Source: Escherichia phage mellemsur. Taken from it: a stretch of 40,770 nt of DNA. The position numbers and the translations under genes are program-made. This document shows, one piece after another, positions 1 through 40,770 of the stretch (the stretch's first letter is position 1; the number at the start of each line of letters is the position of its first letter). The notes below the pieces were generated by a model. That model was given only the letters and a program-made list of their open reading frames with translations, had not been told where the DNA came from and did no database searches. The stretch is taken from the sequence record MN850570.1. One strand, 5' to 3'.

Positions 1-166
1 TGGATGTACCCGCCGTATGCTACCACGTAGTCGCCCAGCTTAAGCTCCTGCGTTTTCTTCTCGACGTATTGAAACGGCGAGTCGTCATGCACAGGTGCTG
101 GCGGTGCGCCAAAGGCATCCACCAACCAGCGCTGTAGCTTGGCTACGTTCTCACTCCACTTACTCA
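1..166 (-). CDS. hypothetical early protein, N-terminal fragment (gene continues beyond window start)
   Basis: ATG at 164-166 preceded by AGAGAGG Shine-Dalgarno; frame open to window edge (MSKWSENVAKLQRWLVDAFG...); E. coli-like codons. Confidence 0.4.
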
Positions 167-169
167 TAG

Positions 170-454
170 TCACACCTCTCTTTCTTCCAGCCATTGTTGC
201 GCGGCTGCATACGCATCTTCATAACTGATGAAGCCGTCGAACTCGTCGCCGTTCGGTGCGAGGAAGCACCAGTCGAGGTGTTTATGTGGGTTGCCCCGCG
301 AGAAGATTACGCAGGGGAATACGCCGCCGACCGAGTGCCCACGCAGGCCGCCGTTACCAGCACAGTGACCGAGCGTTGCGGCTACCCCACGCAGATGCTC
401 AGCCTCACGAATTGCGCCAGCTTGTTCGATAAGTGATTCAGATGCCAGTACCAT
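170..454 (-). CDS. hypothetical early protein
   Basis: 94-aa ORF; minus frame uses common codons (ctg, cgt, ggc, gaa) whereas overlapping plus-frame ORF 194..436 is rich in rare codons (ata, cga, cgg, ccc). Confidence 0.5.
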   Translation of the reverse strand: MVLASESLIEQAGAIREAEHLRGVAATLGHCAGNGGLRGHSVGGVFPCVIFSRGNPHKHLDWCFLAPNGDEFDGFISYEDAYAAAQQWLEEREV

Positions 455-456
455 AA

Positions 457-609
457 CTACCCCCGGATTAAATAATATTCATGGTGCATGTAGTGACCGC
501 CGAGGTATACCGCCCGGCTCATTAGGTTAGGGTTGCTCGCCCCGCCCAGCGCACAGTAACCAGCGTATGATATCTGGTTGGCGTGGGCATTGTATGTGCT
601 CCCACTCAT
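457..609 (-). CDS. hypothetical small protein (start moved to internal ATG, MSGSTYNAH...)
   Basis: GAGGT Shine-Dalgarno upstream of internal ATG; tightly packed between neighbours; some rare codons so uncertain. Confidence 0.3.
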   Translation of the reverse strand: MSGSTYNAHANQISYAGYCALGGASNPNLMSRAVYLGGHYMHHEYYLIRG

Positions 610-665
610 AGTGACCTCGCTCGTTTGATAATGACACAGCCCCCGCAAGCAGAGGCTGTAGCTTA

Positions 666-896
666 TCACTCGACCAGCTCGAAGCCATCGCCAAGCTGGG
701 TTACAACGGTGTCGCCTGCATCGTCATCTACCCACAGCTCGTTGGGCAGGCAGACTTCCAGACCATCCGGGTCAACCTCACCCAGCTCAGGAAGACGTGC
801 TGCATACAGCTCACCGATGGTGCAGTCACGAGCACAGAACTTGCTATGCACTGACTTATGCACGCCAGTGTAGCGAACGGTTACTTCTTTAGCCAT
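666..896 (-). CDS. small acidic early protein (paralog of 900..1145)
   Basis: 76 aa, strongly acidic; shares RD-x-TIG-x-xY-xA-xL-xE-xGE-x-x-PDG and C-terminal (L/I)VE with the adjacent gene. Confidence 0.55.
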   Translation of the reverse strand: MAKEVTVRYTGVHKSVHSKFCARDCTIGELYAARLPELGEVDPDGLEVCLPNELWVDDDAGDTVVTQLGDGFELVE

Positions 897-899
897 GAG

Positions 900-1145
900 T
901 TACTCCACGATTTCAATGGTGTGGCCAACGTGTGCGGCAGTGAATGCGAAGCACTCGTCACCCACATCGTCAACGAAGAAGATACCCTGTTCGTCAGTTG
1001 TGTAGCTGCCGTCAGGAAGTTCTTCACCATCCTCAACCAGCAGTGCGTCATACTCTTTGCCGATGGTGGTGTCACGTACTGCGCCAGAGAAATGCTCAGG
1101 CAGGGAAGTGTGACCGATGATGCGAATCAGAATTGAACGTGCCAT
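900..1145 (-). CDS. small acidic early protein (paralog of 666..896)
   Basis: Start moved to ATG (MARSIL...) with GAGGA Shine-Dalgarno; about 81 aa, strongly acidic; motif shared with neighbour. Confidence 0.55.
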   Translation of the reverse strand: MARSILIRIIGHTSLPEHFSGAVRDTTIGKEYDALLVEDGEELPDGSYTTDEQGIFFVDDVGDECFAFTAAHVGHTIEIVE

Positions 1146-1149
1146 ATAA

Positions 1150-1485
1150 TTAGTCCTCGTTGTCAATACCAAAGAGATACATCTGCCCTTCATAGATGGG
1201 AGTCAGTACCTTGAGCCACGTCTGGACAGCCAGCGGCGCGGCGCTATGATGTTGCTCGTTCAGCAGGTCAATGATGAATGGCCTGCGTCCGGCGTACGCT
1301 TTGAAGCGGTCGATGATTTGCTCGTCGGTCGCCTCGCTCGTCAGCATCTGCTGACCTAAGATTTCAATCTGGTCGATAACGACCAGCCCTTCCTGACCAT
1401 CGGGCAGGCGGTACAGCAGTACCGCCACGTCTTGCCCATCCGTAATGTCAGGCCCACGGAATACCTTGACCGGATGCAGCGCCAT
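1150..1485 (-). CDS. hypothetical early protein
   Basis: 111-aa ORF in co-directional early gene string. Confidence 0.5.
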   Translation of the reverse strand: MALHPVKVFRGPDITDGQDVAVLLYRLPDGQEGLVVIDQIEILGQQMLTSEATDEQIIDRFKAYAGRRPFIIDLLNEQHHSAAPLAVQTWLKVLTPIYEGQMYLFGIDNED

Positions 1486-1487
1486 GC

Positions 1488-1772
1488 TTAGACCTCGAAG
1501 CTACCAATCGCTTCGTAGCCCTTGGCAGGCATGTTCACAGCCGCGCCCTCATTCAAGGTGCCGCCGTTCAGCAGGAACGCCAGCTCACCCATGCGGCTGA
1601 TGTCAGATTCCAGCGACGGCAGCGCAGCCTTCGCATCTTCAACCGTGTTCAGTTCCGGTACGTCTTTGCAGCCGGAGATACACAGCGCCATGTTGCCTTC
1701 TTCGAAGCCATCGCCCACGATTGCAACGATATCTTTTTCAGAAGCGGAGTAGTAAGCAGTTACTTTAGCCAT
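1488..1772 (-). CDS. hypothetical early protein (start at MAKVTAYY)
   Basis: Internal ATG with GAGGG Shine-Dalgarno; track N-terminal extension uses rare codons (agg, ata, cta). Confidence 0.5.
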   Translation of the reverse strand: MAKVTAYYSASEKDIVAIVGDGFEEGNMALCISGCKDVPELNTVEDAKAALPSLESDISRMGELAFLLNGGTLNEGAAVNMPAKGYEAIGSFEV

Positions 1773-1840
1773 GATAAAACCCTCAGTTAGTTGTGGCATG
1801 ATTGCCCTACAGCCCACCGCTATGAATGGCCTGTCAGTAA

Positions 1841-2371
1841 TCACGCAGCTTGTTTAGCCTTGCGCAGCAGGTCGAGCACGTTCTGAGGCACTACGACCTT
1901 GTTCGCGTCTTCGTCCTTGCCTTCGTGACGCAGCTCATTGGCCTTGTTCAGCGCCTTCTCAGCTTTGGCAATCAGCTTTTCGAGCGCATCTTGCAGGTCG
2001 AAGCCTTCGAACGCCTGCTCAGGCTTCATGCTCCACCACATAGTGGCTTTGGCCGTGTCAATGTTCGCCTTGATATACTCAGCGCCTTGCCAGCCGATGA
2101 AGCCCTGTTTACCGCCGTTCTCACCGATAACCAGACCGCCGAACTTGACGAACCAGTCTACCAGCGCCTTGCCACGAACGCCCTGACCGAGCTGATTCAC
2201 GAAGGATTCAGCGCGAGTGTAGTCGCCGTGATGATAAGCGTGCAGGATGATGCCGACCGCAACGTTCTGAATCTCGTTACGGAGTGAGTGCGCCTTCTTG
2301 ACGGTAGACTCAATAGCCTTGTCCAGAGCGGCAGCGTCTTTGAAGCTGGTGTATTTGATTGCAGTAGTCAT
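1841..2371 (-). CDS. hypothetical early protein (start at MTTAIKY)
   Basis: AAGGGG Shine-Dalgarno about 7 nt upstream of internal ATG; about 176 aa. Confidence 0.5.
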   Translation of the reverse strand: MTTAIKYTSFKDAAALDKAIESTVKKAHSLRNEIQNVAVGIILHAYHHGDYTRAESFVNQLGQGVRGKALVDWFVKFGGLVIGENGGKQGFIGWQGAEYIKANIDTAKATMWWSMKPEQAFEGFDLQDALEKLIAKAEKALNKANELRHEGKDEDANKVVVPQNVLDLLRKAKQAA

Positions 2372-2519
2372 GATGTTACCCCTTGTCAGGTTGGTTGATT
2401 TCACATAGCGCCTCGCAAGACGCTATAGGCTATCAGCCACGGCGACGGCTCAGTCGCTGGTCAATGACCCAGCAGGCCGCCGCTATAACACACAGTGCAG
2501 TGAACATAGTCATGCCCCC

Positions 2520-2909
2520 TTACTCCACTACCCAAAACAGTTCACCGTCATAAGTCCAAGCGGTATGCTGCCCGGCTTCCATCTGCTCGCCTGTTTTGCT
2601 GACCAGCTTGCCAGCAGGCTTGCCCGGATACGGTGAATCCATGAAGATTGCATCATCATCTTTGGTCACTACCATGATGCAGTCCTGTTCAAGAGCTTTA
2701 CAGAACAGCTTAACAGCCTGCCTGATTTCGTAGATTCCATCGACAGGAAATACCATGCTCAACTCATACTGATTGTCGAACTTGCCTGTCAGCGTGACCG
2801 GAATCACTCCGAACATATCCTGCACCGTTCGCAGTGCCTTGCAATGAAGCGCCAGATTAACACATTCAGCGTTATTCGGACGATATGCGCTTGCATAGAT
2901 ACGGTACAT
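2520..2909 (-). CDS. hypothetical protein, first gene downstream of early promoter cluster
   Basis: 129-aa ORF with GGAG Shine-Dalgarno; preceded by about 400-nt leader. Confidence 0.5.
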   Translation of the reverse strand: MYRIYASAYRPNNAECVNLALHCKALRTVQDMFGVIPVTLTGKFDNQYELSMVFPVDGIYEIRQAVKLFCKALEQDCIMVVTKDDDAIFMDSPYPGKPAGKLVSKTGEQMEAGQHTAWTYDGELFWVVE

Positions 2910-3341
2910 AGTTATTTCTCCAGTTGTTGGCTATTTTCAGGTGGATAGTGAACCCATTGTGACGCGCCGTACAGTCTGCACTCGTTGGCATTGATTGGCT
3001 TGTCGGATTCACTACCCTGAAAAATCGCCCCGCCCATTTCGCGCCGTGGATATTGTCTGCATCCACTCTCAGGAGTCCTCCAGCAGTCCGGCTCACCGTT
3101 TCCAGCTTGCCTACCTACCCGCTTCACTCCGCGCCTTATAAGACGTTCGGGATTGTGCTGATACTGCGCTGCGTCTATCGCGCTTCTCCGTTCCCATCGC
3201 ACCGGGCGCTACCCCTATTGCCTTTCGGCGGTGCCCTCACCAGTTCCTAGCTGCGCCGGATACCCATGAGGCCGAGACACTACGTGGCCTGTTTACGTTC
3301 ACTCAGAGCAGGTTGTTTTGCAACCTTTCAACTCGGTGCTG

Positions 3342-3370
3342 ATTACATCACATCGTATTCAGCGTGTCAA
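3342..3370 (-). promoter_or_regulatory. sigma70-like early promoter (TTGACA-N17-TGTAAT on minus strand)
   Basis: plus-strand attaca at 3342-3347 and tgtcaa at 3365-3370 with 17-nt spacer. Confidence 0.45.
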
Positions 3371-3421
3371 CTACTTTTTACTTCTGACTGACTGGCTTGC
3401 TGCCCTGTCAATCTGGAGCGT

Positions 3422-3450
3422 ATTACAGCATACTCGTTTCATCCTGTCAA
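3422..3450 (-). promoter_or_regulatory. sigma70-like early promoter (TTGACA-N17-TGTAAT on minus strand)
   Basis: plus-strand attaca 3422-3427 and tgtcaa 3445-3450, 17-nt spacer. Confidence 0.45.
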
Positions 3451-3558
3451 CCGTTTTATTCAGCGCCCGTTCTGAGATGAATAATCCGTACCAGTTTGCC
3501 TGCGTGTGTTTTAACGTCTTTATCAATGACTGTTTGGCTTGCTGGCTGACGTGGAAGC

Positions 3559-3587
3559 ATTACAGCATAGTGAGCTTGCCTTGTCAA
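3559..3587 (-). promoter_or_regulatory. sigma70-like early promoter (TTGACA-N17-TGTAAT on minus strand)
   Basis: plus-strand attaca 3559-3564 and tgtcaa 3582-3587, 17-nt spacer. Confidence 0.45.
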
Positions 3588-3661
3588 TACACTCCAGATT
3601 GTTAAAGAGCAGTGCTACCGTTCAATCTTGTCTACTGGGCTAGTGCCTTTCGACGTGATGA

Positions 3662-3691
3662 ATTACAGCACATAACCAAAACAGTTTGCAA
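3662..3691 (-). promoter_or_regulatory. sigma70-like early promoter (TTGCAA-N18-TGTAAT on minus strand)
   Basis: plus-strand attaca 3662-3667 and ttgcaa 3686-3691, 18-nt spacer. Confidence 0.4.
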
Positions 3692-3712
3692 GTATTATTT
3701 TCAAGAAAAGTG

Positions 3713-3731
3713 ATAAGTTACTGTAATCATT
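3713..3731. repeat. direct repeat copy 1 (ataagttactgtaatcatt) in AT-rich spacer
   Basis: 19/19 identity with 3792-3810; flanks also similar (gagatta / agataatta). Confidence 0.6.
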
Positions 3732-3791
3732 GAGATTAAAGTTTGATTGGATAATCACAACACTGGATAGAATACCGTTATCAGATAGGTC

Positions 3792-3810
3792 ATAAGTTAC
3801 TGTAATCATT
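3792..3810. repeat. direct repeat copy 2 (ataagttactgtaatcatt)
   Basis: identical to 3713-3731, about 79 bp apart. Confidence 0.6.
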
Positions 3811-3818
3811 AGATAATT

Positions 3819-3850
3819 ATGAAAGTGTCTATAGTGATATAGTATCGCTA
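3819..3850 (-). promoter_or_regulatory. conserved element copy B (minus strand reads tagcgatactatatcactatagacactttcat)
   Basis: 21-nt core tatcactatagacactttcat identical to 25712-25732 (there on plus strand); contains CACTATAGA, the core shared with T7/SP6-type promoters. Confidence 0.4.
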
Positions 3851-4320
3851 GATACGCAGAGCGAGCGCGGCGCAGCCGAAACAAGCGAGCGCCGAACGGA
3901 TGACGGATGGCAGACCGTAGGACTGACAGACGGCAGACAGTGAAGGCAGTAGGACAGTAACAGCAGGTAGCAGAGCATGACGCGCAGAGCTGGCAGGCGC
4001 AGACAGTAGACCGGCACACCACACAGCAGGACGGCAGCACCACGCCGCACACCGCTACACACCAGCACCACACAGCACCACGAAAAGAGACAGATACCCG
4101 CACGACCGAGCGCAGCACGCAGCACCGCACAGCCAGCGCAGAGCGTCCCCATAGGACAGCACCGCACAGCACAGCCAGCAGGACAGCGCACAGCACGTCA
4201 CACGGCAGACGATGAAACGCGACACGCACGAGCTATACCGCACGCAGGCAATCCTCTTGACGCGCCGCGCAGCGCACGCGAGCAAATATCGCGCACGTCG
4301 CGAGGCTAATCCGCGCACAC
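3851..4320. repeat. T-depleted (plus strand) degenerate short-repeat tract, presumed genome terminus / terminal-repeat region
   Basis: Manual count roughly 29 T in about 470 nt; recurring CAGCAC/CACAGCA/GACAGC units; lies between last late gene and early promoters. Confidence 0.65.
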
Positions 4321-4384
4321 GTCATGGGGGTACGCGCGGTCATTTGGGTCGAGGGAGGGCCAAGCATAAACGTGCAATTTTCAA

Positions 4385-4406
4385 GCCGGGGTATTGCACC
4401 CACGGC
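4385..4406 (-). terminator. possible hairpin downstream of endolysin gene
   Basis: imperfect GC stem gccgggg...ccacggc; A/U-rich but not U-run tail; weak. Confidence 0.2.
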
Positions 4407-4435
4407 CTGTTCATTGCCTCAGCTTTTGGATACCC

Positions 4436-4972
4436 CTACAGCGTCGCACAGTAAGCGCTACAGCGTTTTGCACGAGCAACCAAGGCATCCCTATAGCGAA
4501 CCACTGTCGGGGCTGTAGAAGCCTTTAGGAACGCAATACGAAGGTCACAGATGGCTGCTGCTGCGGAGTGAGGTTCCAGACGTTTGGCTGCTGCCACGGT
4601 AGCAGGGCCAATAACCCCGTCTTGTGCAACGCCGCATACCCGCTGTAGAGCTTTCGCCGCACGGGAGACACCGGAGTTGACACCGTAGTCAAACACGGCA
4701 CATGCAATCGCAGGGTGAAGCTCGTCACCTCGGATGGGGGCGTAGTAATCCCGTCGATAGATTGCTTCGGCTTGTGCTTTGGTGAGGTCTTTGATAGGCA
4801 CGCAAATAGTACCGCCAAGCCCAGTAGGGACACCACAAGCTCGGCCATCCAGTTTGCCATCACGAGCGTCGCTAATTCCATGATTCGTTTCCCCTCCGGT
4901 ATCGCCGGGCAGCTTGGTGTAACCACCTTCTGCCAGCCCGGTGAACCGCATACAGATTTCAAAGTTAGTCAT
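4436..4972 (-). CDS. endolysin, GH108-type N-acetylmuramidase with C-terminal peptidoglycan-binding-like domain
   Basis: N-terminal EGGY...D-x-GG-x-T-x-x-GI motif typical of GH108; no signal/SAR sequence; ATGA overlap with upstream gene. Confidence 0.75.
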   Translation of the reverse strand: MTNFEICMRFTGLAEGGYTKLPGDTGGETNHGISDARDGKLDGRACGVPTGLGGTICVPIKDLTKAQAEAIYRRDYYAPIRGDELHPAIACAVFDYGVNSGVSRAAKALQRVCGVAQDGVIGPATVAAAKRLEPHSAAAAICDLRIAFLKASTAPTVVRYRDALVARAKRCSAYCATL

Positions 4973-5355
4973 TACATCCCCAGTAGTGTAGTGATGAAGG
5001 CTTGCAGTGAGCTTAAGTCACCAGCCTTGATTGCTAAGTAGATACCGCTACACAGGGATGCAGTTAAGAGACACCATTTGACAGCGTGAGCCGCCGCCGT
5101 AAACAACTTACCGATATGGCTCATAGTCTTTTGAATGTCCTGAATTTGCTCAACCACAAGGAGCTGCTGTTGAACCGTCTGCCAGCGGAGGTCGTTCTCA
5201 GCCAGCTTGGAAATCATTGCAGCATCGCCCTTTTCAAGAGTGGCGATTTGTACCTCGTGCTTGTCAAGTCGAAGTTCTACGGTCTGCATACGAGCCTCCA
5301 CTGCACCCATACGCGAGTGGATGTTAGGAGATGGCTCCTTCTTTGCTTCCGTCAT
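4972..5355 (-). CDS. lysis-associated membrane protein, putative holin (alternative start at 5289)
   Basis: Coiled-coil-like N-terminus plus single C-terminal TMD (AVKWCLLTASLCSGIYLAI); immediately upstream of endolysin; GGAGG Shine-Dalgarno before internal ATG at 5289. Confidence 0.35.
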   Translation of the reverse strand: MTEAKKEPSPNIHSRMGAVEARMQTVELRLDKHEVQIATLEKGDAAMISKLAENDLRWQTVQQQLLVVEQIQDIQKTMSHIGKLFTAAAHAVKWCLLTASLCSGIYLAIKAGDLSSLQAFITTLLGM

Positions 5356-5812
5356 CTTTCACTTTCCTTTTCCACGGAGATGGTACAAACCACATGACTA
5401 AACCAAGGATACACGTAAGGCCCATGCCGAAAGCCCATAGGAGGCTGCGTGGGTCGCTCTGAGAGACGATAACTGTGCGAGCCTGTACGTTTCCTTGGGT
5501 CATTTGCGACCCCTGCTTAGAAGCGTTTACAGAGCCTCCTGAGACGTCCTTGATGGATGTGCCATTCGAACCCTGCTTAGCGGTATCCACTTTCGCGTTG
5601 CCAGATACGTCACCGACTTCGGTTTCATCGGACTGTTTCGCAGTCACACCGATACCTTGCTTCGTATTTTCTGCACCTACCTGAGCCGTCAGTTCCGGCT
5701 TGTTGGGAGATACAGCCGAAGTTACAGCAGACAGTGCGCTAGTTGCGGAGCAGCCCGTCAGAGTCAGCGACGCTGATAGGACTGCCCCGGCCATTAGCCG
5801 AGACAGTTTCAT
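5324..5812 (-). CDS. outer-membrane lipoprotein with C-terminal transmembrane anchor, candidate unimolecular spanin
   Basis: Signal peptide with lipobox LTGC; Ser/Thr/Lys-rich region with KQG repeats; C-terminal TMD LLWAFGMGLTCILGLVMWFV and basic tail; adjacent to holin-like gene and endolysin. Confidence 0.5.
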   Translation of the reverse strand: MKLSRLMAGAVLSASLTLTGCSATSALSAVTSAVSPNKPELTAQVGAENTKQGIGVTAKQSDETEVGDVSGNAKVDTAKQGSNGTSIKDVSGGSVNASKQGSQMTQGNVQARTVIVSQSDPRSLLWAFGMGLTCILGLVMWFVPSPWKRKVKDDGSKEGAIS

Positions 5813-5822
5813 GAGATACCCC

Positions 5823-6017
5823 TTACGCTGCGGCGTTCGTCAGGTTAGTGAGCGCCGTTTGAACACGGGTCACGAACTCTTGGTAATACGCCACCAGCTC
5901 AGTGTTGGTGGTATCGAAGAAGTAGTCTTCCGTCCAAACGTTCAGATACTTGGCCGCCATATTACAGGCTGCCACGAACTCCGCACGTTCAGCAGCGGTA
6001 GAGTCAACAAGTGCCAT
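5823..6017 (-). CDS. hypothetical protein
   Basis: 64-aa ORF between post-terminase gene and lysis cassette. Confidence 0.45.
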   Translation of the reverse strand: MALVDSTAAERAEFVAACNMAAKYLNVWTEDYFFDTTNTELVAYYQEFVTRVQTALTNLTNAAA

Positions 6018-6028
6018 AAAGATTCTCC

Positions 6029-6709
6029 TTAAGAGAGTGCGATGCCAGTGATTACACCACTAGCGACAGTGAAGGTAACAGTATCCACGTAGGTGCCAGT
6101 TACCGGGATAGCCAGTGCATCACCGTTATCCACCATGGCCACAGTAGCGGCGAGGTTAAAGCCAGTGAGGGCACCGTTGCTTGCCACGAGAGCAGTGGCG
6201 TTATGAGCGTCAGCACCAGCAGAGTTACGGATGGAGTAAGTCGAACCGTTAAGCACTGCATCGGCGTTAGCTGGGAGCCGCACATTGCTCAGCAGGCCGT
6301 CAGCTACACGGGCGGTGGCAGTGGTGATGCCGAGGATAGAGCCGTCGAAGCGACGAATCTCAGTTGAGTCAGTGTGGTCTACCAGTGCTGCGGTAGACAG
6401 GACGAGCTGTACGTTATCCAGCGTGGTGCCAGTAACGTTGGCTGTGGCATTGTGCGCGTCGTTACCTGCGGAGTTGACCACAGATACAGTAGCGCCGTCA
6501 GCCAGCAGAGCGGAACCTTCCGGCGTACCAGCATAGCCAGCCGCCTCAAGTGCCGCCACCAGATTGGTGATAGCCGTTTCAATATCAGCAGCCTGAGCTG
6601 CCGTCACTGTACGGGTATCATTGATAAAGCGTTGAGTCACATTAGCTGCGATACCGCAGCGATAGCCAAGCTCATAACGCTGTGCATCAGTGATGGTGAT
6701 GATGGACAT
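6029..6709 (-). CDS. hypothetical protein with internal tandem duplication (possible virion-associated)
   Basis: 226 aa, Ala/Thr/Gly/Asn/Val-rich; NSAGNDAHNATANVTG and NSAGADAHNATALVAS repeat units; start overlaps terminase stop. Confidence 0.55.
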   Translation of the reverse strand: MSIITITDAQRYELGYRCGIAANVTQRFINDTRTVTAAQAADIETAITNLVAALEAAGYAGTPEGSALLADGATVSVVNSAGNDAHNATANVTGTTLDNVQLVLSTAALVDHTDSTEIRRFDGSILGITTATARVADGLLSNVRLPANADAVLNGSTYSIRNSAGADAHNATALVASNGALTGFNLAATVAMVDNGDALAIPVTGTYVDTVTFTVASGVITGIALS

Positions 6710-8469
6710 TATTTGATTCTCCGTCGCGTGCCGCGCACAGGTTTATGGCTACGCCACTTCGAGTCATCGTAACCCATTGGGTTGGCAAGGAACTCGCGTG
6801 CGGCAGCCGTCTCGCGCTTGGCAGCTTCTTCATGTTCGTCCTGCTGTAGCACCTCAGCGTGCAGGTACACGGCAGCAGATAGGGTTTCGATACGGTCATC
6901 GTGTGGGATGGATTGACGGTCTTGTGTCAGGTTCTGGAGCTGCCAGAACAGGCTGAACTCTCGACCACCGTTGTTCATCCCGCGACACAGCCGCAGGTCT
7001 TCTTCAACAACGCACCAGTGTACGACGACACGGTGACGCTGCATGATTGGGCCAAGGCGGTTGATGATACGCACCTCTTTCTGGCCGGACGAGTACACGC
7101 CTTCACAGCCAATGGCCAAGCTCTGGCGCTTAATCTCACCTCGGTACATGTTGGTCACGGTGCCGTGGCCCATGTTATCCTCAATGACCAGCCGTTTAAC
7201 CCCGGTTTCAGCGAGCCACTCTACCGCCGCCTTGATGTTTTCCTCCGTCTGGCCGCCGTGGTAGACGTGCATACCGATGACGTGGATAAACGGGCCGACA
7301 GAAGCGGTGGCAATGATAACTGATTCGTCCGACCCACCACCAGCAGGGTCAAGAAACGCCGAGGTATTTTCGAATGGTACATAAGTGTCCGAGAAATCAG
7401 CAGCCAAGAATAGCTGAGCACGAGCCAGTGGGAAATCCAGTGGCAGCTCGGCGGCATGGCGCGGGTGGTTCGACCAATGCAGAACCTCCGGCGCGGACTG
7501 CGTTGAGCCGTGGAAGAAGATTAAGTCTTTGAGATGTAACGTTTGTTTGAGCGCATCCGACAGCGACGTGTCCAGCATGAACTGCAACTGGAAGCCTGCC
7601 TGCTGGTAGTCTCGTTCGTTCTGCAACTGCTTTTCTTCGGAGTAGCGTTGCGGGTCAGTCTGTGCGCCACGGTTCCCAAGGATACCGTGTCCGGTACGCA
7701 GCTCAGGGTGGCCTTCCATCTTCTGCTTAATCCACGGGGCCAGACAGCCGCCGTAGCGTTCTTCTTCCTCAACCGTTGGGAAACGACCGGGCCAGATGCG
7801 AACGTCGAAGCCACGCTGTGGGAGCGTGTTGTAGATGGAGTCTTGAGTCTGTGGCGTGCCGAGGTACAGAATCTCTGCACCATCGTTGGCGATAGCCGCG
7901 AACTCTTTGGTCAGGGTGTTGATACGGGCGCGGTTGGCAGGAGAGCTACCGTTACTGGTAGTCTCCACGTCATCGGCAATCAACAGCGATACGTGGTTCC
8001 CCTGTAGCTGGCCGAAGATACCGACCGCTTTTACAGAGGGCTGTTTGTCAGGGATACGGAACGCGTGATGCACGTCGAAGCCGTCAGTAAATGACGTACG
8101 TGCGCCAGCGCGAGTCTCAGGCTTGAGCCATTCCAGACGTTCCCACTGCATGATAGCCGACACGATAGCGTGCGACAGCGTACCAGCATAGTCGTCGGAA
8201 CCGGACACAAGCAGGACAGTGGCGTTCGGCATCTGCACAAATTCGTACAGAGCGCGAGCAATACCGATGGTGGACTTTGCCTCACCACGCTGCGCCATGA
8301 CGCACTTGTTCTTGAGCGTCCTGTCGGCCATGTAGCGGCCAATGTCGAGCTGCATTTCAGTGAGGTCAAAGCCCAGCCATGCGAAGTAGTCATGCAGGAA
8401 CAGCGGGAAGTTGTTCTCGTAGTGGGCGCGAACGATTCCTGCCATCACCATGCGGCGTTGTAAATCCAT
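6709..8469 (-). CDS. terminase large subunit
   Basis: 586 aa (same length class as T7 gp19); position after tailspike and small ORF as in T7-like late operon. Confidence 0.75.
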   Translation of the reverse strand: MDLQRRMVMAGIVRAHYENNFPLFLHDYFAWLGFDLTEMQLDIGRYMADRTLKNKCVMAQRGEAKSTIGIARALYEFVQMPNATVLLVSGSDDYAGTLSHAIVSAIMQWERLEWLKPETRAGARTSFTDGFDVHHAFRIPDKQPSVKAVGIFGQLQGNHVSLLIADDVETTSNGSSPANRARINTLTKEFAAIANDGAEILYLGTPQTQDSIYNTLPQRGFDVRIWPGRFPTVEEEERYGGCLAPWIKQKMEGHPELRTGHGILGNRGAQTDPQRYSEEKQLQNERDYQQAGFQLQFMLDTSLSDALKQTLHLKDLIFFHGSTQSAPEVLHWSNHPRHAAELPLDFPLARAQLFLAADFSDTYVPFENTSAFLDPAGGGSDESVIIATASVGPFIHVIGMHVYHGGQTEENIKAAVEWLAETGVKRLVIEDNMGHGTVTNMYRGEIKRQSLAIGCEGVYSSGQKEVRIINRLGPIMQRHRVVVHWCVVEEDLRLCRGMNNGGREFSLFWQLQNLTQDRQSIPHDDRIETLSAAVYLHAEVLQQDEHEEAAKRETAAAREFLANPMGYDDSKWRSHKPVRGTRRRIK

Positions 8470-8774
8470 TAGTGCATCATCCCGCTATCTTCTGCGATTG
8501 AGTTGATGGCAGCAGACATGATATCTTTACGACCTGCTTCCGTTTTCTCGTTATTGAGCTGCTCTTGCAGCGCGAGTAAATCGTCGGCGTGGTCTTTATC
8601 AGCCTGAATACCGTTATCTTTCAGGAACTGGCGAAGTACGGACAGCTCAGCCGCCGCCATAGGTTCGATGATATTGCCGTGTTCATCTTTCCTACGAGCG
8701 TCGGCCAAGCGGTCGGACAGATACTCCACCAGCATCCGGTGCAGCCCGTCGAGCTGCTTATTCACGGATGCCAT
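8469..8774 (-). CDS. putative terminase small subunit
   Basis: 101-aa helical/acidic protein immediately upstream of large terminase with TAATG overlap; assignment by synteny only. Confidence 0.45.
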   Translation of the reverse strand: MASVNKQLDGLHRMLVEYLSDRLADARRKDEHGNIIEPMAAAELSVLRQFLKDNGIQADKDHADDLLALQEQLNNEKTEAGRKDIMSAAINSIAEDSGMMH

Positions 8775-8785
8775 GTGGTTTCTCC

Positions 8786-11158
8786 TTAGATGTAAGCCAC
8801 CGGGTAGGTAGCGGCGAGCTGCGTTCCCGCAGGGATTGCCGTCACAAGGGGCGGTGTAATGTCGATGCGCACCGGGTTTCCGATGTTGTTGTCCACCTGA
8901 TATGGAGCACGCACCACCGTTACAGTGAGCGTACCGCCGCTCGGCCCGGCACCCGGAATGTTGAGCCGAGTACCAGCAGAGATTGGCTTATGGTAAAGCC
9001 ACGAGGTGGATGCCTGAGTACCAGCCGGAGTCAGGTTCTGCTCCAGATACGTCTGGCCAGCGGCAGCAGCACGTACCTTGAAGTTGTTGCCATCATCCGG
9101 GATATACGCACCGAACCGGGTCACGATGAAATTGCCACCTGAGCCATCGGTCTTGAACAGCACAGTACCTTCGCAGAACTCTTTCCCGGTAGGGAACTCA
9201 TTACCGTCAAGGGTAGCGAGGTCGTTCGGCAGCGTGTACATGCGGTTGACCGGGGACAGGATGACACCCACGTTACCTTGGATGTTGGTGTACGGGATAG
9301 CACGCACGTTGGAGTTCAGCGTACTGATATCCGAGTAGCGAGCCTTACTGTACAGCGCACCCTCGGTCATGCCCGGCCCGTAGAAGTTCACGTTCACCAT
9401 GTTGAGAACAGTCTTCTTACGCGGGTACAGACCGTTGGATGACGTACCGCCGCTGGAGTCGTCGCCCACAGCGTCGAACTCCACACCAGTAACGTTGGTC
9501 ATATTCAACAGAGTTGCCACACCGAACAGCGTCATCTTGTAGCAGTGGATATTTTCAAGGTGGTACGTGTTGGTGTTGTCATCGTCGGAGCCGACACCAG
9601 CGTAGAAGCGCCCGGTGCGGGTCTGTACGTTACGCACAGTCATGTCAAACGATGGGCAAGCTACACCCGGCGTACCGCCAGCACCTGCTTGGTTCGCACC
9701 CCACTCCAGCATCACGACACGAATGTCGCCCGGCGCGGTAGACCCGGTGTTCAGAGGCTCACCGACTACACCGTCAATGGTCATGCGTTTGCAGCCGTAC
9801 GTGATTACGCCAGCGGCGCTCAGGCCAGTACCGATAGACACGGATAGGTCAGGGTTGGCCACTACGTTCTCGCAGGTGCTGTCACGCGTAACCTCGAAGT
9901 GGACGACCTGACGCACGCCACGCGGAGCATGGACGTTACGGACAGTGACGTTCTTCGCATACTGCGTCTCAGCAGCATCCCAACCAAACGGGCCTTGACC
10001 AGCGATACCGATACCGATACCCCAGTTGGACAGGGGGATTGGCGCATTGGTGCCGTCGATGTTCTCAAGGAAGATGTTCTCAATCAGCAGGCCACCATCA
10101 TAGTGCTTGTTGATTACGTTCATCTCGATACCGTCACCCTGCATATCCATCATGGTAATGCCACGGATAACGCCGTTGGTGATAGCCTCACCAGTACCCT
10201 GCTGGAGAATACCGAACTTGCCATTGCGGTGGATACCGTTCTCAATGACGTAACTGCCCCCGGCGATGTTGCCTTGGAACAGGATAGACGTAACCTTGGA
10301 GTTACTCGGCGCACTGGTGAACTCATAGTCAGCGATGCGTACCTCACCACCCCAGTAAGCTACACGGACAGTGGAGGCCACGAAGTTACGGAAGGTGGAG
10401 TTCAGTAGGCGAATGTCAGCCTTGCCGTGCCACGTACCGCCTACGACCTCAATACCGTCCATCAGGACAGTGGAGTCCACCGTACCTTCCCAGCCACGAG
10501 CGTCAACGACCTTGCCGTTGGCTTTCGCATAGTCGAAGCAAGCCTGTACCGCAGCGGCGACAGAGGCGTACCCGGTGTTGTTGGTGAACTCGGACAGGCA
10601 GACGGTATCCTGACGGTCGAGGAACGTGCCCCCGCCGAGAGTACCAATCCACTTACCGCCGTCAGCCATTGCCAGAGCAATCGCCAGAGCGGAGTCCGGG
10701 ATATCAACCAGAGGAATCATGAACGGCTGGCCATTGCTGTCAAAGCCCAGTGCCTTGTTGCGGCGGCCAGCGACGTTCGGTAGTGCGTTGATAGAGACCT
10801 CGGAGTTCGGAACACGGACGGCGCGGTCAAGCGGCGCGAGCCATGCTTCCTGAGTTTCCTCAGCCTTGAACAGAATCTGCTCAAAGTTCTCGTCAAGGTT
10901 CTGCCCGGTGAAGGCAGCATCTTGGCCGAACTTGTTCAGCAGAACCTCAGTGGTGTAGCGTTGTAGTCTGACAATCACCCCGGCGAGCGGGGCGGTGTCG
11001 AAGATAATCTGTTTGGTCACAGAGTTATAGGTGTACCCTTCCGTTTGGAGTTCGGAGTTGAGGTACACCTGAATCTCAGTGAACACGCGCTGCTCAAACG
11101 TGACGAGGAATGCGGTCTGTGAACCGTTCGCCACGTAAGCATTGTAGCTGTTCGCCAT
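8786..11158 (-). CDS. tail fiber / tailspike with beta-helix (depolymerase-like) domain
   Basis: 790 aa; N-terminus resembles T7 gp17-type particle-attachment region; central region has repetitive G-x-x-NV / VxNV beta-helix-like pattern. Confidence 0.65.
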   Translation of the reverse strand: MANSYNAYVANGSQTAFLVTFEQRVFTEIQVYLNSELQTEGYTYNSVTKQIIFDTAPLAGVIVRLQRYTTEVLLNKFGQDAAFTGQNLDENFEQILFKAEETQEAWLAPLDRAVRVPNSEVSINALPNVAGRRNKALGFDSNGQPFMIPLVDIPDSALAIALAMADGGKWIGTLGGGTFLDRQDTVCLSEFTNNTGYASVAAAVQACFDYAKANGKVVDARGWEGTVDSTVLMDGIEVVGGTWHGKADIRLLNSTFRNFVASTVRVAYWGGEVRIADYEFTSAPSNSKVTSILFQGNIAGGSYVIENGIHRNGKFGILQQGTGEAITNGVIRGITMMDMQGDGIEMNVINKHYDGGLLIENIFLENIDGTNAPIPLSNWGIGIGIAGQGPFGWDAAETQYAKNVTVRNVHAPRGVRQVVHFEVTRDSTCENVVANPDLSVSIGTGLSAAGVITYGCKRMTIDGVVGEPLNTGSTAPGDIRVVMLEWGANQAGAGGTPGVACPSFDMTVRNVQTRTGRFYAGVGSDDDNTNTYHLENIHCYKMTLFGVATLLNMTNVTGVEFDAVGDDSSGGTSSNGLYPRKKTVLNMVNVNFYGPGMTEGALYSKARYSDISTLNSNVRAIPYTNIQGNVGVILSPVNRMYTLPNDLATLDGNEFPTGKEFCEGTVLFKTDGSGGNFIVTRFGAYIPDDGNNFKVRAAAAGQTYLEQNLTPAGTQASTSWLYHKPISAGTRLNIPGAGPSGGTLTVTVVRAPYQVDNNIGNPVRIDITPPLVTAIPAGTQLAATYPVAYI

Positions 11159-14100
11159 TATTCACCCTTAACTGCTTCGTTGAGTGCTCGGACACCCGGC
11201 ACAATGGAGATTAGTGGGAGAGCCTGAATGATGTTCCCGGCTGCCTTGCGAGCGTTATGCCCGGCTTGGTCGATATCGCCAGTGGCCAGACTACCTGCTG
11301 TAGCAGAGGTGGCACCAGCAACACCGTACAGACGGTCGAGGAACAACAGACCCGGCGCACCAAAGCTGCGCTGCTGCCCGGTCAGAACTCCAGTGAACTC
11401 AGAGGCAAAGCCGATAGCGCCGAGATAGTTCAGTGCCTGACCAGCCAGTTTGTTCGGAGCCATGGTATCCGGGTCAGAGAATGCCTTACCGGAAATCACG
11501 TTATTGGCAGCAGTGGCCATCATCGCCAGCGGATACTGGTACGCCATCAGCGTTGCCAGCCCACGGGCACCCTCACGATTCCAAGTACCAACCAGAGTCT
11601 TGTTGTGCGTTGCCGCGACGAATCGACGGAACGTAAACAGGAACTTACCCAGCGTACTGAACTCAGCAAATGCAGGCAGCTCACCTACGCGAGCGCGAAC
11701 AATAGCGTCATCCATGGCATTCATCATGACAATGCGAGAGCGATTGAACACCCCTTCATCCCAAGCATCAGGCTTGGTGCCATGAGTACCAACCTGCTTG
11801 CGAATGTCAGCCAGCAGCGCGTCATTGGCACCGTAGGTTTTCATGGCTGCAATAGCCTTGGCATCACCTTCGGCTGCCTTACGCAGCGTCTGCATCACGA
11901 GCGCAGCATTGGTTCGAGTCTGGTGGAAGTGGATGTATTTCTGCATGTTGATGAACATCGTGGCATCGCGCAGGTGTTCCATACGCATGACCCACGGAGA
12001 CTTATCCGCAGAGAACATGTCGTCATAGTGCTGCATGATTGGGCGCATACGAATATCACTCGCTACAGCCGCAGTCAGCGCTTCCTCGGCATCCAGAGCC
12101 AATTGACGACCTTCCTTAGTAGACACCCTCATTTGCTTAAATAGTGCGCGTGCTTCGGGAATTGTACGCATCATGGCGCGAAACGTATTGACTGCCCCGA
12201 AACGTTGCATCATCGTGCCGTATTCTACCAACTGCCACAGGCCAGATGCAGCCAGACCAGTCGCCTGAGTCAGTGCCGAAAGCTGGCGCATGAACTCCGG
12301 CATTTCCTCACCAACAGGAGCACCTTGGTAGTAAGCCATGATGTTGTCGTATTGGTCGAGAGCCTTACGGCGTGCCGTGCTATCCGGGATGGATTTGGCC
12401 AGAGCCTCGCGAGCGGCGGCGCGTTCAGCATCAGTACCCAGTCCAGCCTCATGCAGAGCCAGTCGCCCGGTAATGCGGCGGTTATAGCTGTCCATCATAC
12501 TGGTGATGCTGTCGTCGAACAGGTCACGCACCTGCAAGTTAGGGCCGAGCTGGTGCATCATGTCGATGTTGATACGGCTCTTGAGCATCGACGGTCGGCC
12601 AGCGTCCGAGCCAGACTCACGAAGGAGTGCGGAAGCACGGGCCTTGGCAGCCTCGTCGAGACCTTTCGCGTTCTCAATGATTTCGAGCAATTCATCGCGA
12701 CCTTCCTTGTTGATAATCATACCGGAGTTGTCGATACCGTAACCCTTACGACGAGCACGCTCAACCATGGCATGGGCAATGACGTTGGCAGTCGGACGGT
12801 CAGTACCGATACCGCGCTGCACAGCGGTCGTCATCTGCTTCATGAATGGCTTCTTGCCGAGCAACTGCTCAGCCTGCTCAATCTTGGTCACGTTCATCCG
12901 GCGCGGGTAGTAGTACGGGTTCTTGTCTACGAAGCCCGGTTCCACCATGCCCTTCGCTTCCAGCTCGCGGCCCACGGCGCGGGAGTATTCCCCCAGTCGG
13001 TCGGCGGCAGCGGCCACGTTAGCGTTGGCACCACGGAACTCTTTGTCAATCATGCGCTTGTCCAGCTCGAAACGGACAGCAGCTTCGAACTCCTGCTGCG
13101 CCCGGCGATAGCCCACTGGGTCACGGAAGCGACGGATGTTAGTCCAGCCGTCAGTGTTCAGTGCATTACGCAGGGTGTCCTCGTACTGGTTCAGCAGCAC
13201 GCCAAACCGAGCCTGAGTCTCACGCTGGATTGATGCAGCGGAAGTCATGTTCGGGTTCAGTGGGTCATCCAGCAGTCGTCCGGCGAGCGCACTGGCTTCA
13301 TCGGAGTGCTGACTGAATGACTTGAACAGAGACCATTCAAGGAACGGACGCTTAGGGTTGGTCTGCTCACCGCGACGAGCGAGGTCGAGACCGCGCTGCG
13401 CAGTGGCCCGGATGGATTCCGGCACCTCGTCAACCACAGTAGCGCCACGACCACCAAAGCCCAAGGACATGGCCATTGGCGACATAGCATTGTTCGGGTC
13501 GAACTGCGGTGGGTTGTTCGGGTCAATGCCATTACGACGCTGCATCTCTGCTGCAAATTCCTCTGGCGACAGGTCGGCCAGCGAGCGCTGTACCGGAGCC
13601 GGGCGATAGAAGGCAGTGGTGGCCGCCCCGTGCAGGGCAGCCGCAAAGATGATTTCGTTCTGAGACACTGGGCGTGCTTCGTTACCCACCGCTGTCATAG
13701 TGGCAGCAGTTGAAGCTGCACCGACAGCGGCGGTTCCGAGGCGACCTAATTTCAGGGCAGTGCCTGCTCCCATCGAGAGCAGGTCAGTGGCGAGGTACAG
13801 CGGGTCAGCGAATTGCAGAACCGCGTTCATCACCGGGGCAGTGTGAGCCAACTGGGTACGCTCGCGCATCTCTTGGAGCTGCTGCGTACGCCAGTTGAAC
13901 TCGTCCATGGATTTGGATTTAAACAGGAAGGTTCTGTCGTCTTCACCTACCGGGAACTGCACGTTCTGCAAAGCCTCGTTGGGCTTGAAGTCCGGGTCAG
14001 CCTGAAAGGTAGGCTTGTTGAAGGCGGCATCAAAGAGCTGAGTGGTATCCCAGTTCTTCACAGAAGCGCTCAACGCCGTGGCCATCGGAGTCGCTTCCAG

Positions 14101-14262
14101 TTCCTGCATCTTATCGAACTGCTCGACGGCACCCTGACGAGTGGCATCTTGCAGCGGAGTGCTGAGGTCAGCAGTCTTTACGGGAGCTGGAATCACCAGC
14201 GTAGGGGCATTGGCCCCCTGCTTGGGAGCCATGAACTTGTCGAGCGATTCTTGTGTAATCAT
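11158..14262 (-). CDS. internal virion protein (gp16-like, large)
   Basis: 1034 aa; position between tail tube genes and tail fiber as in T7-like phages. Confidence 0.6.
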   Translation of the reverse strand: MITQESLDKFMAPKQGANAPTLVIPAPVKTADLSTPLQDATRQGAVEQFDKMQELEATPMATALSASVKNWDTTQLFDAAFNKPTFQADPDFKPNEALQNVQFPVGEDDRTFLFKSKSMDEFNWRTQQLQEMRERTQLAHTAPVMNAVLQFADPLYLATDLLSMGAGTALKLGRLGTAAVGAASTAATMTAVGNEARPVSQNEIIFAAALHGAATTAFYRPAPVQRSLADLSPEEFAAEMQRRNGIDPNNPPQFDPNNAMSPMAMSLGFGGRGATVVDEVPESIRATAQRGLDLARRGEQTNPKRPFLEWSLFKSFSQHSDEASALAGRLLDDPLNPNMTSAASIQRETQARFGVLLNQYEDTLRNALNTDGWTNIRRFRDPVGYRRAQQEFEAAVRFELDKRMIDKEFRGANANVAAAADRLGEYSRAVGRELEAKGMVEPGFVDKNPYYYPRRMNVTKIEQAEQLLGKKPFMKQMTTAVQRGIGTDRPTANVIAHAMVERARRKGYGIDNSGMIINKEGRDELLEIIENAKGLDEAAKARASALLRESGSDAGRPSMLKSRINIDMMHQLGPNLQVRDLFDDSITSMMDSYNRRITGRLALHEAGLGTDAERAAAREALAKSIPDSTARRKALDQYDNIMAYYQGAPVGEEMPEFMRQLSALTQATGLAASGLWQLVEYGTMMQRFGAVNTFRAMMRTIPEARALFKQMRVSTKEGRQLALDAEEALTAAVASDIRMRPIMQHYDDMFSADKSPWVMRMEHLRDATMFINMQKYIHFHQTRTNAALVMQTLRKAAEGDAKAIAAMKTYGANDALLADIRKQVGTHGTKPDAWDEGVFNRSRIVMMNAMDDAIVRARVGELPAFAEFSTLGKFLFTFRRFVAATHNKTLVGTWNREGARGLATLMAYQYPLAMMATAANNVISGKAFSDPDTMAPNKLAGQALNYLGAIGFASEFTGVLTGQQRSFGAPGLLFLDRLYGVAGATSATAGSLATGDIDQAGHNARKAAGNIIQALPLISIVPGVRALNEAVKGE

Positions 14263-16955
14263 TCCTGCATACCTGCGAGTAGAGTTTGGACGTAATACTG
14301 CTTACGCTCGTCCTGCGACAGCTTGTAAGCCGGGGTCGCAGCCAGAGCCTGAACAGCTTTCTCTCGGTCTCCAACACGGATTGCATCAGCCAGTTTGCTG
14401 TACGCACCATCAGTACGATACCAGCTTGAACCTGCCTGATAACCCATCTGCATCATGAACTGGAACTGGGCATCGTTATCACGACTCCACCCCAGTGCAG
14501 CAGCAGTGCCGGGCATCTGCCGGGCTACCATGTTGGTGTGTGCCACGAACGTATCGTGGATAGTTCGCGGAGACCATTCAGTACCGCCTTTCATACCGGA
14601 AGCCTGACCCTCAGCAAAGTACGGGCTGCGGTCAGAGATACCGACCCCGTTCGTCTGCACGCCAGTGCTGTCACGGTAAGTGGTGCTGCGGATACCTTCG
14701 AAGTCAATCAGTTTGCCACGGGCAACAAGCATACGCTGCTCGTCTACCCCAGCAGTATTCACGCCGTTCACGCGGATACCCACGTTACTGGTCTTATCAA
14801 CAAAGAGTTTCCCGTCGCCATAGACTTCGTTATTGGCAGTGGCCGCTGCACGGTCGTCTTCACGGATGCGCTCTTGCACGACCTGCGGCAGAATGCGTAC
14901 CGAGTTCGGAGAAACGTCACCTTGCTTGTTGAAGAACTGAACGTTCAGGGAGCCATCTGGCATAAAGGAGTAGGACGACTCGAAGCCTTCTGGTGCCTTG
15001 GTCTGGTCAAGTGCGGCGATAGCGCGACCGATACGGTCGGGGGCTACGTCAGCAGGCAAGCCGAGCATAGACTGAACAGTTTGGCCTCTCGGTGCGATAA
15101 GCACAGAGCCGGGGCTGAATGTGGTTTCCCCGACGCGGAGGACACGGTTAGCCAGCTTCGCGGATGCGAGGGCTTCCATACCATCTTTGGTCACGTTCGG
15201 GTTCTTGAGGACGACAGCTTGCAGTTCCTCGCGGTACGCGGCAGACACCTCCGACATTTCCTGCGCGGCAGTAATGTCACCAGATGCGACGCGAGCTTGG
15301 AACAGGTTCTGCTGAGTGTCTGAGAACAGACCAGCCAGCCCCTGCCAAGTGCGGGAGAAGAAGCCTTGAGCCTCAAGGGAGTTCACCACATTGTTAACGT
15401 CAGATTGACGCTGCGTGAGAATTTGAGATTTCTGTGCCGGGGTTAAGCCAGCGTAGTCCTGCTGCTGCTTGATGTAACCCTGACCAGCTTGGTCGATGGT
15501 GCGCCCGGCCTTAATCTGCTCGCGCATGTACACCATCTTCTCTTGGTTTTCCTCGGACAGACCAGACAGTAGTTTAGTCCACGCGGTCTTGTCACCCTGA
15601 TTCTCGGCCACGGTTACGCGGTCAATCAGCCCGGTCACGGTAGCGGCTGCATCAGGGTTCATTTCATCCACGGTGCCGAAGTTCGACAGGGACGGTTCAA
15701 TCAGTTTCGCGGCAGACTTGTACGCGGAAGGGAAACCAGTCTGTGCGCCAACTTGCAGCAGGTCGAATGCCACGGAGCTTGCCGTCGCGCCCGGTTGCTT
15801 CATGCGAGCCTTGATGAATGCGTCAGCACCATCCTGCTCGCTCGCGCCCTGCTGGAGCATGTACGTCTGGTTCCCGGTAGCGTAAGCCTGACCGAGCTGG
15901 CTGGCCTTGGCTTGCTTGGCGTAGTCCTTGTAGAAGGACTCGATAGCCGAGCTGAAACCGCTGGCGCTAATCAGTTTGTTGTCCACCATCTGCTGGAGCG
16001 TCTGAGTGTACTGCTCCGGCGTAACGTCACCGAACACTGCTTGTCGTGCATCGAGCTGACCTTTCTGCGCCAGCAGACCCATGTTGTCCTGAACCTCAGT
16101 ACGAGATTTGGATTCACGAATCTGACCTTGCAGCTTGGCCAAGTCTTCCGCAGGCAGCTCGTTGAACAGCCCGGAGTTCACAGCAGTCTCGACCGGAGTA
16201 CGCAAATCCTGCTGGAGCATCAGCCCCATCATGGACGTTACCTGAGTCCGGCGAGTTTCCAGTGGCAGCTTGTCGTCTGCCAGAATGGACTTGGCCCATG
16301 CCATGGTCGCAGCCGTAGCGTTAGCATACGCGCCGCCGTCACCAGTTGCTTTGGCCTGAGCCGCCAGAGTAACGAGAGTGTTACCCTGCGAGTTGTACAT
16401 CGCCGCACGCTGCTCAACCAGATACTTACCATGCTGGGCAGCCTGCGTACGGATAAGGGTGTTGCTGAACGTGAGCTGGTTCTCCAGCAAAGCCTTACGG
16501 CCATTCAGCGTCATGCCATCGGTGTTCTCGAACAGGCCAGTGGTCTTCTCGTCCACCACCTTCAAGAACTCGTCAGGACTCATTTTCGCGTACTGCGGCA
16601 TGTTAGCCGAGATTTCAGAGGCGACGTTCGCCATCTGCATACGCTTGTACTGGTCGTTGTAACCAGCTTTCTGGAACTGGGCGGTGAGCCAGTTCGAGTC
16701 CAAGTCCTCAACAGCCTTACCGCTCGCGGCGGCGTTAGCACCCTTGAGGTATTCTTCCTCGTTCGCACGCTCAGTAACACGACCAGCCAACTGGCTGGCC
16801 ATGTTCAGTACGCGCTGAATGGACTCGGTAGGAAACGTGTCGATGCGAGTATCGCGGCCTGCGAGACTAAACGGAGTCTGCGCCTGCTGCACACTTGGTA
16901 ATCCCTGCTGCGCAGCATTAAGGTTAGCGCCACGCTGGTCACGCAAAGTAGCCAT
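14259..16955 (-). CDS. internal virion protein (gp15-like)
   Basis: 898 aa; synteny. Confidence 0.6.
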   Translation of the reverse strand: MATLRDQRGANLNAAQQGLPSVQQAQTPFSLAGRDTRIDTFPTESIQRVLNMASQLAGRVTERANEEEYLKGANAAASGKAVEDLDSNWLTAQFQKAGYNDQYKRMQMANVASEISANMPQYAKMSPDEFLKVVDEKTTGLFENTDGMTLNGRKALLENQLTFSNTLIRTQAAQHGKYLVEQRAAMYNSQGNTLVTLAAQAKATGDGGAYANATAATMAWAKSILADDKLPLETRRTQVTSMMGLMLQQDLRTPVETAVNSGLFNELPAEDLAKLQGQIRESKSRTEVQDNMGLLAQKGQLDARQAVFGDVTPEQYTQTLQQMVDNKLISASGFSSAIESFYKDYAKQAKASQLGQAYATGNQTYMLQQGASEQDGADAFIKARMKQPGATASSVAFDLLQVGAQTGFPSAYKSAAKLIEPSLSNFGTVDEMNPDAAATVTGLIDRVTVAENQGDKTAWTKLLSGLSEENQEKMVYMREQIKAGRTIDQAGQGYIKQQQDYAGLTPAQKSQILTQRQSDVNNVVNSLEAQGFFSRTWQGLAGLFSDTQQNLFQARVASGDITAAQEMSEVSAAYREELQAVVLKNPNVTKDGMEALASAKLANRVLRVGETTFSPGSVLIAPRGQTVQSMLGLPADVAPDRIGRAIAALDQTKAPEGFESSYSFMPDGSLNVQFFNKQGDVSPNSVRILPQVVQERIREDDRAAATANNEVYGDGKLFVDKTSNVGIRVNGVNTAGVDEQRMLVARGKLIDFEGIRSTTYRDSTGVQTNGVGISDRSPYFAEGQASGMKGGTEWSPRTIHDTFVAHTNMVARQMPGTAAALGWSRDNDAQFQFMMQMGYQAGSSWYRTDGAYSKLADAIRVGDREKAVQALAATPAYKLSQDERKQYYVQTLLAGMQE

Positions 16956-16957
16956 GA

Positions 16958-17698
16958 TTAGCCCCCAAAGATTGAACCTGAGCCGTAGCCCATGTAACGA
17001 TTTGAATCATATTGCGCCGGAACCGGGTTAAATTCCCCAGCCTTTTGCATCCAGTTAGTTGTTCCATAACTCGCTGTAGTAGAGCCGAGGTTACTGAACG
17101 TTGACGCTGTAGCGCCTGCACTGCCACTCTGCGTGCCAGTACCTTTCGCACCTTCGGTCGGCATGTAGTCGAAGCTGGTCTGCGCGAGGCTTGAAGCGAA
17201 CTGCATAGCGGATACGCCAATGGCGCGGCCCACAATCATGCTGTTGCTCGCTGGCTTCTGCGAATAACGCTGAGCTGCGACTGCTGTGTCGATGATATCG
17301 TTGATGCTGGTGTCGAGGTTCATCTCCTGAATCTGCTCGTTGAACCGGGTCTGCGCTTGGCTTTCCTGATTCTGACGGCTGATATCCGTGACCGCCTCGT
17401 CCACAGAGGCACCTTCAATCCCGGCAGCGGCGGCGTTGTTAATGCTCGCGCCGGATGCCCGGTTAGCTTCCTTGTTGATATTGTACAGGTCGGTGCCAGT
17501 CTGCTGCCGGAGCAGGCCACGCTGGAGATTCACGGTGTTGATGCGCTGGCCCATTGCCTGCCACGTTTGCTTGTTCAGGCGTTCGTTCTCTGCCTGCACA
17601 GCCTTCATCTGCGCACGTTCCGCTCGTCCTTGAGCGTAGGTGGTGATGAAGGAGTTCGTAGCGTCGGCACCAGCTTTAGCAAAAGCTGCCCAACCCAT
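16958..17698 (-). CDS. internal virion protein (gp14-like)
   Basis: 246 aa, Gln/Ala-rich; synteny. Confidence 0.5.
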   Translation of the reverse strand: MGWAAFAKAGADATNSFITTYAQGRAERAQMKAVQAENERLNKQTWQAMGQRINTVNLQRGLLRQQTGTDLYNINKEANRASGASINNAAAAGIEGASVDEAVTDISRQNQESQAQTRFNEQIQEMNLDTSINDIIDTAVAAQRYSQKPASNSMIVGRAIGVSAMQFASSLAQTSFDYMPTEGAKGTGTQSGSAGATASTFSNLGSTTASYGTTNWMQKAGEFNPVPAQYDSNRYMGYGSGSIFGG

Positions 17699-17699
17699 A

Positions 17700-20144
17700 T
17701 TAGATTCTCCGAACTTTGTTGTAGAACTTGATGTAGTAGCCCAGCCCCTGAATGTTCAGGTCGCCAGCCGTGGACGAGTCCACAACCATGCTGCTGGATT
17801 CCACCTCAAGACCCATGCGAACTTTCAAGTGCGCACGCTTAGCCAGCGTCGCTGACTCCAGACCTAATTCCTGACTGGTGTACCGGATAGGGCTGCTGAT
17901 AATGTTCAGTGCCGAGTACGCACCCCGGTCGCTCGCTGTGATGTTGAACAGGCTCGTGTACCGCAACGTGAAGTTGTAGTGCATGATGACCATCTTGTTC
18001 ACATCCATGTACGAGCCATCCTGATTGAACACTCGCGGTGGCGTAGGGCTGAACACTGCTTTGAATCGCAGGCCCACATACAGTGAGGTGCTGCCATACG
18101 ATGGCTGGAGATAGACACGGCGGTTCGTGGTGTCGATGGACTTGATACCCACCTCAGCCCCGATGTAGTTGCCGGACGGCACTACGTTCGTCATGAAATC
18201 CCAGTTGCCCTCAGTCTGGTAGCGGTACTGGATGATATCCCACAGCGCCTTCTGCTCGCCTGTCGCGGCGAACTGAATGTACGAGCTGTCCGTGGCCGGG
18301 TTCGTCACAGTCATCAACTGGGCGTAGTCAATGGCCGGGAGGAATCGCGCCGGGTCAGTCGGGTCAGAGGAGTCTCGCATGGACAGCGTGAGCAAGTTCA
18401 TGTGGCCCTGCTGCTCAACCAGCACAACCAGAACCTCACGTACGAACCACGCAGCCTGCACGGTGCCGTAGATTTCCCAGCGGTGCCACGAGGACAGAAC
18501 CTTCTCGTCACCAGACCAGAGGTACTCGTTCACGTACAGCGTGGACTTCTCAGTCGTCGAGCCAAACACGACGATGTTGTTCGTGGTGCTGGCAGAGATG
18601 TACGAGTTGGCCCCTTCCAGATAGGTCGGCAGGTGGTCGGTCACATCCTGACTCACGTACTGCAAATCCGTGTAGCCGGACGGCAGCATCTCCTTGATGG
18701 AGAACGAGCTGTTCGAGCGCGGGTACGCATAATACAGGCTGCGGCCAGAGGTGGTCGGCGCTACGCCAGTGTCCATCTGGTACGTCGAGGTCAACACAGC
18801 GGTGGCGTTGTTCGGCGTGAGGATTTGGTTACGTCCGGGGATAACGGCTTGGTGTTCTTCACTGGCCAGAATCAGGTCAGAGTTGAACGGGATGCCGTAC
18901 CGGAACGATGCCCCGGCGAAGCTGGACGCAGTGAACTCAATACGGTCGTCGTCCAGTACCTGCGTCACAGTCGTACGGAAGAAGTTGTTGCGGTCTTCCT
19001 TGTTGCTGGAACCCATGGTGATGTACGGCCCGGAGAACACAATCAGGCGACCTTGGAAGGAGGCCAGTCCAGTAATGCCCACGCCATCAGCATCAGTGAA
19101 TGCTGGGATGGAGTTGGTCTTATCATCACCAGCCAGTCGGCCCGGCCACGTACCCTGCGTAAAGGTGTGCTGGTTCGTGGTTGAGGTCGTGCTAAAAATC
19201 AGCGGCATGGTGCTGGGGTTAATCCCGGTCGGGGAGCCGTAGGCACCCTTCTCCACCCAGCGTGAGTTCGCGTAATCCCACTGGAAATACTGAGCGAAGC
19301 TGTCGTCGCCCACGGTCATGATGAAGCCACCAGCCTGAGTCGGCAGACGTGCCGGGAGCTTGGTGGTTAAATCGACGCGGTGCGTGTTTGAGGCAATCGC
19401 ATAGCTGGAACCAGTGTTGGTTGATACGTTCAGGTCAGTGTACGCGGCAGTGGTCTGGAGGTACATGTATGCACCGTCCACCTGCACGACCTCAAGCCCG
19501 GTCGCGCCGCCGATGGCAGCGTCGAGCTGGGACTTCAACTGGCCGATGATGTACTCAGGAGTTGCCTGCGCAGATGCACCGGGCGCGTCTGAGTTCGGAG
19601 TCGTGTACGATGCAGACACAGCACCACCGCTGGTCTCAATACGGACGGTGTACTGCTTGCCGTAGCCGCCAGCCAGCACAAAGAAGTAACCCCGGCGACC
19701 CGGATTCATACGCGTCTCGTTCTCCAGAAGCACGGGCAGCTTGGAGCAGTTGGCAACATACATGGTGTTGCCCACGGTAGCGAATACAATGTCGTCGGGG
19801 TTGTTCGTGACGAGATAGCTGGACTGGCCCATGAACTGGACAGTCTCAGTCTCGACGATGGATGTGACGTAACCAGTCTTCGTGTTGACGATGAACGTGG
19901 TGATGCCCCATCCGAGGTTAGTGGTATAGAAGCGTAAGTGGCCGAAGTTACCAAGGCTCCAGACGTTCGCATTAGTGGAGTCCACAGTGCGGTGCAGTCG
20001 GGTGCCGGGGCGTTTACGCAGGCCACGAACAGTATCAGAGGTCATGTTGACCTGTTCCTCAACCTGCGATAGCTGTCGGTCGGTATAGACCTGCTGGCTC
20101 ACGCCGCCGAGGATGGATTTATAAGCGCCTTGGTATACTGGCAT
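17700..20144 (-). CDS. tail tubular protein B
   Basis: 814 aa (T7 gp12 size class); follows tail tubular A. Confidence 0.75.
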   Translation of the reverse strand: MPVYQGAYKSILGGVSQQVYTDRQLSQVEEQVNMTSDTVRGLRKRPGTRLHRTVDSTNANVWSLGNFGHLRFYTTNLGWGITTFIVNTKTGYVTSIVETETVQFMGQSSYLVTNNPDDIVFATVGNTMYVANCSKLPVLLENETRMNPGRRGYFFVLAGGYGKQYTVRIETSGGAVSASYTTPNSDAPGASAQATPEYIIGQLKSQLDAAIGGATGLEVVQVDGAYMYLQTTAAYTDLNVSTNTGSSYAIASNTHRVDLTTKLPARLPTQAGGFIMTVGDDSFAQYFQWDYANSRWVEKGAYGSPTGINPSTMPLIFSTTSTTNQHTFTQGTWPGRLAGDDKTNSIPAFTDADGVGITGLASFQGRLIVFSGPYITMGSSNKEDRNNFFRTTVTQVLDDDRIEFTASSFAGASFRYGIPFNSDLILASEEHQAVIPGRNQILTPNNATAVLTSTYQMDTGVAPTTSGRSLYYAYPRSNSSFSIKEMLPSGYTDLQYVSQDVTDHLPTYLEGANSYISASTTNNIVVFGSTTEKSTLYVNEYLWSGDEKVLSSWHRWEIYGTVQAAWFVREVLVVLVEQQGHMNLLTLSMRDSSDPTDPARFLPAIDYAQLMTVTNPATDSSYIQFAATGEQKALWDIIQYRYQTEGNWDFMTNVVPSGNYIGAEVGIKSIDTTNRRVYLQPSYGSTSLYVGLRFKAVFSPTPPRVFNQDGSYMDVNKMVIMHYNFTLRYTSLFNITASDRGAYSALNIISSPIRYTSQELGLESATLAKRAHLKVRMGLEVESSSMVVDSSTAGDLNIQGLGYYIKFYNKVRRI

Positions 20145-20692
20145 TATCCTCTCCGAGCACTCTCATAGCGCCACCAGCTTTTACGCTGGCGAGCATTGAA
20201 TCGACGCTGACGGGTATGAATGGTCTGGCACTGCTGGAGCGCCATGGCGTAGCCGCCCGTCACGCTGGCAGGTGGGTTGTCTCCCATGTCGTCCGCGTAC
20301 GCCGAGATAGCTGCTTGATAAGCAACGAGTCTTTGTACCGGACTTGGCAGGTCATCCCAACCCAAGTCATAAGTCACCAATCCCGGAACATCTTCTGTAA
20401 AAACAAAGGTTTGGGATTGCGCGTTGTAAAGATACCCGCCACGCACGATGCACTCAAACCCATCAGGGATGAAGCTCAGAGCGTCGGCGGGGTATTTTAC
20501 GCGACCGTCAGTTTCTCGCGGGATGGTGATTCGGATGTTGTTGAACCACCAACCGTCAGTGAGAACTTCCTCCTGAGCAATACCAATCTTGTCCAGCGCG
20601 AGCGTGACTGACGGGTTTCGAATCTCAGTGGAAGATACAGTGTGCTCAGACAATGCCCGAAGTACGATGTTTACAGCTTCGAGTAGAGTCAT
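20144..20692 (-). CDS. tail tubular protein A
   Basis: 182 aa (T7 gp11 size class); ATGA overlap with downstream gene. Confidence 0.7.
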   Translation of the reverse strand: MTLLEAVNIVLRALSEHTVSSTEIRNPSVTLALDKIGIAQEEVLTDGWWFNNIRITIPRETDGRVKYPADALSFIPDGFECIVRGGYLYNAQSQTFVFTEDVPGLVTYDLGWDDLPSPVQRLVAYQAAISAYADDMGDNPPASVTGGYAMALQQCQTIHTRQRRFNARQRKSWWRYESARRG

Positions 20693-20704
20693 TGCATTTC
20701 TCCA

Positions 20705-20893
20705 TTAACTGGTGAGGATGGCAGTCAGGTCGTCAGGAGTACCATCAAAGGTGCTCGTGTAAATCTGCGTGCCGTTAGCTGCGTGCTTAACGGTGGTCTT
20801 CGTTGGGTCTGTCGCATCTGCGAAGTAAGCGAAGATTTGTTCAGCCGGGAAGTAGATTGGCTTGCCATCATACACAGCAGTAATAACTTTCAT
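20705..20893 (-). CDS. hypothetical small protein downstream of capsid gene
   Basis: 62 aa; strong AAGGAGGG Shine-Dalgarno. Confidence 0.5.
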   Translation of the reverse strand: MKVITAVYDGKPIYFPAEQIFAYFADATDPTKTTVKHAANGTQIYTSTFDGTPDDLTAILTS

Positions 20894-20926
20894 GCACCCT
20901 CCTTTGGGTGAATAACGATAATCATA

Positions 20927-20949
20927 GAAGCCCCTCAGAGAAGGGCTTC
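20927..20949 (-). terminator. stem-loop / probable attenuating terminator after major capsid gene
   Basis: minus strand gaagccc-ttctctgag-gggcttc (7-bp stem) followed by U-rich uaugauuaucguuauu; analogous position to T7 T-phi after gene 10. Confidence 0.45.
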
Positions 20950-20959
20950 GAGTTTACCA

Positions 20960-21952
20960 TTAGGTCCCGGTAGTGACGACTGCCACCACGTCTGGACGAC
21001 GCTGACCCACAGTGTACATGTGGAAGCTATCCAGAACGTTGGTCAGTTCACGTTCGTCATCCCATACGCGGTTGAACAGCGGCTGGGCTTCGACAGTGAC
21101 CAGAGCCAGAGACGGGTCGAAGATAATCATCTTGCGCTGAATCTCGTCGGCGGTGACGTTGAAGTCAGGGCCGAGGATGTGGTCAGTGATTGCCGCCTGC
21201 GGGAACGCGTTGCTCTCGATGATACGGATACCGTTCACGTAAGCCACACGGCGCATTGCGAAGTCGTTGACACCACGGCCACCAGTGAACTCAACGTTCA
21301 TCAGTTTCTTGTGCTCCAGCAGAATGCTGAACCACGCCGGGTCAATCAGCGTAACCAGACGGCCAAGGTCAGCGTCGCGGCGAATGAACGCCTCGATAGC
21401 TTTCTTGTGGCCATGCACCAGCGCAGACGCGTTATCTTCCTCAGATGCCACGGTGTTAGTCAGAGTGACCTGCTCCTTGATACCTGCGTTGAACGCGCCA
21501 GCCAGAGAAGCCGGAGGCACGAAGTCAGCAGACTTCTGGAGCTGGATGACGTGCGCTTGGTCGAACGCCTTAGCCTGAGCAGTACCCATGTTACGGGTCA
21601 GCTCGGCACGGAAGTCCGGCGCAGTCCAGTCGTCCTGATAGTCAATCGGGATACGGATGTAAGACACGGTATCCACAGTGACAATCAGTTTCTCAGAGCG
21701 AACAGGCTGGTTGTCCAGCGCCTCGCCAGAGCGACGACCTTTAACGGTCACAGAGCCGAGACGGTCGCCACGCCAAGTGTTGGACTGGTTAGCCACAGAC
21801 TTGAAGTTGGTCAGACCGGAACGGAAGATGGAGTTGTAAATGAACTGGGTCTGCACGTCACGGTCATACACCTCAAGGTGAATGTCGTTGTCAGAGTTCG
21901 CGCCACCCCAGTGTGGACGGAACTGGTTCGGGGTATAAGCGTTATCAGCCAT
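20960..21952 (-). CDS. major capsid protein
   Basis: 330 aa; position after scaffold, before tail tube genes; followed by terminator. Confidence 0.8.
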   Translation of the reverse strand: MADNAYTPNQFRPHWGGANSDNDIHLEVYDRDVQTQFIYNSIFRSGLTNFKSVANQSNTWRGDRLGSVTVKGRRSGEALDNQPVRSEKLIVTVDTVSYIRIPIDYQDDWTAPDFRAELTRNMGTAQAKAFDQAHVIQLQKSADFVPPASLAGAFNAGIKEQVTLTNTVASEEDNASALVHGHKKAIEAFIRRDADLGRLVTLIDPAWFSILLEHKKLMNVEFTGGRGVNDFAMRRVAYVNGIRIIESNAFPQAAITDHILGPDFNVTADEIQRKMIIFDPSLALVTVEAQPLFNRVWDDERELTNVLDSFHMYTVGQRRPDVVAVVTTGT

Positions 21953-21972
21953 GAGAAATCCTTACGAAGAAA

Positions 21973-23205
21973 TTAGTAACCTTGAGCTTTAGCCTGACGG
22001 CGCTGCTCTACCAGTACGGCGTAATGCTTGTTGTATTCCGGGGAACCAACAGGATGCGCCTGCTCAAGCCAGCCAAGATGCTGACGGAATGCCTCGTTGG
22101 TCATAATCTCACGAGGTGCTTGACCGCCACCATTAGGCGTCAAAGTTTGTCCAGAGCGCTGAATCAAGTTCCCTGCGGAACCAGCGAACTGGAGAATGGT
22201 GTTCACTGCCAGACGTACCTGATTAGGGTCGCCGGAGTTAACAGCCGCGACAACAGCATCAATAGTGCCCTTGTCAGCAGCAGTATTGAATGCCTGTACA
22301 GCCAGACCCCATCGTTCCTCGCCGCCAGCCATCTGGTAAACCTGCTGCTCGATTGCAGCGTCGCGCTGCTGACCAGCCGCAACCAGTGCGCCGAATTGAC
22401 CTTTGAGGATTGATACAGTCTGTGGGTCGAACTGAGCCAGATAGCGGTCGTTCACCAGAGACGGGTCACGACGCTCGTAAGCAGAACCGAACGCTGCAAG
22501 CAGGTCGATGTTCTGGCCACGGGCAATGGTGTCCATGCCTTGGAATACGGCGCGACTGGTATCGTCCGGGAAAATCTGAGCAACCTGCTCTGCTGTCAGG
22601 CCACCTTCCTGAGTCGCCAGTTTCTCAGCCGTGAGGTTGGGATTCTGGAACTGCTGCGGCGGTTGACCCGGCTGCTGCGGCTGCAACTGCTGGAAAGGTT
22701 GCGGCTGCTGCTGCTGAGGCTGCGGTGCCTGCGGCTGGCCCGGCTGACGACCGTACGGGTCGAAAGCATAAGGCTGCGGAGCTACAGGGTTCTGGAACTG
22801 CTGTGCCGGAGCCGCTTGGCCCGGAGGCGTTGCGCCCGGATTCTGATACCCATTAACCGGAATTGGTGGTGCCGCAAACGGAGAGGTCTGCTGCGGAGCA
22901 CCATACGGGTTCTGCTGAGGTACGGGTGCGTAAGGACTTGGGTTTCCCTGTTGGGGCTGTGCATACGGGTTGTGCTCCTGTGCAGGAATCAGGCCCGGCT
23001 GCTGTCCGAACGGCTGCGCTGGCTGCGGGGTAGCGCCACCACGAGGTAACTCGATAGGCGTACCCAGTCGGCCTAGCGCTGGGTTCTGTACCACCTGTGG
23101 GCTTCCACCATAATCATTACCGCCGTGACCAGAGGGAGTATAGGTCGGGCCAGCGGGTACGTTTTGGGGAGCGGGTGCGGCAGTAGGTTGGGATTCACCA
23201 AACAT
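21973..23205 (-). CDS. scaffolding protein with N-terminal Pro/Gln-rich low-complexity region
   Basis: 410 aa between portal and capsid; first about 190 aa dominated by P/Q/G/A (QPQ, PQQ runs). Confidence 0.6.
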   Translation of the reverse strand: MFGESQPTAAPAPQNVPAGPTYTPSGHGGNDYGGSPQVVQNPALGRLGTPIELPRGGATPQPAQPFGQQPGLIPAQEHNPYAQPQQGNPSPYAPVPQQNPYGAPQQTSPFAAPPIPVNGYQNPGATPPGQAAPAQQFQNPVAPQPYAFDPYGRQPGQPQAPQPQQQQPQPFQQLQPQQPGQPPQQFQNPNLTAEKLATQEGGLTAEQVAQIFPDDTSRAVFQGMDTIARGQNIDLLAAFGSAYERRDPSLVNDRYLAQFDPQTVSILKGQFGALVAAGQQRDAAIEQQVYQMAGGEERWGLAVQAFNTAADKGTIDAVVAAVNSGDPNQVRLAVNTILQFAGSAGNLIQRSGQTLTPNGGGQAPREIMTNEAFRQHLGWLEQAHPVGSPEYNKHYAVLVEQRRQAKAQGY

Positions 23206-23215
23206 GTATTCTCCA

Positions 23216-24781
23216 TTAAATCTGTGCGATGTTAGGCGCTACATCAACTGCGCCCGGCTGTACGCCAGCGGCGGCAGCGGCTGCATTGTCGATGGCCTGA
23301 CCTTCTTGGGCCAAGTCTTGTGGCGACTTACGATAGTCGTCCAGCGCAACACCATTGGAGGCAAAGATAACCTCAAGGACTTTCTGAGGGTCGATGGTGT
23401 TAGCAACGCCATTAATATTCTGGACAGCAACCATTGCTGCCTGCGAGTCGGAGAGCGCTCTGATAAGCGTCTCAGCTTCAATGCTTCGACCGAGGGCATC
23501 CAAGCCAGCTTCGACTTGAAGCGACAGGATGTTGCCGACGATATCTGGTACGGTGGACTCGTCAATCTCCGCGAGCAGGACATACGCCAGAGGAATCTGG
23601 AGGGTCTTAGCCTGCATTGAGTACGGCCCACCCAGCCCACGCTCGGCGCTGGTTGCTACCTGCTGCACTTCGGTGGCGGTGGTACGTTCGGAGTCACGGA
23701 ACTCACCAGTGTACATGAAGGCTTGCGCCAGTCGCTGCACAATCTGGTTGATTTCGTCACGGGCCTGTTGAACTTTCTGGTAGTCCCCGACCTCCAGCCC
23801 CGACAACGTGGTGCCGTTCTGGAGTGGAATGACCTGCCCAGTCTCTGCGCTCTCAATGTCATCGACGTTGCCGCCAGAGCCAGTGAGCATCCACAGCACG
23901 CGTAGCGCTTCCTGCATGTACAGAGCAGAATGCTCAGACAGGAGCGACAGACGTGCGAAATCCCCAGCGTGGTCTTCGACAATCCCGCGACCGTAATGCT
24001 CGCCAGACTTCAAAGACCACACTGGGAATAACCATGGGCAGACTTTTTCAGGGTAGTAATCTTTACCGGGGGTATAGACGCAGCCTTGGTAGTTGCCAAT
24101 CTGCTGCGTTACTTCGTAGCCGTAATTGCCACTGTCCTTCTGAACGCGAAGGACGCGGGTATACAGCCACACGCGTTTGTTCCCACCACAGCGGAAGCCT
24201 TTGGAGTTCAGCTCATTCTGAAAGTCCTTCGGCAGAGAATCCCACTGGATGCGCTCCTTGACAATAGCATCCACCACAACGCCACGACCGTCGCGCTGCA
24301 CCACGAAGGATTCCAATCCGTACACTCGGTACGAACCAGTTTCCATATCGCGGTACAGCGCGGCGTTTCCGGTCACAGCTTGTTGGGCAATGCACTGGAG
24401 CAGGTCAGCGTAGCCGCCATTCTCTTTGGCTTTGTCTACGATGGCCTTCTCAATAGTGATAAGCGCCTGATTCACTTGCGACATAGACTGCCGCTGTTGG
24501 TCAGACACCTTGTTTAATTTCAGCTTCACGAATCGTGCGGAAGCCGGGAACAGGAACTCACCCAACCGAGCGGTCAGGTTGTTGACGAGCAGAGCGCCGA
24601 CAGACTGGTAATCACGAGTAATCTGCTGGCGGTTCATGTCGTCCACGTCACTGCGGTCGTACTCGCTCACCAGCTTAGCCAGTGTGTAGCGGCTGTACTC
24701 CCGCGCTTTCGTGACAACGTTGCTATCCCGGTACTTCTGCCACAGAGACTCATAGCTGACGTTCTGCGCGTCTTGAGTCAT
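23216..24781 (-). CDS. portal (head-tail connector) protein
   Basis: 521 aa (T7 gp8 size class); position upstream of scaffold/capsid. Confidence 0.75.
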   Translation of the reverse strand: MTQDAQNVSYESLWQKYRDSNVVTKAREYSRYTLAKLVSEYDRSDVDDMNRQQITRDYQSVGALLVNNLTARLGEFLFPASARFVKLKLNKVSDQQRQSMSQVNQALITIEKAIVDKAKENGGYADLLQCIAQQAVTGNAALYRDMETGSYRVYGLESFVVQRDGRGVVVDAIVKERIQWDSLPKDFQNELNSKGFRCGGNKRVWLYTRVLRVQKDSGNYGYEVTQQIGNYQGCVYTPGKDYYPEKVCPWLFPVWSLKSGEHYGRGIVEDHAGDFARLSLLSEHSALYMQEALRVLWMLTGSGGNVDDIESAETGQVIPLQNGTTLSGLEVGDYQKVQQARDEINQIVQRLAQAFMYTGEFRDSERTTATEVQQVATSAERGLGGPYSMQAKTLQIPLAYVLLAEIDESTVPDIVGNILSLQVEAGLDALGRSIEAETLIRALSDSQAAMVAVQNINGVANTIDPQKVLEVIFASNGVALDDYRKSPQDLAQEGQAIDNAAAAAAGVQPGAVDVAPNIAQI

Positions 24782-24783
24782 GC

Positions 24784-25044
24784 TTAGCTCCCAATGCCGA
24801 GGTTACTTGCCACACCAGTTCCGGTGCGACGGCGGCGACCACCCAGCGTATCAGAGGCCGAGCTTACTTGGCCACCTGCCTGAATGGTTGGGGTGTTCTC
24901 ACCAGCGAGGTCGGCTGCAAGGTTAGCCTGCATGGTTTCTGCCTTTACCTGCGCCGGGTCAGTCTTGATAGTGTACTGCGGCTTTTGGCTACCCAGTCCG
25001 AAGACGGAGCCAATGCCCTTGAATACTTTGCCTACGCTACCCAT
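24784..25044 (-). CDS. hypothetical protein (possible small virion protein)
   Basis: 86 aa Gly/Ser-rich with Arg cluster; directly upstream of portal. Confidence 0.4.
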   Translation of the reverse strand: MGSVGKVFKGIGSVFGLGSQKPQYTIKTDPAQVKAETMQANLAADLAGENTPTIQAGGQVSSASDTLGGRRRRTGTGVASNLGIGS

Positions 25045-25463
25045 TACGGTTTCTCCAAATCAATGAAGCGGTACTCCTGAACGTAAGGCCGCACCATATG
25101 GGAGTAACCGCACCAACGCACACCCGCTGAACGGGCCACGTCTTTGAGTACACGGAGGATGGCACGCATCACTCCACGGTTTCTGTACTGGGGCCAGACG
25201 TATGAGGCCATAACGACCACCATCTCGCCCACATGAATATCGAATAATCTGCCGATGTGAGCGACAGCCATGAGGCTGCCGTCATCGTCAGTGATGTAAA
25301 CGTCAACGCAACCGGAGGCGGTGGCCTCATACATGCTGTCAACAATCACATCGGGAGATAGGTCTGACCATGGCCGCTCAGCTTGAATACCTTCGGCCAC
25401 AGCACGGCGAATGTCGAGTGGCATCGTCGTGTGTGATGTATTTCCCATAGTAGACACTTTCAT
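25044..25463 (-). CDS. hypothetical protein, possible GNAT-like acetyltransferase
   Basis: 139 aa; segment WPQYRNRGVMRAIL resembles GNAT motif A; weak. Confidence 0.35.
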   Translation of the reverse strand: MKVSTMGNTSHTTMPLDIRRAVAEGIQAERPWSDLSPDVIVDSMYEATASGCVDVYITDDDGSLMAVAHIGRLFDIHVGEMVVVMASYVWPQYRNRGVMRAILRVLKDVARSAGVRWCGYSHMVRPYVQEYRFIDLEKP

Positions 25464-25464
25464 T

Positions 25465-25650
25465 TCAAATCACTCTTTCTCTGATGAAATCCAGAACGTC
25501 TTGCTTACCAGCCTCTCTGTTAATCAGAGGTAGGTTAGTGTCGGGAGTGACTGTCTTACCTACCTGAGACCATGTACCGAAGTGCTTCTCCAGTAGAGCT
25601 AACTGTGCTTTAGTGAACTGAACTCTTTCAAGTGGAGATTCTTTACCCAT
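25465..25650 (-). CDS. hypothetical small protein (start at MGKESPLERV)
   Basis: AAGAGAGGA Shine-Dalgarno before internal ATG; first gene after RNAP. Confidence 0.45.
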   Translation of the reverse strand: MGKESPLERVQFTKAQLALLEKHFGTWSQVGKTVTPDTNLPLINREAGKQDVLDFIRERVI

Positions 25651-25699
25651 ACAATCCTCTCTTAGTGGCAGCAACCCCCGCCACTGACGGGGCTACCGG

Positions 25700-25732
25700 T
25701 AGCGTGATATCTATCACTATAGACACTTTCAT
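25700..25732 (+). promoter_or_regulatory. conserved element copy A (plus strand tagcgtgatatctatcactatagacactttcat)
   Basis: Near-identical to reverse complement of 3819-3850; core CACTATAGA as in T7/SP6 promoters; flanked by 12-bp palindrome gctaccggtagc (25692-25703) and GC hairpin (25676-25692). Confidence 0.4.
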
Positions 25733-25760
25733 TTAAGTCAATGATACATATCACTATTTA

Positions 25761-28193
25761 TCAGCAGAAAAACTTGCTTGATTGTTTCACAAGCTGGATA
25801 TCCAGATTGCCCCGTTCGGGTGCAACAGCATTGTATCGTACAGCAAGTTGTTGAATTGGGTCATGTTGCTCATACATCTGTACGAACTTTTCACGAATGA
25901 CCTTGTGGAGTAACCCGGCATGTGCAGCCGCCACCCCGAACGAATCGTGGATGGACACCATGTACACCCCGTTATTCCACATCTCCCACAACACCTTCAT
26001 CATGTGGCTAGCATCCATGGCGTGTACGAAATTCGGAGCAATCGCAGCGGCACACTTCCTGCCGTCCGGCTTGTCCAGATACTCGCGCAGCTTAATGCTG
26101 TGGATACCCATGAGGTTGATGTTGTTGAGCATCGTCTCCTTGCTGGCTTGATACAGGTTAACCACCCGCAACCCCGATGGTGCAATGATTTCCACGTACT
26201 CGCCGTTGGCTGCCGCCTCAACAGCGATAGCCTGCAACCATGCCATCAGCTCTGCCGCCTTCGGCACAACGCGAGGGATTGCATTCCACATAAACTCTGC
26301 GATGAACTGCGCACACTCCAGCAGGCTCTTGCCGTCCGGCAGCTTGACCCGGTTCTCTCGCAGGTACAGGCAGTAGTAGTCCACCATGCCGTGCCGGGTT
26401 GCCCCGTACACGTAGGTCATCACTGGCTTCTTAGCCATCGCCCGGACAATACCGATTGAAACAAGCCACGTACCCATCTGCGTCGGTGACTGCGCCTCAC
26501 TATCTTCAAGAGCCTGCATCGCCGCTGCTGCCGTCTTGAGATATATGTCTGCTTTTCTTCCCACGCTATTGATAAGATTGACAGCAGCACCGCCAACTTC
26601 ATCTCGTAGCATCGCACTGAGGTGCTGTAATCCTGAACAGGTAGCGTCCCATTGCGTAACCACTCGGCAGGGATAAGTCTCAGGACTTCCTGAGTCGATA
26701 GCGCGAATGAGTTCAACAGAGGCAGCCCACGCGCTGATAGGGCTATCGGCTTCTGACCAGAACGAATCAAATGCCTCTGGAAGACGGCACGCCTCACGTA
26801 GTCGGGGGAGTGTCTTGTCCGTCCACGCCGCCCGGTCGTCGAAGTCTGTTGCGTCGTAGCCGAAGCAATTCGCAACATGAACCTTGAGCCAGAACAGCCC
26901 CTCAGTTCCGAGAGCCACTGGTTCCGCAAGCTCAAGCAGCGCTCGCACTGCGTCGATAGACTGAGGGTTAAGGGTCGAAGAATAATAAATTCGGCCCCGC
27001 GTATCGGCGTAAGTCGGGAGATAAATCCTATCGTACTGTGCATACCTGTCTGCCTCTTTGACTGCACCATTCAACGCCAGCATCTGCGACGTGAACTTAC
27101 GCAACTCATTGTAATACAAGCGAGTCTTCACCTTGTACTCATGAGCTTCGGCACCCATCTGCTGCTGCATCTCTGGTGGGAACTTGCTGATGTACTGTGC
27201 AAAGCTCACACCAGCGGGGATGGTGAACGGAAGTGTAGGCTCACGGGGTGGCACAGGCAGCCCCATAACGCCTGTACGGTTCGTTCGCAGGAACTCCAGT
27301 ACCATTGGGTTAACTCGGTACGGAACGCTGCTGAGCATCATACACGGCTCTATAACGGGGGTCGGGTCAACGTTCAATGCACGATACCCTTTGTGGTTCA
27401 TGCGGCTCATGACCCGGTACATCGCCGCCTGCCCATCGGAATGCCACATACCGCTGCGACCGTTCGGGGCAATCTGCTTCGGTGGGATAATCAGCGGTGG
27501 GCAGCACATGCCATCAGCACGCGGCATGTCCAGCCAGTCGTTCATCGTAGCCAGCACATCTTCGTGCAGTGCGAAGTGTGCCGTACCGCGCTGGCGCTGG
27601 TTGCCGCCGGCGCGAATCGTGGACACCAGACCAGTTGGCTCGACGCACTTCATCATCAGCTTGCCAATGGTAATCAGCGCACGCTGCGGCAGCACATCAA
27701 TCTCTACCCCAACGTTCGCCGCCGACGCACGCGCTTTGTTGTAGACGTGGTTCGCTGACTTCGAGCGAGACTTCTTCACGTCCTGCTTAACGCGCTCCAT
27801 GTACGCCGCCTGCTGTGGCCCGGTCTGCTTCGCCCGGAGGTACACTACCTCAGCCATCAGTGCCTTGCCCATGCTCTTGAGCAGACTCAGTACCGCCTGC
27901 TCCGACGCAGCACCGGACACCGCCATGCTCAGTGCGAGAGAGGCACACGCTTTGGTGCCAATCTCACGCATGTACGTCCGGTACTGCGCACCATACCCAC
28001 GGGTCGTTTCGCTCAAGGTTTCTTGCATCGCAGCTTCGACCAGAGGATAAGCCTCAACCATCATACGCTGGAGCAACGGCACCGACCCGGCGCGGCCACT
28101 GGCCATCGCCTCTTTGATATTATCCAGCCAGCCCTCGCGGTGTCTGGCTCGCGCTTCTTCTTCAAGTCGAATCTGCTCTGCAAGTAAATCCAC
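25761..28193 (-). CDS. single-subunit DNA-dependent RNA polymerase (T7/phiKMV-type)
   Basis: 810 aa; DATCSGLQHLSAML (T7 RNAP motif A region) and SIHDSFG (motif C region). Confidence 0.9.
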   Translation of the reverse strand: MDLLAEQIRLEEEARARHREGWLDNIKEAMASGRAGSVPLLQRMMVEAYPLVEAAMQETLSETTRGYGAQYRTYMREIGTKACASLALSMAVSGAASEQAVLSLLKSMGKALMAEVVYLRAKQTGPQQAAYMERVKQDVKKSRSKSANHVYNKARASAANVGVEIDVLPQRALITIGKLMMKCVEPTGLVSTIRAGGNQRQRGTAHFALHEDVLATMNDWLDMPRADGMCCPPLIIPPKQIAPNGRSGMWHSDGQAAMYRVMSRMNHKGYRALNVDPTPVIEPCMMLSSVPYRVNPMVLEFLRTNRTGVMGLPVPPREPTLPFTIPAGVSFAQYISKFPPEMQQQMGAEAHEYKVKTRLYYNELRKFTSQMLALNGAVKEADRYAQYDRIYLPTYADTRGRIYYSSTLNPQSIDAVRALLELAEPVALGTEGLFWLKVHVANCFGYDATDFDDRAAWTDKTLPRLREACRLPEAFDSFWSEADSPISAWAASVELIRAIDSGSPETYPCRVVTQWDATCSGLQHLSAMLRDEVGGAAVNLINSVGRKADIYLKTAAAAMQALEDSEAQSPTQMGTWLVSIGIVRAMAKKPVMTYVYGATRHGMVDYYCLYLRENRVKLPDGKSLLECAQFIAEFMWNAIPRVVPKAAELMAWLQAIAVEAAANGEYVEIIAPSGLRVVNLYQASKETMLNNINLMGIHSIKLREYLDKPDGRKCAAAIAPNFVHAMDASHMMKVLWEMWNNGVYMVSIHDSFGVAAAHAGLLHKVIREKFVQMYEQHDPIQQLAVRYNAVAPERGNLDIQLVKQSSKFFC

Positions 28194-28195
28194 GA

Positions 28196-28510
28196 CTACT
28201 CCTTAACTTGTTTGCTCAGGTGCTCAATCAGCTTACCGTCTTCGGCGTACTGCTCAACGAGACCTACACCGTATGATGGCTTGCCCGGCTCGTCATATCC
28301 CGGCTGCGCTTGTTTGCGCTGGCCTAAGTCACTCAGTACAGAATGTTGCAGTGCCGGGTCATTCGTACCCGTACCGCCGCAGGCTTCGCAATCCATCAGG
28401 ACTACCTGCCCACCAATCAACATGCCACGGTAGGTGCCGCTACCCATGCAGGCACCACACACTTTATGGTCAACCACCGTGTCGTCAATGGCTCTTTGAT
28501 AACGACTCAT
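28196..28510 (-). CDS. small zinc-finger protein
   Basis: CGACMGSGTY...CEACGGTGT resembles DnaJ-type CxxCxGxG zinc-finger repeats; start moved to internal ATG. Confidence 0.45.
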   Translation of the reverse strand: MSRYQRAIDDTVVDHKVCGACMGSGTYRGMLIGGQVVLMDCEACGGTGTNDPALQHSVLSDLGQRKQAQPGYDEPGKPSYGVGLVEQYAEDGKLIEHLSKQVKE

Positions 28511-28518
28511 ACAATCTC

Positions 28519-28695
28519 CTACGCAAGACAGGCAAACAGAATAGCAGGGATGACAGCCAAGAATACCCACAGGATAAAGCCTGCTGCACCAGACCTGTCA
28601 ACGTGTGTCTTGTTGTACTGGTCGCACGCAGCCAGACAGACAACAGAGAACAGGGCAAACCATACCACAGCTACAATCCAAAGTAAAACACTCAT
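28519..28695 (-). CDS. small membrane protein
   Basis: about 58 aa with two hydrophobic helices; start moved to MSVLLWIV. Confidence 0.4.
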   Translation of the reverse strand: MSVLLWIVAVVWFALFSVVCLAACDQYNKTHVDRSGAAGFILWVFLAVIPAILFACLA

Positions 28696-29270
28696 TTGCG
28701 TTTCCTTAATTCGAGTTCCAGAATGAACAGCGCATTGCACGCAGCGTGCGCCAGATGGTGCAGGTTGGATTCGCTATCCAGTTCCTCACCCTTGCCCACC
28801 GCCGTCAGGTGCCGGAGCAGCGCTGACTTGTAGCGTTCCTCACCTTCCGGTACAGTCTGCCACGAGTGGGCTGCATACTTCTCAGCGCCGAAGGTGAGCA
28901 CGCTGGCTACAGCCTCCAGTGCATTCGGGCAGCCATCGAACAGCAGTGACATGCGGGGCTTGCCGCCGTCAAACTTCATGCCGCCCGGCCCAGCACTCTT
29001 GGCCACGGCCACCTCAACATCACTGGCCGGGTCGTACGGGTCAACCGGGATGAACGCAGTCTCGACTTCTTTCACCTCGAACGGCTCCAGTACCAGCGTG
29101 TGGGTCTTGCCATCCTTCACGCAGGTGTAGTAATCGCGGCTGTCATTCGGCACATCGTACGGTTCGTCGTACGTCAGGATGATACCTTGCTCAGCAATGT
29201 CGCTCAGCAGCGTGCCAGTACCCCAGTTGCGTGTCGGGTCTAAGATAAACTTCTGACCTTTCTTACCCAT
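28692..29270 (-). CDS. putative dATP/dGTP diphosphohydrolase-domain protein
   Basis: C-terminal half KFDGGKPR...VLTFGAEKY...W...LRHL...ELDSESNLHHLAHAACNALF matches my recollection of the dGTP diphosphohydrolase N-terminal domain family; GGAGG Shine-Dalgarno before MGKKGQ start. Confidence 0.45.
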   Translation of the reverse strand: MGKKGQKFILDPTRNWGTGTLLSDIAEQGIILTYDEPYDVPNDSRDYYTCVKDGKTHTLVLEPFEVKEVETAFIPVDPYDPASDVEVAVAKSAGPGGMKFDGGKPRMSLLFDGCPNALEAVASVLTFGAEKYAAHSWQTVPEGEERYKSALLRHLTAVGKGEELDSESNLHHLAHAACNALFILELELRKRK

Positions 29271-29790
29271 TCGCCTTACCTCCATCGACCTTAGAATCAG
29301 CGCCATCGTATTTAGCATTGGCATGAACATACTCATGATTGTCCTCGTACCGGGTCACTTCATAAACCGTGATGCCGAGGCCACGCATGAAGTCAACGAT
29401 GTGCGGCAGGTCGTCGAAAGCACACACGATGTTCTCAATGCCAATGTCCTCCAGCGCCGCCAGCTTCATCTCTGTGTCTTTACGGCAGTCGCCAATCTCT
29501 CTCATGATTAGTTTGTCGTAAACCACACCAGCTTCGTCGAGCCACTGCTCGGTTACTTCACGGGCCACGGCTCCGCGTCCGGTCAGGATGATAATGCGAT
29601 ACGTGAGGGCCAGAGCGTTCACAATATCAATCGTGTCCTGAAACGCAGGGTCGTCAGCGCCAGCCAAGTTGAACTCGGCCCACGCTTCATCAAGGTGCCG
29701 ACGCTCCGGTGGAGGCAGCAGGTGTAAACGCCAACGGCCATCGGCCAGCGTGCCGTCAAGGTCTACTACTACGGTGTCTTTCATGTGCAT
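29263..29790 (-). CDS. HAD-family polynucleotide 3'-phosphatase (T4 Pnk phosphatase-domain-like, no kinase domain)
   Basis: DLDGTLAD (HAD motif I), TGRG, GDCRKD, AFDD collinear with phosphatase domain of T4 polynucleotide kinase; no P-loop. Confidence 0.65.
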   Translation of the reverse strand: MHMKDTVVVDLDGTLADGRWRLHLLPPPERRHLDEAWAEFNLAGADDPAFQDTIDIVNALALTYRIIILTGRGAVAREVTEQWLDEAGVVYDKLIMREIGDCRKDTEMKLAALEDIGIENIVCAFDDLPHIVDFMRGLGITVYEVTRYEDNHEYVHANAKYDGADSKVDGGKANG

Positions 29791-29980
29791 CGTGTGCTTC
29801 CTCAAGAGCGAAAATAATATCTCGGACATATGCCCAAGGCAACCAGACTTCCTCACCGTCCTGCGAAATGCAGACGGTGCCATCCTTATACAGCTCGACC
29901 TGAGTGTTGGCCTCCCACTCAATGGAGAGGCCATCCTCTTTGAGCTGCACCACATCTTCTTGGTACAGTGTTCTCGTCAC
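29756..29980 (-). CDS. hypothetical small protein
   Basis: 74-aa ORF with GTG start overlapping stop of upstream gene; overlaps HAD start. Confidence 0.35.
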   Translation of the reverse strand: MTRTLYQEDVVQLKEDGLSIEWEANTQVELYKDGTVCISQDGEEVWLPWAYVRDIIFALEEAHDAHERHRSSRP

Positions 29981-31104
29981 TCCAACATCTCCGGGCTAAT
30001 GGTGAATCGTGCGACCTCACCGTACCGGGCATGATAAGTAATCACGCTCGCGCTGCGCTCACTCAGCCAGCCACCACGAGAAGCATAGGCATCCTTCGCC
30101 GCCAGCGTGCGGTGCTGCTCGACAATCATGACACCAGACTCTAGCACCTTCTTGTGATGCAGGTGGCCAACGTGTGCATACGCATGTTTGGTTCGGCCAT
30201 ACACTTCGCGGAACTTGGCGACCAGTACAGTCTCCAGTTGTTCTGCCTTACGCTTGTGACCATGGTGGAAGAACAGCGCCGTCTCGCCATGCTCGTAGCA
30301 GTAGTACGGGTCAGGGCTGCGGTCAACAGTGACACGCGGCTCGTCGGCGTACAGTACATGCAGCAGCTCACGCATCCAGATTGAGCTGGCCATGTCGTGG
30401 TTGCCCTCGGCACACACTACGTGAACCTGCGGGAACTTCTCCAGCAGCATACCAATGATGCGGCGCTGCGCCCTGATAGCCACACGTACCAGTTTCTGGA
30501 ATCGCGTGTCAGCATCAAGCACATGCCCACTCGATGGCGTTACTGCATCCAACCCATCCCAGTGCAGGAAGTCACCGAGCTGGCCGAAGATAGCAACCTG
30601 TGCTGGCGGCGCACTGGCAATCGCTGCCGAGAACCACTTGACCAGCAGGTCTTCCGCAATCTTCATATCCCAGTCGTCACCAGTTTCCTCTGCCCACGCC
30701 AGCATACCGAGGTGGTAGTCAGTCAGCACGAACAGGTTCAGCAGCTCAGCAGGTGCCGCGCCCCCGGCGTACGGTCGGGCAGCTTCCGGGGTGATGCTCT
30801 CGCTAATTGCATCGACAGCTTCTTGCAGCAGCGCCAGCTCCTGCTCGCGGTCGAGTGCCGTCTTCACCCACTGCATGACAACGTTGCCGTCCTTATCGTA
30901 CAGCGTGGACGTACCCTTCACCGCATACGGCTCCGGCACTTCCTTCGTCATGTCGTGCTCAGGACTCCAGCCGCTCTTGGCAAGCTGGCGCTTCCGGTAT
31001 CGAATGGCGCTCTCGGTCATGTCATGCTTCTCAGCAATGGCCTTGGTGCCAAGCCCTTCGGCAATGTCTTCTTTGAGTTGGTGATTAGTTAACTTGGTCA
31101 TCAT
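29977..31104 (-). CDS. calcineurin-like metallophosphoesterase with N-terminal HTH-like region
   Basis: Motifs TDYHLG, GDFLH, GNHD, HHGH, GHLHH (binuclear metallophosphoesterase signature); N-terminal about 50 aa helix-turn-helix-like. Confidence 0.7.
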   Translation of the reverse strand: MMTKLTNHQLKEDIAEGLGTKAIAEKHDMTESAIRYRKRQLAKSGWSPEHDMTKEVPEPYAVKGTSTLYDKDGNVVMQWVKTALDREQELALLQEAVDAISESITPEAARPYAGGAAPAELLNLFVLTDYHLGMLAWAEETGDDWDMKIAEDLLVKWFSAAIASAPPAQVAIFGQLGDFLHWDGLDAVTPSSGHVLDADTRFQKLVRVAIRAQRRIIGMLLEKFPQVHVVCAEGNHDMASSIWMRELLHVLYADEPRVTVDRSPDPYYCYEHGETALFFHHGHKRKAEQLETVLVAKFREVYGRTKHAYAHVGHLHHKKVLESGVMIVEQHRTLAAKDAYASRGGWLSERSASVITYHARYGEVARFTISPEMLE

Positions 31105-31493
31105 TTCCCCTTAGTGATTAAGGCTCGCGCTTTCGCGGCTGCTGCCTTCTTACGTCTCTCGGCTGTCGCCGCTTTCTTCTCTGCCTCGGTCTTGTGCGTT
31201 GGGTACATCAGACCAGTGTGTTGCTTACGTCGCCACTCGATGGCGCTGTCCAGCCAGTCATCAACTGTGCGCTGGCGCTTCGCTCGGTTGGCAGAGTTCT
31301 CTACCTTGCCGAGCTGAGCATTACACCAGCGGCAGATGACACCGCGAATCTCCCCACTCACATGGTCGTGGTCAACCACCATGAGCTTGAGGTCTACCAT
31401 CGGCTCGTTACAGAGTGGGCAAGGACAGCCCATCGCATTCTTCCGCATCTGCAACAAGGTCGCGCCAGTCACTTTCCGCATACCATTCCTCAT
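31101..31493 (-). CDS. endonuclease VII-family junction-resolving nuclease
   Basis: CPCPLC...DHDH...GEIRGVICRWCN pattern typical of T4 endo VII / HNH-like fold. Confidence 0.7.
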   Translation of the reverse strand: MRNGMRKVTGATLLQMRKNAMGCPCPLCNEPMVDLKLMVVDHDHVSGEIRGVICRWCNAQLGKVENSANRAKRQRTVDDWLDSAIEWRRKQHTGLMYPTHKTEAEKKAATAERRKKAAAAKARALITKGK

Positions 31494-32382
31494 TCAATTT
31501 CTTATGCAGCCAGACACGCAGCTCCTTGCTCAAGGTCAGCGTATTGAGGTGGGCTGCGAATGAGTAGGTCGGCGTGCGGTACAGCCACAACGCCACTGCT
31601 TCTGGCCATGGGTTCTGGTCGCGCACCATGTACTCACGGAGCACGAACTCAGCCACAGCCGACTCGTCATCAGTCTCCTGATAATCGACCAGCATATCGT
31701 AAGCTGTCTGCTTACCAATCTTCTTGACACCAGCGATGTTGTCGGCGCTGTCGCCCATCAACATCTGCGCCCAAAAGAAGATAGGCCCATGACCAATCAG
31801 CGACTTGTCACTCTTGGTCTCGTGCCACCACAGACGGCCAACACCTTTGCACGGCTCCAGTACCTTGTTGTCGTACGGGTCGAGGAACCTGCCCGGCCAG
31901 CAGCGCAGGTCTTTATCCGCGCTGTAGATTACTGCATCGTTAATGCCAATCGTCCACGCGTCCATGATTAAGGTGTCGTCAGCCTCGAACTCAAAGTTCA
32001 GGTGAACGTACCAGTCCTCACCATCAGGAACGTTGAACATGTTCCGGCCAATTGCTTTACGCAACGGCTCAACCAGACCGGGCTTGCGGTCTTTGTCTCG
32101 GTTGCCTTGGTACAGCTTGGCCCCACGCAGCTTGTACCGTCCAGCTTTCGTACACTCCGCAGCGGTCAACTCGATACGAACTGACTGAGCATTGGCGAGG
32201 AACTTGGCAGTCAGTACCCCGGAACAGAATCGTGTCTTCGCCGTCTCGATGTTCTTCGTGGTTGCTGCCGCGACGTAGACTGTCGAGTCAGCATCACACA
32301 GCAGAATACGACCAGACACGTAACCATCAAACTGGTCATCAAGTTCCTCGGCATTGTGAAGCAAGCGTTTCAATCTGCTCAT
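31408..32382 (-). CDS. 5'-3' exonuclease (FEN-like)
   Basis: LLCDADS, EADD, GDSADNIAGV motifs of 5'-nuclease family. Confidence 0.8.
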   Translation of the reverse strand: MSRLKRLLHNAEELDDQFDGYVSGRILLCDADSTVYVAAATTKNIETAKTRFCSGVLTAKFLANAQSVRIELTAAECTKAGRYKLRGAKLYQGNRDKDRKPGLVEPLRKAIGRNMFNVPDGEDWYVHLNFEFEADDTLIMDAWTIGINDAVIYSADKDLRCWPGRFLDPYDNKVLEPCKGVGRLWWHETKSDKSLIGHGPIFFWAQMLMGDSADNIAGVKKIGKQTAYDMLVDYQETDDESAVAEFVLREYMVRDQNPWPEAVALWLYRTPTYSFAAHLNTLTLSKELRVWLHKKLNEEWYAESDWRDLVADAEECDGLSLPTL

Positions 32383-32554
32383 TCACTCTCTCCATCAGCA
32401 TGTTCTCAATCATCTTCTTCAAAGTGAAGAACATGTCGTAGCTCATTTCAACTTTCTCGCTGCGGCTTTTGATTACCATGCACATGTCGCGAGGCTCGTC
32501 GTAAACGATAACCTCGCCCGGCTCTAACTCTCGCATGTATCCTCCACGGCACAT
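32339..32554 (-). CDS. hypothetical small protein
   Basis: 71-aa ORF overlapping exonuclease start. Confidence 0.4.
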   Translation of the reverse strand: MCRGGYMRELEPGEVIVYDEPRDMCMVIKSRSEKVEMSYDMFFTLKKMIENMLMERVNEQIETLASQCRGT

Positions 32555-32571
32555 CCCTGTGCCACTGTCAG

Positions 32572-33471
32572 TTACAGACTCGGCAGGCCGAAGTCAGCAT
32601 CGCCAGTCACGTCCGGCTCAGGCTTGGATGCTGCCGACTTGTCAGCCGCGCCAGCCGTTGCCAGCTCCTGCACTTCCTGCTTAACCTCAGCCACTTCCTC
32701 CGGCTGGCCCACGTCGCCCAGCTCAGGCAGCTCAGCGATTGCCGAGCCAGCACCAGCGCCGTTCAGCAGCAGGTCAAGCGGAGAGCCGGGGAACTCAGGA
32801 GATTCCAGCAGCTTGTCCTGAATCCAGTTCTTGGATTTGCCATCGTCGTTCTTGCCTTCGATGTACAGGGATTCCCAGTCCTCTTTGGTCGGACGGTTCC
32901 ACAGGAACAGCTTGAACAGCGTCTCGTCCTCAACCTCCGGCACCGGGTACGGCTGGTCAGTCACCGGGTCAACCGCGAGCATGATGTTCTCAAGGTCGAT
33001 GTTGGCGTACACCTTCTTGTTCTCACCCTCGCCCGATTCGTTGTGGATAATCGGAACAATGAAGGTGTGGTTCAGAAGCTGCGCGAAGTGCTTCGCAGTC
33101 TTGTCCGGGTTCATACGCTTGAACAGTTTGTAAGCGCCGGACTTGCTGTTCAGGTCTTTCTTCACAGCGATGAACTGCGTGCGCACCTTGCCCGGCACCA
33201 TCTTACCATTGACAACTTCATGGTAAGTCTCGCCGTTCTTGGCCTTGCCCCACAGTGCGAACTGGAGGAAGAACTTATTGACAGGCGGTTTGTCCGGTGC
33301 CTGCTTGGTCACGCTCGGCCCCACTTCAATGTAGCCAACCAGTCGCGCCAGTGCCTTACCTTCCGGCAGCAGCTTACCACCACCGGACGTGGCTTCGTTA
33401 AAGTCAAGTTCTTCCTCGTCAACATACTGTTCGACGATGGAGTTCATGCGGTTCAATACAGATGCGGTCAT
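32572..33471 (-). CDS. hypothetical protein with acidic C-terminal tail (possible DNA-replication accessory / ssDNA-binding)
   Basis: 299 aa immediately downstream of DNA polymerase; acidic C-terminus ending ...DADFGLPSL; function speculative. Confidence 0.45.
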   Translation of the reverse strand: MTASVLNRMNSIVEQYVDEEELDFNEATSGGGKLLPEGKALARLVGYIEVGPSVTKQAPDKPPVNKFFLQFALWGKAKNGETYHEVVNGKMVPGKVRTQFIAVKKDLNSKSGAYKLFKRMNPDKTAKHFAQLLNHTFIVPIIHNESGEGENKKVYANIDLENIMLAVDPVTDQPYPVPEVEDETLFKLFLWNRPTKEDWESLYIEGKNDDGKSKNWIQDKLLESPEFPGSPLDLLLNGAGAGSAIAELPELGDVGQPEEVAEVKQEVQELATAGAADKSAASKPEPDVTGDADFGLPSL

Positions 33472-35933
33472 AATGCGATACCCTTACTCGTCAGGAATTG
33501 TCTCTTAAACTCCAGCACTTCATCGGCTGTCGTCTCTACGTGGTGCTTCTCGTACATGCTTGGCCCTGCTTCCACCTCTGCCGGGAACGGCACTGTCAGG
33601 TTATACTCTGGCCATACGTGGTTATAGTATTCCGGGATGCTCTCCATGATTGCCTTGAGTCCAACGAAGAACTCGTGAGGGCAGTCAGGTGCAATGTCGA
33701 AATAGAATGCGTCATGCACTTGGTTGATGGGAACCACACGCCCACCAAAGAAGTCGTTCGATAGCAGCCAGCGGAACAGCAGGCCACCGATTCCCTGTAC
33801 CCAAAATGCGGTCTCACCCTGAATCGGGTAGTTACGCATCTGAGTTGGTTTGTATTCCATCAGGTGAGCACGCGCCGCCTTGTTCCATTTCTCGTACTGA
33901 CGGAATGAATAACAAGTTCCACCCGGCGACCGGAAGTGACCACGGCGATACACCTGCCATCTTCCGTTCTCGTCCTGCTCCTTGAACACATTGCTCTGTC
34001 CACTTTTCTCCACGGCTGGGAAGATAACCGAGTCGAACCATTCTTCAACTTCCGGGAACAGACCCTTCTCGTTGTCGATGAACGCTTGAGCTTCTTCCTC
34101 AGAGCAACCAGTCGAGTACGCAATGCCTCGCGCTGTTGCACCATACTGATATGAGAACGCCTTCGGCTTAATGTCAGTACGCATCTGACTATATCGTGCA
34201 TGGTCAGGATGGGATTCATCCTTGCACTTCTTAAGCACGTCCTCGTATGGCTCGTTGAGCTGAGCTGACAGACGCATACAGTGCATGTCGATACCGTCGA
34301 GCAATGCACGAATCAGGTTCTTATCCTTGCTGAACCCGGCCAGCCCCACCACTTCCAGTGCCGAGTAGTCAGCCTCAACGATGCGGCCACCTTCACCAAA
34401 GCGGGAGGTGAACATCTGCTTAACTTTACTCGTGCCTTTACGTGGCAAGTTCTGACTGTTAGGTCGCGCCGATGATAGGCGCGTCGTCTCCGTCGCGGTC
34501 ATGTTGATGGTGTGGTGTACGATACTGTCCGGCTGGATGAACTGCATCATCCCCGACTGGCCAGTCACGTTCCCTTCTTCATCGAACGTCTCGCTCAGGT
34601 AGTAAGTGCCGAGGTCTTTCTGTGCCTTGGCTCGGTCGGCAATCTCCACCACGCCGGGAATCTTACGCGCTGCCAGAATGTCCAGCACCTCACCCGCCGT
34701 ACTGAATACCGGACTGCCATCGGCAAGCCTGCGCTTACCAACCCAGTCACCCGTGCGCCGCAGGTATTCGCCCGGTCGCTTCGGGTCTTCCCATTCGAGG
34801 TTGTCTGCAATCTCCTTCGCTCGTTTATCCTGCACACGCAGGAGGCCCGGCATTCGGAACAGCACCTCACCCCACTTGGTATCCACTTCATCCGTTGCCA
34901 GCTTCTCAAACTTGGGCGCACCCTTGTTCTTCCCGCTGGTGTAGATGGTCTGGTGTACCTTCTCAACCGGGTCATACCATAGCCCGGTCTCGGCATCCCA
35001 CTCGCACTCGTTGGTATGCTTGACCCACTTGTCCTTGCCACGCTTGAACAGTGGTGCATCCACCTTGACGTAAATGAGATTGCCATCCCCATCCCGGCGC
35101 TCGACTCGCGCCTTGTACTTCATCACGCCGCCGAACACGAACGCACTCATGTGGTAAGCTGACGTGAACTTGAACTGGTCACGCGCTTCCTGTGGCATGT
35201 CGGCTGGCAGGTAACTCAGCAGCGTATCAGTCAGCCCACTGATTGCATCTTGCAACTCACGGCGGTTGCGCTCGGCAACCTCGCGGTCAACGTGCAGACC
35301 AGCGTGCATCATGTACGCCCACATGAGCATACCTTCGAACCGGGTCAGTGCCATTGGCAACATGCCCTGCTTCGTCAGCTCAGCCCACTGACCAACGAAC
35401 AGCTTGGTCGTGTTCTCGATATCGCCGGACGGCCCGGACAGATATTCGCTCAGCAGCTCAGGGTCAATCTGGCTGGTCAGGTATCCCGACTCCCACATTG
35501 CCTTGACTGCATCCACCTTGTGAGTACCACCATACTTCGGTGCTGTCTCGTTCAAGGATGGGTACTGGGATTGCTGATGCGTCAGCAGGTACTCAGCATA
35601 CGCGGTACAGAATACACGGCCACCTCGTTTGAGGAAGGCAATGAACTCGTCACCGTAATGCTCGAACCACCAGCTCAATTCATACGGCGCGTTGTGAGCT
35701 ACCAGAATGTTCGTGTCAGGATGCAGGTGCAGACTCTTGTTCTGCAACCAGTCCTCACGAGAACTGTACCGATACTCCTCGCGCTCGTAGAATACCCAGC
35801 CATCCTTGGTCAGCACACAGTCACGCTGGCCCTGCATAACCACATAGTTATCCGGGCAGCGCGGCGATGCCAGCTCCCCATACCACTCATGGTTCTCAGT
35901 CTCAACGTCGATTACCTGTGCTCTTATTGCCAT
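33468..35933 (-). CDS. DNA polymerase, family A
   Basis: 821 aa; DYSALEV (motif A), K-x-x-F-x-YQYG (motif B), QVHDA (motif C). Confidence 0.9.
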   Translation of the reverse strand: MAIRAQVIDVETENHEWYGELASPRCPDNYVVMQGQRDCVLTKDGWVFYEREEYRYSSREDWLQNKSLHLHPDTNILVAHNAPYELSWWFEHYGDEFIAFLKRGGRVFCTAYAEYLLTHQQSQYPSLNETAPKYGGTHKVDAVKAMWESGYLTSQIDPELLSEYLSGPSGDIENTTKLFVGQWAELTKQGMLPMALTRFEGMLMWAYMMHAGLHVDREVAERNRRELQDAISGLTDTLLSYLPADMPQEARDQFKFTSAYHMSAFVFGGVMKYKARVERRDGDGNLIYVKVDAPLFKRGKDKWVKHTNECEWDAETGLWYDPVEKVHQTIYTSGKNKGAPKFEKLATDEVDTKWGEVLFRMPGLLRVQDKRAKEIADNLEWEDPKRPGEYLRRTGDWVGKRRLADGSPVFSTAGEVLDILAARKIPGVVEIADRAKAQKDLGTYYLSETFDEEGNVTGQSGMMQFIQPDSIVHHTINMTATETTRLSSARPNSQNLPRKGTSKVKQMFTSRFGEGGRIVEADYSALEVVGLAGFSKDKNLIRALLDGIDMHCMRLSAQLNEPYEDVLKKCKDESHPDHARYSQMRTDIKPKAFSYQYGATARGIAYSTGCSEEEAQAFIDNEKGLFPEVEEWFDSVIFPAVEKSGQSNVFKEQDENGRWQVYRRGHFRSPGGTCYSFRQYEKWNKAARAHLMEYKPTQMRNYPIQGETAFWVQGIGGLLFRWLLSNDFFGGRVVPINQVHDAFYFDIAPDCPHEFFVGLKAIMESIPEYYNHVWPEYNLTVPFPAEVEAGPSMYEKHHVETTADEVLEFKRQFLTSKGIAL

Positions 35934-35943
35934 TCATCCCCCG

Positions 35944-36627
35944 CTATGCTGTGCCACCCAAATGGTCTGGCATACGATTGACGTATGCTTCGATGCGCTC
36001 GCGGTGTGTCTCGTGCTTCTCCAGCATGTAGGCCACACGACTCAGGCTGGCATCCGGTCGGCAGACACGGAGAGTCAGCAGGTCGTCGTAGCTTTCAACC
36101 AGACTGGCCAGCGCCGGATACCACTGCACGTCCTCGGCTGTTAGCTTCGGCTCGTACGGGTACGCCATGAACTCACCGGGGTCACGGCTGTACTGCCCGG
36201 AGTATCGCGGGATACTGGACGGGAAGTAGAACTGGTTCAGGTTGAAGTCGAACTCGCTCAGCACCTGTGACCAGCAGCCACATTTACTAATGATGATGTC
36301 AACCGGGCCGAGCTTGAACACACCGTACAGACGGGAACCGAAGTCGCCGCCCTCGGCTGCGTCGTGGTAGCTTGGCATGTACTCATACGGCAGGTTGTGC
36401 TGCTTGGCGTACGCTTCGAGGTTGGTGTCCAACCATTCGAGTCTGCCGACCACACGGCTTACATCCCCACCCCAACCAAAGACCACGATGTCATAGTCCT
36501 TCGGCTCAACACCCAGCGCTGTATCCCTTGCCCCTCCCCCGGCAACCACAAAGTTCAGCTCATGTGATTGCAGCAGACGGCAGATGTCCTCTGCCCATAC
36601 GCGCTTGACTTCTGCATTACTTATCAT
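35944..36627 (-). CDS. Pol-beta-superfamily nucleotidyltransferase, CCA-adding-enzyme/poly(A)-polymerase head-domain-like
   Basis: FVVAGGGARDTALGVEPKDYDIVV matches GG-x-x-RD-x-x-LG...KD-x-D-x-VV signature of class II tRNA nucleotidyltransferases; only 227 aa. Confidence 0.6.
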   Translation of the reverse strand: MISNAEVKRVWAEDICRLLQSHELNFVVAGGGARDTALGVEPKDYDIVVFGWGGDVSRVVGRLEWLDTNLEAYAKQHNLPYEYMPSYHDAAEGGDFGSRLYGVFKLGPVDIIISKCGCWSQVLSEFDFNLNQFYFPSSIPRYSGQYSRDPGEFMAYPYEPKLTAEDVQWYPALASLVESYDDLLTLRVCRPDASLSRVAYMLEKHETHRERIEAYVNRMPDHLGGTA

Positions 36628-36808
36628 GCTTCTGTTTCCCCTTGCGATAAGTGAAGTTCACCACTGCCACCACATCAGCAGGCGGCACATTGAAACGTTC
36701 GGCCAGCGCCTCGGCACCACGGAACGCATCACCCTTCCGGTACTGCGCCCGGATGGTTGCTTGCTCACGTTGGTTTAAGGGTGCCGCTCGATACGTGCGT
36801 TCTTCCAT
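36617..36808 (-). CDS. hypothetical small basic protein
   Basis: 63-aa ORF; overlaps NTase start. Confidence 0.4.
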   Translation of the reverse strand: MEERTYRAAPLNQREQATIRAQYRKGDAFRGAEALAERFNVPPADVVAVVNFTYRKGKQKHDK

Positions 36809-36928
36809 ACTGCTTTACTCCACACTTTTCACATTCGTAAATCACCAGCGTCTTGCCAGTGGCCTTGCCCTTGGTCTGCTCAGCCAGCAGACTGCCGCCG
36901 CAAGAGCAACGGCGATAGCTGCGGCCCC

Positions 36929-37291
36929 TCACCACTTACTCGGCACGCTGCCGGGCAGGTAGCTGGTCGTCGGCTTACGCTCAACGTACTGGTTGTACAC
37001 TGACATGGCATCACACGCTGCTTGGTACAGACGCTCAGCCTCAGCGTAGCTCCAGTCCTCGGCAGTCGCCTCCGGTTCAGGCGTGGCTGCTACATGCGGT
37101 GCGTCACCAATCAGCGCCCACGACGCATGGCGTGCAGTCCACGAGCCACTGATACCAGAACCACGCGCACCATCGTCGCGGTCAATGCTCACGTACTTGT
37201 CGTTGATGTCAACCACAGTACCCTTCGCACCGTAATGCACACTGCGTGCATCAATGTTTACTACTCGGTCGCCTACCTTCAAATGGCTCAT
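36929..37291 (-). CDS. hypothetical protein with KOW/SH3-like N-terminal motif
   Basis: 120 aa; KVGDRVVNIDARSVHYGAKGTVV resembles KOW motif; overlaps helicase stop. Confidence 0.45.
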   Translation of the reverse strand: MSHLKVGDRVVNIDARSVHYGAKGTVVDINDKYVSIDRDDGARGSGISGSWTARHASWALIGDAPHVAATPEPEATAEDWSYAEAERLYQAACDAMSVYNQYVERKPTTSYLPGSVPSKW

Positions 37292-38556
37292 TACATGTCC
37301 TCGTATTGGCAGCGGTCAGCAAAGAAGTGTACCTGCGACCGCACGTTGCTTGGACGCCCAGCAATCTGGCGTTTGTTCTTCGGCGTACTGACACCGCGCC
37401 GCGCCGCCAGTGATGGGTCATCCACACTGCCGAGCATCACGATAACATCAGTCGCCCCTTGGATACCAGTCTTGGAATCCTTGAGCGCATCCAGTGCCGG
37501 GAACATATCATCGGCACCATCAGCAGATACCTGAACCGTAGCCAGTGACACGAAGTTGTGTCGCACTGCCAGCTCACGTACCTCCTGCCATAGCTGCTCA
37601 ACCTGACTCGCCTTGTTGCTCGACGGGTCAGACACAGACAGCTTGAAGTTGGCAAGCATATCCCACACCACGATGCACGGGTTCATCGCTTCGATAACCT
37701 GCTCAGCTTTTGCCAGCGTCGCGCCGTGCATATCCTTCACACGAATCACATTGGCTGGCGCACCCAGTGCCTTGGCGTACGCAGCGTGCAGCTTGCTCCT
37801 GTCCTCACCCAGCTCTTTCAGTTCCGGGAGCGTACAGTTGAGCGCCGCCTGATAGATGCGCGGGATGATGTTGATGCCCTGCCCTTCGTTGTTGAACCAC
37901 AGGATTGGTCTGCCCGGATACAGCTTCGCCGCTGTCGCCGCCATTCGCGTAAGGTTAAACGCGATGAAGCTGGTCTTCCCACTGTCAGGTCGGGCAGCGA
38001 TTGCAACGGAGTCGCCGGGAAGCAGTACGCGTACGCTATCTTGCAGACACATGAGACCGAACTTAAAACCTTGGTCATCATCAGTGCGATTAATAATGTC
38101 AACCACATCGTCATCGACGTAATCGGTAACTGATGATTGGCCCCGACTGCGGCGTGCGCCCTCAGCCAGACGGCCAAGCTCATAGATAATATCCAGTTCT
38201 TCACCATTGTCGTACCTCTGCATCAGCAGGTTCGCACGGCCAGCGGTGTCCAACTCTACGAGCTGGTCAAGGATGCCTTCCTTCTGTTCCTTCGTGGGCT
38301 GATACTCTTTGAGCTGAGCACACAGGGAATCAAAGGCCGCCATCTGTTCAGGCGTGCTGCCTGTCTTTAAACGAACGTGCGTACCCAGTGTCTCAATGTC
38401 AATGAAGTCACTGTCCGGGAACGCGTCAAAGTATGAGCCGTAAGCACGCAGCATATAGCCCGTGGTCTGGCTCATGGTATCTTCCGGGATGGCGTGTCGC
38501 AGGGAGTTATACTTCCCGCGCTCGCGCATCACCGTTAACAACAGCTTGTCAAGCAC
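37291..38556 (-). CDS. replicative DNA helicase (DnaB/gp4-like)
   Basis: 421 aa; Walker A AIAARPDSGKTSF; adjacent to putative primase. Confidence 0.7.
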   Translation of the reverse strand: MLDKLLLTVMRERGKYNSLRHAIPEDTMSQTTGYMLRAYGSYFDAFPDSDFIDIETLGTHVRLKTGSTPEQMAAFDSLCAQLKEYQPTKEQKEGILDQLVELDTAGRANLLMQRYDNGEELDIIYELGRLAEGARRSRGQSSVTDYVDDDVVDIINRTDDDQGFKFGLMCLQDSVRVLLPGDSVAIAARPDSGKTSFIAFNLTRMAATAAKLYPGRPILWFNNEGQGINIIPRIYQAALNCTLPELKELGEDRSKLHAAYAKALGAPANVIRVKDMHGATLAKAEQVIEAMNPCIVVWDMLANFKLSVSDPSSNKASQVEQLWQEVRELAVRHNFVSLATVQVSADGADDMFPALDALKDSKTGIQGATDVIVMLGSVDDPSLAARRGVSTPKNKRQIAGRPSNVRSQVHFFADRCQYEDM

Positions 38557-38557
38557 A

Positions 38558-39268
38558 TCACTCTCCTACGATTTGCACACGCCCAACGACACGCAGCTCC
38601 CGGCGTATGCGCTGAGCACTTGGGTGGTGGCAGATAACCACGAGGTTGTATCCATACGCCAGCGTCACACTGACCAGCGCCTGCAACGTTGAGTCGTCCA
38701 CGTTGGGAACGAACGCGCAGTTGCCGCCGTCGCGTACCTGCTGGAGATACTCGTCCACCTCACCATAAATCCAGAGGCAGTTGGTCTCAGCATTACCACG
38801 AGGGCTGACCTTCATTGCCAAGCTGTGCTTGTGCGGCGAGCGCCACGGGATGAACTGCCTGCCCGTGTAGTCCAGACCACAGTAACTGCCCGTGTCGTCC
38901 GGCAGATACAGCCTGCCATACGTTGGGCTTGCAGTCAGGATAGACAGGTGCGGCATCAGGTTCTCCCGCTCCAGCACTGGCAGTAGCAAGCGCGGCTGCT
39001 TGGCAATCACCTCAGTGATAGGCACCACATCCGTTGGCACCTTCACTTGCACCTCCGCTGGCGGCACGTACACAGCATGGGTTAAGTCATGCTTGCGGCT
39101 ATACCCACAGCGGTGGCACTTGCACCAGATGTAATCCGGCGCACGACCGTACTCGAAGTTGGTCTTGTTGAATGACCGCGAGCAACTGTGAAACGTCCTT
39201 CGCTTTTGTCCTACTGGCAGACGCTTCGCCAGCTCCGGCCACTCGTCGTTGCTCACTGATTTCATCAT
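38558..39268 (-). CDS. putative DNA primase (zinc-ribbon)
   Basis: 236 aa; Cys4 pattern HSCSRSF...CKCHRCGY near N-terminus; position directly upstream of helicase. Confidence 0.45.
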   Translation of the reverse strand: MMKSVSNDEWPELAKRLPVGQKRRTFHSCSRSFNKTNFEYGRAPDYIWCKCHRCGYSRKHDLTHAVYVPPAEVQVKVPTDVVPITEVIAKQPRLLLPVLERENLMPHLSILTASPTYGRLYLPDDTGSYCGLDYTGRQFIPWRSPHKHSLAMKVSPRGNAETNCLWIYGEVDEYLQQVRDGGNCAFVPNVDDSTLQALVSVTLAYGYNLVVICHHPSAQRIRRELRVVGRVQIVGE

Positions 39269-39705
39269 TCGTTATCCCAGTCCGGTATGTACTGAATCTT
39301 CTTCTTCATCTTCACGCTGGCTACAACTTGCAGCACACGGACAGTACCTCCGTTCCGCTCTGCCAAACGTTCAGCTTCGTCACGCGCCTCGCGCTCAGTG
39401 ATGTGCTCAACCTTCGGCGGCGCATTACTGCCTTCGACCAAGCACATGAACCGACCACGCTTCTCTGCTGGCGTGCTGACCAGACTGGTGTTGTCCTCCA
39501 GCCAATCAGATTTGTAGTGGCTGATATCCGGCTGCGCATTGAGGCGCTCACCAATCCAGCTCACGATGTAACGAGTCTCCCCGCTACGTTCCCACGCTCG
39601 GCGGTCAGGGTTAACCCACGCGATGATACCCAGCTTACCTGACCGGGTGCCAGTGCCATCGTCGCCTACGATTTCATCCCCGACTTTATACTTTGGCTTC
39701 ACCAT
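39265..39705 (-). CDS. hypothetical protein
   Basis: 146-aa ORF; N-terminal KVGDEIV segment. Confidence 0.45.
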   Translation of the reverse strand: MVKPKYKVGDEIVGDDGTGTRSGKLGIIAWVNPDRRAWERSGETRYIVSWIGERLNAQPDISHYKSDWLEDNTSLVSTPAEKRGRFMCLVEGSNAPPKVEHITEREARDEAERLAERNGGTVRVLQVVASVKMKKKIQYIPDWDNE

Positions 39706-39902
39706 TTAATCCACCTCCGGCTCTGGCCTACACTCAGGCTCAACTGCATCAGACCCCAGCCCACCAGCATACCGAGCAGCGTGCCCAGTGTTGAAGTGGC
39801 TGACTCACCGACAGCAGGGATAAGCACCAGTGATGCAAGACCTACCCACAATGCTCCCCAAATAATAACCAGAAGTAGGAACAACAATATTACTTTGAAC
39901 AT
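39699..39902 (-). CDS. small membrane protein
   Basis: 67 aa, two hydrophobic helices; GAGGTG Shine-Dalgarno. Confidence 0.5.
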   Translation of the reverse strand: MFKVILLFLLLVIIWGALWVGLASLVLIPAVGESATSTLGTLLGMLVGWGLMQLSLSVGQSRRWIKW

Positions 39903-39923
39903 AGTTCACCTCACGTTGGCCAA

Positions 39924-39938
39924 TATAGACACCTTCAT
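39924..39938 (+). promoter_or_regulatory. partial third copy of conserved element (plus tatagacaccttcat), preceded by hairpin 39940-39964
   Basis: 14/15 match to core of elements A/B; located about 21 nt upstream (gene direction) of ATG at 39902; 7-bp stem atgcctg/caggcat. Confidence 0.3.
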
Positions 39939-39974
39939 AATGCCTGCTAAATAATAACAGGCATGAGTAGATGA

Positions 39975-40166
39975 CTACGCCGGAATAACATTACGCACTA
40001 TACGTTGCAGGTCTTCGAGTTTACTCTCGGCCTCCCACTTTGTATCACGTACAGCCAAAGGTTTATTCGGCTGGAGTTTATTAACAACCCACCAGAATAA
40101 TCCGGTGGGTGATTTGATTACGGCCAGCTTAGTGTCGCGTTGCATTCTTCGACTCCAGCATTGCAC
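39975..40166 (-). CDS. hypothetical small protein
   Basis: 63-aa ORF overlapping 3' end of upstream gene; uncertain. Confidence 0.3.
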   Translation of the reverse strand: MQCWSRRMQRDTKLAVIKSPTGLFWWVVNKLQPNKPLAVRDTKWEAESKLEDLQRIVRNVIPA

Positions 40167-40641
40167 GAATCATTTCTTCAACGTTACCCTTGAGGGTACG
40201 AATCGTTGCGTCAATGAACTCACCCACGAACAGCAGACCCAGCGCAGTCTCGCTGATATCCTTCGGCACGTTGGCGCACGCCATGTACCAGTCGTGATAC
40301 TGCTCAGCAATATCCTTGCTCGACATGGCCTGCGCCGCCAGCTTGCCAGCCAGACGCAGCTCGACCTGTGCTTCTTCGTCGCCAGCAGCCTGCGCCACTC
40401 GCATGTTCATGCCGATGATGACGCTGACATTGCGAGCCAGCAGCGCACCGGTACGAGTGGCCGGAATAATATCCAGCGCCGCCTCTTTACCAGCACGCAC
40501 CGCGCCGATGTAGCTTTGCTTCGGCATGTACCCGCCTTTGTACTCAATGATTTCACTGAGCATCGGCTCGCTGTCGATGTGGTCGGCCAGCATTTTAATC
40601 ACGGCCAACTGCTGAGGGTTAAATGTTTTGAAGTCAATCAT
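40129..40641 (-). CDS. hypothetical protein
   Basis: 170-aa ORF; start overlaps stop of upstream partial gene (ATGA). Confidence 0.5.
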   Translation of the reverse strand: MIDFKTFNPQQLAVIKMLADHIDSEPMLSEIIEYKGGYMPKQSYIGAVRAGKEAALDIIPATRTGALLARNVSVIIGMNMRVAQAAGDEEAQVELRLAGKLAAQAMSSKDIAEQYHDWYMACANVPKDISETALGLLFVGEFIDATIRTLKGNVEEMIRAMLESKNATRH

Positions 40642-40770
40642 TTGTTATCACCTTTTAAAATGCGCACGGTGAACTCGTCGTCCTCGTACGCCTGCCACTC
40701 ACGTTCAGGGCCATGCCCCAGTTTGGTAACAACCAGTCGGCTGCCGTCATATTCCTCGGCACCGATGCGC
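40638..40770 (-). CDS. hypothetical protein, C-terminal fragment (gene starts beyond window end)
   Basis: minus frame open from window edge (...RIGAEEYDGSRLVVTKLGHGPEREWQAYEDDEFTVRILKGDNK) to TGA overlapping next ATG. Confidence 0.4.
   Translation of the reverse strand, partial: RIGAEEYDGSRLVVTKLGHGPEREWQAYEDDEFTVRILKGDNK

Follow-up and report, generated by a model that had tools for sequence, protein, structure and literature searches.

We analyzed the whole 40,770-nucleotide stretch of DNA from Escherichia phage mellemsur (MN850570.1), referred to here as the window, and all positions given are positions within it. On the minus strand, a single unbroken, ATG-started open reading frame (ORF) in the ORF list occupies positions 8786 to 11158 and encodes 790 amino acids followed by a stop codon. 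This is the complete gene of a tailspike colanidase, as identified from the ORF list, from its identity to the corresponding genes of phages megetsur and NST1, and from its match to PHROG 6117. The gene that the initial annotation had placed at 8786-11158, with no strand given, is real and coincides exactly with this one ORF. Immediately upstream on the same strand is the gene for a 1034-amino-acid gp16-like internal virion protein (11158 to 14262, minus strand; PHROG 342, E=9e-166), the TAA stop codon of which overlaps the ATG of the tailspike gene (TAATG). Downstream, the gene for the small terminase subunit (TerS; 8469 to 8774, minus strand; PF11123, PHROG 891) starts 11 nucleotides past the tailspike stop codon and is preceded by AGGAGA, and it is followed by the gene for a large terminase subunit (TerL) with a T7-type RNaseH-like domain. 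Farther upstream, the same strand encodes two more internal virion proteins, tail tubular proteins B and A, the major capsid protein, the scaffold protein, the portal, and a single-subunit RNA polymerase, beyond which lie genes for a DNA polymerase, a helicase, and exonucleases. This gene layout is that of phiKMV-type Autographiviridae. The order internal virion protein, tailspike, TerS, TerL places the tailspike gene between the gp14-16-like internal virion proteins and the terminase, which is the position held by T7 gp17-type fibers. Pfam and PHROG annotation of the window revealed no second fiber or spike gene within the structural module. Neither a promoter and terminator scan of positions 2400 to 4500 nor a tRNA scan of the whole window returned anything notable.

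The genome is a near-complete Bonnellvirus (Autographiviridae) genome. Mellemsur (MN850570; 40,770 bp, 55.8% GC) was the ninth Bonnellvirus reported by Olsen et al. 2020 (PMC7552041). Positions 1 to 25000 of the window are 98.1% identical over 22.7 kb to Escherichia phage megetsur (MN850608), which is classified in Autographiviridae, Bonnellvirus. The mellemsur tailspike gene has 95.9% nucleotide and 98.9% amino acid identity to that of the megetsur "tailspike colanidase," and 95.5% and 98.4% identity, respectively, to that of the "Phage NST1 colanic acid-degrading protein" (HM214492). Bonnellvirus colanidases, including those of megetsur and J8-65 (NC_025445), are encoded at the same gene position, and their amino acid identity to the mellemsur protein ranges from 98.9% (megetsur) to 86.7% (J8-65), which makes the mellemsur tailspike an allelic variant of this type of colanidase. 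The spike of phage Lidtsur, by comparison, is only 60% identical and has been termed a "unique version." The NST1 enzyme (HM214492 / ADI49571; Firozi et al. 2010) also has 790 amino acids and the same architecture of anchor plus body, and it differs from the mellemsur tailspike by 13 conservative substitutions (T70S, S447T, L469M, S473A, A475S, G477N, V481I, V499A, E560V, D646A, I734V, P770A, and L771I). Since only these 13 of the 102 codons that differ between the two genes alter an amino acid, the gene appears to be under strong purifying selection. The mellemsur tailspike is therefore a Bonnellvirus tailspike colanidase, a type of protein that is already known and has been characterized experimentally.

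Anchor and body of the tailspike

The first 110 residues (10829 to 11158, minus strand) were compared with known tail-attachment domains. Residues 2 to 104 matched PF03906 (Phage T7 tail fibre N-terminal domain) with E=1.3e-4 and 22.1 bits, approximately 3 bits short of the family's gathering cut-off (25.2 bits). PF03906 was matched by all eight of the Bonnellvirus-type sequences scanned (best E=5.8e-6), and some homologs carry it as a precomputed annotation. PHROG tail-fiber families matched residues 4 to 104 with E=4e-18. When a profile of the N terminus was compared to the PDB, it matched the virion-bound podophage fibers 8vbx gp47 (3e-7) and 8es4 Gp44 (2e-6), as well as 23sh gp9 (1.5e-5) and the phiAB6 tailspike (5js4; 0.011). 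The 8ES4 structure is that of Shigella phage HRP29, and in a phiKMV-like phage the homologous fiber is docked where adaptor and nozzle meet (bioRxiv 10.64898/2026.05.18.726046). By these matches, residues 1 to ~110 are a T7-gp17-type tail-attachment (particle-binding) domain, and the T7 gp17-type N terminus proposed in the initial annotation was borne out by the PHROG families and the virion-bound fibers, with PF03906 just below its cut-off. T7 gp17 itself has the same type of domain in its N-terminal ~105 residues and is encoded in the same slot between the gp16-like and terminase genes. However, the mellemsur protein has neither the coiled-coil shaft nor the T7-type tip, and in place of a fiber it carries an enzymatic beta-helix. 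Residues 111 to 165 (10664 to 10828, minus strand) form a neck or linker that belongs to the same lineage-specific anchor module. They are conserved together with the N-terminal domain and are unrelated in phages with other anchors. In an AlphaFold model of the monomer made from a 26-sequence alignment, pLDDT was below 50 for residues 1 to 24, 72 to 92, and 101 to 133, so the confidence was low within this linker as well.

The right-handed parallel beta-helix that makes up the enzymatic body spans residues 166 to 620 (9299 to 10663, minus strand). Residues 92 to 790 matched PHROG 6117, "colanic acid degradation," with E=3.6e-232, and phmmer aligned residues 162 to 790 with residues 30 to 621 of gp150 of phage Phi92 (E=2.5e-64), the protein in PDB entry 6E0V, [quoted passage not shown] The region homologous to the crystallized gp150 construct thus begins at residue ~162. 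PF27800 is present on all close homologs in precomputed annotation, and a Pfam scan with a model set that did not include PF27800 assigned the body to neither a beta-helix nor a colanidase family. The predicted fold is that of the solved family member, and its structural neighbors are all right-handed beta-helices with stacked beta-rungs. The initial annotation had given the remaining ~600 residues to a beta-helix; the helix was found at residues ~185 to 620, whereas the last ~170 residues form a separate beta-rich part. This C-terminal beta-rich domain (residues 621 to 790; 8789 to 9298, minus strand) was predicted with pLDDT values of 50 to 95 and aligns with the C-terminal end of gp150. It is lacking in WcaM-type proteins, which match the core of the body alone, and it may serve in trimer stabilization, glycan binding, or both.

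The anchor and the body have different distributions. Among Bonnellvirus-type homologs, residues 1 to 110 are 82 to 99% identical and residues 1 to 165 are 78 to 100% identical, even where the identity of the body is 40 to 60%. In all lineages that are not of the Bonnellvirus type, residues 1 to 165 are unrelated, whereas all homologs align over the part that starts at residue ~166. Three different anchors were found on this body in the 26 sequences: PF03906 in 8, the P22-type head-binding domain PF09008 in 9, and PF18668, the TSP1/Gp66 N-terminal domain of myophage spikes, in 6. The last of these is carried by the phapecoctavirus-type homologs, whose bodies are ~48% identical to that of mellemsur. 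Phi92 gp150 (6E0V/6E0W), which is ~25 to 28% identical to the mellemsur tailspike in structural alignments, is a myophage baseplate protein with an N-terminal attachment module unlike that of mellemsur. Judged from these alignments, one body on three attachment modules is a textbook case of the modular exchange of receptor-binding proteins.

The most conserved part of the body is a core of residues 304 to 470 (9749 to 10249, minus strand), which is 42 to 63% identical across all homologs and contains the putative active site; in the region-wise comparison, residues 331 to 470 were the segment with this top level of identity. Its motifs are GDGIEMNV (D342/E345), NWGIGIG (W379), and RQVVHFE (R416/Q417/H420/E422). 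In an alignment of 38 sequences with identities down to 19%, the residues L318, D342, N347, G380, G387, H420, E422, and G487 were invariant, and E345, W379, R416, and Q417 were among those that were nearly so. The mellemsur tailspike retains all of the family-conserved residues D342, E345, W379, R416, Q417, H420, and E422, which were invariant or nearly so both in this alignment and in a second one. On the basis of conservation, the likely catalytic residues are the invariant carboxylates D342 and E422, which H420 and E345 would assist. The persistence of the invariant carboxylates and histidine in 38 relatives, the strong purifying selection, and the near-identity to the active NST1 enzyme all argue against a non-enzymatic receptor-binding fiber that would resemble an enzyme in its beta-helical shape only. 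Some beta-helical spikes and adhesins do lack catalysis, the fold neighbors PfbA and Vag8 being examples, and we nevertheless consider this the least probable of the alternatives discussed here. A non-enzymatic fiber fold, which the initial annotation had named as an outcome that would count against its proposal, was not what the structure prediction gave.

Substrate and chemistry

The proteins closest to the mellemsur tailspike have been shown to act on colanic acid. The His-tagged "colanic acid hydrolase" of NST1 released reducing sugar from colanic acid and yielded no monosaccharides, and its product of 1148 Da is consistent with one repeat unit (PMC9143390). [quoted passage not shown] The initial annotation had proposed a depolymerase that acts on capsule, exopolysaccharide, or O-antigen. 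The depolymerase body is upheld by the colanic acid degradation of the nearly identical NST1 protein and by the matching beta-helix fold, and the range of targets can be narrowed to the exopolysaccharide colanic acid because of the 98.4% identity to the characterized NST1 enzyme. From the activity of these 98%- and 87%-identical proteins, we infer that the mellemsur tailspike degrades colanic acid as well.

A depolymerase for some other glycan, such as an O-antigen, a K capsule, or an exopolysaccharide of the amylovoran or stewartan type, to which the colanidase label had merely been propagated, was also considered. Most of the database labels ("tailspike colanidase," "colanic acid degradation") have indeed been transferred by homology, and a few changes can be enough to shift the specificity of a beta-helix spike. 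However, the mellemsur protein differs from the tested NST1 enzyme by just the 13 substitutions listed above, none of which falls at an invariant position, and its relatives were isolated on K-12, a strain that itself has neither O-antigen nor K capsule. A different substrate is thus a very slim prospect.

Since the NST1 enzyme frees reducing ends and whole repeat units, it is a hydrolase. The description of the mellemsur protein as "pectate-lyase-like" in the initial annotation accordingly holds for its fold and not for its chemistry, as the NST1 data are those of hydrolysis. Colanic acid has a backbone of Glc-Fuc-Fuc, with glucuronic acid in the side chain only, and a backbone free of uronate should not be open to depolymerization by beta-elimination. 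A polysaccharide lyase that acts by beta-elimination instead of a hydrolase is for this reason improbable, if a shade less so than a change of substrate. The fold does not favor it, because beta-helices also house many hydrolases (HK620, Sf6, GH28, and GH87 among them), and the NST1 product, with its reducing ends, is as heavy as one intact repeat unit.

Taken together, these comparisons support a reading to which we assign a probability of about 0.93, in which the protein would be the sole tailspike of a phiKMV/T7-like Bonnellvirus podophage, made of an N-terminal anchor and a beta-helix colanidase that hydrolyzes colanic acid. Tailspikes are generally homotrimeric, and a trimer is assumed for the mellemsur protein. 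By analogy with T7-like tails, the trimers would attach through their N-terminal ~165 residues at the junction of adaptor and nozzle, and the C-terminal ~625 residues would form a right-handed beta-helix endo-glycosidase that binds colanic acid, an exopolysaccharide induced by Rcs in E. coli and its enterobacterial relatives. Hydrolysis of the backbone of this polymer to single repeat units would allow the virion to tunnel through the slime and reach the outer membrane, and diffusing enzyme may give rise to the halos around plaques.

Possible contribution to host range

The initial annotation had also considered the tailspike to be the likely determinant of host range. Such a role is plausible because this is the sole fiber or spike gene of the structural module, and the only spike must mediate first contact with the cell. 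In several relatives, the spike gene is 87.8% identical while the surrounding genome is ~96 to 97% identical, and this greater divergence is as expected for a locus under host-driven selection. Both of these observations weigh against a model in which the main task of the enzyme is to strip away colanic acid as a barrier, so that another tail component, such as the nozzle or tubular protein B, can bind an outer membrane or LPS receptor that sets the range of susceptible strains. This model has support of its own. Many Enterobacteriaceae share colanic acid, which would therefore be a broad and not a serotype-specific receptor or barrier, and spikes that are 80 to 90% identical occur in phages isolated on four host genera, Escherichia, Enterobacter, Kosakonia, and Cronobacter. 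In addition, J8-65, which was titered on non-mucoid MG1655/T7-R, kills mucoid cells poorly and at room temperature plates on non-mucoid MG1655 as well (PMC4179555), and the Phi92 colanidase, according to a review, lets secondary spikes reach the cell envelope. A literature search for a Bonnellvirus receptor found nothing. We regard barrier clearing as a serious possibility, though at less than even odds.

Relationship to the host protein WcaM

A search of NCBIfam matched residues 304 to 464 of the tailspike to WcaM (TIGR04004 / NF007517; E=5e-19, 68 bits). Assignment of the tailspike to WcaM was rejected, since the score of 68 bits compares to an equivalog cut-off of ~800 bits and the match is confined to these residues. 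A phage homolog had earlier been labeled "wcaM superfamily" (PMC6141743). BLASTP aligned E. coli K-12 WcaM (b2043) with the same tailspike residues at 35% identity (E=4e-18), and hhalign extended the similarity to residues 262 to 606 with 99.5% probability. By these alignments, the tailspike is a homolog of the WcaM core and not a WcaM. The product of wcaM, the gene at the end of the colanic acid operon, is a 464-amino-acid, Tat-exported periplasmic host protein that has a twin-arginine signal (SRRTFL) and, unlike the tailspike, neither a virion anchor nor the C-terminal domain; it has been listed among the Tat substrates (PMC9604234). The WcaM motifs corresponding to those of the tailspike core are GDAIEWNV, NWGIGIG, and RQLIHVE, and WcaM thereby retains every invariant residue. 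Shared between the two proteins, in tailspike numbering, are D342, E345, W379, R416, Q417, H420, and E422.

When 1.84 billion representative proteins were searched exhaustively, no more than 55 relatives were recovered. They were either of tailspike length, with the whole body matched, or proteins of 410 to 500 amino acids in which only the core was matched, and all nine of the short relatives that were scanned matched the WcaM models. These results raise the possibility that WcaM is the cell's own periplasmic colanic acid hydrolase and that it forms one small enzyme family with the spike bodies, the members of which would have been exchanged between host operons and phages. We hold this proposal tentatively, at somewhat short of even odds. 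The role suggested for WcaM would be like that of AlgL, PslG, and BcsZ, which are enzymes of other exopolysaccharide operons. A literature search found no paper that gives WcaM a hydrolase role or an assigned function.

As a discovery, the mellemsur gene offers little that is new, being an allele of a characterized enzyme whose relatives already bear the annotation "tailspike colanidase." Members of the colanidase family have been put to use in removing colanic acid from plasmid preparations and in producing low-molecular-weight colanic acid, and as "donor" depolymerases they help other phages to kill mucoid E. coli (PMC4179555, PMC9143390). What the present analysis adds is an active site proposed from conservation (D342, E422, and H420) and the finding that this putative site is common to the host protein WcaM. 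The idea that WcaM may be a hydrolase concerns the family and not the mellemsur gene, which is itself ordinary. The proposed active site and the likeness to WcaM together provide a directly testable hypothesis for the possible function of wcaM, a colanic acid operon gene that has long gone without an assigned one.

Relationship to other phages and accessory open reading frames

The window was compared to the records of the searched phage collection, and the nearest of these was Escherichia phage megetsur (MN850608), a Bonnellvirus, with 98.1% identity over 22.7 kb. The window is reverse-complemented with respect to the usual orientation, and it shows circular permutation when set against megetsur. 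The 226-amino-acid (aa) open reading frame that starts at the TerL stop (positions 6029 to 6709, minus strand) belongs to PHROG 9732, which is of unknown function, and is kept in megetsur as a hypothetical protein. For the 214-aa protein encoded at positions 28692 to 29336 (minus strand), PHROG matches were obtained in the C-terminal half, and their labels conflict, being "dATP/dGTP pyrophosphohydrolase" and "endolysin; inhibits RNA polymerase."

A stretch of low GC content (positions 3000 to 4430; 0.49 in 3001 to 4000) separates the endolysin from the early genes. Its sole open reading frame, of 188 aa with a GTG start (positions 3663 to 4229, minus strand), had no PHROG match, and simple scans of the stretch detected no sigma-70-like promoters. 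The corresponding approximately 1.5 kb of megetsur carries no annotation. This stretch may be non-coding, or it may hold the ends of the genome.

Possible mosaicism and virion anchors of the tailspike

The sequences of Ec1-ASingh, SS-2025, and BHUENT7 were approximately 96 to 97% identical to positions 1 to 25000 of the window but only 87.8% identical in the spike gene (positions 8786 to 11158, minus strand). Compared to its flanks, the spike locus shows signs of mosaicism. In the spike homolog P0002, identity to the window protein was 99 to 100% in residues 1 to 165 and 98% in residues 621 to 790 but only 76% in residues 331 to 470. This pattern suggests that recombination has occurred within the spike gene. 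Among homologs P0008 to P0023, the same colanidase body is carried by three unrelated virion anchors: PF03906, which is of the T7 type; PF09008, a head-binding domain of the P22 type; and PF18668, the TSP1/Gp66 N-domain of myophages.

Relationship of the colanidase core to host WcaM

WcaM is a Tat-exported protein whose gene is the last in the colanic acid operon. Residues 304 to 470 of the phage colanidase, its catalytic core (positions 9749 to 10249, minus strand), were compared to wcaM of E. coli K-12 (L003, positions 6503 to 7897), and both sequence and profile comparisons found the two to be homologous. All of the family-invariant residues (D342, E345, W379, R416, Q417, H420, and E422) are common to the colanidase core and WcaM. 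We looked for an assigned function of WcaM and found none. Taken together, the core homology and the shared invariant residues suggest that this host protein acts as an endogenous hydrolase of colanic acid.

Follow-up and report, generated by a model that had tools for sequence, protein, structure and literature searches.

The inner layer formed by head scaffolding proteins is largely disordered and touches the portal (PMC12005531). In P22 and T7, the disordered N-termini of these proteins are acidic, and their charge is thought to aid expulsion by the incoming DNA; the N-terminal arm of the scaffold of Escherichia phage mellemsur is neutral. The literature searched on the scaffolds of LIMEzero, phiKMV and Bonnellvirus, on proline-rich scaffolds and on phage prion-like domains contains nothing specific to the scaffold N-terminal region, and no proteomic or genetic data on any bonnellvirus scaffold were found there. 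The mellemsur gene was already deposited and annotated as a scaffold gene before this analysis, and its product equals QHR65424.1 (Escherichia phage mellemsur, Bonnellvirus; annotated scaffolding protein) letter for letter. Within the window, the whole 40,770-nucleotide stretch of DNA analysed, it is the sole long ORF at its locus (Table 1), and the portal-scaffold-capsid gene order is common to megetsur, LIMEzero, phiKMV-like phage and T7. The product matches phrog_36307 over residues 1-410 (E 7.7e-213) and phrog_1018 over residues 134-410 (E 1.9e-15), the same two PHROGs that phiKMV-like and Drulisvirus scaffolds match. These matches, together with the position between the portal and major capsid genes, bear out the scaffolding identity assigned by the original prediction and, at the level of sequence, make the gene a member of the phiKMV-type head scaffolding proteins (PHROG 1018 / 36307). 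No Pfam family matched the protein at E <= 0.01, and the PDB yielded no relatives by sequence (searched with the protein and with a 16-sequence profile) or by fold.

Table 1. Features of the mellemsur scaffold locus (window coordinates)
Feature	Coordinates	Strand	Remarks
Major capsid gene	20960..21952	-	phrog_267, E 3e-79
Scaffolding-protein gene, complete	21973..23205	-	410 aa + stop (ORF list); calculated mass ~43.6 kDa
C-terminal scaffold domain, residues 205-410	21976..22593	-	Predicted helical (AlphaFold2), basic terminus EQRRQAKAQGY
N-terminal extension, residues 1-190	22636..23205	-	P/Q/G/A-rich, nearly uncharged, predicted disordered
QPQ-rich tract, residues 153-187	22645..22749	-	Only length-variable part of the arm; only tandem-repeat-like DNA (TRF 22645-22692, 22700-22737)
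PPGQAAP motif and aromatic cluster YAFDPYG, residues 127-152	22750..22827	-	Intervening segment has two alleles among bonnellviruses
Degenerate ~10-residue repeats NPY / SPY / NPY / SPF / NGY, residues 79-120	22846..22971	-	Conserved aromatics
Motif VVQNPALGRLGTPIELP, residues 38-54	23044..23094	-	Conserved; sole part of the arm with any predicted local structure
Shine-Dalgarno GGAG	23211..23214	-	Read from the sequence; 5 nt upstream of ATG 23203-23205, just past portal stop 23216-23218
Portal gene	23216..24781	-	PF12236, E 4e-50

The scaffold consists of two compositionally distinct halves. Residues 1-190 contain 24.2% P, 21.1% Q, 11.1% G and 10.5% A, 67% in sum, in agreement with the earlier description of an N-terminal half dominated by these residues (the span given there, 22635-23205, covers the codons of residues 1-190 and a single base of codon 191). 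D+E+K+R account for 4.2% of this arm, Y+F for 7.9% and Q+N for 27%, with a net charge of about -2 and a GRAVY of -1.06, whereas residues 191-410 show nothing unusual (3.6% P, 19% charged). The N half has a Shannon entropy of 3.34 bits and the C half one of 3.96 bits; residues 1-190 contain five QPQ and six PQQ units, the C half none of either. The richest 40-residue stretch of the arm is 75% P+Q, compared with 30% in the next-best ORF of the window (ORFs of at least 100 aa, six frames). On the coding strand, CAGCCG occurs seven times in the region (12.3 per kb, 0.70 per kb elsewhere in the window) and CAGCAG, which reads ctgctg on the plus strand, ten times (17.5 per kb, 1.5 per kb elsewhere); GC content is 62.7%, against 55.8% for the whole window. 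The proline codons of the arm are mixed (CCG 22, CCT 11, CCC 7, CCA 6). TRF reports just three short arrays (22645-22692, 22700-22737 and 22806-22840; 2.3-2.7 copies, 63-85% matches, ~120 of 570 bases in total) and no high-identity head-to-tail repeats in the region. True tandem repetition is thus weak, and the low complexity is mainly compositional rather than a matter of repeat DNA. A plus-strand ORF (22540..23049; 169 aa, L/R-rich) runs codon-aligned antisense to the scaffold frame and was rejected as a gene: the antisense frame is free of stops for 100-273 aa in every relative because TTA, CTA and TCA codons are rare, and Bonnellvirus genes are described in the literature as all lying on one strand.

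The arm is predicted to be disordered, as the original prediction had supposed. In the AlphaFold2 model, pLDDT stays below 50 at residues 1-36 and 52-203, and residues 52 to 192 have no secondary structure; the call combines this confidence, obtained with a shallow 16-sequence alignment, with composition. Eleven helices are predicted between residues 193 and 407, and block-mean pLDDT is mostly 67-85 from residue 211 on, with a dip below 50 at 345-365; the chain ends in ...VEQRRQAKAQGY. The similarity to phiKMV-type and Drulisvirus scaffolds lies in the C-terminal domain, and only 9 of 220 alignment columns are gapped in the C half, compared with 149 of 235 in the N half. A helical body with a basic C-terminal end is typical of the coat-binding part of scaffolds, and this domain probably binds coat as well.

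The mellemsur protein had been considered exceptional among T7-type scaffolds, which were taken to be compact and helical. This premise does not hold. N-terminal extensions of 30 aa or more occur in 154 homologues (median ~75 aa), and in 114 of these P+Q+A+G make up at least 50% of the extension. As for T7 itself, 30% of the first 125 residues of gp9 are D/E, and the PDB copy searched contains no solved T7 gp9 chain. Extension chemistry varies across the set, most members being P/A/Q-rich and 13 of the 154 containing at least 15% D/E, and aromatics reach 6% in only 24. The mellemsur clade forms a separate length cluster of 155-191 aa, the next longest extension being 131 aa. By this comparison, the arm is a conserved, enlarged form of the floppy P/A/Q-rich N-terminal extension carried by most homologues, and, among the sequences compared, the versions of the Bonnellvirus/Waewaevirus clade are the longest in the family and the richest in Q and aromatics.

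Within the clade, conservation was assessed across 16 homologues whose overall identity falls as low as 48% and whose N halves are 40-82% identical. Their extensions measure 159-191 aa, remain similar in composition (P 19-25%, Q 18-37%, aromatics 7.6-9.1%, charged 0.5-5%) and share 18 invariant and eight aromatic columns. In motif VVQNPALGRLGTPIELP, V39, N41, P42, A43, L44, G45 and P54 are invariant, and AlphaFold2 places there a pLDDT island of ~52 with a helix at 42-47. In the degenerate repeats, aromatic columns 81, 92, 101, 110 and 120 are kept in 88-100% of the homologues, and N79, P80, Y81, P91, Q97, P100, P109 and P114 are invariant. Further along, conservation reaches at least 90% at P127, Q130, P133 and F148, P150 does not vary and columns 146, 148 and 151 stay aromatic; the two alleles between PPGQAAP and YAFDPYG were seen in an alignment of 14 bonnellvirus genomes. 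dN/dS is 0.21-0.35 in the N half (all informative pairs) and 0.08-0.10 in the C half. On these ratios, the arm is under purifying selection; however, its dN/dS is three times that of the C-terminal domain, and much of it may be constrained in composition only. The suggestion that the arm varies in length held only for its distal part. Among 40 close relatives, all but one of the gap positions, 1-5-codon indels, fall at residues 155-185, overlapping TRF arrays 22645-22737, and residues 150-192 exist in 26 different versions; in phages forsur and usur, the equivalent of the QPQ tract carries the annotation 'repeat_region'. Overall scaffold length, on the other hand, ranges only from 404 to 411 aa in the same set, and the extension keeps to 185-191 aa within the genus and to 155-191 aa across the clade. 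Residues 1-150 are indel-free in the 14 bonnellvirus genomes except for single-codon gaps at residues 68 and 140, and every scaffold ORF in these genomes is in frame, with no frameshift or truncation.

Probably, if far from certainly, the arm is an intrinsically disordered, motif-bearing, flexible arm inside the procapsid of a phiKMV-type scaffold. The helical C-terminal domain would mediate self-association and bind the inner face of the coat shell. The arm would extend into the interior of the procapsid and act there as a flexible tether with several binding sites. The motifs NPALGxLGTPIxLP, the NPY/SPY repeats, PPGQAAP, [YF]x[FY][ND]PYG and QPFQQLQ may act as weak-contact sites that engage, as nucleation proceeds, either other scaffold copies or the portal and the proteins of the internal core. 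The QPQ tract would be a linker that tolerates the gain or loss of a few codons by replication slippage. We know of no prohead protease gene in the phage family of mellemsur, and the scaffold would therefore have to exit the shell intact; a proline-rich chain unable to fold or aggregate would suit such an exit.

Several other explanations bear on the existence and use of the region. It might be an artefact, assembled wrongly or left untranslated, with the real protein beginning internally, and some records do contain shorter proteins from an internal start (277 aa in Cronobacter phage RZ4; 372, 368 and 305 aa in cluster members). However, RZ4 and all 14 genomes retain an undamaged full-length ORF, substitutions show purifying selection in the scaffold frame, and the start codon and Shine-Dalgarno sequence are conserved: the TAA-(N)-GGAG-N5-ATG layout also occurs in megetsur, forsur, usur, J8-65, Lidtsur and LIMEzero, which argues that the low-complexity region is translated from a conserved, well-placed start. 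The internal starts M224, M292 and M368 have no properly spaced Shine-Dalgarno sequence. A short scaffold made from one of them was rejected on this ground and on the intact full ORFs of the relatives, which also make the shorter database entries annotation choices. The deposited protein is identical, and scaffold versions 99% identical are found in four independently deposited genomes; the artefact for which the original prediction had allowed is almost certainly not the explanation. The region might instead be real but unused, slippage and recombination having inflated an ancestral P/Q-rich linker whose extra residues are merely tolerated. The micro-indels and 26 QPQ-tract variants among the 40 close relatives, the weak tandem DNA arrays and the fact that other family members function with extensions of 30-90 aa are consistent with such neutral expansion, but dN/dS well below 1, the narrow length range kept in genus and clade, the invariant motifs and the intact reading frames in 14 genomes make it distinctly improbable. 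A role in host interaction, raised in the original prediction, with the arm binding or mimicking a host protein, is more improbable still. The P/Q-rich linkers of two host proteins of the envelope and of cell division, ZipA and FtsK, resemble the arm in composition, and this resemblance is the sole basis for the idea. Against it, a full-length search of 5.8 billion proteins, in which the 8000 most word-sharing candidates were scored, returned only scaffold orthologues and no other architecture carrying the arm; moreover, the arm belongs to a protein whose place of action is the procapsid interior, and residues 1-130 are nearly identical in relatives on Escherichia, Enterobacter, Pantoea, Cronobacter and Kosakonia.

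The remaining alternatives concern how a functional arm would work. It might be a passive entropic spacer without specific partners, selected for length, disorder, neutrality and solubility only, which would fill the procapsid, exclude cytoplasmic macromolecules and let the scaffold thread out through openings in the shell. The diversity of extension sequence and chemistry across the family, from mostly P/A/Q-rich to acidic in 13 of 154 and in T7 gp9, argues for such a generic physical role, as do the higher dN/dS of the arm and its many gapped alignment columns. Nevertheless, 18 positions remain invariant, eight columns stay aromatic and a 17-residue motif retains seven invariant residues at 40-50% N-half identity, which goes beyond what selection on bulk properties predicts, and residues 1-150 are almost free of indels in the 14 genomes; we consider a purely passive spacer unlikely, while giving it some weight. 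Alternatively, in line with a suggestion of the original prediction, the arm could be a prion-like sticker-and-spacer domain whose aromatics let copies associate with one another weakly and at many points; scaffold and coat protein would thereby gather in a dense phase from which procapsids nucleate. Its composition is prion-like (polar, low in charge, Q/N-rich, with interspersed aromatics), its aromatic fraction stays at 7.6-9.1% in all 16 homologues and exceeds that of most of the family, and Y81, Y92, Y101, F110 and Y120 are spaced 9-11 residues apart. Taking ~100-140 scaffold copies and a shell of ~22 nm inner radius as assumed figures, a rough estimate puts the arm alone at millimolar concentration, a density typical of condensates. 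However, when the coefficient of variation of aromatic spacing was compared with 5000 shuffles in each of the 16 sequences, p was 0.002-0.09 in five (0.05 in the mellemsur protein, 0.002-0.004 in two LIMEzero-type sequences) and 0.14-0.80 in the other 11; even spacing is not statistically supported overall and is not robust as a sticker-and-spacer signature. Yeast-type prion domains are low in proline, a trait compatible with amyloid or cross-beta assembly, and the arm, at 24% proline, is unlike amyloid-forming prion domains; nor was a phase-separating phage scaffold found in the literature searched. Assembly through a condensate has a slim chance of being right, as does its more specific form, in which an aromatic-sticker arm would create a condensate-like core on which the T=7 procapsid nucleates and which sets its size, taking the place of the acidic disordered N-termini of T7 and P22.

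Since the low-complexity arm is a family trait rather than an oddity, it carries little weight as a discovery. What deserves attention is that phiKMV-type scaffold N-termini are mostly uncharged and P/A/Q-rich, whereas those of T7 and P22 are acidic, a contrast that was not found discussed in the literature searched, and that the Bonnellvirus/Waewaevirus clade has doubled the family arm in size and loaded it with conserved aromatic motifs. As a genetically tractable coliphage with E. coli K-12 as its host, mellemsur is convenient for studying the roles of disordered arms in nucleation, portal and core recruitment and scaffold exit, and it could be used to probe whether charge is needed for exit.

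Compared with known systems, the likeness to P22 gp8 is one of working mode and implies no membership; a sequence or fold relationship was not detected. The mobile N-terminus of gp8 is negatively charged and comprises ~40 residues, while the neutral mellemsur arm has 190, and the precedent of charge-assisted expulsion proposed for P22 and T7 does not transfer to an arm of neutral charge. T7 gp9 (PHROG 1052) occupies the same position between the portal and capsid genes, and the N-terminal parts of both proteins look non-globular; however, the first 125 residues of gp9 are acidic (30% D/E, 3% K/R), in contrast to the neutral, P/Q-rich mellemsur arm. No solved-structure relatives of gp9 were found by sequence in the PDB copy searched. 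Weak similarity between the two proteins surrounds a (Y/M)AGG(R/E)ER(F/W) segment: phrog_1052 matches the mellemsur scaffold over residues 276-337 only (E 2.8e-4, compared with E 3e-111 for T7 gp9 itself), and hhalign of the two proteins gives E 0.0018 at 15% probability. On these scores, homology of the mellemsur scaffold with gp9 stays below a confident level. The phiKMV-type and Drulisvirus scaffolds (PHROG 1018) have the same gene position and a homologous helical C-terminal domain (25-30% identity to the Pseudomonas and Klebsiella phage proteins), and most carry an uncharged P/A/Q-rich extension. Their extensions are ~40-130 aa long (median ~75), contain more Ala and Val, are usually 0-5% aromatic and have no NPY-type repeats, whereas the 190-aa extension of mellemsur is 21% Q and 8% aromatic. 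Closest are the Bonnellvirus and Waewaevirus scaffolds (J8-65 gp33, LIMEzero gp39; PHROG 36307), orthologues that are 55-99% identical over their full length. LIMEzero-type scaffolds contain 36-37% Q and are without the first ~25 residues, but members of this group differ in nothing essential: apart from micro-indels in the QPQ tract and the two alleles of residues ~134-152, they share the portal-scaffold-capsid order, the P/Q-rich extension of 155-191 aa and its motifs.

The scaffolding protein of mellemsur carries a translated, conserved, predicted-disordered and nearly uncharged 190-residue arm, joined to a helical scaffold domain whose C-terminal end is basic. The observation of a Pro/Gln-rich N-terminus is thereby confirmed, and the interpretation first placed on it is supported in part. 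The protein sequence agrees at every residue with QHR65424.1 ('scaffolding protein [Escherichia phage mellemsur]'); the gene is already deposited and annotated, and belongs to the Bonnellvirus/LIMEzero scaffold family. Among head-scaffolding families, phrog_36307 covers the whole ORF (E 7.7e-213), and residues 134-410 also match phrog_1018 (E 1.9e-15). The window is apparently the entire genome (MN850570), reported as 40,770 bp with 55.8% GC (PMC7552041); the GC content computed here is likewise 55.8%. Mellemsur is a Bonnellvirus, and its T7-type RNA polymerase places it in the Autographiviridae. Megetsur is the nearest among the genome matches listed (99.4% nucleotide identity across the scaffold gene). 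Two small ORFs lie beyond the portal gene. The Gly-rich one has no Pfam match and is a 'putative structural protein' in megetsur; the other, annotated there as no more than hypothetical, matches PF00583, the GNAT acetyltransferases (E 6.3e-5, 23.7 bits; cut-off 20.7 bits).

Scaffold arm and neighbouring features in the mellemsur genome
Feature	Coordinates	Strand	Size	Remarks
Major capsid gene	20960..21952	-		phrog_267, E 3e-79; downstream of scaffold ORF
Scaffolding-protein ORF	21973..23205	-	410 codons	
Antisense ORF	22540-23049	+	169 aa	Leu/Arg-rich; antisense to arm
Scaffold arm	22636-23205	-	190 residues	Residues 1-190
Tandem Repeats Finder arrays	22645-22737			Coincide with variable tract
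Two-allele segment	22750-22805			Residues ~134-152
Scaffold start codon (ATG)	23203-23205	-		
Portal gene	23216..24781	-		PF12236, E 4e-50; directly upstream of scaffold ORF
Gly-rich ORF	24784-25044	-	86 aa	Abuts portal gene on its upstream side
GNAT-like ORF	25044-25463	-	139 aa	Between RNA polymerase and portal module
T7-type single-subunit RNA polymerase	25761..28193			PF00940, E 6e-83

The span of the original prediction corresponds to scaffold residues 1-190 plus one base, and composition and motif counts bear out its description as dominated by P, Q, G and A (24.2, 21.1, 11.1 and 10.5%; 67% together) with QPQ (five) and PQQ (six) units. Charged residues make up 4.2% and Tyr or Phe 7.9%. 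Residues 191-410 are of ordinary composition and contain neither motif. The richest 40-residue stretch of the arm is 75% P+Q, compared with 30% at best elsewhere (all other ORFs of at least 100 aa, six frames). The underlying DNA was also described as repetitive, which holds for the hexamers CAGCCG and CAGCAG (coding strand), ~12 to 18 times as frequent here as elsewhere in the window, but hardly for true tandem repeats: Tandem Repeats Finder reports just three weak, short arrays in the arm (2.3-2.7 copies, 63-85% matches each). Since these arrays are few and weak and all four Pro codons are in use, the low complexity is mostly compositional.

An artefact or untranslated region is so improbable as to be negligible. 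Scaffold copies 99% identical occur in four independently deposited genomes, with dozens more in public assemblies, and the ATG follows GGAG at a 5-nt spacer right after the portal stop codon, an arrangement kept in six relatives including LIMEzero. No correctly positioned Shine-Dalgarno sequence was found at the internal Met codons of the ORF. Some database entries do start internally (277 aa in Cronobacter phage RZ4; 305, 372 and 368 aa among proteins P0014, P0169 and P0195), but the full-length ORF with an intact P/Q-rich region is present in RZ4 (locus L016, LC778449, 1-1236) and in 14/14 genomes examined. The low-complexity N-terminus seems to have led to inconsistent annotation in the short records, the full ORF being verified for RZ4. 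The antisense ORF was considered as a gene and judged a by-product: the codon-aligned antisense frame is stop-free over 100-273 aa in all 14 relatives, as expected because TTA, CTA and TCA codons are rare in the sense gene.

The extension is present in all of 16 homologues with overall identity down to 48%, at 159-191 aa and with a steady make-up (P 19-25%, Q 18-37%, aromatics 7.6-9.1%, charged 0.5-5%). It contains 18 invariant columns, among them V39, N41, P42, A43, L44, G45 and P54 of the motif VVQNPALGRLGTPIELP and N79-P80-Y81, with further NPY/SPY/SPF repeats ~10 residues apart. PPGQAAP and [YF]x[FY][ND]PYG are likewise conserved, and eight aromatic columns are kept in 88-100% of sequences. 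Gapped alignment columns number 149/235 in the N half and 9/220 in the C half. Nei-Gojobori dN/dS across seven phage genes is 0.21-0.35 in the N half and 0.08-0.10 in the C half, so the arm is under purifying selection, albeit weaker than that on the folded domain.

The scaffold is 406-411 aa long in 14 bonnellvirus genomes, with indels in the N half only, and 404-411 aa in 40 close relatives, where all but one of the gap positions fall within residues 155-185; residues 150-192 occur in 26 different versions among these 40. The variable tract coincides with the tandem arrays at 22645-22737 and with the annotated 'repeat_region' of forsur and usur. From this placement, the suspected slippage-type variability is real but confined to ~30 residues and a few codons, overall length hardly changing. 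The adjoining segment occurs as two alleles, QQFQNPVAPQPYAFDPYGRQ and QQPGLAPNNPAYGFNPYGQQ, whose distribution (loci L002, L006 and L015-L017 vs L001, L004 and L005) is discordant with C-domain similarity. dS between mellemsur and J8-65 is 0.39 in the N half and 0.90 in the C half, and between mellemsur and forsur 0.53 and 0.31. The allele discordance and this disagreement between pairs suggest recombination within the scaffold gene.

AlphaFold2, given the 16-sequence alignment, agrees with the proposed intrinsic disorder: pLDDT is below 50 at residues 1-36 and 52-203, and no secondary structure is predicted at 52-192. An island of pLDDT ~52 with a helix at 42-47 lies on the conserved motif. 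The C-terminal domain is predicted to be helical across 205-407 (block-mean pLDDT mostly 67-85, dipping below 50 at 345-365). Neither sequence nor fold searches returned solved relatives of the scaffold, and the PDB copy searched holds no T7 gp9 chain.

Scaffolds form a largely disordered inner layer in contact with the portal (PMC12005531). By analogy with P22, the C-domain would provide shell anchoring and oligomerisation, and the arm may act as a flexible, multivalent tether that reaches into the lumen and, by its conserved short motifs, weakly engages further copies of the scaffold or else the portal and core proteins. Taken as a whole, such a motif-bearing flexible arm inside the procapsid is moderately probable. 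No prohead protease is known from T7-like phages, so the scaffold would have to exit the shell intact, which a proline-rich chain unable to fold or aggregate would suit. As the arm is neutral (net charge about -2), the proposed electrostatic expulsion by DNA cannot be sufficient alone in this lineage.

The arm might instead be a purely passive spacer, an unlikely account. Condensate-type nucleation through aromatic stickers, close to the phase-separation-like assembly originally suggested, is more doubtful still, its prediction of evenly spaced aromatics not being robustly satisfied. Neutral expansion of the arm is about as improbable, with dN/dS, constant length and constant motifs arguing otherwise. 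Host interaction, also raised originally, is very improbable. None of these displaces the flexible tether as the preferred reading.

A scaffold arm would not surprise a specialist. A phmmer search of 1.84 billion representatives with the C-domain alone gave 170 homologues, 165 of which were re-aligned; their N-terminal extensions have a median of ~75 aa (5th-95th percentile 38-185). P+Q+A+G reaches at least 50% in 114/154 extensions of at least 30 aa, D/E at least 15% in 13 of those surveyed, and aromatics at least 6% in just 24. Bonnellvirus/Waewaevirus extensions form a separate cluster of 155-191 aa, the next longest being 131 aa. Shorter versions occur in scaffolds of a phiKMV-like Pseudomonas phage (322 aa) and of Drulisvirus (280 aa), and the J8-65 record describes only its 'C-terminal half' as 'similar to LIMEzero gp39'. 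A literature search found no paper discussing the P/Q-rich scaffold region. Likeness to T7 gp9 is marginal (phrog_1052, E 2.8e-4 over 61 residues; hhalign E 0.0018, 15% probability). The premise that T7-type scaffolds are compact and helical, with mellemsur the exception, fails because most surveyed extensions are P+Q+A+G-rich and the gp9 N-terminus is itself acidic (30% D/E in its first 125 residues). These scaffolds as a rule have an N-terminal part that is not globular; the mellemsur arm is distinctive for how long and how neutral it is and for a motif pattern rich in Q and aromatics. The N-termini of the P22 and T7 scaffolds are acidic, whereas the mellemsur arm is not, and the contrast of neutral P/Q-rich with acidic disordered arms is a neat question that can be put to the test in a phage of E. 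coli K-12. The protein is best classed as a phiKMV-type scaffold whose N-terminal extension, predicted to be disordered, is among the longest in the family and among the richest in Q and aromatics.

Follow-up and report, generated by a model that had tools for sequence, protein, structure and literature searches.

Directly downstream of its RNA polymerase gene, the genome of Escherichia phage mellemsur carries an element (element A, plus strand, 25700-25732, tagcgtgatatctatcactatagacactttcat) part of which is repeated elsewhere in the genome. Which protein reads this element, and in which direction? An earlier note on this DNA had proposed a promoter with a T7/SP6/K11-type core, served by the single-subunit RNA polymerase (RNAP) that the phage itself encodes, and had found its polarity puzzling. 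Our analysis indicates that the element is very probably the cognate promoter of the phage's single-subunit RNAP, read with the polarity ATGAAAG->, opposite to the T7-like reading.

The window, that is, the whole stretch of 40,770 nt that was analyzed, is an entire Bonnellvirus genome in reverse orientation and circularly permuted, and all of its long open reading frames lie on the minus strand, referred to here as the coding strand. Over 3.6 kb around element A it is 99% identical to Escherichia phage megetsur (Bonnellvirus, Autographiviridae), and 21 phage records match this 3.6-kb region. The RNAP gene is the last of the DNA-metabolism genes and is directly followed by the structural genes, a gene order of the phiKMV/KP34 type. 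A non-coding stretch of 1.5 kb (2910-4435), located between the endolysin gene and the first early gene, holds the genome ends.

25761..28193, minus strand: gene for a single-subunit RNAP of 810 aa, matching T7 RNAP in the PDB (E = 1e-57) and annotated as RNA polymerase in megetsur.

Within element A, the 21-mer TATCACTATAGACACTTTCAT is found exactly at 25712-25732 (plus strand) and at 3819-3839 (minus strand). The genome-wide search with mismatches that the earlier note had proposed returned exactly these two sites at up to 3 mismatches, against 0.00 expected from shuffles. The second site had been placed at 3819-3850; the reverse-complement copy is indeed there but ends at 3839, so that the former coordinate overshoots by 11 nt. 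The 14/15 partial copy at 39924-39938 (tatagacaccttcat) is present as described, and two further copies, at 25446-25463 and 12115-12132, had escaped notice. On the coding strand, the family reads ATGAARGTGTCTA(N4)G. Four exact copies of ATGAARGTGTCTA and one with a single mismatch, five core copies in all, compare with 0.04 expected, a number far above chance. Four copies are sense to the genes and one, near the left end, is inverted:

25715..25732, minus strand: copy A, ATGAAAGTGTCTATAGT followed by G, 29 nt after the RNAP stop codon, preceding a small gene at 25651 and the structural module.
25446..25463 (core 25451-25463), minus strand: copy B, ATGAAAGTGTCTACTAT followed by G, 298 nt after the RNAP stop codon and 269 nt downstream of copy A.
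39921..39938, minus strand: copy C, ATGAAGGTGTCTATATT followed by G, in the gap that precedes the run of genes leading to primase, helicase and DNA polymerase (gene context from the megetsur annotation).
12115..12132 (core 12120-12132), minus strand: copy E, ATGAGGGTGTCTACTAA followed by G, in frame within the gene for a 1034-aa internal virion protein (..KQMRVSTKE..).
3819..3836, plus strand: copy D, ATGAAAGTGTCTATAGT followed by G, the sole copy opposed to all genes, facing the predicted left end at 4352.

The ATG of copy B is the start codon of a 139-aa gene (MKVST...), the next but one after the RNAP gene, and copy E is located upstream of the tailspike, terminase and lysis genes. Directly upstream of copy C there is a conserved hairpin (39940-39964; coding strand ATGCCTG..CAGGCAT) that carries a compensatory base-pair change in Kosakonia phage Kc261 (ATGCCAG..CTGGCAT) and is replaced by a different stem in phage J8-65; it is probably a terminator or processing site that closes the early unit. 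A further match at a gene start, at 5812 (ATGAAACTGTCTC), has no counterpart in Kc261 and was dropped.

Comparison with related phages revealed that the copies change in concert. All five are kept in megetsur and aldrigsur, and a genome-specific version of the motif is present at the position of copy A in all 16 relatives. The genome of Kc261, ~87% identical to the window, contains none of the window's copies as such but has ATGAAAGCTACTA at all five homologous sites. Each of these sites, that of the inverted copy among them, thus has CTA in place of TGT at motif positions 8-10 (numbered with the A of ATG as 1); the version at copy C is ATGAAAGCTACTATATTG. In J8-65, TAATGAAAGTAACTG is found at C (position 5664), A, B and the inverted D, and LIMEzero, which belongs to another genus, has AAGGCAAGCACTA at A, B and the inverted D. 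Two metagenomic relatives have motif versions of their own. Where the window has TGT, the triplet is thus CTA in Kc261, TGA in glasur and TAA in J8-65. Copies B and E lie in coding sequence (positions 20045 and 33168 in Kc261). At copy B, Kc261 and usur have ATGAAAGCTACTA, encoding MKATT, and RZ4, ROV85 and glasur have TGACTA; at copy E, Kc261 has ATGAGGGCTACTACTAAG (MRVST to MRATT), the same triplet switch, while the J8-65 counterpart is weaker. Because the switch alters the encoded protein at both places, what is constrained is the DNA word rather than the peptide, and a switch in promoter specificity would have forced Val-Ser to Ala-Thr in two unrelated proteins.

The T7 specificity loop contacts the promoter at approximately -11 to -7 and changes with promoter specificity. 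The T7 residues R746, N748, R756 and Q758 align to N691, N693, K701 and R703 of the window RNAP, which allows the corresponding segment to be located:

26097..26135, minus strand: part of the specificity loop, codons 687-699 (TMLNNINLMGIHS), aligned to T7 residues 742-754 and including the equivalents of R746 and N748.

The RNAPs of the window and Kc261 differ at 73 of 810 positions. Residues 687-699 account for 9 of these differences in 13 positions, plus an indel, and form the densest 13-residue segment of the alignment (Fisher p = 1.3e-7). In contrast, aldrigsur shares its motif with the window, and the 19 differences in its RNAP all lie outside the loop. Among 16 genomes, loop type goes with motif version, each of the four loop types found in more than one genome being associated with a single version:

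Loop TMLNNINLMGIHS: motif TGT-CTA, 5 genomes.
Loop IALNNINLMGIHG: motif TGA-CTA, 3 genomes.
Loop SPM-HLHLMGVHQ: motif CTA-CTA, 2 genomes (Kc261 and usur).
Loop TTM-GIKLMGVHA: motif TAA-CTG, 2 genomes (J8-65 and smaasur).

The mapping is not strictly one to one, as Lidtsur combines the TAA-CTG core of J8-65 with a somewhat different loop. This covariation provides strong evidence, at the level of sequence comparison, that the motif is the RNAP's own promoter, and the proposal of the earlier note that the element serves the encoded single-subunit RNAP is strongly supported by it. The loop (residues ~687-699) would read motif positions 8-10 and 13, and loop and promoters would have switched together several times within the genus. 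Over the whole genome, usur is nearer to glasur (90.8%) than to Kc261 (87.2%) (PMC8402661, Table 2). Its loop and promoter type, however, are those of Kc261 and not those of glasur. Such sharing despite the kinship with glasur suggests that the specificity module has been exchanged among phages, or has switched repeatedly.

Alternatively, the repeats might not be promoters at all but be bound by another DNA-binding protein of phage or host origin, such as a regulator or a factor for replication or packaging, or they might be products of gene conversion. Conversion can yield concerted evolution of dispersed repeats, and in principle the concerted change could come from conversion among the repeats instead of selection by the RNAP; in addition, copies A and D share 21 nt of identity and a GTGATA-N2-TATCAC palindrome that are missing from B, C and E. 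Such an explanation nevertheless fails to account for the tracking of the RNAP loop by the motif version in 16 genomes, for the location of two copies exactly at the mapped promoter positions of KP34 and LUZ19, and for the alteration of coding sequences that keeps the motif. It also provides no alternative late promoter, the sigma-70 scan of the post-RNAP spacer being empty. We regard it as improbable.

The GTGATA-N2-TATCAC palindromes bracket copy A, one upstream (25742-25754, minus strand) and one over the start (25704-25717, minus strand). A degenerate one follows copy D (3834-3848, plus strand), and the spacer bases vary among the relatives. It is owing to these palindromes that the identity of A and D extends over 21 nt instead of ~14. 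They could be binding sites of a regulator. Two other features reported for this locus, a 12-bp palindrome and a GC hairpin, were also recovered, both in the leader that would be transcribed downstream of copy A:

25692-25703, minus strand: palindrome GCTACCGGTAGC.
25676-25692, minus strand: hairpin CCCCGtcagtggCGGGG, CCCCG..CGGGG.

The stretch that comprises them (25676..25703) is conserved in Kc261. The predicted fold of the copy A leader (-19.5 kcal/mol, z = -0.45 against shuffles) is no better than that of shuffled sequence, a search of the whole window against Rfam yielded no structured RNA, and a scan for intrinsic terminators found none at the element. A scan of 25400-25900 for sigma-70 promoters (TTGACA/TATAAT, spacer of 16-18 nt), by a tool that accepts only -10 hexamers with an A in second place, detected no promoter; the nearest candidate, TTGACT-N14-TATAGT, has too short a spacer.

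If the motif is the promoter of the phage RNAP, its sequence on the coding strand would be read as 5'-(A/T)ATGAAAGTGTCTAnnn(T/A)-3', and transcription would start a few bases beyond CTA. Several observations argue for this polarity. With ATGAAAG->, the genes and four of the five copies share one orientation, and these copies lie at module boundaries. Both the block conserved within a genome and the bases covarying with the loop are then located upstream of the start, at approximately -10 to -5, the region in which the T7 specificity loop contacts its promoter. The mapped promoters of KP34 and LUZ19 likewise begin with (T/A)ATG upstream and have copies directly after the RNAP gene. Finally, the T7-like core CACTATAG is found in only two of the copies and in none of those of J8-65, Lidtsur and LIMEzero. 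Of the 25 copies examined, 23 have a G at motif position 18, the two exceptions being both copies of Lidtsur. The start site is therefore most likely this G, going by its conservation, which gives a promoter of 17 nt, the same length as in T7. The examples of KP34 and LUZ19 suggest that it could instead lie at 15-16, so we leave the range at 15-18.

Read the other way, as a promoter of the T7/SP6 class in T7 polarity (TATCACTATA followed by GACAC, with TATCACTATAG->), copy A and the copy at 39.9 kb would direct antisense transcription, and the terminal copy alone would be sense, in the manner of T7 phiOL. The latter is located upstream of the host-type early promoters of T7 and points rightward. 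There is some resemblance on this side: copies A and D contain CACTATAG, a hand alignment of copy A with the T7 promoter gives 13 matches in 18 positions, and copy D would, in this polarity, be situated upstream of host-type early promoters, pointing rightward like phiOL. Yet CACTATAG, which had been put forward as the core shared with T7, SP6 and K11, is confined to 2 of the 5 copies, being absent from B, C and E as well as from every homologous promoter copy of J8-65, Lidtsur and LIMEzero. Its occurrence is not significant by itself (2 copies against 0.6 expected, with 2 reached in 8 of 100 shuffles). In T7 polarity, moreover, the block that is conserved within the genome would lie at +1 to +13, i.e. 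be transcribed, with the loop-covarying triplet at +2 to +4, while A and D would be unlike in the recognition region, -17 to -8. Transcription from four of the five copies would run against every gene, and no phage promoter would be left to serve the late genes. We therefore consider T7 polarity very unlikely. The resemblance is explained by the fact that CTATAG, which is present in two copies only, is its own reverse complement.

That the shared ATGAAAGTGTCT is a translational feature, either a start-codon context or a leader peptide (MKVS...), is scarcely credible even though all copies begin with ATG, B is a real start codon and A, C and D open mini-ORFs of 29, 10 and 7 codons. Against this reading, no Shine-Dalgarno sequence precedes A or C, the ATG of copy E encodes an internal Met in frame, and copy D is not on the coding strand at all. 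The switch from VS to AT in the peptide also goes along with a change in the DNA-reading loop of the RNAP and, with a start near position 18, the ATG would be outside the promoter's own RNA.

Under the promoter reading with polarity ATGAAAG->, we propose the following transcription program. Host RNAP would transcribe the early genes from four TTGACA-N17-TGTAAT promoters. Once made, the phage RNAP would fire from copy C into the replication genes; copies A and B would drive the structural genes and copy E would reinforce transcription of the tailspike, terminase and lysis genes. The four tandem host-type early promoters were identified at ~3342-3691 (minus strand; TTGACA or TTGCAA, N17/18, TGTAAT), with -35 hexamers at 3691-3686, 3587-3582, 3450-3445 and 3370-3365, and are conserved in both Kc261 and J8-65. 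They escaped the scan tool because it requires an A at position two of the -10 hexamer.

There remains the inverted copy. An inverted copy with the genome's own version of the motif is present in eight genomes (the window, megetsur, aldrigsur, Kc261, J8-65, Lidtsur, UViG_2228664000 and LIMEzero). J8-65 has annotated terminal repeats that are identical, direct and 259 bp long, whose first base follows the junction CCTCCC/TCGACCC. The same junction is found in the window at 4346-4358 (minus strand), which places the predicted physical left end of the genome at 4352 on the coding strand:

4106..4352, minus strand: predicted direct terminal repeat, present as a single copy, its boundaries drawn by homology with J8-65.
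3840..4352, plus strand: tract that copy D would transcribe, with 8% T against 23% genome-wide.

Copy D is located ~270 nt to the inside of the predicted repeat and 517 nt from the left end, which it faces; in J8-65 the inverted copy is in an equivalent place, at 548, 290 nt to the inside of the 259-bp repeat. The low T content is also seen in J8-65 (8.9%) and LIMEzero (13%). The tract 3840-4352 contains five of the six longest T-free runs of the genome and is A-poor on the coding strand. An RNA made from it would thus be U-poor and free of U-rich stop signals. Copy D is probably a genuine leftward promoter, and the RNA that the phage RNAP would make from it would cover the U-poor tract as well as the terminal repeat. 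With unit-length DNA as the template, this RNA would end by run-off at the left end, after ~517 nt; with concatemers, it would extend across the junction, antisense to the lysis genes.

An inverted promoter in this place has a precedent in phage LUZ19, whose P001 has a mapped transcription start site (TSS), gives rise to antisense transcripts that reach the right end and is conserved in 15 other Phikmvvirus species (PMC10914365). Its authors suggested that P001 keeps transcription out of the early genes on circularized DNA (PMC10914365), which, in our gloss, is in effect concatemeric. Of the two ways of resolving the polarity puzzle that the earlier note had weighed, the second, in which the gene-proximal copies are sense and the terminal copy points backwards, thus appears to be right, but the backward copy is not an anomaly, being conserved across the clade and matched in LUZ19. 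By analogy with P001, the likeliest function of copy D would be to oppose late transcription across concatemer junctions into the early region, a role that we put forward tentatively. A role in junction processing or in replication is also possible.

The surroundings of copy D contain several other elements. The sequence AATGATTACAGTAACTTAT (the F2 repeat) occurs twice, exactly, at 3713-3731 and 3792-3810 (minus strand), the copies being 79 nt apart and back-to-back with D, within a block of 27% GC (3690-3840). It resembles the KP34 strong promoter TAATGTTACAG, is unchanged in Kc261 and differs in J8-65, Lidtsur and LIMEzero. Between its two copies there is an IHF-like sequence, AATCAAAnnTTTA, at 3736-3748. 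The F2 repeat was rejected as the main promoter of the RNAP: no copy is found near the late genes, it is the same in the window and Kc261 despite their differing loops, and it differs between J8-65 and Lidtsur although these share the main motif. Further toward the end, TATCTGTCTCTTTTCG (4081-4096, minus strand), ~12 nt from the inner boundary of the repeat, to its inside, is conserved throughout the relatives. Its likeness to the class II pause signal of T7 (ATCTGTT followed by a U-run) is inexact (ATCTGTC plus TCTTTT in the window, ATCTATC plus TTTTTT in J8-65). One copy of the T7 signal is found at the concatemer junction of that phage. With T7 RNAP, a change of any base in the class II signal is reported to abolish it (10.1101/2021.01.11.426313); the window encodes a different enzyme. 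Conceivably, copy D, the U-poor tract, TATCTGTCTCTTTTCG and the 27%-GC block with its two F2 repeats and IHF-like site form a left-end machine in which leftward transcription is needed for junction processing, packaging or the priming of left-end replication, although we think this unlikely. Were it true, the arrangement would be a mirror image of the rightward phiOR/CJ arrangement of T7.

These results provide a promoter map for Bonnellvirus and, by extension, for LIMEzero-type phages. Our literature search, which stopped short of Supplementary Dataset S1 of a 2025 NAR genome-mining paper (PMC11880802), turned up neither a published promoter map nor transcript data for Bonnellvirus. The genus offers a natural graded series of loop/promoter pairs, in which promoters differ by one to three bases (TGT, TGA, CTA, TAA) and the enzymes are otherwise 85-95% identical. 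Such pairs are material for dissecting or engineering the specificity of single-subunit RNAPs other than that of T7. A caution for motif spotting also emerges, as a palindromic CTATAG core gave a T7-like look on the wrong strand.

Compared with T7, SP6 and K11, the window shares a promoter of 17-18 nt and a homologous RNAP, although the similarity to T7 RNAP, while full-length, is distant (E = 1e-57). The coding strand of copy A aligns with the T7 promoter without gaps, with AAT at -16 to -14, CTATA at -5 to -1 and G at +1. In contrast, CACTATAG is limited to two copies, where it lies on the opposite strand. The window has 5 copies against ~17 in T7, with no class II/III organization.

The strong promoter of KP34, T(A/G)ATGTTACAGGAGTA, was determined by in vitro transcription and 5'-RACE (PMC6834552). 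In both phages, a phiKMV-type RNAP gene precedes the structural genes. The KP34 promoter has a 5' TAATG block and is present immediately behind the RNAP gene, again in the late region and once more close to the left end. Its left-end copy, however, is sense (477, plus strand), so that the clade varies in this respect; its core sequence is different, and no inverted copy was found in the first 1.2 kb of KP34. Two points of this comparison count against the promoter assignment made here. The similarity of the five-copy motif to T(A/G)ATGTTACAGGAGTA of KP34 and GgtTATGTCACacACAnnGG of LUZ19 is confined to the 5' (A/T)ATG block, and the F2 repeat (TAATGATTACAGTAAC) is more like the KP34 promoter than the five-copy motif is.

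A direct precedent is LUZ19, for which the phage promoters P001, P007, P008 and P009 were mapped by ONT-cappable-seq: a pair immediately behind the RNAP gene, a third within the structural region and, at the left end, the inverted P001 (PMC10914365). As in the window, the promoters are few and near-identical, ~20 nt long and arranged in a layout conserved within the genus, and the motif begins with TATG upstream. The LUZ19 promoter GgtTATGTCACacACAnnGG is otherwise unrelated, and host, genus and G+C content differ; the window has an additional copy, C, before the replication genes and is known from sequence comparison, whereas LUZ19 has been mapped. The layout with a pair of promoters behind the RNAP gene and an inverted promoter at the left end therefore reaches enterobacterial relatives whose promoter sequences are unrelated. 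That it is shared beyond Phikmvvirus argues that the antisense left-end promoter is functionally important and not a quirk of LUZ19. The Bonnellvirus promoters are a further case of a layout already mapped experimentally in phiKMV-type phages.

Follow-up and report, generated by a model that had tools for sequence, protein, structure and literature searches.

A PF18909 protein of a phiKMV-like Escherichia phage combines a conserved, putative dNTP pyrophosphohydrolase domain with an exchangeable N-terminal module predicted to form an SH3-like barrel

The window analysed here, the whole stretch of 40,770 nucleotides from Escherichia phage mellemsur (MN850570.1), is the nearly complete genome of a Bonnellvirus, a phiKMV-like podovirus of E. 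coli/Enterobacter (Autographiviridae/Autoscriptoviridae, Stentvirinae), and all of its genes are encoded on the minus strand. Known Bonnellvirus isolates are ~99% identical to this genome; over positions 25700-32400, the identity to Enterobacter phage BHUENT7, Escherichia phage Ec1-ASingh and phage megetsur is 99%. At 28692-29270 (minus strand) lies a complete CDS of 192 amino acids plus stop (MGKKGQKF...LRKRK), which encodes a two-domain PF18909 protein and matches phrog_19680 over its full length (E=2.6e-75). A CDS with identical boundaries is labelled 'putative phosphodiestherase' in the GenBank record of Escherichia phage megetsur (99.5% identical) and 'hypothetical protein' in that of phage LF82-23. 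A Shine-Dalgarno sequence, GGAGGT (29278-29283, minus strand), is positioned 7 nt before the ATG and within the 3' end of the preceding HAD phosphatase gene. Since the start codon overlaps the stop codon of that gene (ATGGGTAA, an 8-nt overlap), the arrangement suggests that the CDS is translationally coupled to the HAD phosphatase gene. At its other end, the stop codon and the start codon of the following gene share the sequence ATGA.

The upstream gene (29263-29790, minus strand) encodes a predicted HAD-family polynucleotide 3'-phosphatase that has the PNKP phosphatase domain only and no kinase domain (Pfam PF25109 HAD_PNKP, E=1.2e-14; also phrog_415). Farther in the same direction come a phrog_704 metallophosphoesterase-type 'DNA repair exonuclease' and genes annotated as endonuclease VII and exonuclease. 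Downstream, also on the minus strand, follow a 58-aa protein with two TM segments (28519-28695), a 104-aa CxxCxGxG zinc-finger protein (28196-28510) and the RNA polymerase gene (25761-28193). An earlier note on this DNA, written from the letters alone, had placed the gene between a 3'-phosphatase and the RNA polymerase; the first neighbour is indeed directly adjacent, but two small ORFs separate the gene from the second. The same note had suggested that the protein may act as transcription switches to the late genes, and for this we found no support. The gene belongs to one tightly packed block of middle genes that holds the nucleases, the HAD phosphatase and the RNA polymerase gene, and promoter and terminator scans of 25000-33600 gave counts at shuffle level, such that no separate transcription unit can be claimed for it. 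In every phage inspected, the gene is set in a nuclease/phosphatase/replication block.

The predicted catalytic part of the protein is the C-terminal domain, residues 97-190 (28701-28982, minus strand). The C-terminal half had been assigned to the dATP/dGTP diphosphohydrolase family on the basis of the motifs KFDGGKPR, VLTFGAEKY, LRHL and LHHLAHAACNALF, all of which are present in the translation, and a Pfam search bears this assignment out. The profile HMM of PF18909 (dGTP_diPhyd_N, formerly DUF5664) covers residues 97-190 through profile positions 4-93 of 99, with E=4.8e-33 and 113.5 bits where the gathering cutoff is 27 bits; by this match, the protein is a member of the PF18909 family. The Pfam name speaks of an 'N-terminal domain' after a fusion protein of Acinetobacter phage SH-Ab 15497, whereas in the mellemsur protein the domain is C-terminal. 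The conserved residues within it are K99, D101, K104, E119, K131, Y132, W137, R153, H154, E162, D165, E167 and H172. In a three-way alignment with the DUF5664 protein of Arthrobacter phage Wayne and the MazZ protein of SH-Ab 15497, K99, E119, K131, Y132, W137 and R153 are identical, as are H154, E162, D165, E167 and H172. Most of the residues that are invariant in this alignment are kept in a set of 13 diverse PF18909 members, in which G128, K131, Y132, W137, R153, H154, E162, D165 and H172 are invariant. AlphaFold2, given a 51-sequence alignment, produced a model with a mean pLDDT of 84.5, in which the C-terminal domain is a bundle of helices 107-113, 115-131, 143-159 and 172-191. Sequence and profile searches of the PDB returned no chain matching this domain, Foldseek found nothing with its model, and a scan of 51 members at E<=10 gave PF18909 as the only Pfam match within it. 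As natural versions consisting of the domain alone (100-111 aa) exist, the PF18909 domain is most likely the catalytic unit itself in the mellemsur protein.

The biochemistry of PF18909 is limited to enzymes from two Z-genome phages. In the case of Wayne, the DUF5664 protein hydrolyses dATP, dUTP and dGTP to dNMPs (NAR 2026, PMC12884076), with a kcat of 0.48 s-1 and a Km of 20 uM for dATP and slower turnover of dUTP and dGTP; for dUTP, the S50 is 12.5 uM and the kcat 0.22 s-1 (PMC12884076). The DUF5664-DUF550 fusion of SH-Ab 15497 is a dATP/dGTP pyrophosphohydrolase, and no ribonucleotide activity has been reported for the phage enzymes (PMC12884076). The Wayne protein (ALY10775.1, gp51) resembles the mellemsur protein in having a single C-terminal PF18909 domain (residues 98-195 as against 97-190; 43% identity over 77 aa) preceded by an N-terminal extension of ~97 aa, and the activity data are those of the Wayne protein including its extension. 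However, the Wayne extension is Cys/His-rich and unrelated to the barrel described below, and H175 of the mellemsur protein is not conserved in the Wayne enzyme. Furthermore, the siphovirus Wayne has a Z-genome pathway of the PurZ0 kind, and its gene lies beside purZ0, whereas mellemsur is a canonical-DNA podovirus without PurZ. In MazZ, from which the Pfam family takes its name, PF18909 has the same invariant residues and occupies residues 3-98 (E=2e-24); here the domain is N-terminal and fused to PF04447 (DUF550) at 170-244, and the gene is flanked by purZ and datZ. Unlike MazZ, the mellemsur protein has no DUF550 and no accompanying Z-genome genes, and its extra domain is the predicted N-terminal SH3-like barrel. 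That both assayed relatives come from Z-genome phages is worth noting, as destruction of dATP makes obvious sense in such phages. The all-alpha NTP pyrophosphohydrolase (MazG-like) superfamily, a candidate affiliation for PF18909, comprises MazG, dimeric dUTPases, HisE and AF0060, together with phage Atd1. Judged from the model, the structural similarity of the mellemsur protein to this superfamily is just moderate; its C-terminal domain has no sequence or profile match to MazG families (Pfam at E<=10) or to PDB chains. The EExxE...ExxD motif of MazG-like enzymes is not evident, and the conserved acids are E119 and, in a loop, E162-x-x-D165-x-E167. By analogy with the assayed relatives, the C-terminal domain most likely carries out the metal-dependent conversion of dNTP to dNMP and PPi, and a MazG-type pyrophosphohydrolase mode of action is probable.

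The N-terminal region of about 100 residues, which the earlier note had left unassigned, is a sequence orphan in our searches as well: residues 1-96 have no match in Pfam, NCBIfam, PADLOC or PDB sequences. The domain belongs to no named family (KOW PF00467, SH3, Tudor), the Pfam search being null even at E<=10, and a phmmer search of 1.8 billion cluster representatives returned its own cluster and one spurious protein only. The latter, P0121, is an 814-aa tandem-repeat protein with 10 stretches matching residues 10-47, and was rejected as a repeat-inflated chance match. In the AlphaFold model, residues 1-70 have a pLDDT of 84-93 and comprise five or six strands and one helix, with the topology of a five-stranded SH3-like barrel. 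Residues 1-70 (core ~5-67; 29061-29270, minus strand) are thus predicted to form an accessory domain, a small SH3/KOW-like beta-barrel into which a single helix is inserted and which has a conserved YDEPYDxPNDSRxYY hairpin. This domain is common to 13 sequences, the mellemsur protein and 12 homologues, which share 36-97% identity and in all of which the hairpin (YDE.YD..ND.R.Y) is invariant. In comparisons with three Bonnellvirus genomes, dN/dS is 0.11-0.21 for the N-terminal domain, 0.3-0.8 for the linker and 0.04-0.11 for the C-terminal domain; the N-terminal domain is a real coding unit under purifying selection. The linker, residues 71-96 (FIPVDPYDPASDVEVAVAKSAGPG; 28983-29060, minus strand), is variable and prone to indels, being deleted in some members of the same N-module cluster. 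The pLDDT drops to 49-73 along it and lies below 50 for residues 94-99.

At the DNA level, the N-module and the last bases of the upstream gene form a replaceable cassette (28989-29302, minus strand). In blastn comparisons with three syntenic phage sequences (L005, L011 and L012), similarity ends at window positions 29303-29309 and restarts at 28985-28993, and the intervening ~310 bp of the mellemsur sequence are replaced by 26 bp, with no module, or by 208 bp or 209 bp encoding different modules. These three sequences, metagenomic contigs with the same gene order, carry a module-less protein (P0026, 111 aa), a second module type (P0016) and a third (P0024). These and other syntenic phiKMV-like relatives (LIMEzero, Buco gp32, PP16) have C-terminal domains that are 70-93% identical to that of mellemsur, in a locus that runs endonuclease VII, 373-aa exonuclease, 75-aa ORF, HAD phosphatase, PF18909 gene, small ORF(s) and RNA polymerase; their N-modules are missing or unrelated in sequence to the mellemsur module. 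We surveyed the best 120 homologues, whose C-terminal domains are 50-100% identical to the mellemsur domain. Among 116 close homologues, the modules that precede the GGMK(Y/F)D motif fall into at least 21 clusters unrelated by BLAST, 12 of the 116 have no module at all, and the mellemsur type is confined to one cluster of 13 sequences, mellemsur included. Profile-profile comparison of the ten largest clusters found the mellemsur cluster unrelated to all others (probability <=2%) and related only clusters 4/6 and 4/7 to each other (85-89%), which rules out that all N-modules are detectable sequence homologues. No N-module matches any Pfam family. The commonest alternative, the P0014-type module, is also modelled by AlphaFold as a five-stranded barrel, and this barrel matches the KOW domains of L24 and Spt5, the Xrn1 SH3-like domain and Tudor domains; the models suggest that at least two sequence-unrelated N-modules share the SH3-like fold class.

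The two halves of the gene differ in their synonymous divergence. Compared with smaasur, dS is 0.25 for the N-terminal half and 0.80 for the C-terminal half, whereas compared with altidsur the values are 1.52 and 0.49, and this discordance indicates that the halves have recombined. Of 80 IMG/VR loci, about one third lack an N-terminal extension and roughly 30% have one of at least 59 aa, these lengths being upper bounds taken from the longest ORFs. Since the N-module is replaced or absent at the same sharp breakpoints in syntenic phages, we regard the N-terminal domain as a replaceable cassette and an accessory adaptor outside the catalytic core. The HAD phosphatase is also a recurrent partner. 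It lies directly upstream of the PF18909 gene in 34 of the 80 IMG/VR loci, as called with a custom HMM that may miss distant HADs, and Ralstonia phage Reminis and a Vibrio zobellvirid show the same adjacency. Stenotrophomonas phage Pepon and a Bruynoghevirus lack it; these loci, like the IMG/VR loci without an adjacent HAD gene, rule out a universal pairing, although the association is common. The chief new element of this work is the exchange of N-module cassettes at sharply defined boundaries; it also adds the SH3-like character predicted for the orphan N-terminal domain and the repeated coupling of the gene to one for a HAD phosphatase.

The genome yielded no PurZ, DatZ or dUTPase, nor any other recognisable enzyme of nucleotide pools. 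The Z-genome genes (PurZ/PurZ0, DatZ) are absent from the 54-CDS annotation of the 99%-identical megetsur, and the large unassigned ORFs of the window have no Adenylsucc_synt or HD-domain Pfam match. Given canonical DNA, the lack of PurZ and the lack of a recognisable dUTPase, we propose, with a probability of about 0.6, that the protein is a two-domain (d)NTP pyrophosphohydrolase that trims or sanitises the dNTP pool, and that its N-terminal barrel is a dispensable and exchangeable adaptor. The observations on which we draw are domain membership, residue conservation, predicted folds, purifying selection, cassette exchange and synteny; from them we infer the chemistry of the mellemsur protein, its substrates and the role of its N-terminal domain. 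A role in nucleotide pools had been put forward before and is reasonable, as relatives hydrolyse dATP, dGTP and dUTP (PMC12884076) and the invariant residues are kept. The C-terminal domain, dependent on a divalent metal, would cut the alpha-beta phosphoanhydride bond and so convert dNTP to dNMP and PPi. Its preferred substrates, by analogy with the assayed relatives, would most likely be dATP, dGTP and dUTP. Conservation points to E119, E162, D165 and E167 as the probable metal ligands, and K99, K104, K131, R153, H154 and H172 may hold the triphosphate. On this view, the phage polymerase would draw on a trimmed or cleaned-up dNTP pool: the enzyme might, for instance, remove dUTP or unwanted purine dNTPs, or restore the balance once host DNA has been broken down, and it may work alongside the HAD 3'-phosphatase to which it appears to be translationally coupled and the neighbouring nucleases. 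The SH3/KOW-like barrel would not be needed for catalysis; it probably docks the enzyme to a protein or nucleic-acid partner or controls its assembly, which is a guess from the predicted fold class. As hydrolysis of dATP and dGTP looks wasteful for a phage with canonical DNA, the true substrate in mellemsur may be a different one.

A narrower form of this model, which we entertain only tentatively, is that the enzyme stands in for a dUTPase or has a general house-cleaning role, removing dUTP or damaged dNTPs (dITP, 8-oxo-dGTP) as dimeric dUTPases and MazG/DCTPP1-type enzymes do. All-alpha NTP pyrophosphohydrolases are known for house-cleaning (Moroz et al. 2005, as cited in PMC2238974), and this record of the superfamily speaks for such a role, as do the kinetics of the Wayne enzyme with dUTP, which are close to its dATP values (PMC12884076), and the lack of a trimeric dUTPase or other sanitising enzyme among the genes recognised in the genome. 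The role is attractive because bulk hydrolysis of dATP and dGTP would waste precursors of canonical DNA, an argument by inference only. However, E. coli already supplies Dut, and the catalytic rates of the assayed relative are low. It seems to us unlikely that the domain serves counter-defence by destroying a nucleotide-derived immune signal, trigger or alarmone ((p)ppGpp, dITP, an oligonucleotide messenger) in place of bulk dNTPs, with the rapidly swapped N-terminal barrels as adaptors moulded by conflict with different hosts, although the turnover of cassettes would fit such an arms race. The presence of at least 21 unrelated N-modules at one site in otherwise syntenic phages and the discordant histories of the N- and C-terminal halves are both typical of host-interaction loci. 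Atd1, a phage all-alpha MazG-like pyrophosphatase that depletes (p)ppGpp and weakens TIR-based defence (bioRxiv 10.1101/2022.06.09.495361), provides a precedent, and the coupling to a HAD phosphatase recalls the nucleotide-acting MazG-like and HAD pairs that have been proposed in defence systems (bioRxiv 10.64898/2026.01.15.699771). Nevertheless, Atd1 comes from another Pfam family, dNTPs are the only substrates shown for PF18909 enzymes, with no ribonucleotide activity reported (PMC12884076), the C-terminal domain is very strongly conserved (87-100% identity, dN/dS 0.04-0.11), and the gene lies in a replication/repair block and not among early anti-defence genes. The PADLOC search was likewise null, and with dNTPs as the only assayed substrates of the family, the depletion of signalling nucleotides raised in the earlier note is speculation. 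Similarly doubtful is the extension of this idea to the whole locus, whereby phiKMV-like phages would use their PF18909 locus as a hotspot of cassette exchange that re-targets a strongly conserved pyrophosphohydrolase for counter-defence or host takeover together with the HAD phosphatase. Were this the case, the barrels would be adaptors that bind partners specific to the host or escape recognition by it, and a nucleotide-derived trigger or signal would be removed, beyond the sanitising of the pool.

Two further readings touch on the annotation of the gene. That the first 96 residues are no real domain but stem from misannotation or read-through, and that the true product starts at Met98, might be suggested by the near invariance of Met98 within the conserved GGMK(F/Y)D motif and by natural proteins that begin just 7-9 residues before it. 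We consider this very improbable: the N-terminal frame is open, conserved (36-97% identity) and under purifying selection (dN/dS 0.11-0.21), the fold of the domain is confidently predicted, a strong Shine-Dalgarno sequence precedes Met1 while GCTGGGCCGGGCGGC abuts the Met98 ATG and leaves no spaced Shine-Dalgarno sequence, and G-G-M is internal in short homologues too. An internal start at Met98 was rejected on the grounds of spacing, selection and the internal GGM. There is scarcely any chance that the protein is a T7-lysozyme-like regulator of the adjacent RNA polymerase, as its PHROG label ('endolysin; inhibits RNA polymerase') would have it. Residues 84-191 do match phrog_5033 and phrog_2252 (E=1.8e-47 and 1.8e-23), several GenBank records of homologues say 'endolysin', and two small ORFs lie between the gene and that of the RNA polymerase downstream. 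However, PF18909 is the sole domain detected, with no amidase (Amidase_2) or lysozyme domain, the predicted fold is helical and not that of an amidase, the gene is not next to the RNA polymerase in other phages, and the phage has its own GH108 endolysin as a separate gene (4436-4972, minus strand). Because no amidase domain is present and the phage encodes this GH108 endolysin, the label is almost certainly a mis-annotation, which most likely spread by positional analogy with T7 gene 3.5.

The gene belongs to a known family, the chemistry of which was worked out in 2026; public records already contain it under poor annotation. It does not represent a new kind of system, and a routine Pfam search suffices for the basic assignment. 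In the literature on DUF5664/PF18909 and Bonnellvirus, we found no functional study of the gene in canonical phages. Knowledge of what the enzyme does in podoviruses with canonical DNA would shed light on the handling of dNTP pools by small lytic phages that have no genes for nucleotide synthesis, and such phages include those of Klebsiella, Pseudomonas and E. coli that are used in therapy. Furthermore, the swapping of N-terminal barrels while the catalytic core stays almost unchanged provides a clean natural experiment in how domains combine, and might help to identify partner proteins. PF18909 proteins occur in at least 772 phage records (INPHARED), almost all of which label them hypothetical, 'phosphodiesterase' or, wrongly, 'endolysin'.

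In PHROGs (phrog_5033, phrog_2252) and in many deposited phage genomes, PF18909 proteins carry the label 'endolysin' or 'endolysin; inhibits RNA polymerase'; GenBank examples are those of Vibrio phages K165/K88 and Pseudomonas phage NV1. Since the proteins so labelled contain no lysozyme or amidase domain, the endolysin label looks like a propagated mis-annotation. Much longer N-terminal extensions of 130-190 aa, with Pro/Ala-rich linkers, occur in the PF18909 proteins of Stenotrophomonas phage Pepon (2123-2803 of its locus, L014) and of the IMG/VR loci L063, L069, L079, and L082, while those of loci L089 and L095 have C-terminal extensions. The architecture of the family is more diverse than the analysed set of N-module cassettes.

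Immediately downstream of the PF18909 gene, and overlapping its stop codon with its own start in an ATGA, lies a 58-aa ORF (28519-28695, minus strand) with two hydrophobic stretches (MSVLLWIVAVVWFALF...ILFACLA) and no match in Pfam, PHROG, or PADLOC. The region 28511-28689, which covers nearly all of it, is missing from the syntenic metagenomic contig L005; the ORF is therefore an indel, as is the N-module of the PF18909 gene. Next, immediately before the RNA polymerase gene, comes the gene of a 104-aa protein in which the CxxCxGxG motif occurs twice (28196-28510, minus strand). This protein matches phrog_6060, 'anti-termination protein Q-like', at E=6e-15 and the DnaJ central domain weakly and below the cutoff (E=0.0012).

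On the other side, the gene annotated as 'polynucleotide kinase' (29263-29790, minus strand) encodes a HAD 3'-phosphatase domain only (PF25109), with no kinase domain in its product. No RNA or DNA ligase is found among the annotated genes of the 99%-identical Escherichia phage megetsur, whereas the related Ralstonia phage Reminis and Pepon encode a ligase a few genes further downstream. Given the absent kinase domain and the lack of an annotated ligase in megetsur, a classic end-healing and sealing pathway is not evident.

Two further small ORFs of the window, both on the minus strand, weakly match SH3-like families: a 74-aa ORF (29756-29980) matches PF00552, an integrase DNA-binding domain, at E=9.8e-5 and with a score of 22 bits where the cutoff lies at 21, and a 120-aa ORF (36929-37291) the Xrn1 SH3-like domain PF18129, below the cutoff (E=6e-5). 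Small beta-barrel modules may be a common currency in this phage group.

A check of the window for other nucleotide enzymes turned up an S-adenosylmethionine lyase, an anti-restriction SAMase (2520-2909, minus strand; PF23780), and a GH108 endolysin that also carries a peptidoglycan-binding domain (4436-4972, minus strand). Just after the RNA polymerase gene, where the structural block begins, a 139-aa GNAT acetyltransferase is encoded (25044-25463, minus strand; PF00583, E=6e-5), which is also kept in L005.

Follow-up and report, generated by a model that had tools for sequence, protein, structure and literature searches.

A stand-alone relative of the phosphatase half of T4 polynucleotide kinase, encoded in the middle of a conserved cassette in Escherichia phage mellemsur and related phages

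Described phosphatases of the Pnkp type

In PseT/Pnkp of phage T4, a C-terminal phosphatase (PDB 1ltq, 2ia5 and 5uj0) is joined to an N-terminal P-loop kinase, and the enzyme has the RNA ligase RnlA as its partner. The catalytic roles of D165 and D167 in this phosphatase have been described (PMC3592404). Ser211 touches the phosphate, Lys258 steadies the transition state and Asp278 coordinates Mg2+, and the enzyme cleaves 3'-dTMP at 24 s-1 as well as the 3'-phosphate ends of DNA and RNA (PMC3592404). Pnkp1 of Capnocytophaga gingivalis (4xrp, 4xru) is a kinase-phosphatase of 312 amino acids which works with Rnl and Hen1. Phosphatases without a kinase part are found in eukaryotes, where yeast Tpp1 is a kinase-less DNA 3'-phosphatase. 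Arabidopsis ZDP, likewise of the PNKP-type HAD 3'-phosphatases, needs no 5'-kinase for its work (PMC10573277). ZDP, which has zinc fingers, and Tpp1 serve in base-excision repair and belong to another HAD subfamily, PNK3P (PF08645). Class B/C acid phosphatases, such as AphA, and plant VSP are further relatives to be compared; the class B/C enzymes are secreted or periplasmic and their caps are different.

The DNA analysed here (the window) is a stretch of 40,770 nucleotides from Escherichia phage mellemsur (MN850570.1), which covers all but about 1.4-1.9 kb of the phage genome, belongs to Bonnellvirus and is about 99% identical to phage megetsur. It encodes a HAD protein (Table 1) that differs from T4 Pnkp in three respects: it has no N-terminal P-loop kinase domain, it carries a 16-residue insertion after motif I that is absent from T4, and its gene has no T4 RnlA-type partner and lies in a context of dNTP metabolism instead of a pseT-rnlA region. 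Unlike the Pnkp1-Rnl-Hen1 system, the window contained no detectable kinase domain, Pnk-type kinase or T4 RnlA-type ligase, and unlike ZDP and Tpp1 the HAD protein did not match PNK3P. No structural difference separates it from the stand-alone phage proteins of phrog_415/PF25109, which are its own family.

The gene, its active site and its family

The translation of the HAD gene opens MHMKDTVVVDLDGTLADGRW... The mechanical open reading frame extends to 29955, and we placed the likely start at the ATG at 29790 because a GAGGAAG sequence precedes it, homologs have the same start and the same 528-nt coding sequence is annotated in megetsur. An in-frame extension upstream of this start overlaps another gene. 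A scan for promoters and terminators gave nothing above shuffled expectation.

Table 1. Coordinates of the HAD phosphatase gene, its motifs and its neighbours in the window
Feature	Position	Strand	Details
Stand-alone Pnkp-type HAD (DxDxT) phosphatase gene	29263..29790	minus	175 aa and TAA stop
Putative Shine-Dalgarno-like GAGGAAG	29797..29803	minus	6 nt upstream of ATG 29790; read from the sequence
HAD motif I, D10-L-D12-G-T14	29749..29763	minus	predicted nucleophile Asp10, general acid/base Asp12; T4 D165-V-D167-G-T
Motif II, T70-G71-R72	29575..29583	minus	T4 S211-G-R213 in two alignments
D101-C-R103-K-D105 ... K109	29464..29490	minus	T4 GDTRKD254 stretch and motif III Lys258
Motif IV, D126-D127	29410..29415	minus	T4 D277-D278, Mg2+ ligands; plus strand gtcgtc, coding GACGAC
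DUF5664/dGTP_diPhyd_N (C-terminal) protein, downstream partner	28692..29270	minus	192 aa; PF18909, E 4.8e-33
Metallophosphoesterase (MPE), upstream partner	29977..31104	minus	375 aa; N-terminal HTH and metallophosphoesterase domain; phrog_704 'DNA repair exonuclease', E 1e-146
Intervening ORF that overlaps the MPE gene and the HAD gene	29756..29980	minus	74 aa; megetsur_29; conserved in Bonnellvirus-like loci

A search against HAD and PNK 3'-phosphatase profiles, proposed as a check in the first-pass annotation, gave a match to Pfam PF25109 (HAD_PNKP) with an E-value of 1.2e-14 and 55 bits, against a gathering cut-off of 27.6, over residues 5-146 and profile positions 2-139 of 143, and the E-value for phrog_415 was 8.8e-55. 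Both matches are therefore far above chance. Pnkp1 and T4 Pnkp were the top PDB sequence matches, and Foldseek ranked the T4 Pnkp phosphatase 5uj0 first (E 4e-9). The protein has the Rossmannoid alpha/beta core fold of the HAD superfamily; the solved structures closest to it are Pnkp phosphatase domains, and class B/C acid phosphatases such as AphA form a second tier of structural neighbours. In the Pfam profile search, neither PF13419 (MisB type) nor NT5C was matched, and the class B acid phosphatase profile PF03767 reached 24 bits, below its gathering threshold of 27. The possibility raised at first reading that the best homologs might be 5'(3')-deoxyribonucleotidases was not borne out, as enzymes of this kind (NT5C, mdN/cdN type) gave neither a profile match nor the closest fold. 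Profile, PDB matches, alignment and Foldseek agree with the original proposal that this is a HAD phosphatase of the Pnkp type and that it runs collinear with the phosphatase half of T4 Pnkp. The gene is genuine and related to this half, without the kinase part.

The active-site motifs recognised at first reading were all recovered in the sequence and the alignment. In addition to motif I, TGRG begins with T70, GDCRKD corresponds to G100-D-C-R-K-D105 and is followed by K109, and AFDD contains F125-D126-D127. D10 and D12 were invariant in an alignment of 46 homologs, R72 was invariant in the alignments, and D101, R103, D105 and K109 were invariant in both homolog alignments. In T4 numbering, the equivalents of D165, D167, R176, R213, D254, K258 and D278 are family-invariant, and at least 90% of the homologs keep T70, the equivalent of S211, and one aspartate of the motif IV pair. 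R21, R72 and D105, all of them invariant, align with Arg176, Arg213 and Asp254, which are reportedly essential in T4 Pnkp. The protein has the motif I Asp, motif II Ser/Thr, motif III Lys and motif IV acidic pair of the DxDxT superfamily and, judged from its sequence, is apparently active. By homology to the chemistry of T4 Pnkp, it would be a catalytically competent, Mg2+-dependent DxDxT phosphomonoesterase of the Pnkp phosphatase type, in which a covalent Asp10-phosphate intermediate would form, Asp12 would act as general acid/base, Thr70 and Lys109 would hold the phosphate, and Asp126/Asp127 would hold the metal.

The absence of a P-loop kinase domain was confirmed, since the 175 residues include no Walker A motif and AAA_33 was not matched. 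Across all open reading frames of the window, the pattern [AG]xxxxGK[STD] occurred only in the helicase (37291-38556) and, as a weak match, in 32572-33471, and none of them matched the T4 Pnk kinase domain, the gp1-like dNMP kinase family or T4-type RnlA. Thus, the two hallmarks of a bifunctional PseT-type system, a P-loop (GxxGxGKS) kinase in the same chain and a companion T4-type RNA ligase, were not found. We also considered a split Pnkp, in which the P-loop gene found beside the HAD gene in siphoviruses would encode a separate Pnk kinase. This reading is disfavoured because hhalign prefers T4 gp1 dNMP kinase (75 columns, probability 57.6%) to T4 Pnk kinase, where it covers only the 22-residue P-loop, because single-sequence and profile PDB searches with the P-loop neighbour gave P-loop-level matches only, and because an HMM built from three Pnk-kinase sequences matched solely a fragment of RB49 pseT.

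Homologs of the HAD protein were present in 1,251 phage records and 8,760 representative clusters, and nearly all are stand-alone; the stand-alone state is therefore the rule in a very common family and not an oddity. The protein itself is ordinary: its family is catalogued, with megetsur_30, Shfl1p19, TLS Gp09 and MR4 gp27 as named members of phrog_415/PF25109, and identical or near-identical products occur in sequenced phages, the HHU8 product being 100% identical. Members are usually mislabelled "polynucleotide kinase", with 3'-phosphatase, acid phosphatase and putative phosphatase as other labels; the kinase label is routine in this family, which is present in more than 1,200 phage genomes. 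A stand-alone family protein has also been stated to phosphorylate oligonucleotides (PMC11447400). Both the label and this statement conflict with the missing kinase domain, and our literature search found no published enzyme assay for any stand-alone phage member. The insertion after motif I (HRLHLLP..W.EFN.A..DD) is present in most family members. Its interpretation as a cap marking mononucleotide specificity was rejected because the kinase-fused homologs P0387 and P0307 carry it too.

Neighbouring genes in the window and in related phages

The module in which the HAD gene is embedded also encodes a DNA polymerase, a 5'-3' exonuclease and endonuclease VII. The ATG of the downstream DUF5664 gene (29268-29270) overlaps the HAD stop codon (ATGGGTAA), and in one homolog, P0243, HAD_PNKP and DUF5664 are naturally fused in one polypeptide. 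For phage Wayne, the DUF5664 protein has been proven to be a pyrophosphohydrolase, which hydrolyses dATP, dUTP and dGTP to dNMPs (PMC12884076). The upstream MPE is a probable nuclease. Its motifs DxH, GD, GNHD and GHxH were seen in the translation and are invariant in the homolog alignment, and an AF2 model (pLDDT 79) had Mre11 and the PolD DP1 exonuclease as best folds, a generic match with a weak TM of about 0.4; at this low TM the fold discriminates poorly between Pnkp/lambda-phosphatase and nuclease types, even though Mre11 and PolD-DP1 rank first. Homologs of the 74-aa open reading frame were found at the equivalent position in five loci (L007-L011). PDB sequence searches with the MPE, the DUF5664 protein, the NTase and a 299-aa phrog_862 protein gave nothing useful, and these four proteins and the HAD protein matched none of the PADLOC models, which date from 2023 and predate Metis.

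We extended the comparison to 80 related IMG/VR loci with 6-kb flanks, which form only 13 clusters at 70% identity, so that counts from them lack independence. Downstream, the next gene that could be recognised was a T4-gp1-like dNMP kinase in 60 loci and DUF5664 in 18, together 78/80, and was directly adjacent to the HAD gene in 54 of the 80. DUF5664 was adjacent in all its 18 loci, and in 24/80 the dNMP kinase gene was not adjacent but lay about 0.6-2.2 kb away; the dNMP kinase identity is given by the PHROG label and the moderate hhalign match (57.6%), the PDB profile search being uninformative. The HAD gene is thus the middle gene of a conserved cassette of MPE, HAD and then dNMP kinase or DUF5664. 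In Pseudomonas phage MR4 the MPE, HAD and dNMP kinase genes are followed, after the last of these, by a DNA ligase gene. RB49-like phages hold a stand-alone HAD gene beside nrdAB, overlapping the end of nrdB, in addition to full pseT and rnlA.

The first-pass annotation had suggested a division of labour of the phosphatase with the MPE and with the NTase (35944-36627). A link to the first partner fits the synteny, with the MPE gene directly upstream in 49 of the 80 loci, and a link to the second is not supported: some 6 kb and the DNA polymerase gene separate the NTase gene from the HAD gene, and within the 6-kb flanks it was found in a single locus (L025). The suggestion is thus only partly supported, and the RNA/DNA end-healing pathway that it implies is not: neither the Pnk kinase domain nor RnlA was found in any of the 80 loci, and the conserved partners are enzymes of the deoxynucleotide pool. 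The MPE, the dNMP kinase or DUF5664 partners and the nrdAB linkage place the family in deoxynucleotide metabolism, and the gene neighbours point to recycling of DNA building blocks rather than RNA repair.

Possible substrates and roles

As our best explanation, held tentatively, the HAD protein may be a deoxynucleotide 3'-phosphatase in a module for DNA breakdown and dNTP supply; we infer its substrate, its 3' specificity and, with them, its physiological role. It would not be the remnant of an RNA-repair enzyme. Within the cassette, which lies in the DNA-metabolism module beside the 5'-3' exonuclease and endonuclease VII, it would strip 3'-phosphates from deoxynucleotide substrates of DNA breakdown and turnover, such as DNA ends and oligonucleotides with a 3'-phosphate, 3'-dNMPs and 3',5'-bisphosphates, and the products could feed the line from 5'-dNMP through dNDP to dNTP for phage DNA synthesis. 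Mre11-type MPE nucleases and 5'-3' exonucleases usually yield 3'-OH and 5'-phosphate, which counts against a supply of 3'-phosphates, and synteny within a compact replication module is weak evidence for pathway coupling. Phages T1 and TLS break down host DNA and reuse its nucleotides (PMC11447400), and authors working on Drexlerviridae independently proposed the gene pair as an addition to the replication module for nucleotide supply (PMC13164509). The partner pattern could help to find the genes with which T1-like and phiKMV-like phages recycle host DNA.

It is unlikely that the enzyme instead cleans DNA ends of the phage genome in the manner of ZDP and Tpp1, by clearing nicks and gaps of blocking 3'-phosphates for the phage DNA polymerase and a ligase, which could then finish repair or replication. 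E. coli Xth and Nfo already supply 3'-phosphatase activity, which counts against such a role, and the window has no recognised DNA ligase. The tight coupling and natural fusion with the DUF5664 pyrophosphohydrolase and the nrdAB linkage in RB49-like phages would also be left unexplained. This reading shares its family and active-site evidence with the deoxynucleotide 3'-phosphatase, and DNA-end cleaning would suit both the replication and recombination module around the gene and the DNA ligase at the end of the MR4 series; moreover, ZDP suffices for gap repair without a kinase domain (PMC10573277).

Somewhat less probable is a mononucleotide phosphatase acting on 5'-dNMPs, either in a cascade with DUF5664 from dNTP through dNMP to deoxynucleoside or in editing of the dNMP pool ahead of the dNMP kinase, with possible targets among nucleotides that are unwanted or act as signals, for example dUMP, or methylated dNMPs from host DNA. 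Both alternative downstream partners make or use 5'-dNMPs, the fusion with DUF5664 exists, and the sub-threshold PF03767 similarity and AphA-like second-tier neighbours point in the same direction, class B/C acid phosphatases such as AphA being nucleotidases. On the other side, T4 Pnkp is not known to hydrolyse 5'-phosphates, the R21, R72 and D105 residues common to T4 Pnkp are invariant, PF13419, NT5C and PADLOC models were not matched, and a general 5'-nucleotidase beside a dNMP kinase would be a futile cycle. Among characterised proteins, the nearest relatives act on phosphates in the 3'- and 2'-positions (PMC3592404). Bacterial MPE and HAD pairs do act on nucleotides, since MisB, a HAD protein, removes the phosphate from the alarm nucleotide m6dAMP (bioRxiv 10.1101/2025.11.05.686725) and PUA-Cal-HAD is a second example.

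RNA end-healing like that of T4 Pnkp, in which tRNAs cleaved by anticodon nucleases or toxins of the host would lose their 2',3'-cyclic or 3'-phosphates to the phosphatase and host or unrecognised phage proteins would take the kinase and ligase steps, is improbable. The homology to the RNA-repair enzymes T4 Pnkp and Pnkp1 speaks for it, as do the kinase-fused P0387 and P0307, which are of the same HAD subtype including the insertion, and a ToxIN-escape gene of phage PhiM1 in the same module as the HAD gene. Against it, the window and the 6-kb flanks of the 80 loci contained no Pnk kinase or T4 RnlA-type ligase, the NTase gene is unlinked, and RB49-like phages with complete Pnkp and RnlA still keep the stand-alone gene. 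A break with 3'-OH and 5'-OH ends cannot be ligated without a kinase, and removal of the 3'-phosphate also deprives host RtcB of its substrate.

Equally remote is the idea that the cassette conditions the nucleotide pool and serves neither salvage nor repair, the HAD enzyme, alone or in the DUF5664 cascade, dephosphorylating certain deoxynucleotides from breakdown of the host chromosome; candidates may be methylated dNMPs such as m6dAMP, the alarm signal of the Metis and PUA-Cal-HAD defences. If true, such conditioning would allow host DNA to be recycled without tripping nucleotide-sensing immunity, would mirror the bacterial MPE and HAD defence pairs and would explain what a family found in more than 1,200 sequenced phages does.

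Identity and active site of the phosphatase

The greater part of a Bonnellvirus (Autographiviridae) genome lies in the window, and all genes in the region of the HAD phosphatase are on the minus strand (Table). The coordinates of this gene agree with the first-pass annotation, and its mechanical ORF reaches upstream as far as 29955. We favoured the ATG at 29790 over this extension, since GAGGAAG is found in the sequence 6 nt ahead of it, aligned homologs share the start position, and the same 528-nt CDS is annotated as megetsur_30 in the ~99% identical phage megetsur.

Features of the window and of related phage loci
Sequence	Feature	Coordinates	Strand	Remarks
Window	HAD phosphatase	29263..29790	minus	175 residues, starting MHMKDTVVVDLDGTLAD
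Window	DUF5664/dGTP_diPhyd_N protein	28692-29270	minus	neighbour of phosphatase
Window	HTH-metallophosphoesterase (MPE)	29977-31104	minus	divergent; phrog_704; neighbour of phosphatase
Window	endonuclease VII, 5'-3' exonuclease, DNA polymerase			neighbours of phosphatase
Window	phrog_862 protein	32572-33471	minus	299 aa; neighbour of phosphatase
Window	phrog_1614 'nucleotidyltransferase'	35944-36627	minus	on far side of DNA polymerase from phosphatase
Window	small Cys-rich protein	28196-28570	minus	phrog_6060 'anti-termination protein Q-like'
Window	terminator-like hairpin	29821-29838	minus	CTTGGGCATATGTCCGAG then ATATTATTTT
Escherichia phage vB_EcoM_011D4 (L005, RB49-like)	stand-alone phosphatase; rnlA with complete pseT	3989-4465 and 6381-8462		both phosphatase forms in one genome
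Kagunavirus vB_EcoS_XY1 (L006)	187-aa ORF	3441-4004		between intact MPE and HAD gene
Pseudomonas phage MR4 (L088)	MPE, HAD, dNMP-kinase-like P-loop protein, DNA ligase	1340-4627		uninterrupted row
Pectobacterium phage PhiM1 (L004)	PhiM1_23	1749-2006		about 2 kb upstream of HAD gene

Pfam searches with the protein matched HAD_PNKP (PF25109; E 1.2e-14, 55 bits against a cut-off of 27.6, 138 of 143 profile positions); class B acid phosphatase and generic HAD models scored below threshold, and NT5C did not match at all. In PHROGs it matched phrog_415, labelled "polynucleotide kinase" (E 8.8e-55), and the only meaningful PDB sequence matches were Capnocytophaga Pnkp1 and T4 Pnkp. From 46 homologs, AlphaFold2 gave a confident model (pLDDT 87.8, pTM 0.83) in which residues 161-175 are disordered, and Foldseek ranked the T4 Pnkp phosphatase (5uj0) first (E 4e-9). 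On this evidence, the best homologs are therefore not 5'(3')-deoxyribonucleotidases. No Walker A motif is present in the protein. Across all window ORFs the pattern [AG]xxxxGK[STD] occurred only in the helicase and at one weak site, and neither a T4 Pnk kinase domain nor the gp1-like dNMP kinase family nor a T4-type RnlA was found among them. The earlier description of a Pnkp-type phosphatase devoid of a kinase domain thus holds.

Alignment with the T4 phosphatase domain paired D10, D12, R21, T70, R72, D105, K109 and D126/D127 with T4 Pnkp D165, D167, R176, S211, R213, D254, K258 and D277/D278, respectively. In the homolog alignment, D10, D12, R21, R72, D105 and K109 were invariant throughout the stand-alone family, T70 was kept in at least 90% of homologs, and each motif IV aspartate was invariant or nearly so. 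Wang and Shuman (2002) and Zhu et al. (2007) reportedly found R176, R213 and D254 essential in T4 Pnkp. The T4 roles of D165, D167, S211, K258 and D278 have been described (PMC3592404). A Mg2+-dependent phosphomonoesterase working via an aspartyl-phosphate intermediate can safely be inferred. After motif I the window protein has a 16-residue insertion, whereas T4 Pnkp does not; the kinase-fused relatives P0387 and P0307 also carry it, so it is uninformative on substrate size.

A family of stand-alone phosphatases

Homologs were detected by tblastn in 1,251 phage records, including phiKMV-like podoviruses, T1-like phages, Webervirus, Kagunavirus, RB49-like myoviruses, actinophages and others, annotated variously, with "polynucleotide kinase", "3'-phosphatase" and "acid phosphatase" among the labels. 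When 1.84 billion cluster representatives were searched with a profile, 8,760 matched at E <= 1e-10; nearly all of the best 150 were 140-240 aa long and consisted of this domain alone, which makes the stand-alone form the norm. The window phosphatase is a typical member of this catalogued, abundant phage family. The literature treats such genes as kinases, TLS Gp09 being stated to "terminally phosphorylate oligonucleotides" (PMC11447400), and our literature search turned up no stand-alone phage protein that had been assayed. The family is frequently misannotated, and a corrected annotation is one useful outcome of this analysis.

RB49-like genomes were matched by tblastn in two places. In Krischviruses a complete pseT (kinase plus phosphatase) adjoins rnlA, and, after nrdA, the nrdB end is overlapped by the start of a separate stand-alone phosphatase gene. 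The stand-alone enzyme thus does not replace Pnkp, and here again it is linked to dNTP synthesis. The distance between rnlA with complete pseT and the stand-alone gene at the nrdB end is about 4 kb in vB_EcoM_011D4.

Gene order and partner proteins

Gene order was analyzed in 80 IMG/VR loci with 6-kb flanks, whose ORFs were classed by phmmer against window and annotated-phage reference proteins. In 60 loci the next recognised gene downstream of HAD encoded a phrog_139 P-loop protein ("dNMP kinase"), and in 18 it encoded DUF5664; this gene was directly adjacent to HAD in 54. An MPE (phrog_704 or phrog_221) lay directly upstream in 49 of the 80, five of these with the 74-aa ORF alone in between, in keeping with the proposed association with the MPE. 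Because the 80 loci collapse into 13 clusters at 70% identity, these counts are not independent observations; 11 of the 13 clusters showed the pattern. Neither a Pnk kinase domain, also sought with a small HMM, nor RnlA occurred within the flanks of any locus. Annotated phages bore this out: the order was MPE, HAD, dNMP kinase in Kagunavirus XY1; HAD, dNMP kinase in T1-like Shfl1; MPE, HAD, DUF5664, RNAP in PhiM1; and exonuclease, endonuclease, MPE, HAD, dNMP kinase, DNA ligase in MR4. Together, MPE, HAD and either dNMP kinase or DUF5664 make up a conserved cassette, offered here as a testable hypothesis.

The additional ORF of XY1 joins an HNH-endonuclease fragment to the C-terminal half of the same MPE family, and looks like an MPE copy that was duplicated or disrupted by a homing endonuclease. 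PhiM1_23 is a small gene of the same module; phage mutated in it escape ToxIN abortive infection.

In hhalign comparisons the phrog_139 family aligned with T4 gp1 dNMP kinase over 75 columns, including GKDT, DR and LNGKSP, at a probability of only 57.6%, and with T4 Pnk kinase over the 22-residue P-loop only, which disfavours the P-loop gene as a separated Pnk kinase. A profile search of the PDB with this family yielded matches at the P-loop level only. The MR4 row formally resembles a phosphatase-kinase-ligase repair cassette.

The DUF5664 (PF18909) protein of Arthrobacter phage Wayne hydrolyses dATP, dUTP and dGTP to dNMPs (PMC12884076), which gives this formerly uncharacterised domain a function. 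The DUF5664 start codon of the window overlaps the stop codon of the phosphatase gene (ATGGGTAA), and P0243 is a natural single-chain fusion of HAD_PNKP and DUF5664. The DUF5664 protein of the window has an N-terminal extension of ~90 residues without family match, whereas that of PhiM1 is the 100-aa domain alone.

The MPE family has at least 4,932 homologs, which are about 60% identical even between distant lineages of phages and share invariant DxH, GD, GNHD and GHxH metal-binding motifs; precomputed matches place an N-terminal HTH domain in many. The window MPE had no Pfam Metallophos match at E <= 0.01, its PHROG label is 'DNA repair exonuclease', and its model was nearest to Mre11 and the PolD DP1 exonuclease, with low TM scores.

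Predicted role

T4 Pnkp dephosphorylates 3'-dNMPs (24 s-1 with 3'-dTMP) and also DNA and RNA 3'-phosphate ends (PMC3592404), so family membership cannot tell mononucleotide from polynucleotide substrates, and the predicted substrate class is less certain than the chemistry. Since the conserved partners all make or use 5'-dNMPs or degrade DNA, T1-type phages are known to reuse host DNA by way of genes yet to be identified (PMC11447400), and other authors have guessed at a nucleotide-supply boost for the same gene pair (PMC13164509), we tentatively favour, at slightly less than even chances, a deoxynucleotide 3'-phosphatase within a DNA-breakdown and dNTP-supply module. The main weakness of this model is the source of the 3'-phosphates, since nucleases of the types encoded next to the gene normally produce 3'-OH ends. 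Cleaning of phage DNA ends in the manner of ZDP or Tpp1 has a precedent (PMC10573277) and is unlikely; that the protein acts as a 5'-dNMP phosphatase editing the nucleotide pool is quite improbable. T4-like RNA healing is very improbable, with no Pnk-type kinase or T4-type RnlA detected in the window or within the flanks of the 80 loci to complete the pathway.

Bacterial defence pairs that sense nucleotides or destroy them combine the same two superfamilies, a calcineurin-like MPE and a HAD phosphatase. MisB, the HAD protein of Metis, removes the alarm nucleotide m6dAMP (bioRxiv 10.1101/2025.11.05.686725), and PUA-Cal-HAD depletes dNTPs (bioRxiv 10.64898/2026.01.15.699771). The phage HAD is of Pnkp type and not of PF13419 type, and PADLOC detected neither homology of the cassette to defence models nor a match for the neighbours of the phosphatase. 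By analogy, an anti-sensing role of the phage cassette would be a long shot.

The earlier interpretation is thus supported in part. A suggested division of labour with the phrog_1614 'nucleotidyltransferase' was not supported, this protein being recognised within the 6-kb flanks in only one of the 80 loci; it is conserved in the replication module and has no Pfam or PDB match. The terminator-like hairpin, 31 nt ahead of the phosphatase ATG, falls in the 3'-terminal part of the 74-aa ORF; hairpins of this kind were no more numerous in the region than expected from shuffling. The phrog_862 protein is conserved between DNA polymerase and exonuclease in most phiKMV-like loci, and the phrog_6060 protein sits just upstream of the RNA polymerase gene, a position conserved in Bonnellvirus-like loci.

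Follow-up and report, generated by a model that had tools for sequence, protein, structure and literature searches.

The predicted metallophosphatase A1 of phage T5, encoded in the same operon as dmp, is required for the degradation of host DNA and suffices to cause it (bioRxiv 10.64898/2026.04.02.716235). The Dmp protein of this phage is a dNMP 5'-phosphatase. Another metallophosphoesterase (MPE), mycobacteriophage Gp48, disrupts host genomic DNA (PMC12287305). The PUA-Calcineurin-CE-HAD system uses a HAD enzyme to convert dATP to dADP and a calcineurin-like MPE to convert dADP to dAMP, and some systems of this type carry MazG in place of the MPE (bioRxiv 10.64898/2026.01.15.699771). Breakdown of host DNA with reuse of its nucleotides has long been known for phages T1 and TLS, although no gene has been assigned to it (PMC11447400). 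According to a reference cited in that article, T1 mutants defective in host DNA breakdown show higher transduction. Here we compare these systems with a phage gene that encodes an MPE fused to an N-terminal helix-turn-helix (HTH), which we refer to as HTH-MPE.

A common phage family with a fused helix-turn-helix

The HTH-MPE gene is a complete open reading frame within the window, by which we mean the whole 40,770-nucleotide stretch of DNA that was analysed (Table 1). Its product is 100% identical to the 'phosphoesterase' megetsur_28 of Escherichia phage megetsur (Autographiviridae, Bonnellvirus), for which the GenBank start lies at 31101, one codon downstream of the ATG of our reading frame. 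The protein matches PHROG 704 over its full length (E=1e-146; residues 3-374 against profile positions 2-389 of 390). HTH-MPE is a member of an already catalogued, very common phage family and is not new. The name of this PHROG, 'DNA repair exonuclease', is an annotation-level label, and GenBank calls its members 'phosphoesterase' or 'metallophosphoesterase'.

Relatives of HTH-MPE occur in 2043 GenBank phage genome records, with at least 80% of the query covered in 1932 of them, and clustering at 50% identity yields 4894 representatives of the family. In the Drexlerviridae the family is persistent, being a core gene in 508 of 522 (PMC13164509). PHROG 704 members from Webervirus, mEp021 and Vibrio phages have the same arrangement of HTH, connector and MPE domain, and those of T1-like, Jersey/Kaguna-like, Dhillonvirus and Bonnellvirus phages show no structural difference from HTH-MPE. 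Literature searches found no biochemical study of the PHROG 704 family. Neither the protein nor a 76-sequence profile gave a meaningful match among PDB sequences, NCBIfam gave no match for the MPE, and the PADLOC models matched neither the MPE nor any other protein of the window.

Table 1. Positions of the HTH-MPE gene, its domains and motifs, and its neighbours in the window
Feature	Position	Strand	Details
Recombination endonuclease VII, upstream gene	31101..31493	-	Pfam Endonuclease_7, E=3.6e-13
HTH-MPE, complete ORF	29977..31104	-	375 aa; ATG start; stop codon 29977-29979
HTH domain, residues 1-45	30970..31104	-	helices 7-15, 20-26, 31-43
Connector, residues 46-105	30790..30969	-	conserved
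MPE catalytic domain, residues 121-375	29980..30744	-	motifs I-V
Motif I, D129-Y-H131	30712-30720	-	located in sequence
Motif II, G177-D-F-L-H181	30562-30576	-	located in sequence
Motif III, G234-N-H-D237	30394-30405	-	located in sequence
Motif IV, H280-H-G-H283	30256-30267	-	located in sequence
Motif V, G313-H-L-H-H317	30154-30168	-	located in sequence
74-aa ORF	29756..29980	-	GTG start overlaps MPE stop (GTGA)
HAD-family phosphatase	29263..29790	-	Pfam HAD_PNKP, E=1.3e-14; PHROG 415, E=5e-55
dATP/dGTP diphosphohydrolase N-terminal-domain protein	28692..29270	-	Pfam dGTP_diPhyd_N, E=5.6e-33; PHROG 801

The first-pass annotation had noted an HTH-like region at the N-terminus, and this was borne out. 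The three helices are predicted with pLDDT of about 90 and form the tri-helical HTH fold of the LuxR/GerE and sigma-70 region 4 type. Among the homologues, Pfam matches were obtained to HTH_1 (22), HTH_8 (14), Sigma70_r4_2 (13), HTH_50 (13) and GerE (7). The same annotation regarded the module as atypical, which holds for metallophosphoesterases generally but not for its own family, where the extent of the PHROG 704 match and the coverage in the 1932 records make the HTH the norm. We infer that the predicted HTH binds DNA, and the property that speaks for this is its basic character (pI 9.6). It is also the most variable part of the protein (19% identity) and could serve in protein contacts or regulation instead.

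Between the HTH and the catalytic domain, the connector contains an SPEHD motif, a helix (86-101) and a beta-hairpin made up of residues 60-69 and 75-84, in which STLYD and QWVK occur. G45, G64, S66, G73, W79 and K81, in or near this segment, are invariant. A Campylobacter-phage homologue without the HTH, the F348 protein, aligns from profile column 79 (PHROG 704 position 78) and retains the connector, which is therefore part of the family core.

The catalytic core and its nearest folds

A full binuclear metallophosphoesterase signature had been claimed for this protein, and we could place all five motifs in the sequence, far beyond chance expectation. In an alignment of 88 homologues (35-59% identity), D129, H131, G177, D178, N235, H236, H281 and H316 are invariant, and conservation reaches at least 90% at H181, D237, H283 and H314; each of the seven metal ligands, like the histidine of motif III, falls in one of these two groups. 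The core combines the DxH, GD, GNH[DE], H and GHxH motifs of the calcineurin-like superfamily with its alpha/beta sandwich fold and a family-profile match. We conclude that HTH-MPE is a complete binuclear metallophosphoesterase and presumably active.

In the predicted structure, the core is most similar in fold to Mre11/SbcD nucleases (PDB 3qg5, 7dog and 6s6v), at an identity of just 13-17%. Motif I (TDYHLG) resembles the SDWHLG of E. coli SbcD but not the GDLHG of lambda NinI, and a DxHLG-type motif I together with GNHD is what an Mre11/SbcD-type core carries. Of the alternatives listed in the first-pass annotation, a DNA-repair nuclease comes closest by modelled fold, and we predict that HTH-MPE is probably a Mn2+-dependent DNA exo- or endonuclease.

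Membership of the Mre11/SbcD group by sequence profile was not found in Pfam, NCBIfam or PDB-sequence searches, and E. coli SbcD falls in PHROG 100 whereas HTH-MPE falls in PHROG 704 (hhalign between the two, P=0.017). The protein ends 58 residues past motif V, with the last strands of the core, and has no Mre11/SbcD-type capping domain. No Rad50/SbcC-type ATPase was found among the neighbours or in the annotation of the identical phage, which lists 54 genes. Unlike Mre11/SbcD, HTH-MPE carries an N-terminal HTH.

A second relative by fold is the archaeal PolD small subunit DP1 (PDB 5ihe), a 3'-5' proofreading exonuclease of the Mre11/SbcD/PolD-DP1 fold type. A depositor's note on the Kagunavirus orthologue records an HHpred probability of 99.59 to the PolD small subunit. 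Unlike PolD, the phage that encodes HTH-MPE lacks a DP2 partner and uses a family-A DNA polymerase, and the N-terminal module is an HTH here and a set of DP1 N-terminal domains in archaeal PolD.

The motifs depart from those of PPP enzymes, which are not the closest fold neighbours of HTH-MPE. Where lambda NinI has GDLHG, GDLVDRG and GNHE, HTH-MPE has TDYHLG, GDFLHWDG (with no Arg) and GNHD, and the PPP signature GDxHG, GDxVDRG, GNHE is absent.

Gene neighbourhood

The gene lies in a run that comprises DNA polymerase, 5'-3' exonuclease, endonuclease VII, MPE, HAD and MazG-like genes. Translational coupling is suggested by the TGA stop of the endonuclease VII gene, which overlaps the MPE start (AAATGATGACC). 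The 74-aa ORF is limited to Bonnellvirus-type loci (4 of 80) and has a weak match to Pfam IN_DBD_C. We considered it as a counterpart of the SH3 protein that comes after the MPE gene in Tunavirus/Drexlerviridae and rejected this, since the comparison revealed no homology (P=0.53). The first-pass annotation spoke of a neighbouring NTase, which we did not find; the gene beyond the HAD carries a dGTP_diPhyd_N domain. Its product, MazG-like by our own reading, ends the nucleotide-metabolism run, and 15 of 80 IMG/VR loci have a MazG-like gene in the vicinity of the MPE gene.

The HAD protein is annotated 'polynucleotide kinase/phosphatase-like', yet it has no kinase domain. It falls in PHROG 415, as does T5 Dmp (E=3.6e-57). 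Direct BLASTP comparison of these two proteins is marginal (E=0.052), and a profile match in a 12-sequence database gives E of about 1e-5; the shared PHROG and the profile match together link the HAD to Dmp. A weaker PHROG match (1e-19) is to a polynucleotide-kinase profile of 295 positions, of which only the C-terminal part aligns.

We collected related loci using the alignment of closer homologues and one Webervirus protein as queries. Orthologues of the HAD (47-58% identity) directly follow the MPE gene in Webervirus and Kagunavirus, and the MPE-then-HAD order thereby recurs in three unrelated lineages, Bonnellvirus, Webervirus and Kagunavirus. Cooperation with the HAD had been suggested earlier, and this recurrent synteny supports a functional link; the HAD phosphatase is likely the functional partner of the MPE. 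An obligatory pairing was rejected, as the HAD lies within 2.5 kb of the MPE gene in only 12 of 47 dereplicated IMG/VR lineages, and in 32 of the 47 the surroundings of the gene contain neither a HAD nor a dNMP kinase nor a MazG-like gene.

Other relatives occupy different surroundings. In the temperate phage mEp021, the MPE gene sits between a zinc-ribbon protein and DnaB, inside the replication module. It adjoins a DNA ligase and a Holliday-junction resolvase in Fletchervirus and is downstream of helicase, VRR-NUC and Dam in the Drexlerviridae. Some relatives are found in nin-like regions, adjoining NinG-like or Q-like genes.

Candidate roles and comparison with known systems

We propose, with a probability of roughly 40%, that HTH-MPE is an HTH-tethered, Mn-dependent and Rad50-independent DNA nuclease that feeds nucleotide salvage, by analogy with T5 A1 and Dmp. 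In this proposal, a binuclear-metal (probably Mn2+) phosphodiesterase with an Mre11/SbcD/PolD-DP1-type core would cut DNA without a Rad50/SbcC partner or a C-terminal capping domain, while the basic LuxR/sigma-4-type HTH would hold it on duplex DNA. Together with the adjacent endonuclease VII and the 5'-3' exonuclease, it would break DNA, most likely the host chromosome, to mononucleotides. These would then be processed by the Dmp-like HAD phosphatase and the MazG-like protein, or by HAD and dNMP kinase in the siphovirus version. The analysis shows the fold, the intact catalytic residues, the HTH fold, the operon-type packing of the genes and the recurring synteny with genes of nucleotide metabolism; DNA as the substrate, the host chromosome as the target and the coupling to the HAD enzyme are what we infer from the comparisons.

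The position of the MPE gene, coupled within the run from polymerase to MazG-like gene, strengthens the proposal, as does its location elsewhere in replication and recombination modules (mEp021, Fletchervirus, Drexlerviridae). Also in its favour are the conserved metal ligands, the SbcD-like motif I, the depositor's PolD match, the basic HTH, the recurrent MPE-then-HAD order, the PHROG shared by the HAD and T5 Dmp, the precedents of T5 A1 and Gp48, and host DNA breakdown by T1 and TLS alongside the persistence of the family in the Drexlerviridae. The salvage role is weakened by the 32 lineages that have none of the three nucleotide-metabolism genes nearby. T7-type phages already have an endonuclease and an exonuclease that together break down host DNA, which also counts against the proposed role, as do the mere superfamily-level relation to T5 A1, the site of the gene in mEp021 and the variability of the HTH.

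A possible, if doubtful, alternative is that HTH-MPE acts as an exo- or endonuclease on the phage's own DNA, through Rad50-independent, Mre11-like processing of ends or hairpins, in recombination-dependent replication, concatemer processing or repair. The temperate phage mEp021, with its MPE gene inside the replication module, suits a role in replication or recombination at least equally well. The sites by the Fletchervirus ligase and resolvase and after the Drexlerviridae helicase and VRR-NUC, the endonuclease VII and 5'-3' exonuclease neighbours, the PHROG label and the rank of Mre11 and SbcD as closest folds point the same way. Against it stand the genome's lack of an SbcC/Rad50-like ATPase, the missing capping domain and the failure to match SbcD-type profiles, and it leaves unexplained why HAD, dNMP kinase and MazG-like genes are repeatedly linked to the MPE gene.

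It is unlikely that HTH-MPE is instead a phosphohydrolase of dNTPs, dNDPs or similar nucleotides that reshapes nucleotide pools in a two-enzyme cascade with the HAD. The MPE-then-HAD order and the MazG-like or dNMP kinase gene that comes after it would suit such a cascade, and the HAD and MPE of PUA-Calcineurin-CE-HAD, acting on dATP and dADP, provide a precedent (bioRxiv 10.64898/2026.01.15.699771). However, a DNA-binding-type HTH has no obvious use on a small-molecule substrate, the top fold matches are nucleases, the PADLOC models found no match, and the HAD partner is missing in most lineages.

The first-pass annotation proposed a Pnkp-type RNA-repair enzyme, in which a 2',3'-cyclic phosphodiesterase and 3'-phosphatase heals RNA ends and cooperates with the HAD in tRNA or RNA repair. 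We consider this very improbable. In Clostridium thermocellum Pnkp, an MPE serves as the phosphatase module, and the HAD neighbour matches Pfam HAD_PNKP (E=1.3e-14). However, the HTH-MPE core lacks the lambda/PPP-type motifs common to Pnkp phosphatase modules, and the HAD fits the Dmp PHROG far better than the polynucleotide-kinase-type PHROG (5e-55 versus 1e-19). Additionally, no P-loop polynucleotide kinase or ligase domain was found in the neighbours or the other ORFs scanned or is annotated in the genome, in which we detected neither a kinase domain nor any RNA or DNA ligase.

We give similarly little credence to an anti-defence phosphodiesterase that destroys immune signalling nucleotides, such as the cyclic oligonucleotides of CBASS, type III CRISPR or Pycsar: the HTH would be left unexplained, nucleases are the best folds, the context is one of replication and nucleotide metabolism and not of known anti-defence clusters, and the gene is core and persistent in the Drexlerviridae (PMC13164509) rather than accessory. 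Least probable of all is a Ser/Thr/Tyr protein phosphatase like lambda NinI, another earlier suggestion, for which shared superfamily membership and the relatives near NinG-like or Q-like genes in nin-like regions are outweighed by the absent PPP signature and a poor hhalign score against NinI (P=0.067).

Returning to the proposed DNA nuclease, we tentatively entertain a broader idea, in which PHROG 704 might be the long-sought host-chromosome nuclease of T1-like phages and many other siphoviruses. In function it would correspond to T5 A1 and A2 joined in one protein, and with the Dmp-like HAD it would make up a mobile cassette for degrading DNA and processing the nucleotides, exchanged between siphoviruses and this T7-like podovirus. 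If so, the HTH, which evolves fast, would target the enzyme to DNA or allow it to discriminate host from phage DNA. The HTH-MPE family is among the commonest uncharacterised enzymes of enterobacterial phages. Were it the T1/TLS nuclease, an old question would be answered and the T5 A1 paradigm extended to thousands of phages. Because breakdown-defective T1 mutants transduce more, the identity of this nuclease would bear on generalized transduction, and also on the choice of therapeutic phages. The finding would be ordinary if HTH-MPE were merely a recombination or housekeeping nuclease.

Among the described systems, Gp48 of mycobacteriophage A10ZJ24 (cluster A) is a phage MPE with phosphodiesterase activity, likened to HTH-MPE by description (PMC12287305). 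Its motif I is at residue 10 (D10G mutant), which leaves no room for an N-terminal HTH or a connector. The PUA-Calcineurin-CE-HAD module, again likened by description, pairs a calcineurin-like MPE with a HAD and acts on deoxynucleotides; unlike HTH-MPE, it is a bacterial host defence with a PUA sensor domain, and its substrates are dNTPs and dNDPs, not DNA.

For T5 A1, we compared a profile of seven diverse A1-like proteins with the 88-sequence HTH-MPE profile. The hhalign match is weak (probability 28%, P=6e-4 over 137 columns), and in single-sequence comparisons the scores of A1 members (P of 1e-3 to 0.065) overlap those of the SbcD (0.017) and NinI (0.067) controls. HTH-MPE does not match PHROG 1745, the sole PHROG matched by T5 A1. 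T5 A2 was rejected as a relative of the HTH region, with no detectable similarity (P=0.19). A1 has 556 residues and a long, unrelated N-terminal half, unlike HTH-MPE, and the two are locally similar around motif III (NHDxAxSxW) and at the C-terminal tail. We place their relation at the superfamily level and keep A1 as an analogy only. In gene organization, T5 A1 is, like HTH-MPE, a phage MPE encoded beside a HAD phosphatase of PHROG 415, and where the T5 operon encodes a separate DNA-binding protein, A2, HTH-MPE has its predicted DNA-binding domain fused to the enzyme.

Conserved core, connector and helix-turn-helix

The 375-aa metallophosphoesterase (MPE) has an intact binuclear active site on an Mre11/SbcD/DP1-like core, preceded by a basic helix-turn-helix (HTH; residues 1-45). 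All five motifs that the first-pass annotation had read in the protein were located where it placed them: D129-x-H131, G177-D178 (GDFLH), G234-N-H-D237, H280-H-G-H283 and G313-H-L-H-H317. Across 88 homologs (35-59% identity), D129, H131, G177, D178, N235, H236, H281 and H316 are invariant, and conservation reaches at least 90% at H181, D237, H283 and H314. Because the full ligand set of the binuclear center and the motif III histidine are present, we expect an active hydrolase. The family is a distant branch of the superfamily, as the Pfam Metallophos match of this MPE is sub-threshold (E = 0.018) and a PDB sequence search returned nothing detectably related. Nor does the MPE belong to the Mre11/SbcD family in the strict sense. 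We found no Mre11/SbcD profile match, the protein leaves no room for an Mre11/SbcD capping domain, and the genome encodes no SbcC/Rad50-like partner. Additionally, E. coli SbcD belongs to phage protein family PHROG 100, whereas the MPE matches PHROG 704 ("DNA repair exonuclease") over its full length (E = 1e-146).

A well-conserved connector (residues 46-105) joins the HTH to the core; it contains an SPEHD motif, a beta-hairpin with STLYD and QWVK, and one helix. It is kept in a homolog that lacks the HTH; this 317-aa PHROG 704 member from Campylobacter phage F348 (locus L093, 3498-4451) shows that the connector and MPE form a conserved core to which the HTH is added. The F348 gene, annotated as a "putative recombination endonuclease", is flanked by a DNA ligase gene and a small ORF, with a Holliday-junction resolvase nearby.

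Relatives of the MPE occur in 2043 of 50,697 phage records (tblastn), chiefly Escherichia, Klebsiella, Salmonella and Vibrio phages, and an exhaustive HMMER search recovered 4894 family representatives among 50%-identity clusters. A 2026 pangenome study found the "DNA repair exonuclease" to be persistent in 508 of 522 Drexlerviridae (PMC13164509). The gene, the family and even the HTH are already in public annotation, with some relatives named "winged helix-turn-helix domain-containing protein" or "sigma-70 region 4 domain-containing protein"; our literature search found no experimental study of the family. The sequence would not surprise a specialist; its interest is that it offers a hypothesis on a very abundant phage gene that can be tested cheaply.

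Genome setting and operon

In reverse complement, the window represents a nearly complete Bonnellvirus genome (Autographiviridae, J8-65-like). A 5.5-kb stretch around the MPE gene shares 99.0-99.2% identity with Enterobacter phages BHUENT7 and SS-2025 and Escherichia phage megetsur, whose megetsur_28 ("phosphoesterase") is 100% identical to the MPE. The minus-strand order is DNA polymerase I, a 299-aa ORF, a 71-aa ORF, 5'-3' exonuclease, endonuclease VII and the MPE, followed by a 74-aa ORF, a HAD phosphatase, a MazG-like protein, two small ORFs and a single-subunit RNA polymerase. Since the MPE gene overlaps both neighbors, its start with the endonuclease VII stop (AAATGATGACC) and its stop with the GTG start codon of the 74-aa ORF (GTGA), the MPE sits in a tightly coupled operon with endonuclease VII and the 5'-3' exonuclease.

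Features around the MPE gene discussed in the text
Feature	Coordinates	Strand	Remarks
299-aa ORF	32572-33471	-	directly after DNA polymerase; PHROG 862
MPE	29977-31104	-	375 aa
74-aa ORF	29756-29980	-	translationally coupled to MPE stop; only in Bonnellvirus-type loci
HAD phosphatase	29263-29790	-	175 aa per GenBank coordinates; annotated "polynucleotide 5'-kinase/3'-phosphatase-like"
MazG-like protein	28692-29270	-	after HAD gene; Pfam dGTP_diPhyd_N, E = 5.6e-33
Small ORF	28196-28570	-	just upstream of RNA polymerase gene

The 74-aa ORF has a borderline Pfam match to an integrase C-terminal domain, which we take to be an SH3-like fold. Tunavirus genomes carry a standalone SH3 protein at this position after the MPE gene, and homology between the two was not detectable (P = 0.53). 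The 299-aa ORF gives a weak, sub-threshold NCBIfam match to the phage replication initiation protein family NGO0469 (E = 3.9e-4), and the small ORF contains CxxCxGxG repeats with a weak Pfam match to the DnaJ central zinc-finger domain (E = 1.2e-3).

Linkage to nucleotide-processing enzymes

The proposal that the MPE cooperates with the neighboring HAD phosphatase gains support from a recurrent MPE-then-HAD gene order. The pair lies within the replication module in Bonnellvirus, ahead of the lysis cassette in Webervirus, where a dNMP kinase gene follows, and in a three-gene island among tail genes, dNMP kinase next, in Kagunavirus; identities among the three are 41-54% for the MPE and 47-58% for the HAD proteins. 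An independent observation is that, among Drexlerviridae without an SH3 gene, this exonuclease is most often followed directly by "polynucleotide kinase" or dNMP kinase (PMC13164509). Dereplicating 160 IMG/VR loci gave 47 lineages with sufficient flanking sequence; 12 of these had a HAD gene within 2.5 kb of the MPE gene, and 15 had at least one HAD, dNMP kinase or MazG-like gene within that distance. MazG-like genes adjoin the MPE gene in 15/80 related IMG/VR loci, sometimes directly upstream. The MPE-HAD link is recurrent, not obligatory. In mEp021, Fletchervirus and Hanrivervirus the MPE gene occupies replication/recombination modules; its contexts in one Vibrio phage and one Dhillonvirus, among lysis and structural genes, are uninformative. 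Outside Bonnellvirus-like phages, the nearest MPE relatives are siphoviral (Kagunavirus, Jersey-like; ~54% identity) and the HAD gene has a similar pattern, suggesting that an MPE-HAD cassette was exchanged between siphoviruses and the T7-like podovirus lineage of the window.

The HAD protein consists of a phosphatase domain only, with the kinase absent. It matches PHROG 415 (E = 5e-55), as does T5 Dmp (3.6e-57), a characterized deoxynucleoside-5'-monophosphatase; a second PHROG match (1e-19) is confined to the C-terminal portion of a polynucleotide-kinase profile 295 positions long. The family's "polynucleotide kinase" name is apparently a mislabel inherited from T4 PseT. Pairwise BLAST between the HAD protein and Dmp is marginal, so the relation is one of remote family membership and no proof of the same substrate. 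We read the next protein, with its dATP/dGTP diphosphohydrolase N-terminal domain, as MazG-like.

Candidate role and the T5 parallel

We favor a role in host-DNA degradation and nucleotide salvage, at a probability of roughly 40%, based on the nucleotide-metabolism linkage and on precedents. T5 A1 is both required for breakdown of the host chromosome and enough on its own to cause it (2026 preprint, 10.64898/2026.04.02.716235), and mycobacteriophage Gp48 is an MPE reported to disrupt host genomic DNA (PMC12287305). A further reason is that no nuclease has been assigned to the host-DNA degradation of phages T1 and TLS (PMC11447400). The HTH would tether the enzyme to duplex DNA, where the core could act as an Mn2+-dependent exo- or endonuclease that cuts phosphodiester bonds with no need for a Rad50-like ATPase; the HAD, MazG-like and dNMP kinase enzymes may then handle the resulting nucleotides. 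A rival role for the MPE, processing intermediates that arise as the phage replicates or recombines its own DNA, ranks lower, and we consider it rather unlikely. A nucleotide-level role is possible: in the bacterial PUA-Calcineurin-CE-HAD defense module, HAD converts dATP to dADP, a calcineurin-like MPE converts dADP to dAMP, and MazG can replace the MPE (10.64898/2026.01.15.699771), much as MPE, HAD and MazG-like genes stand in a row here. However, the window proteins match no PADLOC model, and the HTH is hard to explain for a small-molecule enzyme. The Pnkp-type RNA repair suggested in the first-pass annotation finds little support, because neither annotation nor our searches turned up a polynucleotide kinase domain, an RNA ligase or a DNA ligase in the genome, and the core is non-PPP.

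T5 encodes the DNA-binding protein A2, the predicted metallophosphatase A1 and Dmp in a single operon, and their order is preserved in other Demerecviridae. A1-like proteins also occur outside Demerecviridae: the 1135 phage records with a tblastn match extend to Agrobacterium Autographiviridae (Atu_ph03), Caulobacter phiCbK-like phages, Flavobacterium Elemovirus and Vibrio phage RYC, and the genes usually lie close to others for DNA replication or nucleotide metabolism. When a profile built from seven diverse A1-like proteins was compared with the MPE profile, the 137 aligned columns ran from motif III through motif V and took in the C-terminal tail, at a probability of only 28% (P = 6e-4). 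Scored as single sequences, A1 proteins reach P = 1e-3 to 0.065, a range that overlaps the controls SbcD (0.017) and the lambda phosphatase NinI (0.067), and no similarity was found between A2 and the HTH region. The parallel is therefore best regarded as functional analogy plus superfamily-level homology only. Within that analogy, the family looks like a compact counterpart of the T5 arrangement, with a DNA-binding domain fused to the MPE and a Dmp-type HAD phosphatase following.

Follow-up and report, generated by a model that had tools for sequence, protein, structure and literature searches.

Introduction

Among the closest characterized relatives of the phage protein described here are the class II CCA- and A-adding enzymes (B. 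stearothermophilus, PDB 1miv; T. maritima, 3h37; A. aeolicus, 4wby; and E. coli Cca), all of which have RRD and EDxxR motifs and body and tail domains. The two arginines of their motif B, RRD(F/L)T(I/V)N, contact the ribose 2'-OH and the triphosphate of the nucleotide, the EDxxR template of motif D selects CTP and ATP, and the body and tail bind the tRNA elbow, placing the tRNA and confining addition to C-C-A. The poly(A) polymerase I of E. coli (PAP I; PcnB, PDB 3aql/3aqm), a protein of 465 aa with a pI of 9.7, also carries RRD and EDxxR and has a neck, a body, and RNA-binding regions (PF12627). Betat and colleagues reportedly found in 2004 that bacterial PAP and CCA enzymes can exchange their catalytic cores, specificity being set by the C-terminal half.

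A family of smaller phage proteins resembling these enzymes is widespread, including in many therapeutic podophages of Klebsiella, Acinetobacter, Pseudomonas, and Vibrio. Evseev et al. (2020) described its members as putative tRNA/CCA nucleotidyltransferases, found them in 37 of the 46 Autographiviridae of Pectobacterium and in ~60 of >500 others, and rooted their tree on Pantoea phage LIMEzero (PMC7693777). Spruit et al. (2020) screened unknown proteins of Klebsiella phage fHe-Kpn01 and found that Gp22, a 182-aa protein that resembles CCA-adding enzymes and is encoded directly after the DNA polymerase gene, was toxic in E. coli when expressed alone upon arabinose induction (PMC7291057). Our literature search turned up only these two papers on the family, the former a discussion at the level of annotation (PMC7693777) and the latter a toxicity screen (PMC7291057), and no biochemical study. 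Members are routinely labelled "tRNA nucleotidyltransferase," even "tRNA maturase," without evidence, and this label over-reaches, since the features of CCA enzymes are missing, the protein is acidic and head only, and one member is toxic.

Here, we analyzed the family member encoded by a 40,770-nucleotide window, the whole stretch of DNA from Escherichia phage mellemsur (MN850570.1). An initial annotation had read it as a minimal CCA-adding enzyme that could act with two neighboring phosphoesterases to heal the 3' ends of tRNAs or other nucleic acids. The class II structural assignment made there holds, whereas CCA repair and the end-healing kit are not supported; the family itself is known, having been annotated and treated in the literature before, and for this window we report nothing beyond what has been deposited or published.

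Results and discussion

The gene lies directly upstream of the DNA polymerase gene

The window is from a Bonnellvirus-type coliphage (Autographivirales, Autoscriptoviridae, Stentvirinae), and its DNA is 97% identical to that of Escherichia phage altidsur over the 5 kb compared. The 227-aa open reading frame (ORF) given in the initial annotation, which named no strand, is present on the minus strand (Table 1), and plus-strand translation of the same interval yields stops throughout. The ORF does adjoin the DNA polymerase gene: its stop codon and the polymerase ATG are 10 nt apart, with the nucleotidyltransferase (NTase) gene upstream. Its start overlaps a preceding 63-aa ORF by 11 nt, and an AAGGGG stretch upstream may play a Shine-Dalgarno-like role. 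Given that the dN/dS of the NTase gene is ~0.12 to 0.14 against two relatives, indicating purifying selection, the gene is real and constrained. Its product is 100% identical to an altidsur protein annotated "hypothetical protein," and the gene is annotated "nucleotidyltransferase" in the relative LF82-23. ARAGORN found no tRNA gene in the window, as had been noted before, and no Rfam family was detected there.

Table 1. Positions in the window of the NTase gene, its motifs, and the neighboring genes discussed in the text
Feature	Position	Strand	Basis
227-aa head-only class II-like nucleotidyltransferase CDS (phrog_1614)	35944..36627	minus	ATG-to-stop ORF
Motif A, aa 26-49, FVVAGGGARDTALGVEPKDYDIVV, GGxxRD...PKDxD with D44 and D46	36481..36552	minus	aligns to GGxVRD...DxD of E. 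coli PcnB and Cca
D110 codon, strand V-D-I-I	36298..36300	minus	invariant in 80/80; in strand 109-114 of the AlphaFold model
Motif B remnant, aa 126-132, FDFNLNQ	36232..36252	minus	aligned to RDFTINS of class II enzymes, two Arg lost
C-terminal stretch, aa 186-204, L-x3-R-x-D-x-S-x2-R-x3-M-x2-K, helix 195-207	36016..36072	minus	aligned to motif D/neck helix
Shine-Dalgarno-like AAGGGG	36638..36643	minus	read from the sequence; 10 nt 5' of the NTase ATG, inside the end of the 63-aa ORF
Family A DNA polymerase gene, 821 aa	33468..35933	minus	ORF; annotated DNA polymerase in near-identical phages
Kinase-less Pnk-type HAD phosphatase	29263..29955		PF25109 (HAD_PNKP), E = 3e-14
375-aa SbcD/Mre11-like "DNA repair exonuclease" (metallophosphoesterase)	29977..31104		phrog_704, E = 1e-146

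The NTase has a predicted class II head domain

Searched alone, the NTase matched PF01743 (PolyA_pol) at E = 0.042 and 14.6 bits, below the Pfam gathering threshold of 23 and over aa 28 to 51 only, and it scored 11 to 18 bits against NCBIfam pcnB and CCA models whose cut-offs are 305 to 702; TIGR01942 (pcnB; 18 bits versus 305) and NF009811 (13.1 bits versus 469) were both below the equivalog score. Since these single-sequence searches were too weak to be decisive, with matches in Pfam, NCBIfam, and PDB (phmmer) that covered only 24 to 45 residues of motif A, we turned to family profiles. The NTase is a member of phrog_1614, "nucleotidyltransferase" (E = 1.6e-42), and we derived a profile and column counts from 80 diverse members. 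PF01743 was matched individually at E < 0.01 by 35 of the 80, and one family member (P0145) scored 27 bits, so that the family, though divergent, is an outlier of PF01743 and not unrelated to it. The match to a PF01743-type head domain that the initial annotation anticipated therefore fails for the single sequence but is borne out by the family. Against the PDB, the profile found a CCA-adding enzyme (6ibp; E = 2e-9) and E. coli PAP I (E = 1.6e-8, profile positions 6 to 149), and hhalign gave the family a probability of 96% for E. coli PcnB and 86% for E. coli Cca.

The AlphaFold model of the NTase (pLDDT, 89; pTM, 0.87) pointed the same way. Its top 25 Foldseek matches were all class II enzymes, with TM-scores, normalised by query length, of only 0.31 to 0.44, and the structural comparison figures were 9.8 for E. 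coli PAP I, 9.5 for the A-adding enzyme, 8.7 for the T. maritima CCA enzyme, and 8.1 for the B. stearothermophilus CCA enzyme. Rather than a different fold, the model showed one on which PAP I and the CCA- and A-adding enzymes each superpose, over only 135 to 147 of the 227 residues. The predicted head-domain fold is closest to these solved class II enzymes; the structural matches also included small NTases whose acceptors are not RNA [ANT(2'')-Ia], as well as small alarmone synthetases. Profiles, hhalign, and superposition agree that the class II fold had been assigned correctly, and, judged by sequence and model, the NTase does represent a class II (PcnB/CCA-type) head domain, if a divergent one. 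That it is an active head-only nucleotidyltransferase of this type is very probable.

Predicted catalytic residues are conserved and CCA-specific features are missing

The GG-x-x-RD head motif that the initial annotation saw in FVVAGGGARDTALGVEPKDYDIVV is indeed present, the match being above chance, and the segment GGGARDTALGVEPKDYD of the NTase aligned to the GGxVRDxLLGxxxxDxD motif A of PcnB and Cca. Seven residues (G30, G31, R34, D44, D46, D110, and R197) are invariant in all 80 members, and eight more (D35, G39, P42, F126, D127, N129, N131, and Q132) are nearly so. By alignment, D44 and D46 are the first two metal-binding aspartates, and D110 is the putative third catalytic carboxylate. 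The pattern hG[GS] ... [DE]h[DE]h ... h[DE]h is found at A29-G30-G31, D44-Y-D46-I, and V109-D110-I111, with strands predicted there, and the counterpart of D110 in Gp22 lies in an h[DE]h pattern at aa 114 (PMC7291057).

The remaining class II motifs are degenerate. In both hmmsearch and hhalign, the family sequence aFDfNlNqf paired with RRDFTINSLYY of E. coli PAP I and RRDLTINA of Cca, and the D-F-x-h-N core of motif B is retained. By column, F126 is found in 77, D127 in 79, N129 in 75, N131 in 77, and Q132 in 72 of the 80 sequences. The full motif with both arginines is absent, however: the NTase reads E-F-D-F-N-L-N, and arginine is not among the three commonest residues at position 125 in the 80 sequences. 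Since the motif B arginines are lost, the donor nucleotide is left open. The motif D template is likewise absent, the aligned stretch RPDASLSR having no ED dyad and R197 as its only invariant residue (R190 is found in 54 sequences, with lysine in 16 more, D192 in 50, with glutamate in 9 more, and K204 in 58). R197 aligned to an arginine of EDPLRVLR in Cca or REDPVRMLR in PcnB, in two different hhalign registers.

Body and tail domains are also absent, the NTase having 227 aa where class II enzymes have 340 to 450; it is, as described earlier, about half the length of a cellular CCA enzyme (412 aa in E. coli Cca). A Pfam search of the NTase found neither PF12627 nor any other RNA-binding domain. 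Whereas PAP I and Cca have pIs of 9.7 and 6.2, the NTase has a pI of 4.9 and a net charge of −12, and acidity is a property of the whole family (median pI, 4.84; 94% below 6 and none above 8). Since RRD, EDxxR, and the body and tail are all absent, the NTase has none of the elements that define specificity for CCA and recognition of tRNA. On its sequence, "head-only class II-type NTase" is the accurate description, and "CCA-adding enzyme" is not; the minimal CCA-adding, tRNA-repairing enzyme proposed at the outset is not supported, given the loss of RRD, the ED dyad, and the body and tail, and the pI of 4.9.

The family is widespread among podophages

An exhaustive profile search placed 399 clusters (50% identity) in the phrog_1614 family, nearly all with lengths of 150 to 230 aa, and tblastn found the family in 211 sequenced phages, most of them Autographivirales of Pseudomonas, Vibrio, Klebsiella, Escherichia, Proteus, Yersinia, and Pectobacterium. 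Members are alike in length, in their invariant residues, and in their place among the middle (DNA-metabolism) genes. They include the LIMEzero NTase (40% identity to the NTase; BFVD TM-scores of 0.73/0.82), Gp22 of fHe-Kpn01 (BLASTP E = 3e-13 over aa 1 to 135; hhalign against the family, 99.8%), Pseudomonas phage phiPsa17 gp22, and Pectobacterium phage PP47 gp28. Structural matches in BFVD were to LIMEzero, PP2, LKD16, fBenAci002, and other podophage "nucleotidyltransferase/PolyA_pol head" proteins, with TM-scores, normalised by target length, of 0.5 to 0.8. The Bonnellvirus/LIMEzero clade differs from the rest in its longer, partly clade-specific C-terminal half, with a FYFPSSIPRYSG insert at aa 133 to 185, whereas most other members align to the NTase only over aa 10 to 135 and the R197 helix.

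The distant members P0065 and P0048 also sit in phage-like contigs, so that no bacterial operon context was found. Fused domains gave no clue to function, as the longer matches were either true multi-copy PolyA_pol proteins (P0156) or without an informative domain. PF26128, a tag carried by some homologues, was not matched in our Pfam search. Two apparent parallels lie elsewhere: the Gordonclarkvirinae NTase of the BASEL paper belongs to another phage group, and the mentions of pcnB in the DdmABC paper presumably concern the host gene. The stand-alone "CCA-adding enzyme head domain" of Streptococcus pneumoniae (NP_344798.1; PDB 2la3, 191 aa) has no detectable sequence similarity to the NTase, being absent from the family-profile matches at E ≤ 10.

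A putative template-independent 3'-end tailing activity is the best single explanation

We favor, at a probability of roughly 0.4, the explanation that the protein is a head-only NTase that tails 3'-OH ends, most likely of RNA. The stand-alone NTase would consist of a class II head domain plus a short helical stub that matches the start of the neck. It would use an NTP to add an NMP to a free 3'-OH, with RNA as the likeliest bearer of that end, independently of a template and without the "ruler" of CCA enzymes, and its behavior would thus be closer to that of a small enzyme of the poly(A)-polymerase kind, or one that tails tRNA ends, than to that of a faithful CCA repair enzyme. The enzyme would be made with the DNA-metabolism (middle) genes. 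Its gene is accessory in many Autographivirales, and the activity of the product would harm a host that expresses it by itself. The toxicity of Gp22 (PMC7291057) counts for this explanation, and overexpression of pcnB is likewise toxic, but toxicity upon overexpression is unspecific evidence.

That the acceptor is an RNA 3' end is a tentative assignment, to which we give somewhat less than an even chance. The uniform acidity of the family is unexpected for a protein that holds RNA by itself and counts against RNA tailing. With its high acidity and no domain to hold a nucleic acid, the NTase probably depends on a partner protein or on a special substrate such as short or exposed ends. The same combination keeps alive the readings in which the NTase works at the replisome, modifies a protein or small molecule, or repairs CCA ends.

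Recurrent proximity to replisome genes would also fit a role in replication

In 63 of 73 viral loci, a replisome gene follows the NTase gene at a distance of no more than 600 bp (a T7-type primase/helicase in 52, a phiKMV-type DNA polymerase in 7, and a T7-type DNA polymerase in 4), and in 7 more the two lie within 3 kb. This proximity spans at least six gene orders: the NTase gene precedes the DNA polymerase gene in Bonnellvirus and ECBP5, follows it in Drulisvirus, precedes gene 4 (primase/helicase) in Ghunavirus, and in other lineages lies ahead of a primase gene or is flanked by the genes for the exonuclease and endonuclease VII. Since most of the 63 loci are from closely related T7-like phages, the count is not one of independent events, and since the middle region consists mostly of replication genes, adjacency is partly expected. 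That the recurrent adjacency is meaningful is suggestive only.

This constant place among replisome genes would fit a replication-linked role equally well. The NTase would then act on primer or DNA 3' ends at the replisome, by making, extending, or editing RNA primers or CCA-ended primer RNAs or by tailing DNA, a role that we consider unlikely. We know of no class II NTase that acts on DNA, which we count against it. Beyond gene order, including the 10-nt spacing from the polymerase gene in this phage, it would accommodate the loss of the motif B arginines, which make the 2'-OH contacts of class II enzymes. It also has a possible precedent in T7, where Zhu and colleagues reportedly found in 2012 that tRNA 3'-ACCA ends can prime DNA synthesis, an activity masked by gp5.5. 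The work on T7 gp5.5 and tRNA priming is mentioned in a further article (PMC3897749). The acidic surface of the NTase argues against direct DNA binding, however, and the family is accessory, occurring in a minority of Autographiviridae (PMC7693777), and is therefore not a core part of the replisome.

Acidity and size leave room for an acceptor other than nucleic acid

The acceptor might instead be a basic host protein or a cationic small molecule, or the NTase might make a nucleotide-derived product, serving, for example, to disable a host factor or defence. The uniformly acidic character of the family (median net charge, about −9) counts for such an acceptor, since comparable acidity is seen in ANT(2'')-Ia, an enzyme that binds polycationic aminoglycosides. 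In size and two-part build, the NTase also resembles ANT(2'')-Ia and MenT1 (Foldseek TM-scores, normalised by target length, of 0.36 to 0.47), and it is an NTase without a nucleic-acid-binding domain. The patchy, accessory distribution of the family (PMC7693777) and the toxicity of its homologue (PMC7291057) point in the same direction. We nevertheless regard this reading as quite improbable: the profiles link the family specifically to class II enzymes that act on RNA 3' ends and not to the ANT, MNT, or CD-NTase families, PADLOC returned no match, and no candidate acceptor is known.

The MenT/AbiEii (DUF1814) toxins belong to another family, against which the NTase family profile gave an E-value of 1.3. 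The NTase is not a DUF1814 protein with a cognate antitoxin, no antitoxin partner being evident. Since the phage depends on host translation, blanket poisoning of tRNA is unlikely.

A replisome-associated or host-directed effector, which would place CCA-like 3' ends on primer RNAs or nucleotidylylate a basic host protein, is a speculative proposal with the odds well against it. Such a novel acceptor would explain both the position upstream of replisome genes and the toxicity of Gp22. Finding the true acceptor would give the class II catalytic core a new activity and would shed light on an accessory function conserved in the replication modules of T7-like and phiKMV-like phages.

Neighboring phosphoesterases are lineage specific and do not indicate an end-healing kit

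The initial annotation had linked the NTase to a kinase-less Pnk-type 3'-phosphatase and a metallophosphoesterase nearby. Both ORFs are present, the phosphatase ~6.7 kb downstream of the NTase gene, and both sit in a block with a 5'-3' exonuclease and endonuclease VII. We assessed co-occurrence in 74 related viral loci with flanks of up to 10 kb, in 71 of which tblastn found the NTase. Homologues of the phosphatase and of the metallophosphoesterase were each found by tblastn in only 7 of the 71, namely, the Bonnellvirus/LIMEzero clade and one other, so the association of the phosphoesterases with the NTase is lineage specific. The complete genome of phiPsa17 encodes the NTase, and no phosphatase or metallophosphoesterase match was obtained there even at E ≤ 1. 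T4-type RNA healing and sealing (Pnkp plus RNA ligase) encodes a 5'-kinase, a 3'-phosphatase, and an RNA ligase together, whereas only the HAD phosphatase domain is present in this phage; in the part of the near-identical LF82-23 genome that we covered, the annotation includes no RNA ligase or polynucleotide kinase. Given the exonuclease/endonuclease VII block, DNA end processing is the simpler reading of both phosphoesterases, and the proposed end-healing toolkit is not supported.

These results bear directly on the idea that a minimal CCA enzyme rebuilds the 3' CCA of host tRNAs after attack by defence nucleases, together with both phosphoesterases. A fold and a motif A of the class II tRNA nucleotidyltransferase type are compatible with it, as is the presence of the phosphatase downstream, and the coupling of an NTase to an HD phosphohydrolase domain in E. 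coli Cca offers a precedent. The name putative tRNA/CCA nucleotidyltransferase, in the literature (PMC7693777) and in GenBank records, counts for it as well. Against it stand the loss of RRD and EDxxR, the absence of a body and tail to bind tRNA, the acidity of the protein, its 13 bits against the NCBIfam CCA cut-off of 469, the co-occurrence in 7 of 71 loci, and the lack of an annotated ligase or kinase in the part of LF82-23 that we covered. In addition, the host has an efficient Cca and the phage carries no tRNA genes. Gp22, expressed by itself, was toxic and not protective (PMC7291057), which does not argue for a part in repair. We therefore judge faithful CCA repair to be very unlikely and the least likely of the CCA-repair, replisome-linked, and non-nucleic-acid-acceptor readings.

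Lastly, a catalytically dead structural or regulatory protein that keeps the fold would agree with the degenerate motifs B and D and with the single-sequence score below the Pfam threshold, but is hardly credible given a dN/dS of 0.12 to 0.14 and the invariance of the three metal-binding aspartates, the GG, and R34 across all 80 diverse sequences.

Charge of the nucleotidyltransferase family and an outsized member

The family to which the head-only class II nucleotidyltransferase (NTase) belongs is acidic throughout. Across the 172 members of 140 to 260 aa among the matches of the family profile (P0001 to P0178), the median pI was 4.84 and the median net charge was -9.3, and none of these proteins had a pI above 8. 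Acidity of the entire family is unexpected if the enzyme binds RNA, as presumed. One profile match, P0156, is a metagenomic protein of 1,455 aa that carries the PolyA_pol head (PF01743, E = 1.8e-63) and the RNA-binding domain (PF12627, E = 2.8e-29) in four tandem copies; such a protein reflects either an unusual fusion or an artifact of gene calling.

Genes surrounding the NTase gene

Two of the neighboring products, the Pnk-like phosphatase and the "metallophosphoesterase," had been grouped with the NTase as a possible end-healing toolkit in the initial annotation. In the Pnk-like ORF, the phosphatase domain is the sole domain. The N terminus of this 230-aa longest ORF is probably overextended, since the corresponding annotation in the near-identical phage LF82-23 is 175 aa; the ORF also overlaps a 74-aa ORF (29756-29980). 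Despite its phrog_704 match, the "metallophosphoesterase" had no Pfam match at E ≤ 0.01, and it is a divergent SbcD/Mre11-like protein.

Features near the NTase gene of Escherichia phage mellemsur
Feature	Position	Strand	Assignment or location
124-aa ORF	28196-28570	-	phrog_6060, "anti-termination protein Q-like" (E = 1.4e-14)
214-aa ORF	28692-29336	-	PF18909, "dATP/dGTP diphosphohydrolase, N-terminal," MazZ-type
Pnk-like ORF	29263-29955	-	HAD_PNKP phosphatase domain, aa 60-201
375-aa "metallophosphoesterase"	29977-31104	-	phrog_704, "DNA repair exonuclease" (E = 1e-146)
299-aa ORF	32572-33471	-	phrog_862 (function not known)
120-aa ORF	36929-37291	-	Between helicase and NTase genes

The MazZ-type ORF is flanked by the Q-like and Pnk-like ORFs, with the phage RNA polymerase gene downstream; the Q-like ORF is immediately upstream of that gene. 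The PF18909 match of the MazZ-type ORF covers aa 119 to 212 (E = 5.6e-33), and no MazG catalytic domain was detectable in this ORF. The product belongs to phrog_19680 and additionally matches phrog_801 ("dATP/dGTP pyrophosphohydrolase") over the N-terminal portion of that family.

On the other side of the NTase gene, the 120-aa ORF gave a subthreshold match to the Xrn1 SH3-like domain (PF18129; E = 6e-5, 23.4 bits versus a cutoff of 26.2), and its C terminus matches phrog_19629.

The phrog_862 ORF has a 4-nt overlap with the stop codon of the DNA polymerase gene and had no match in a Pfam search. In Klebsiella phage fHe-Kpn01, the homologous protein gp26 (34% identity, E = 8e-38) carries an annotation as virion associated on the basis of LC-MS/MS, which is odd given the location of the phrog_862 gene in the replication block.
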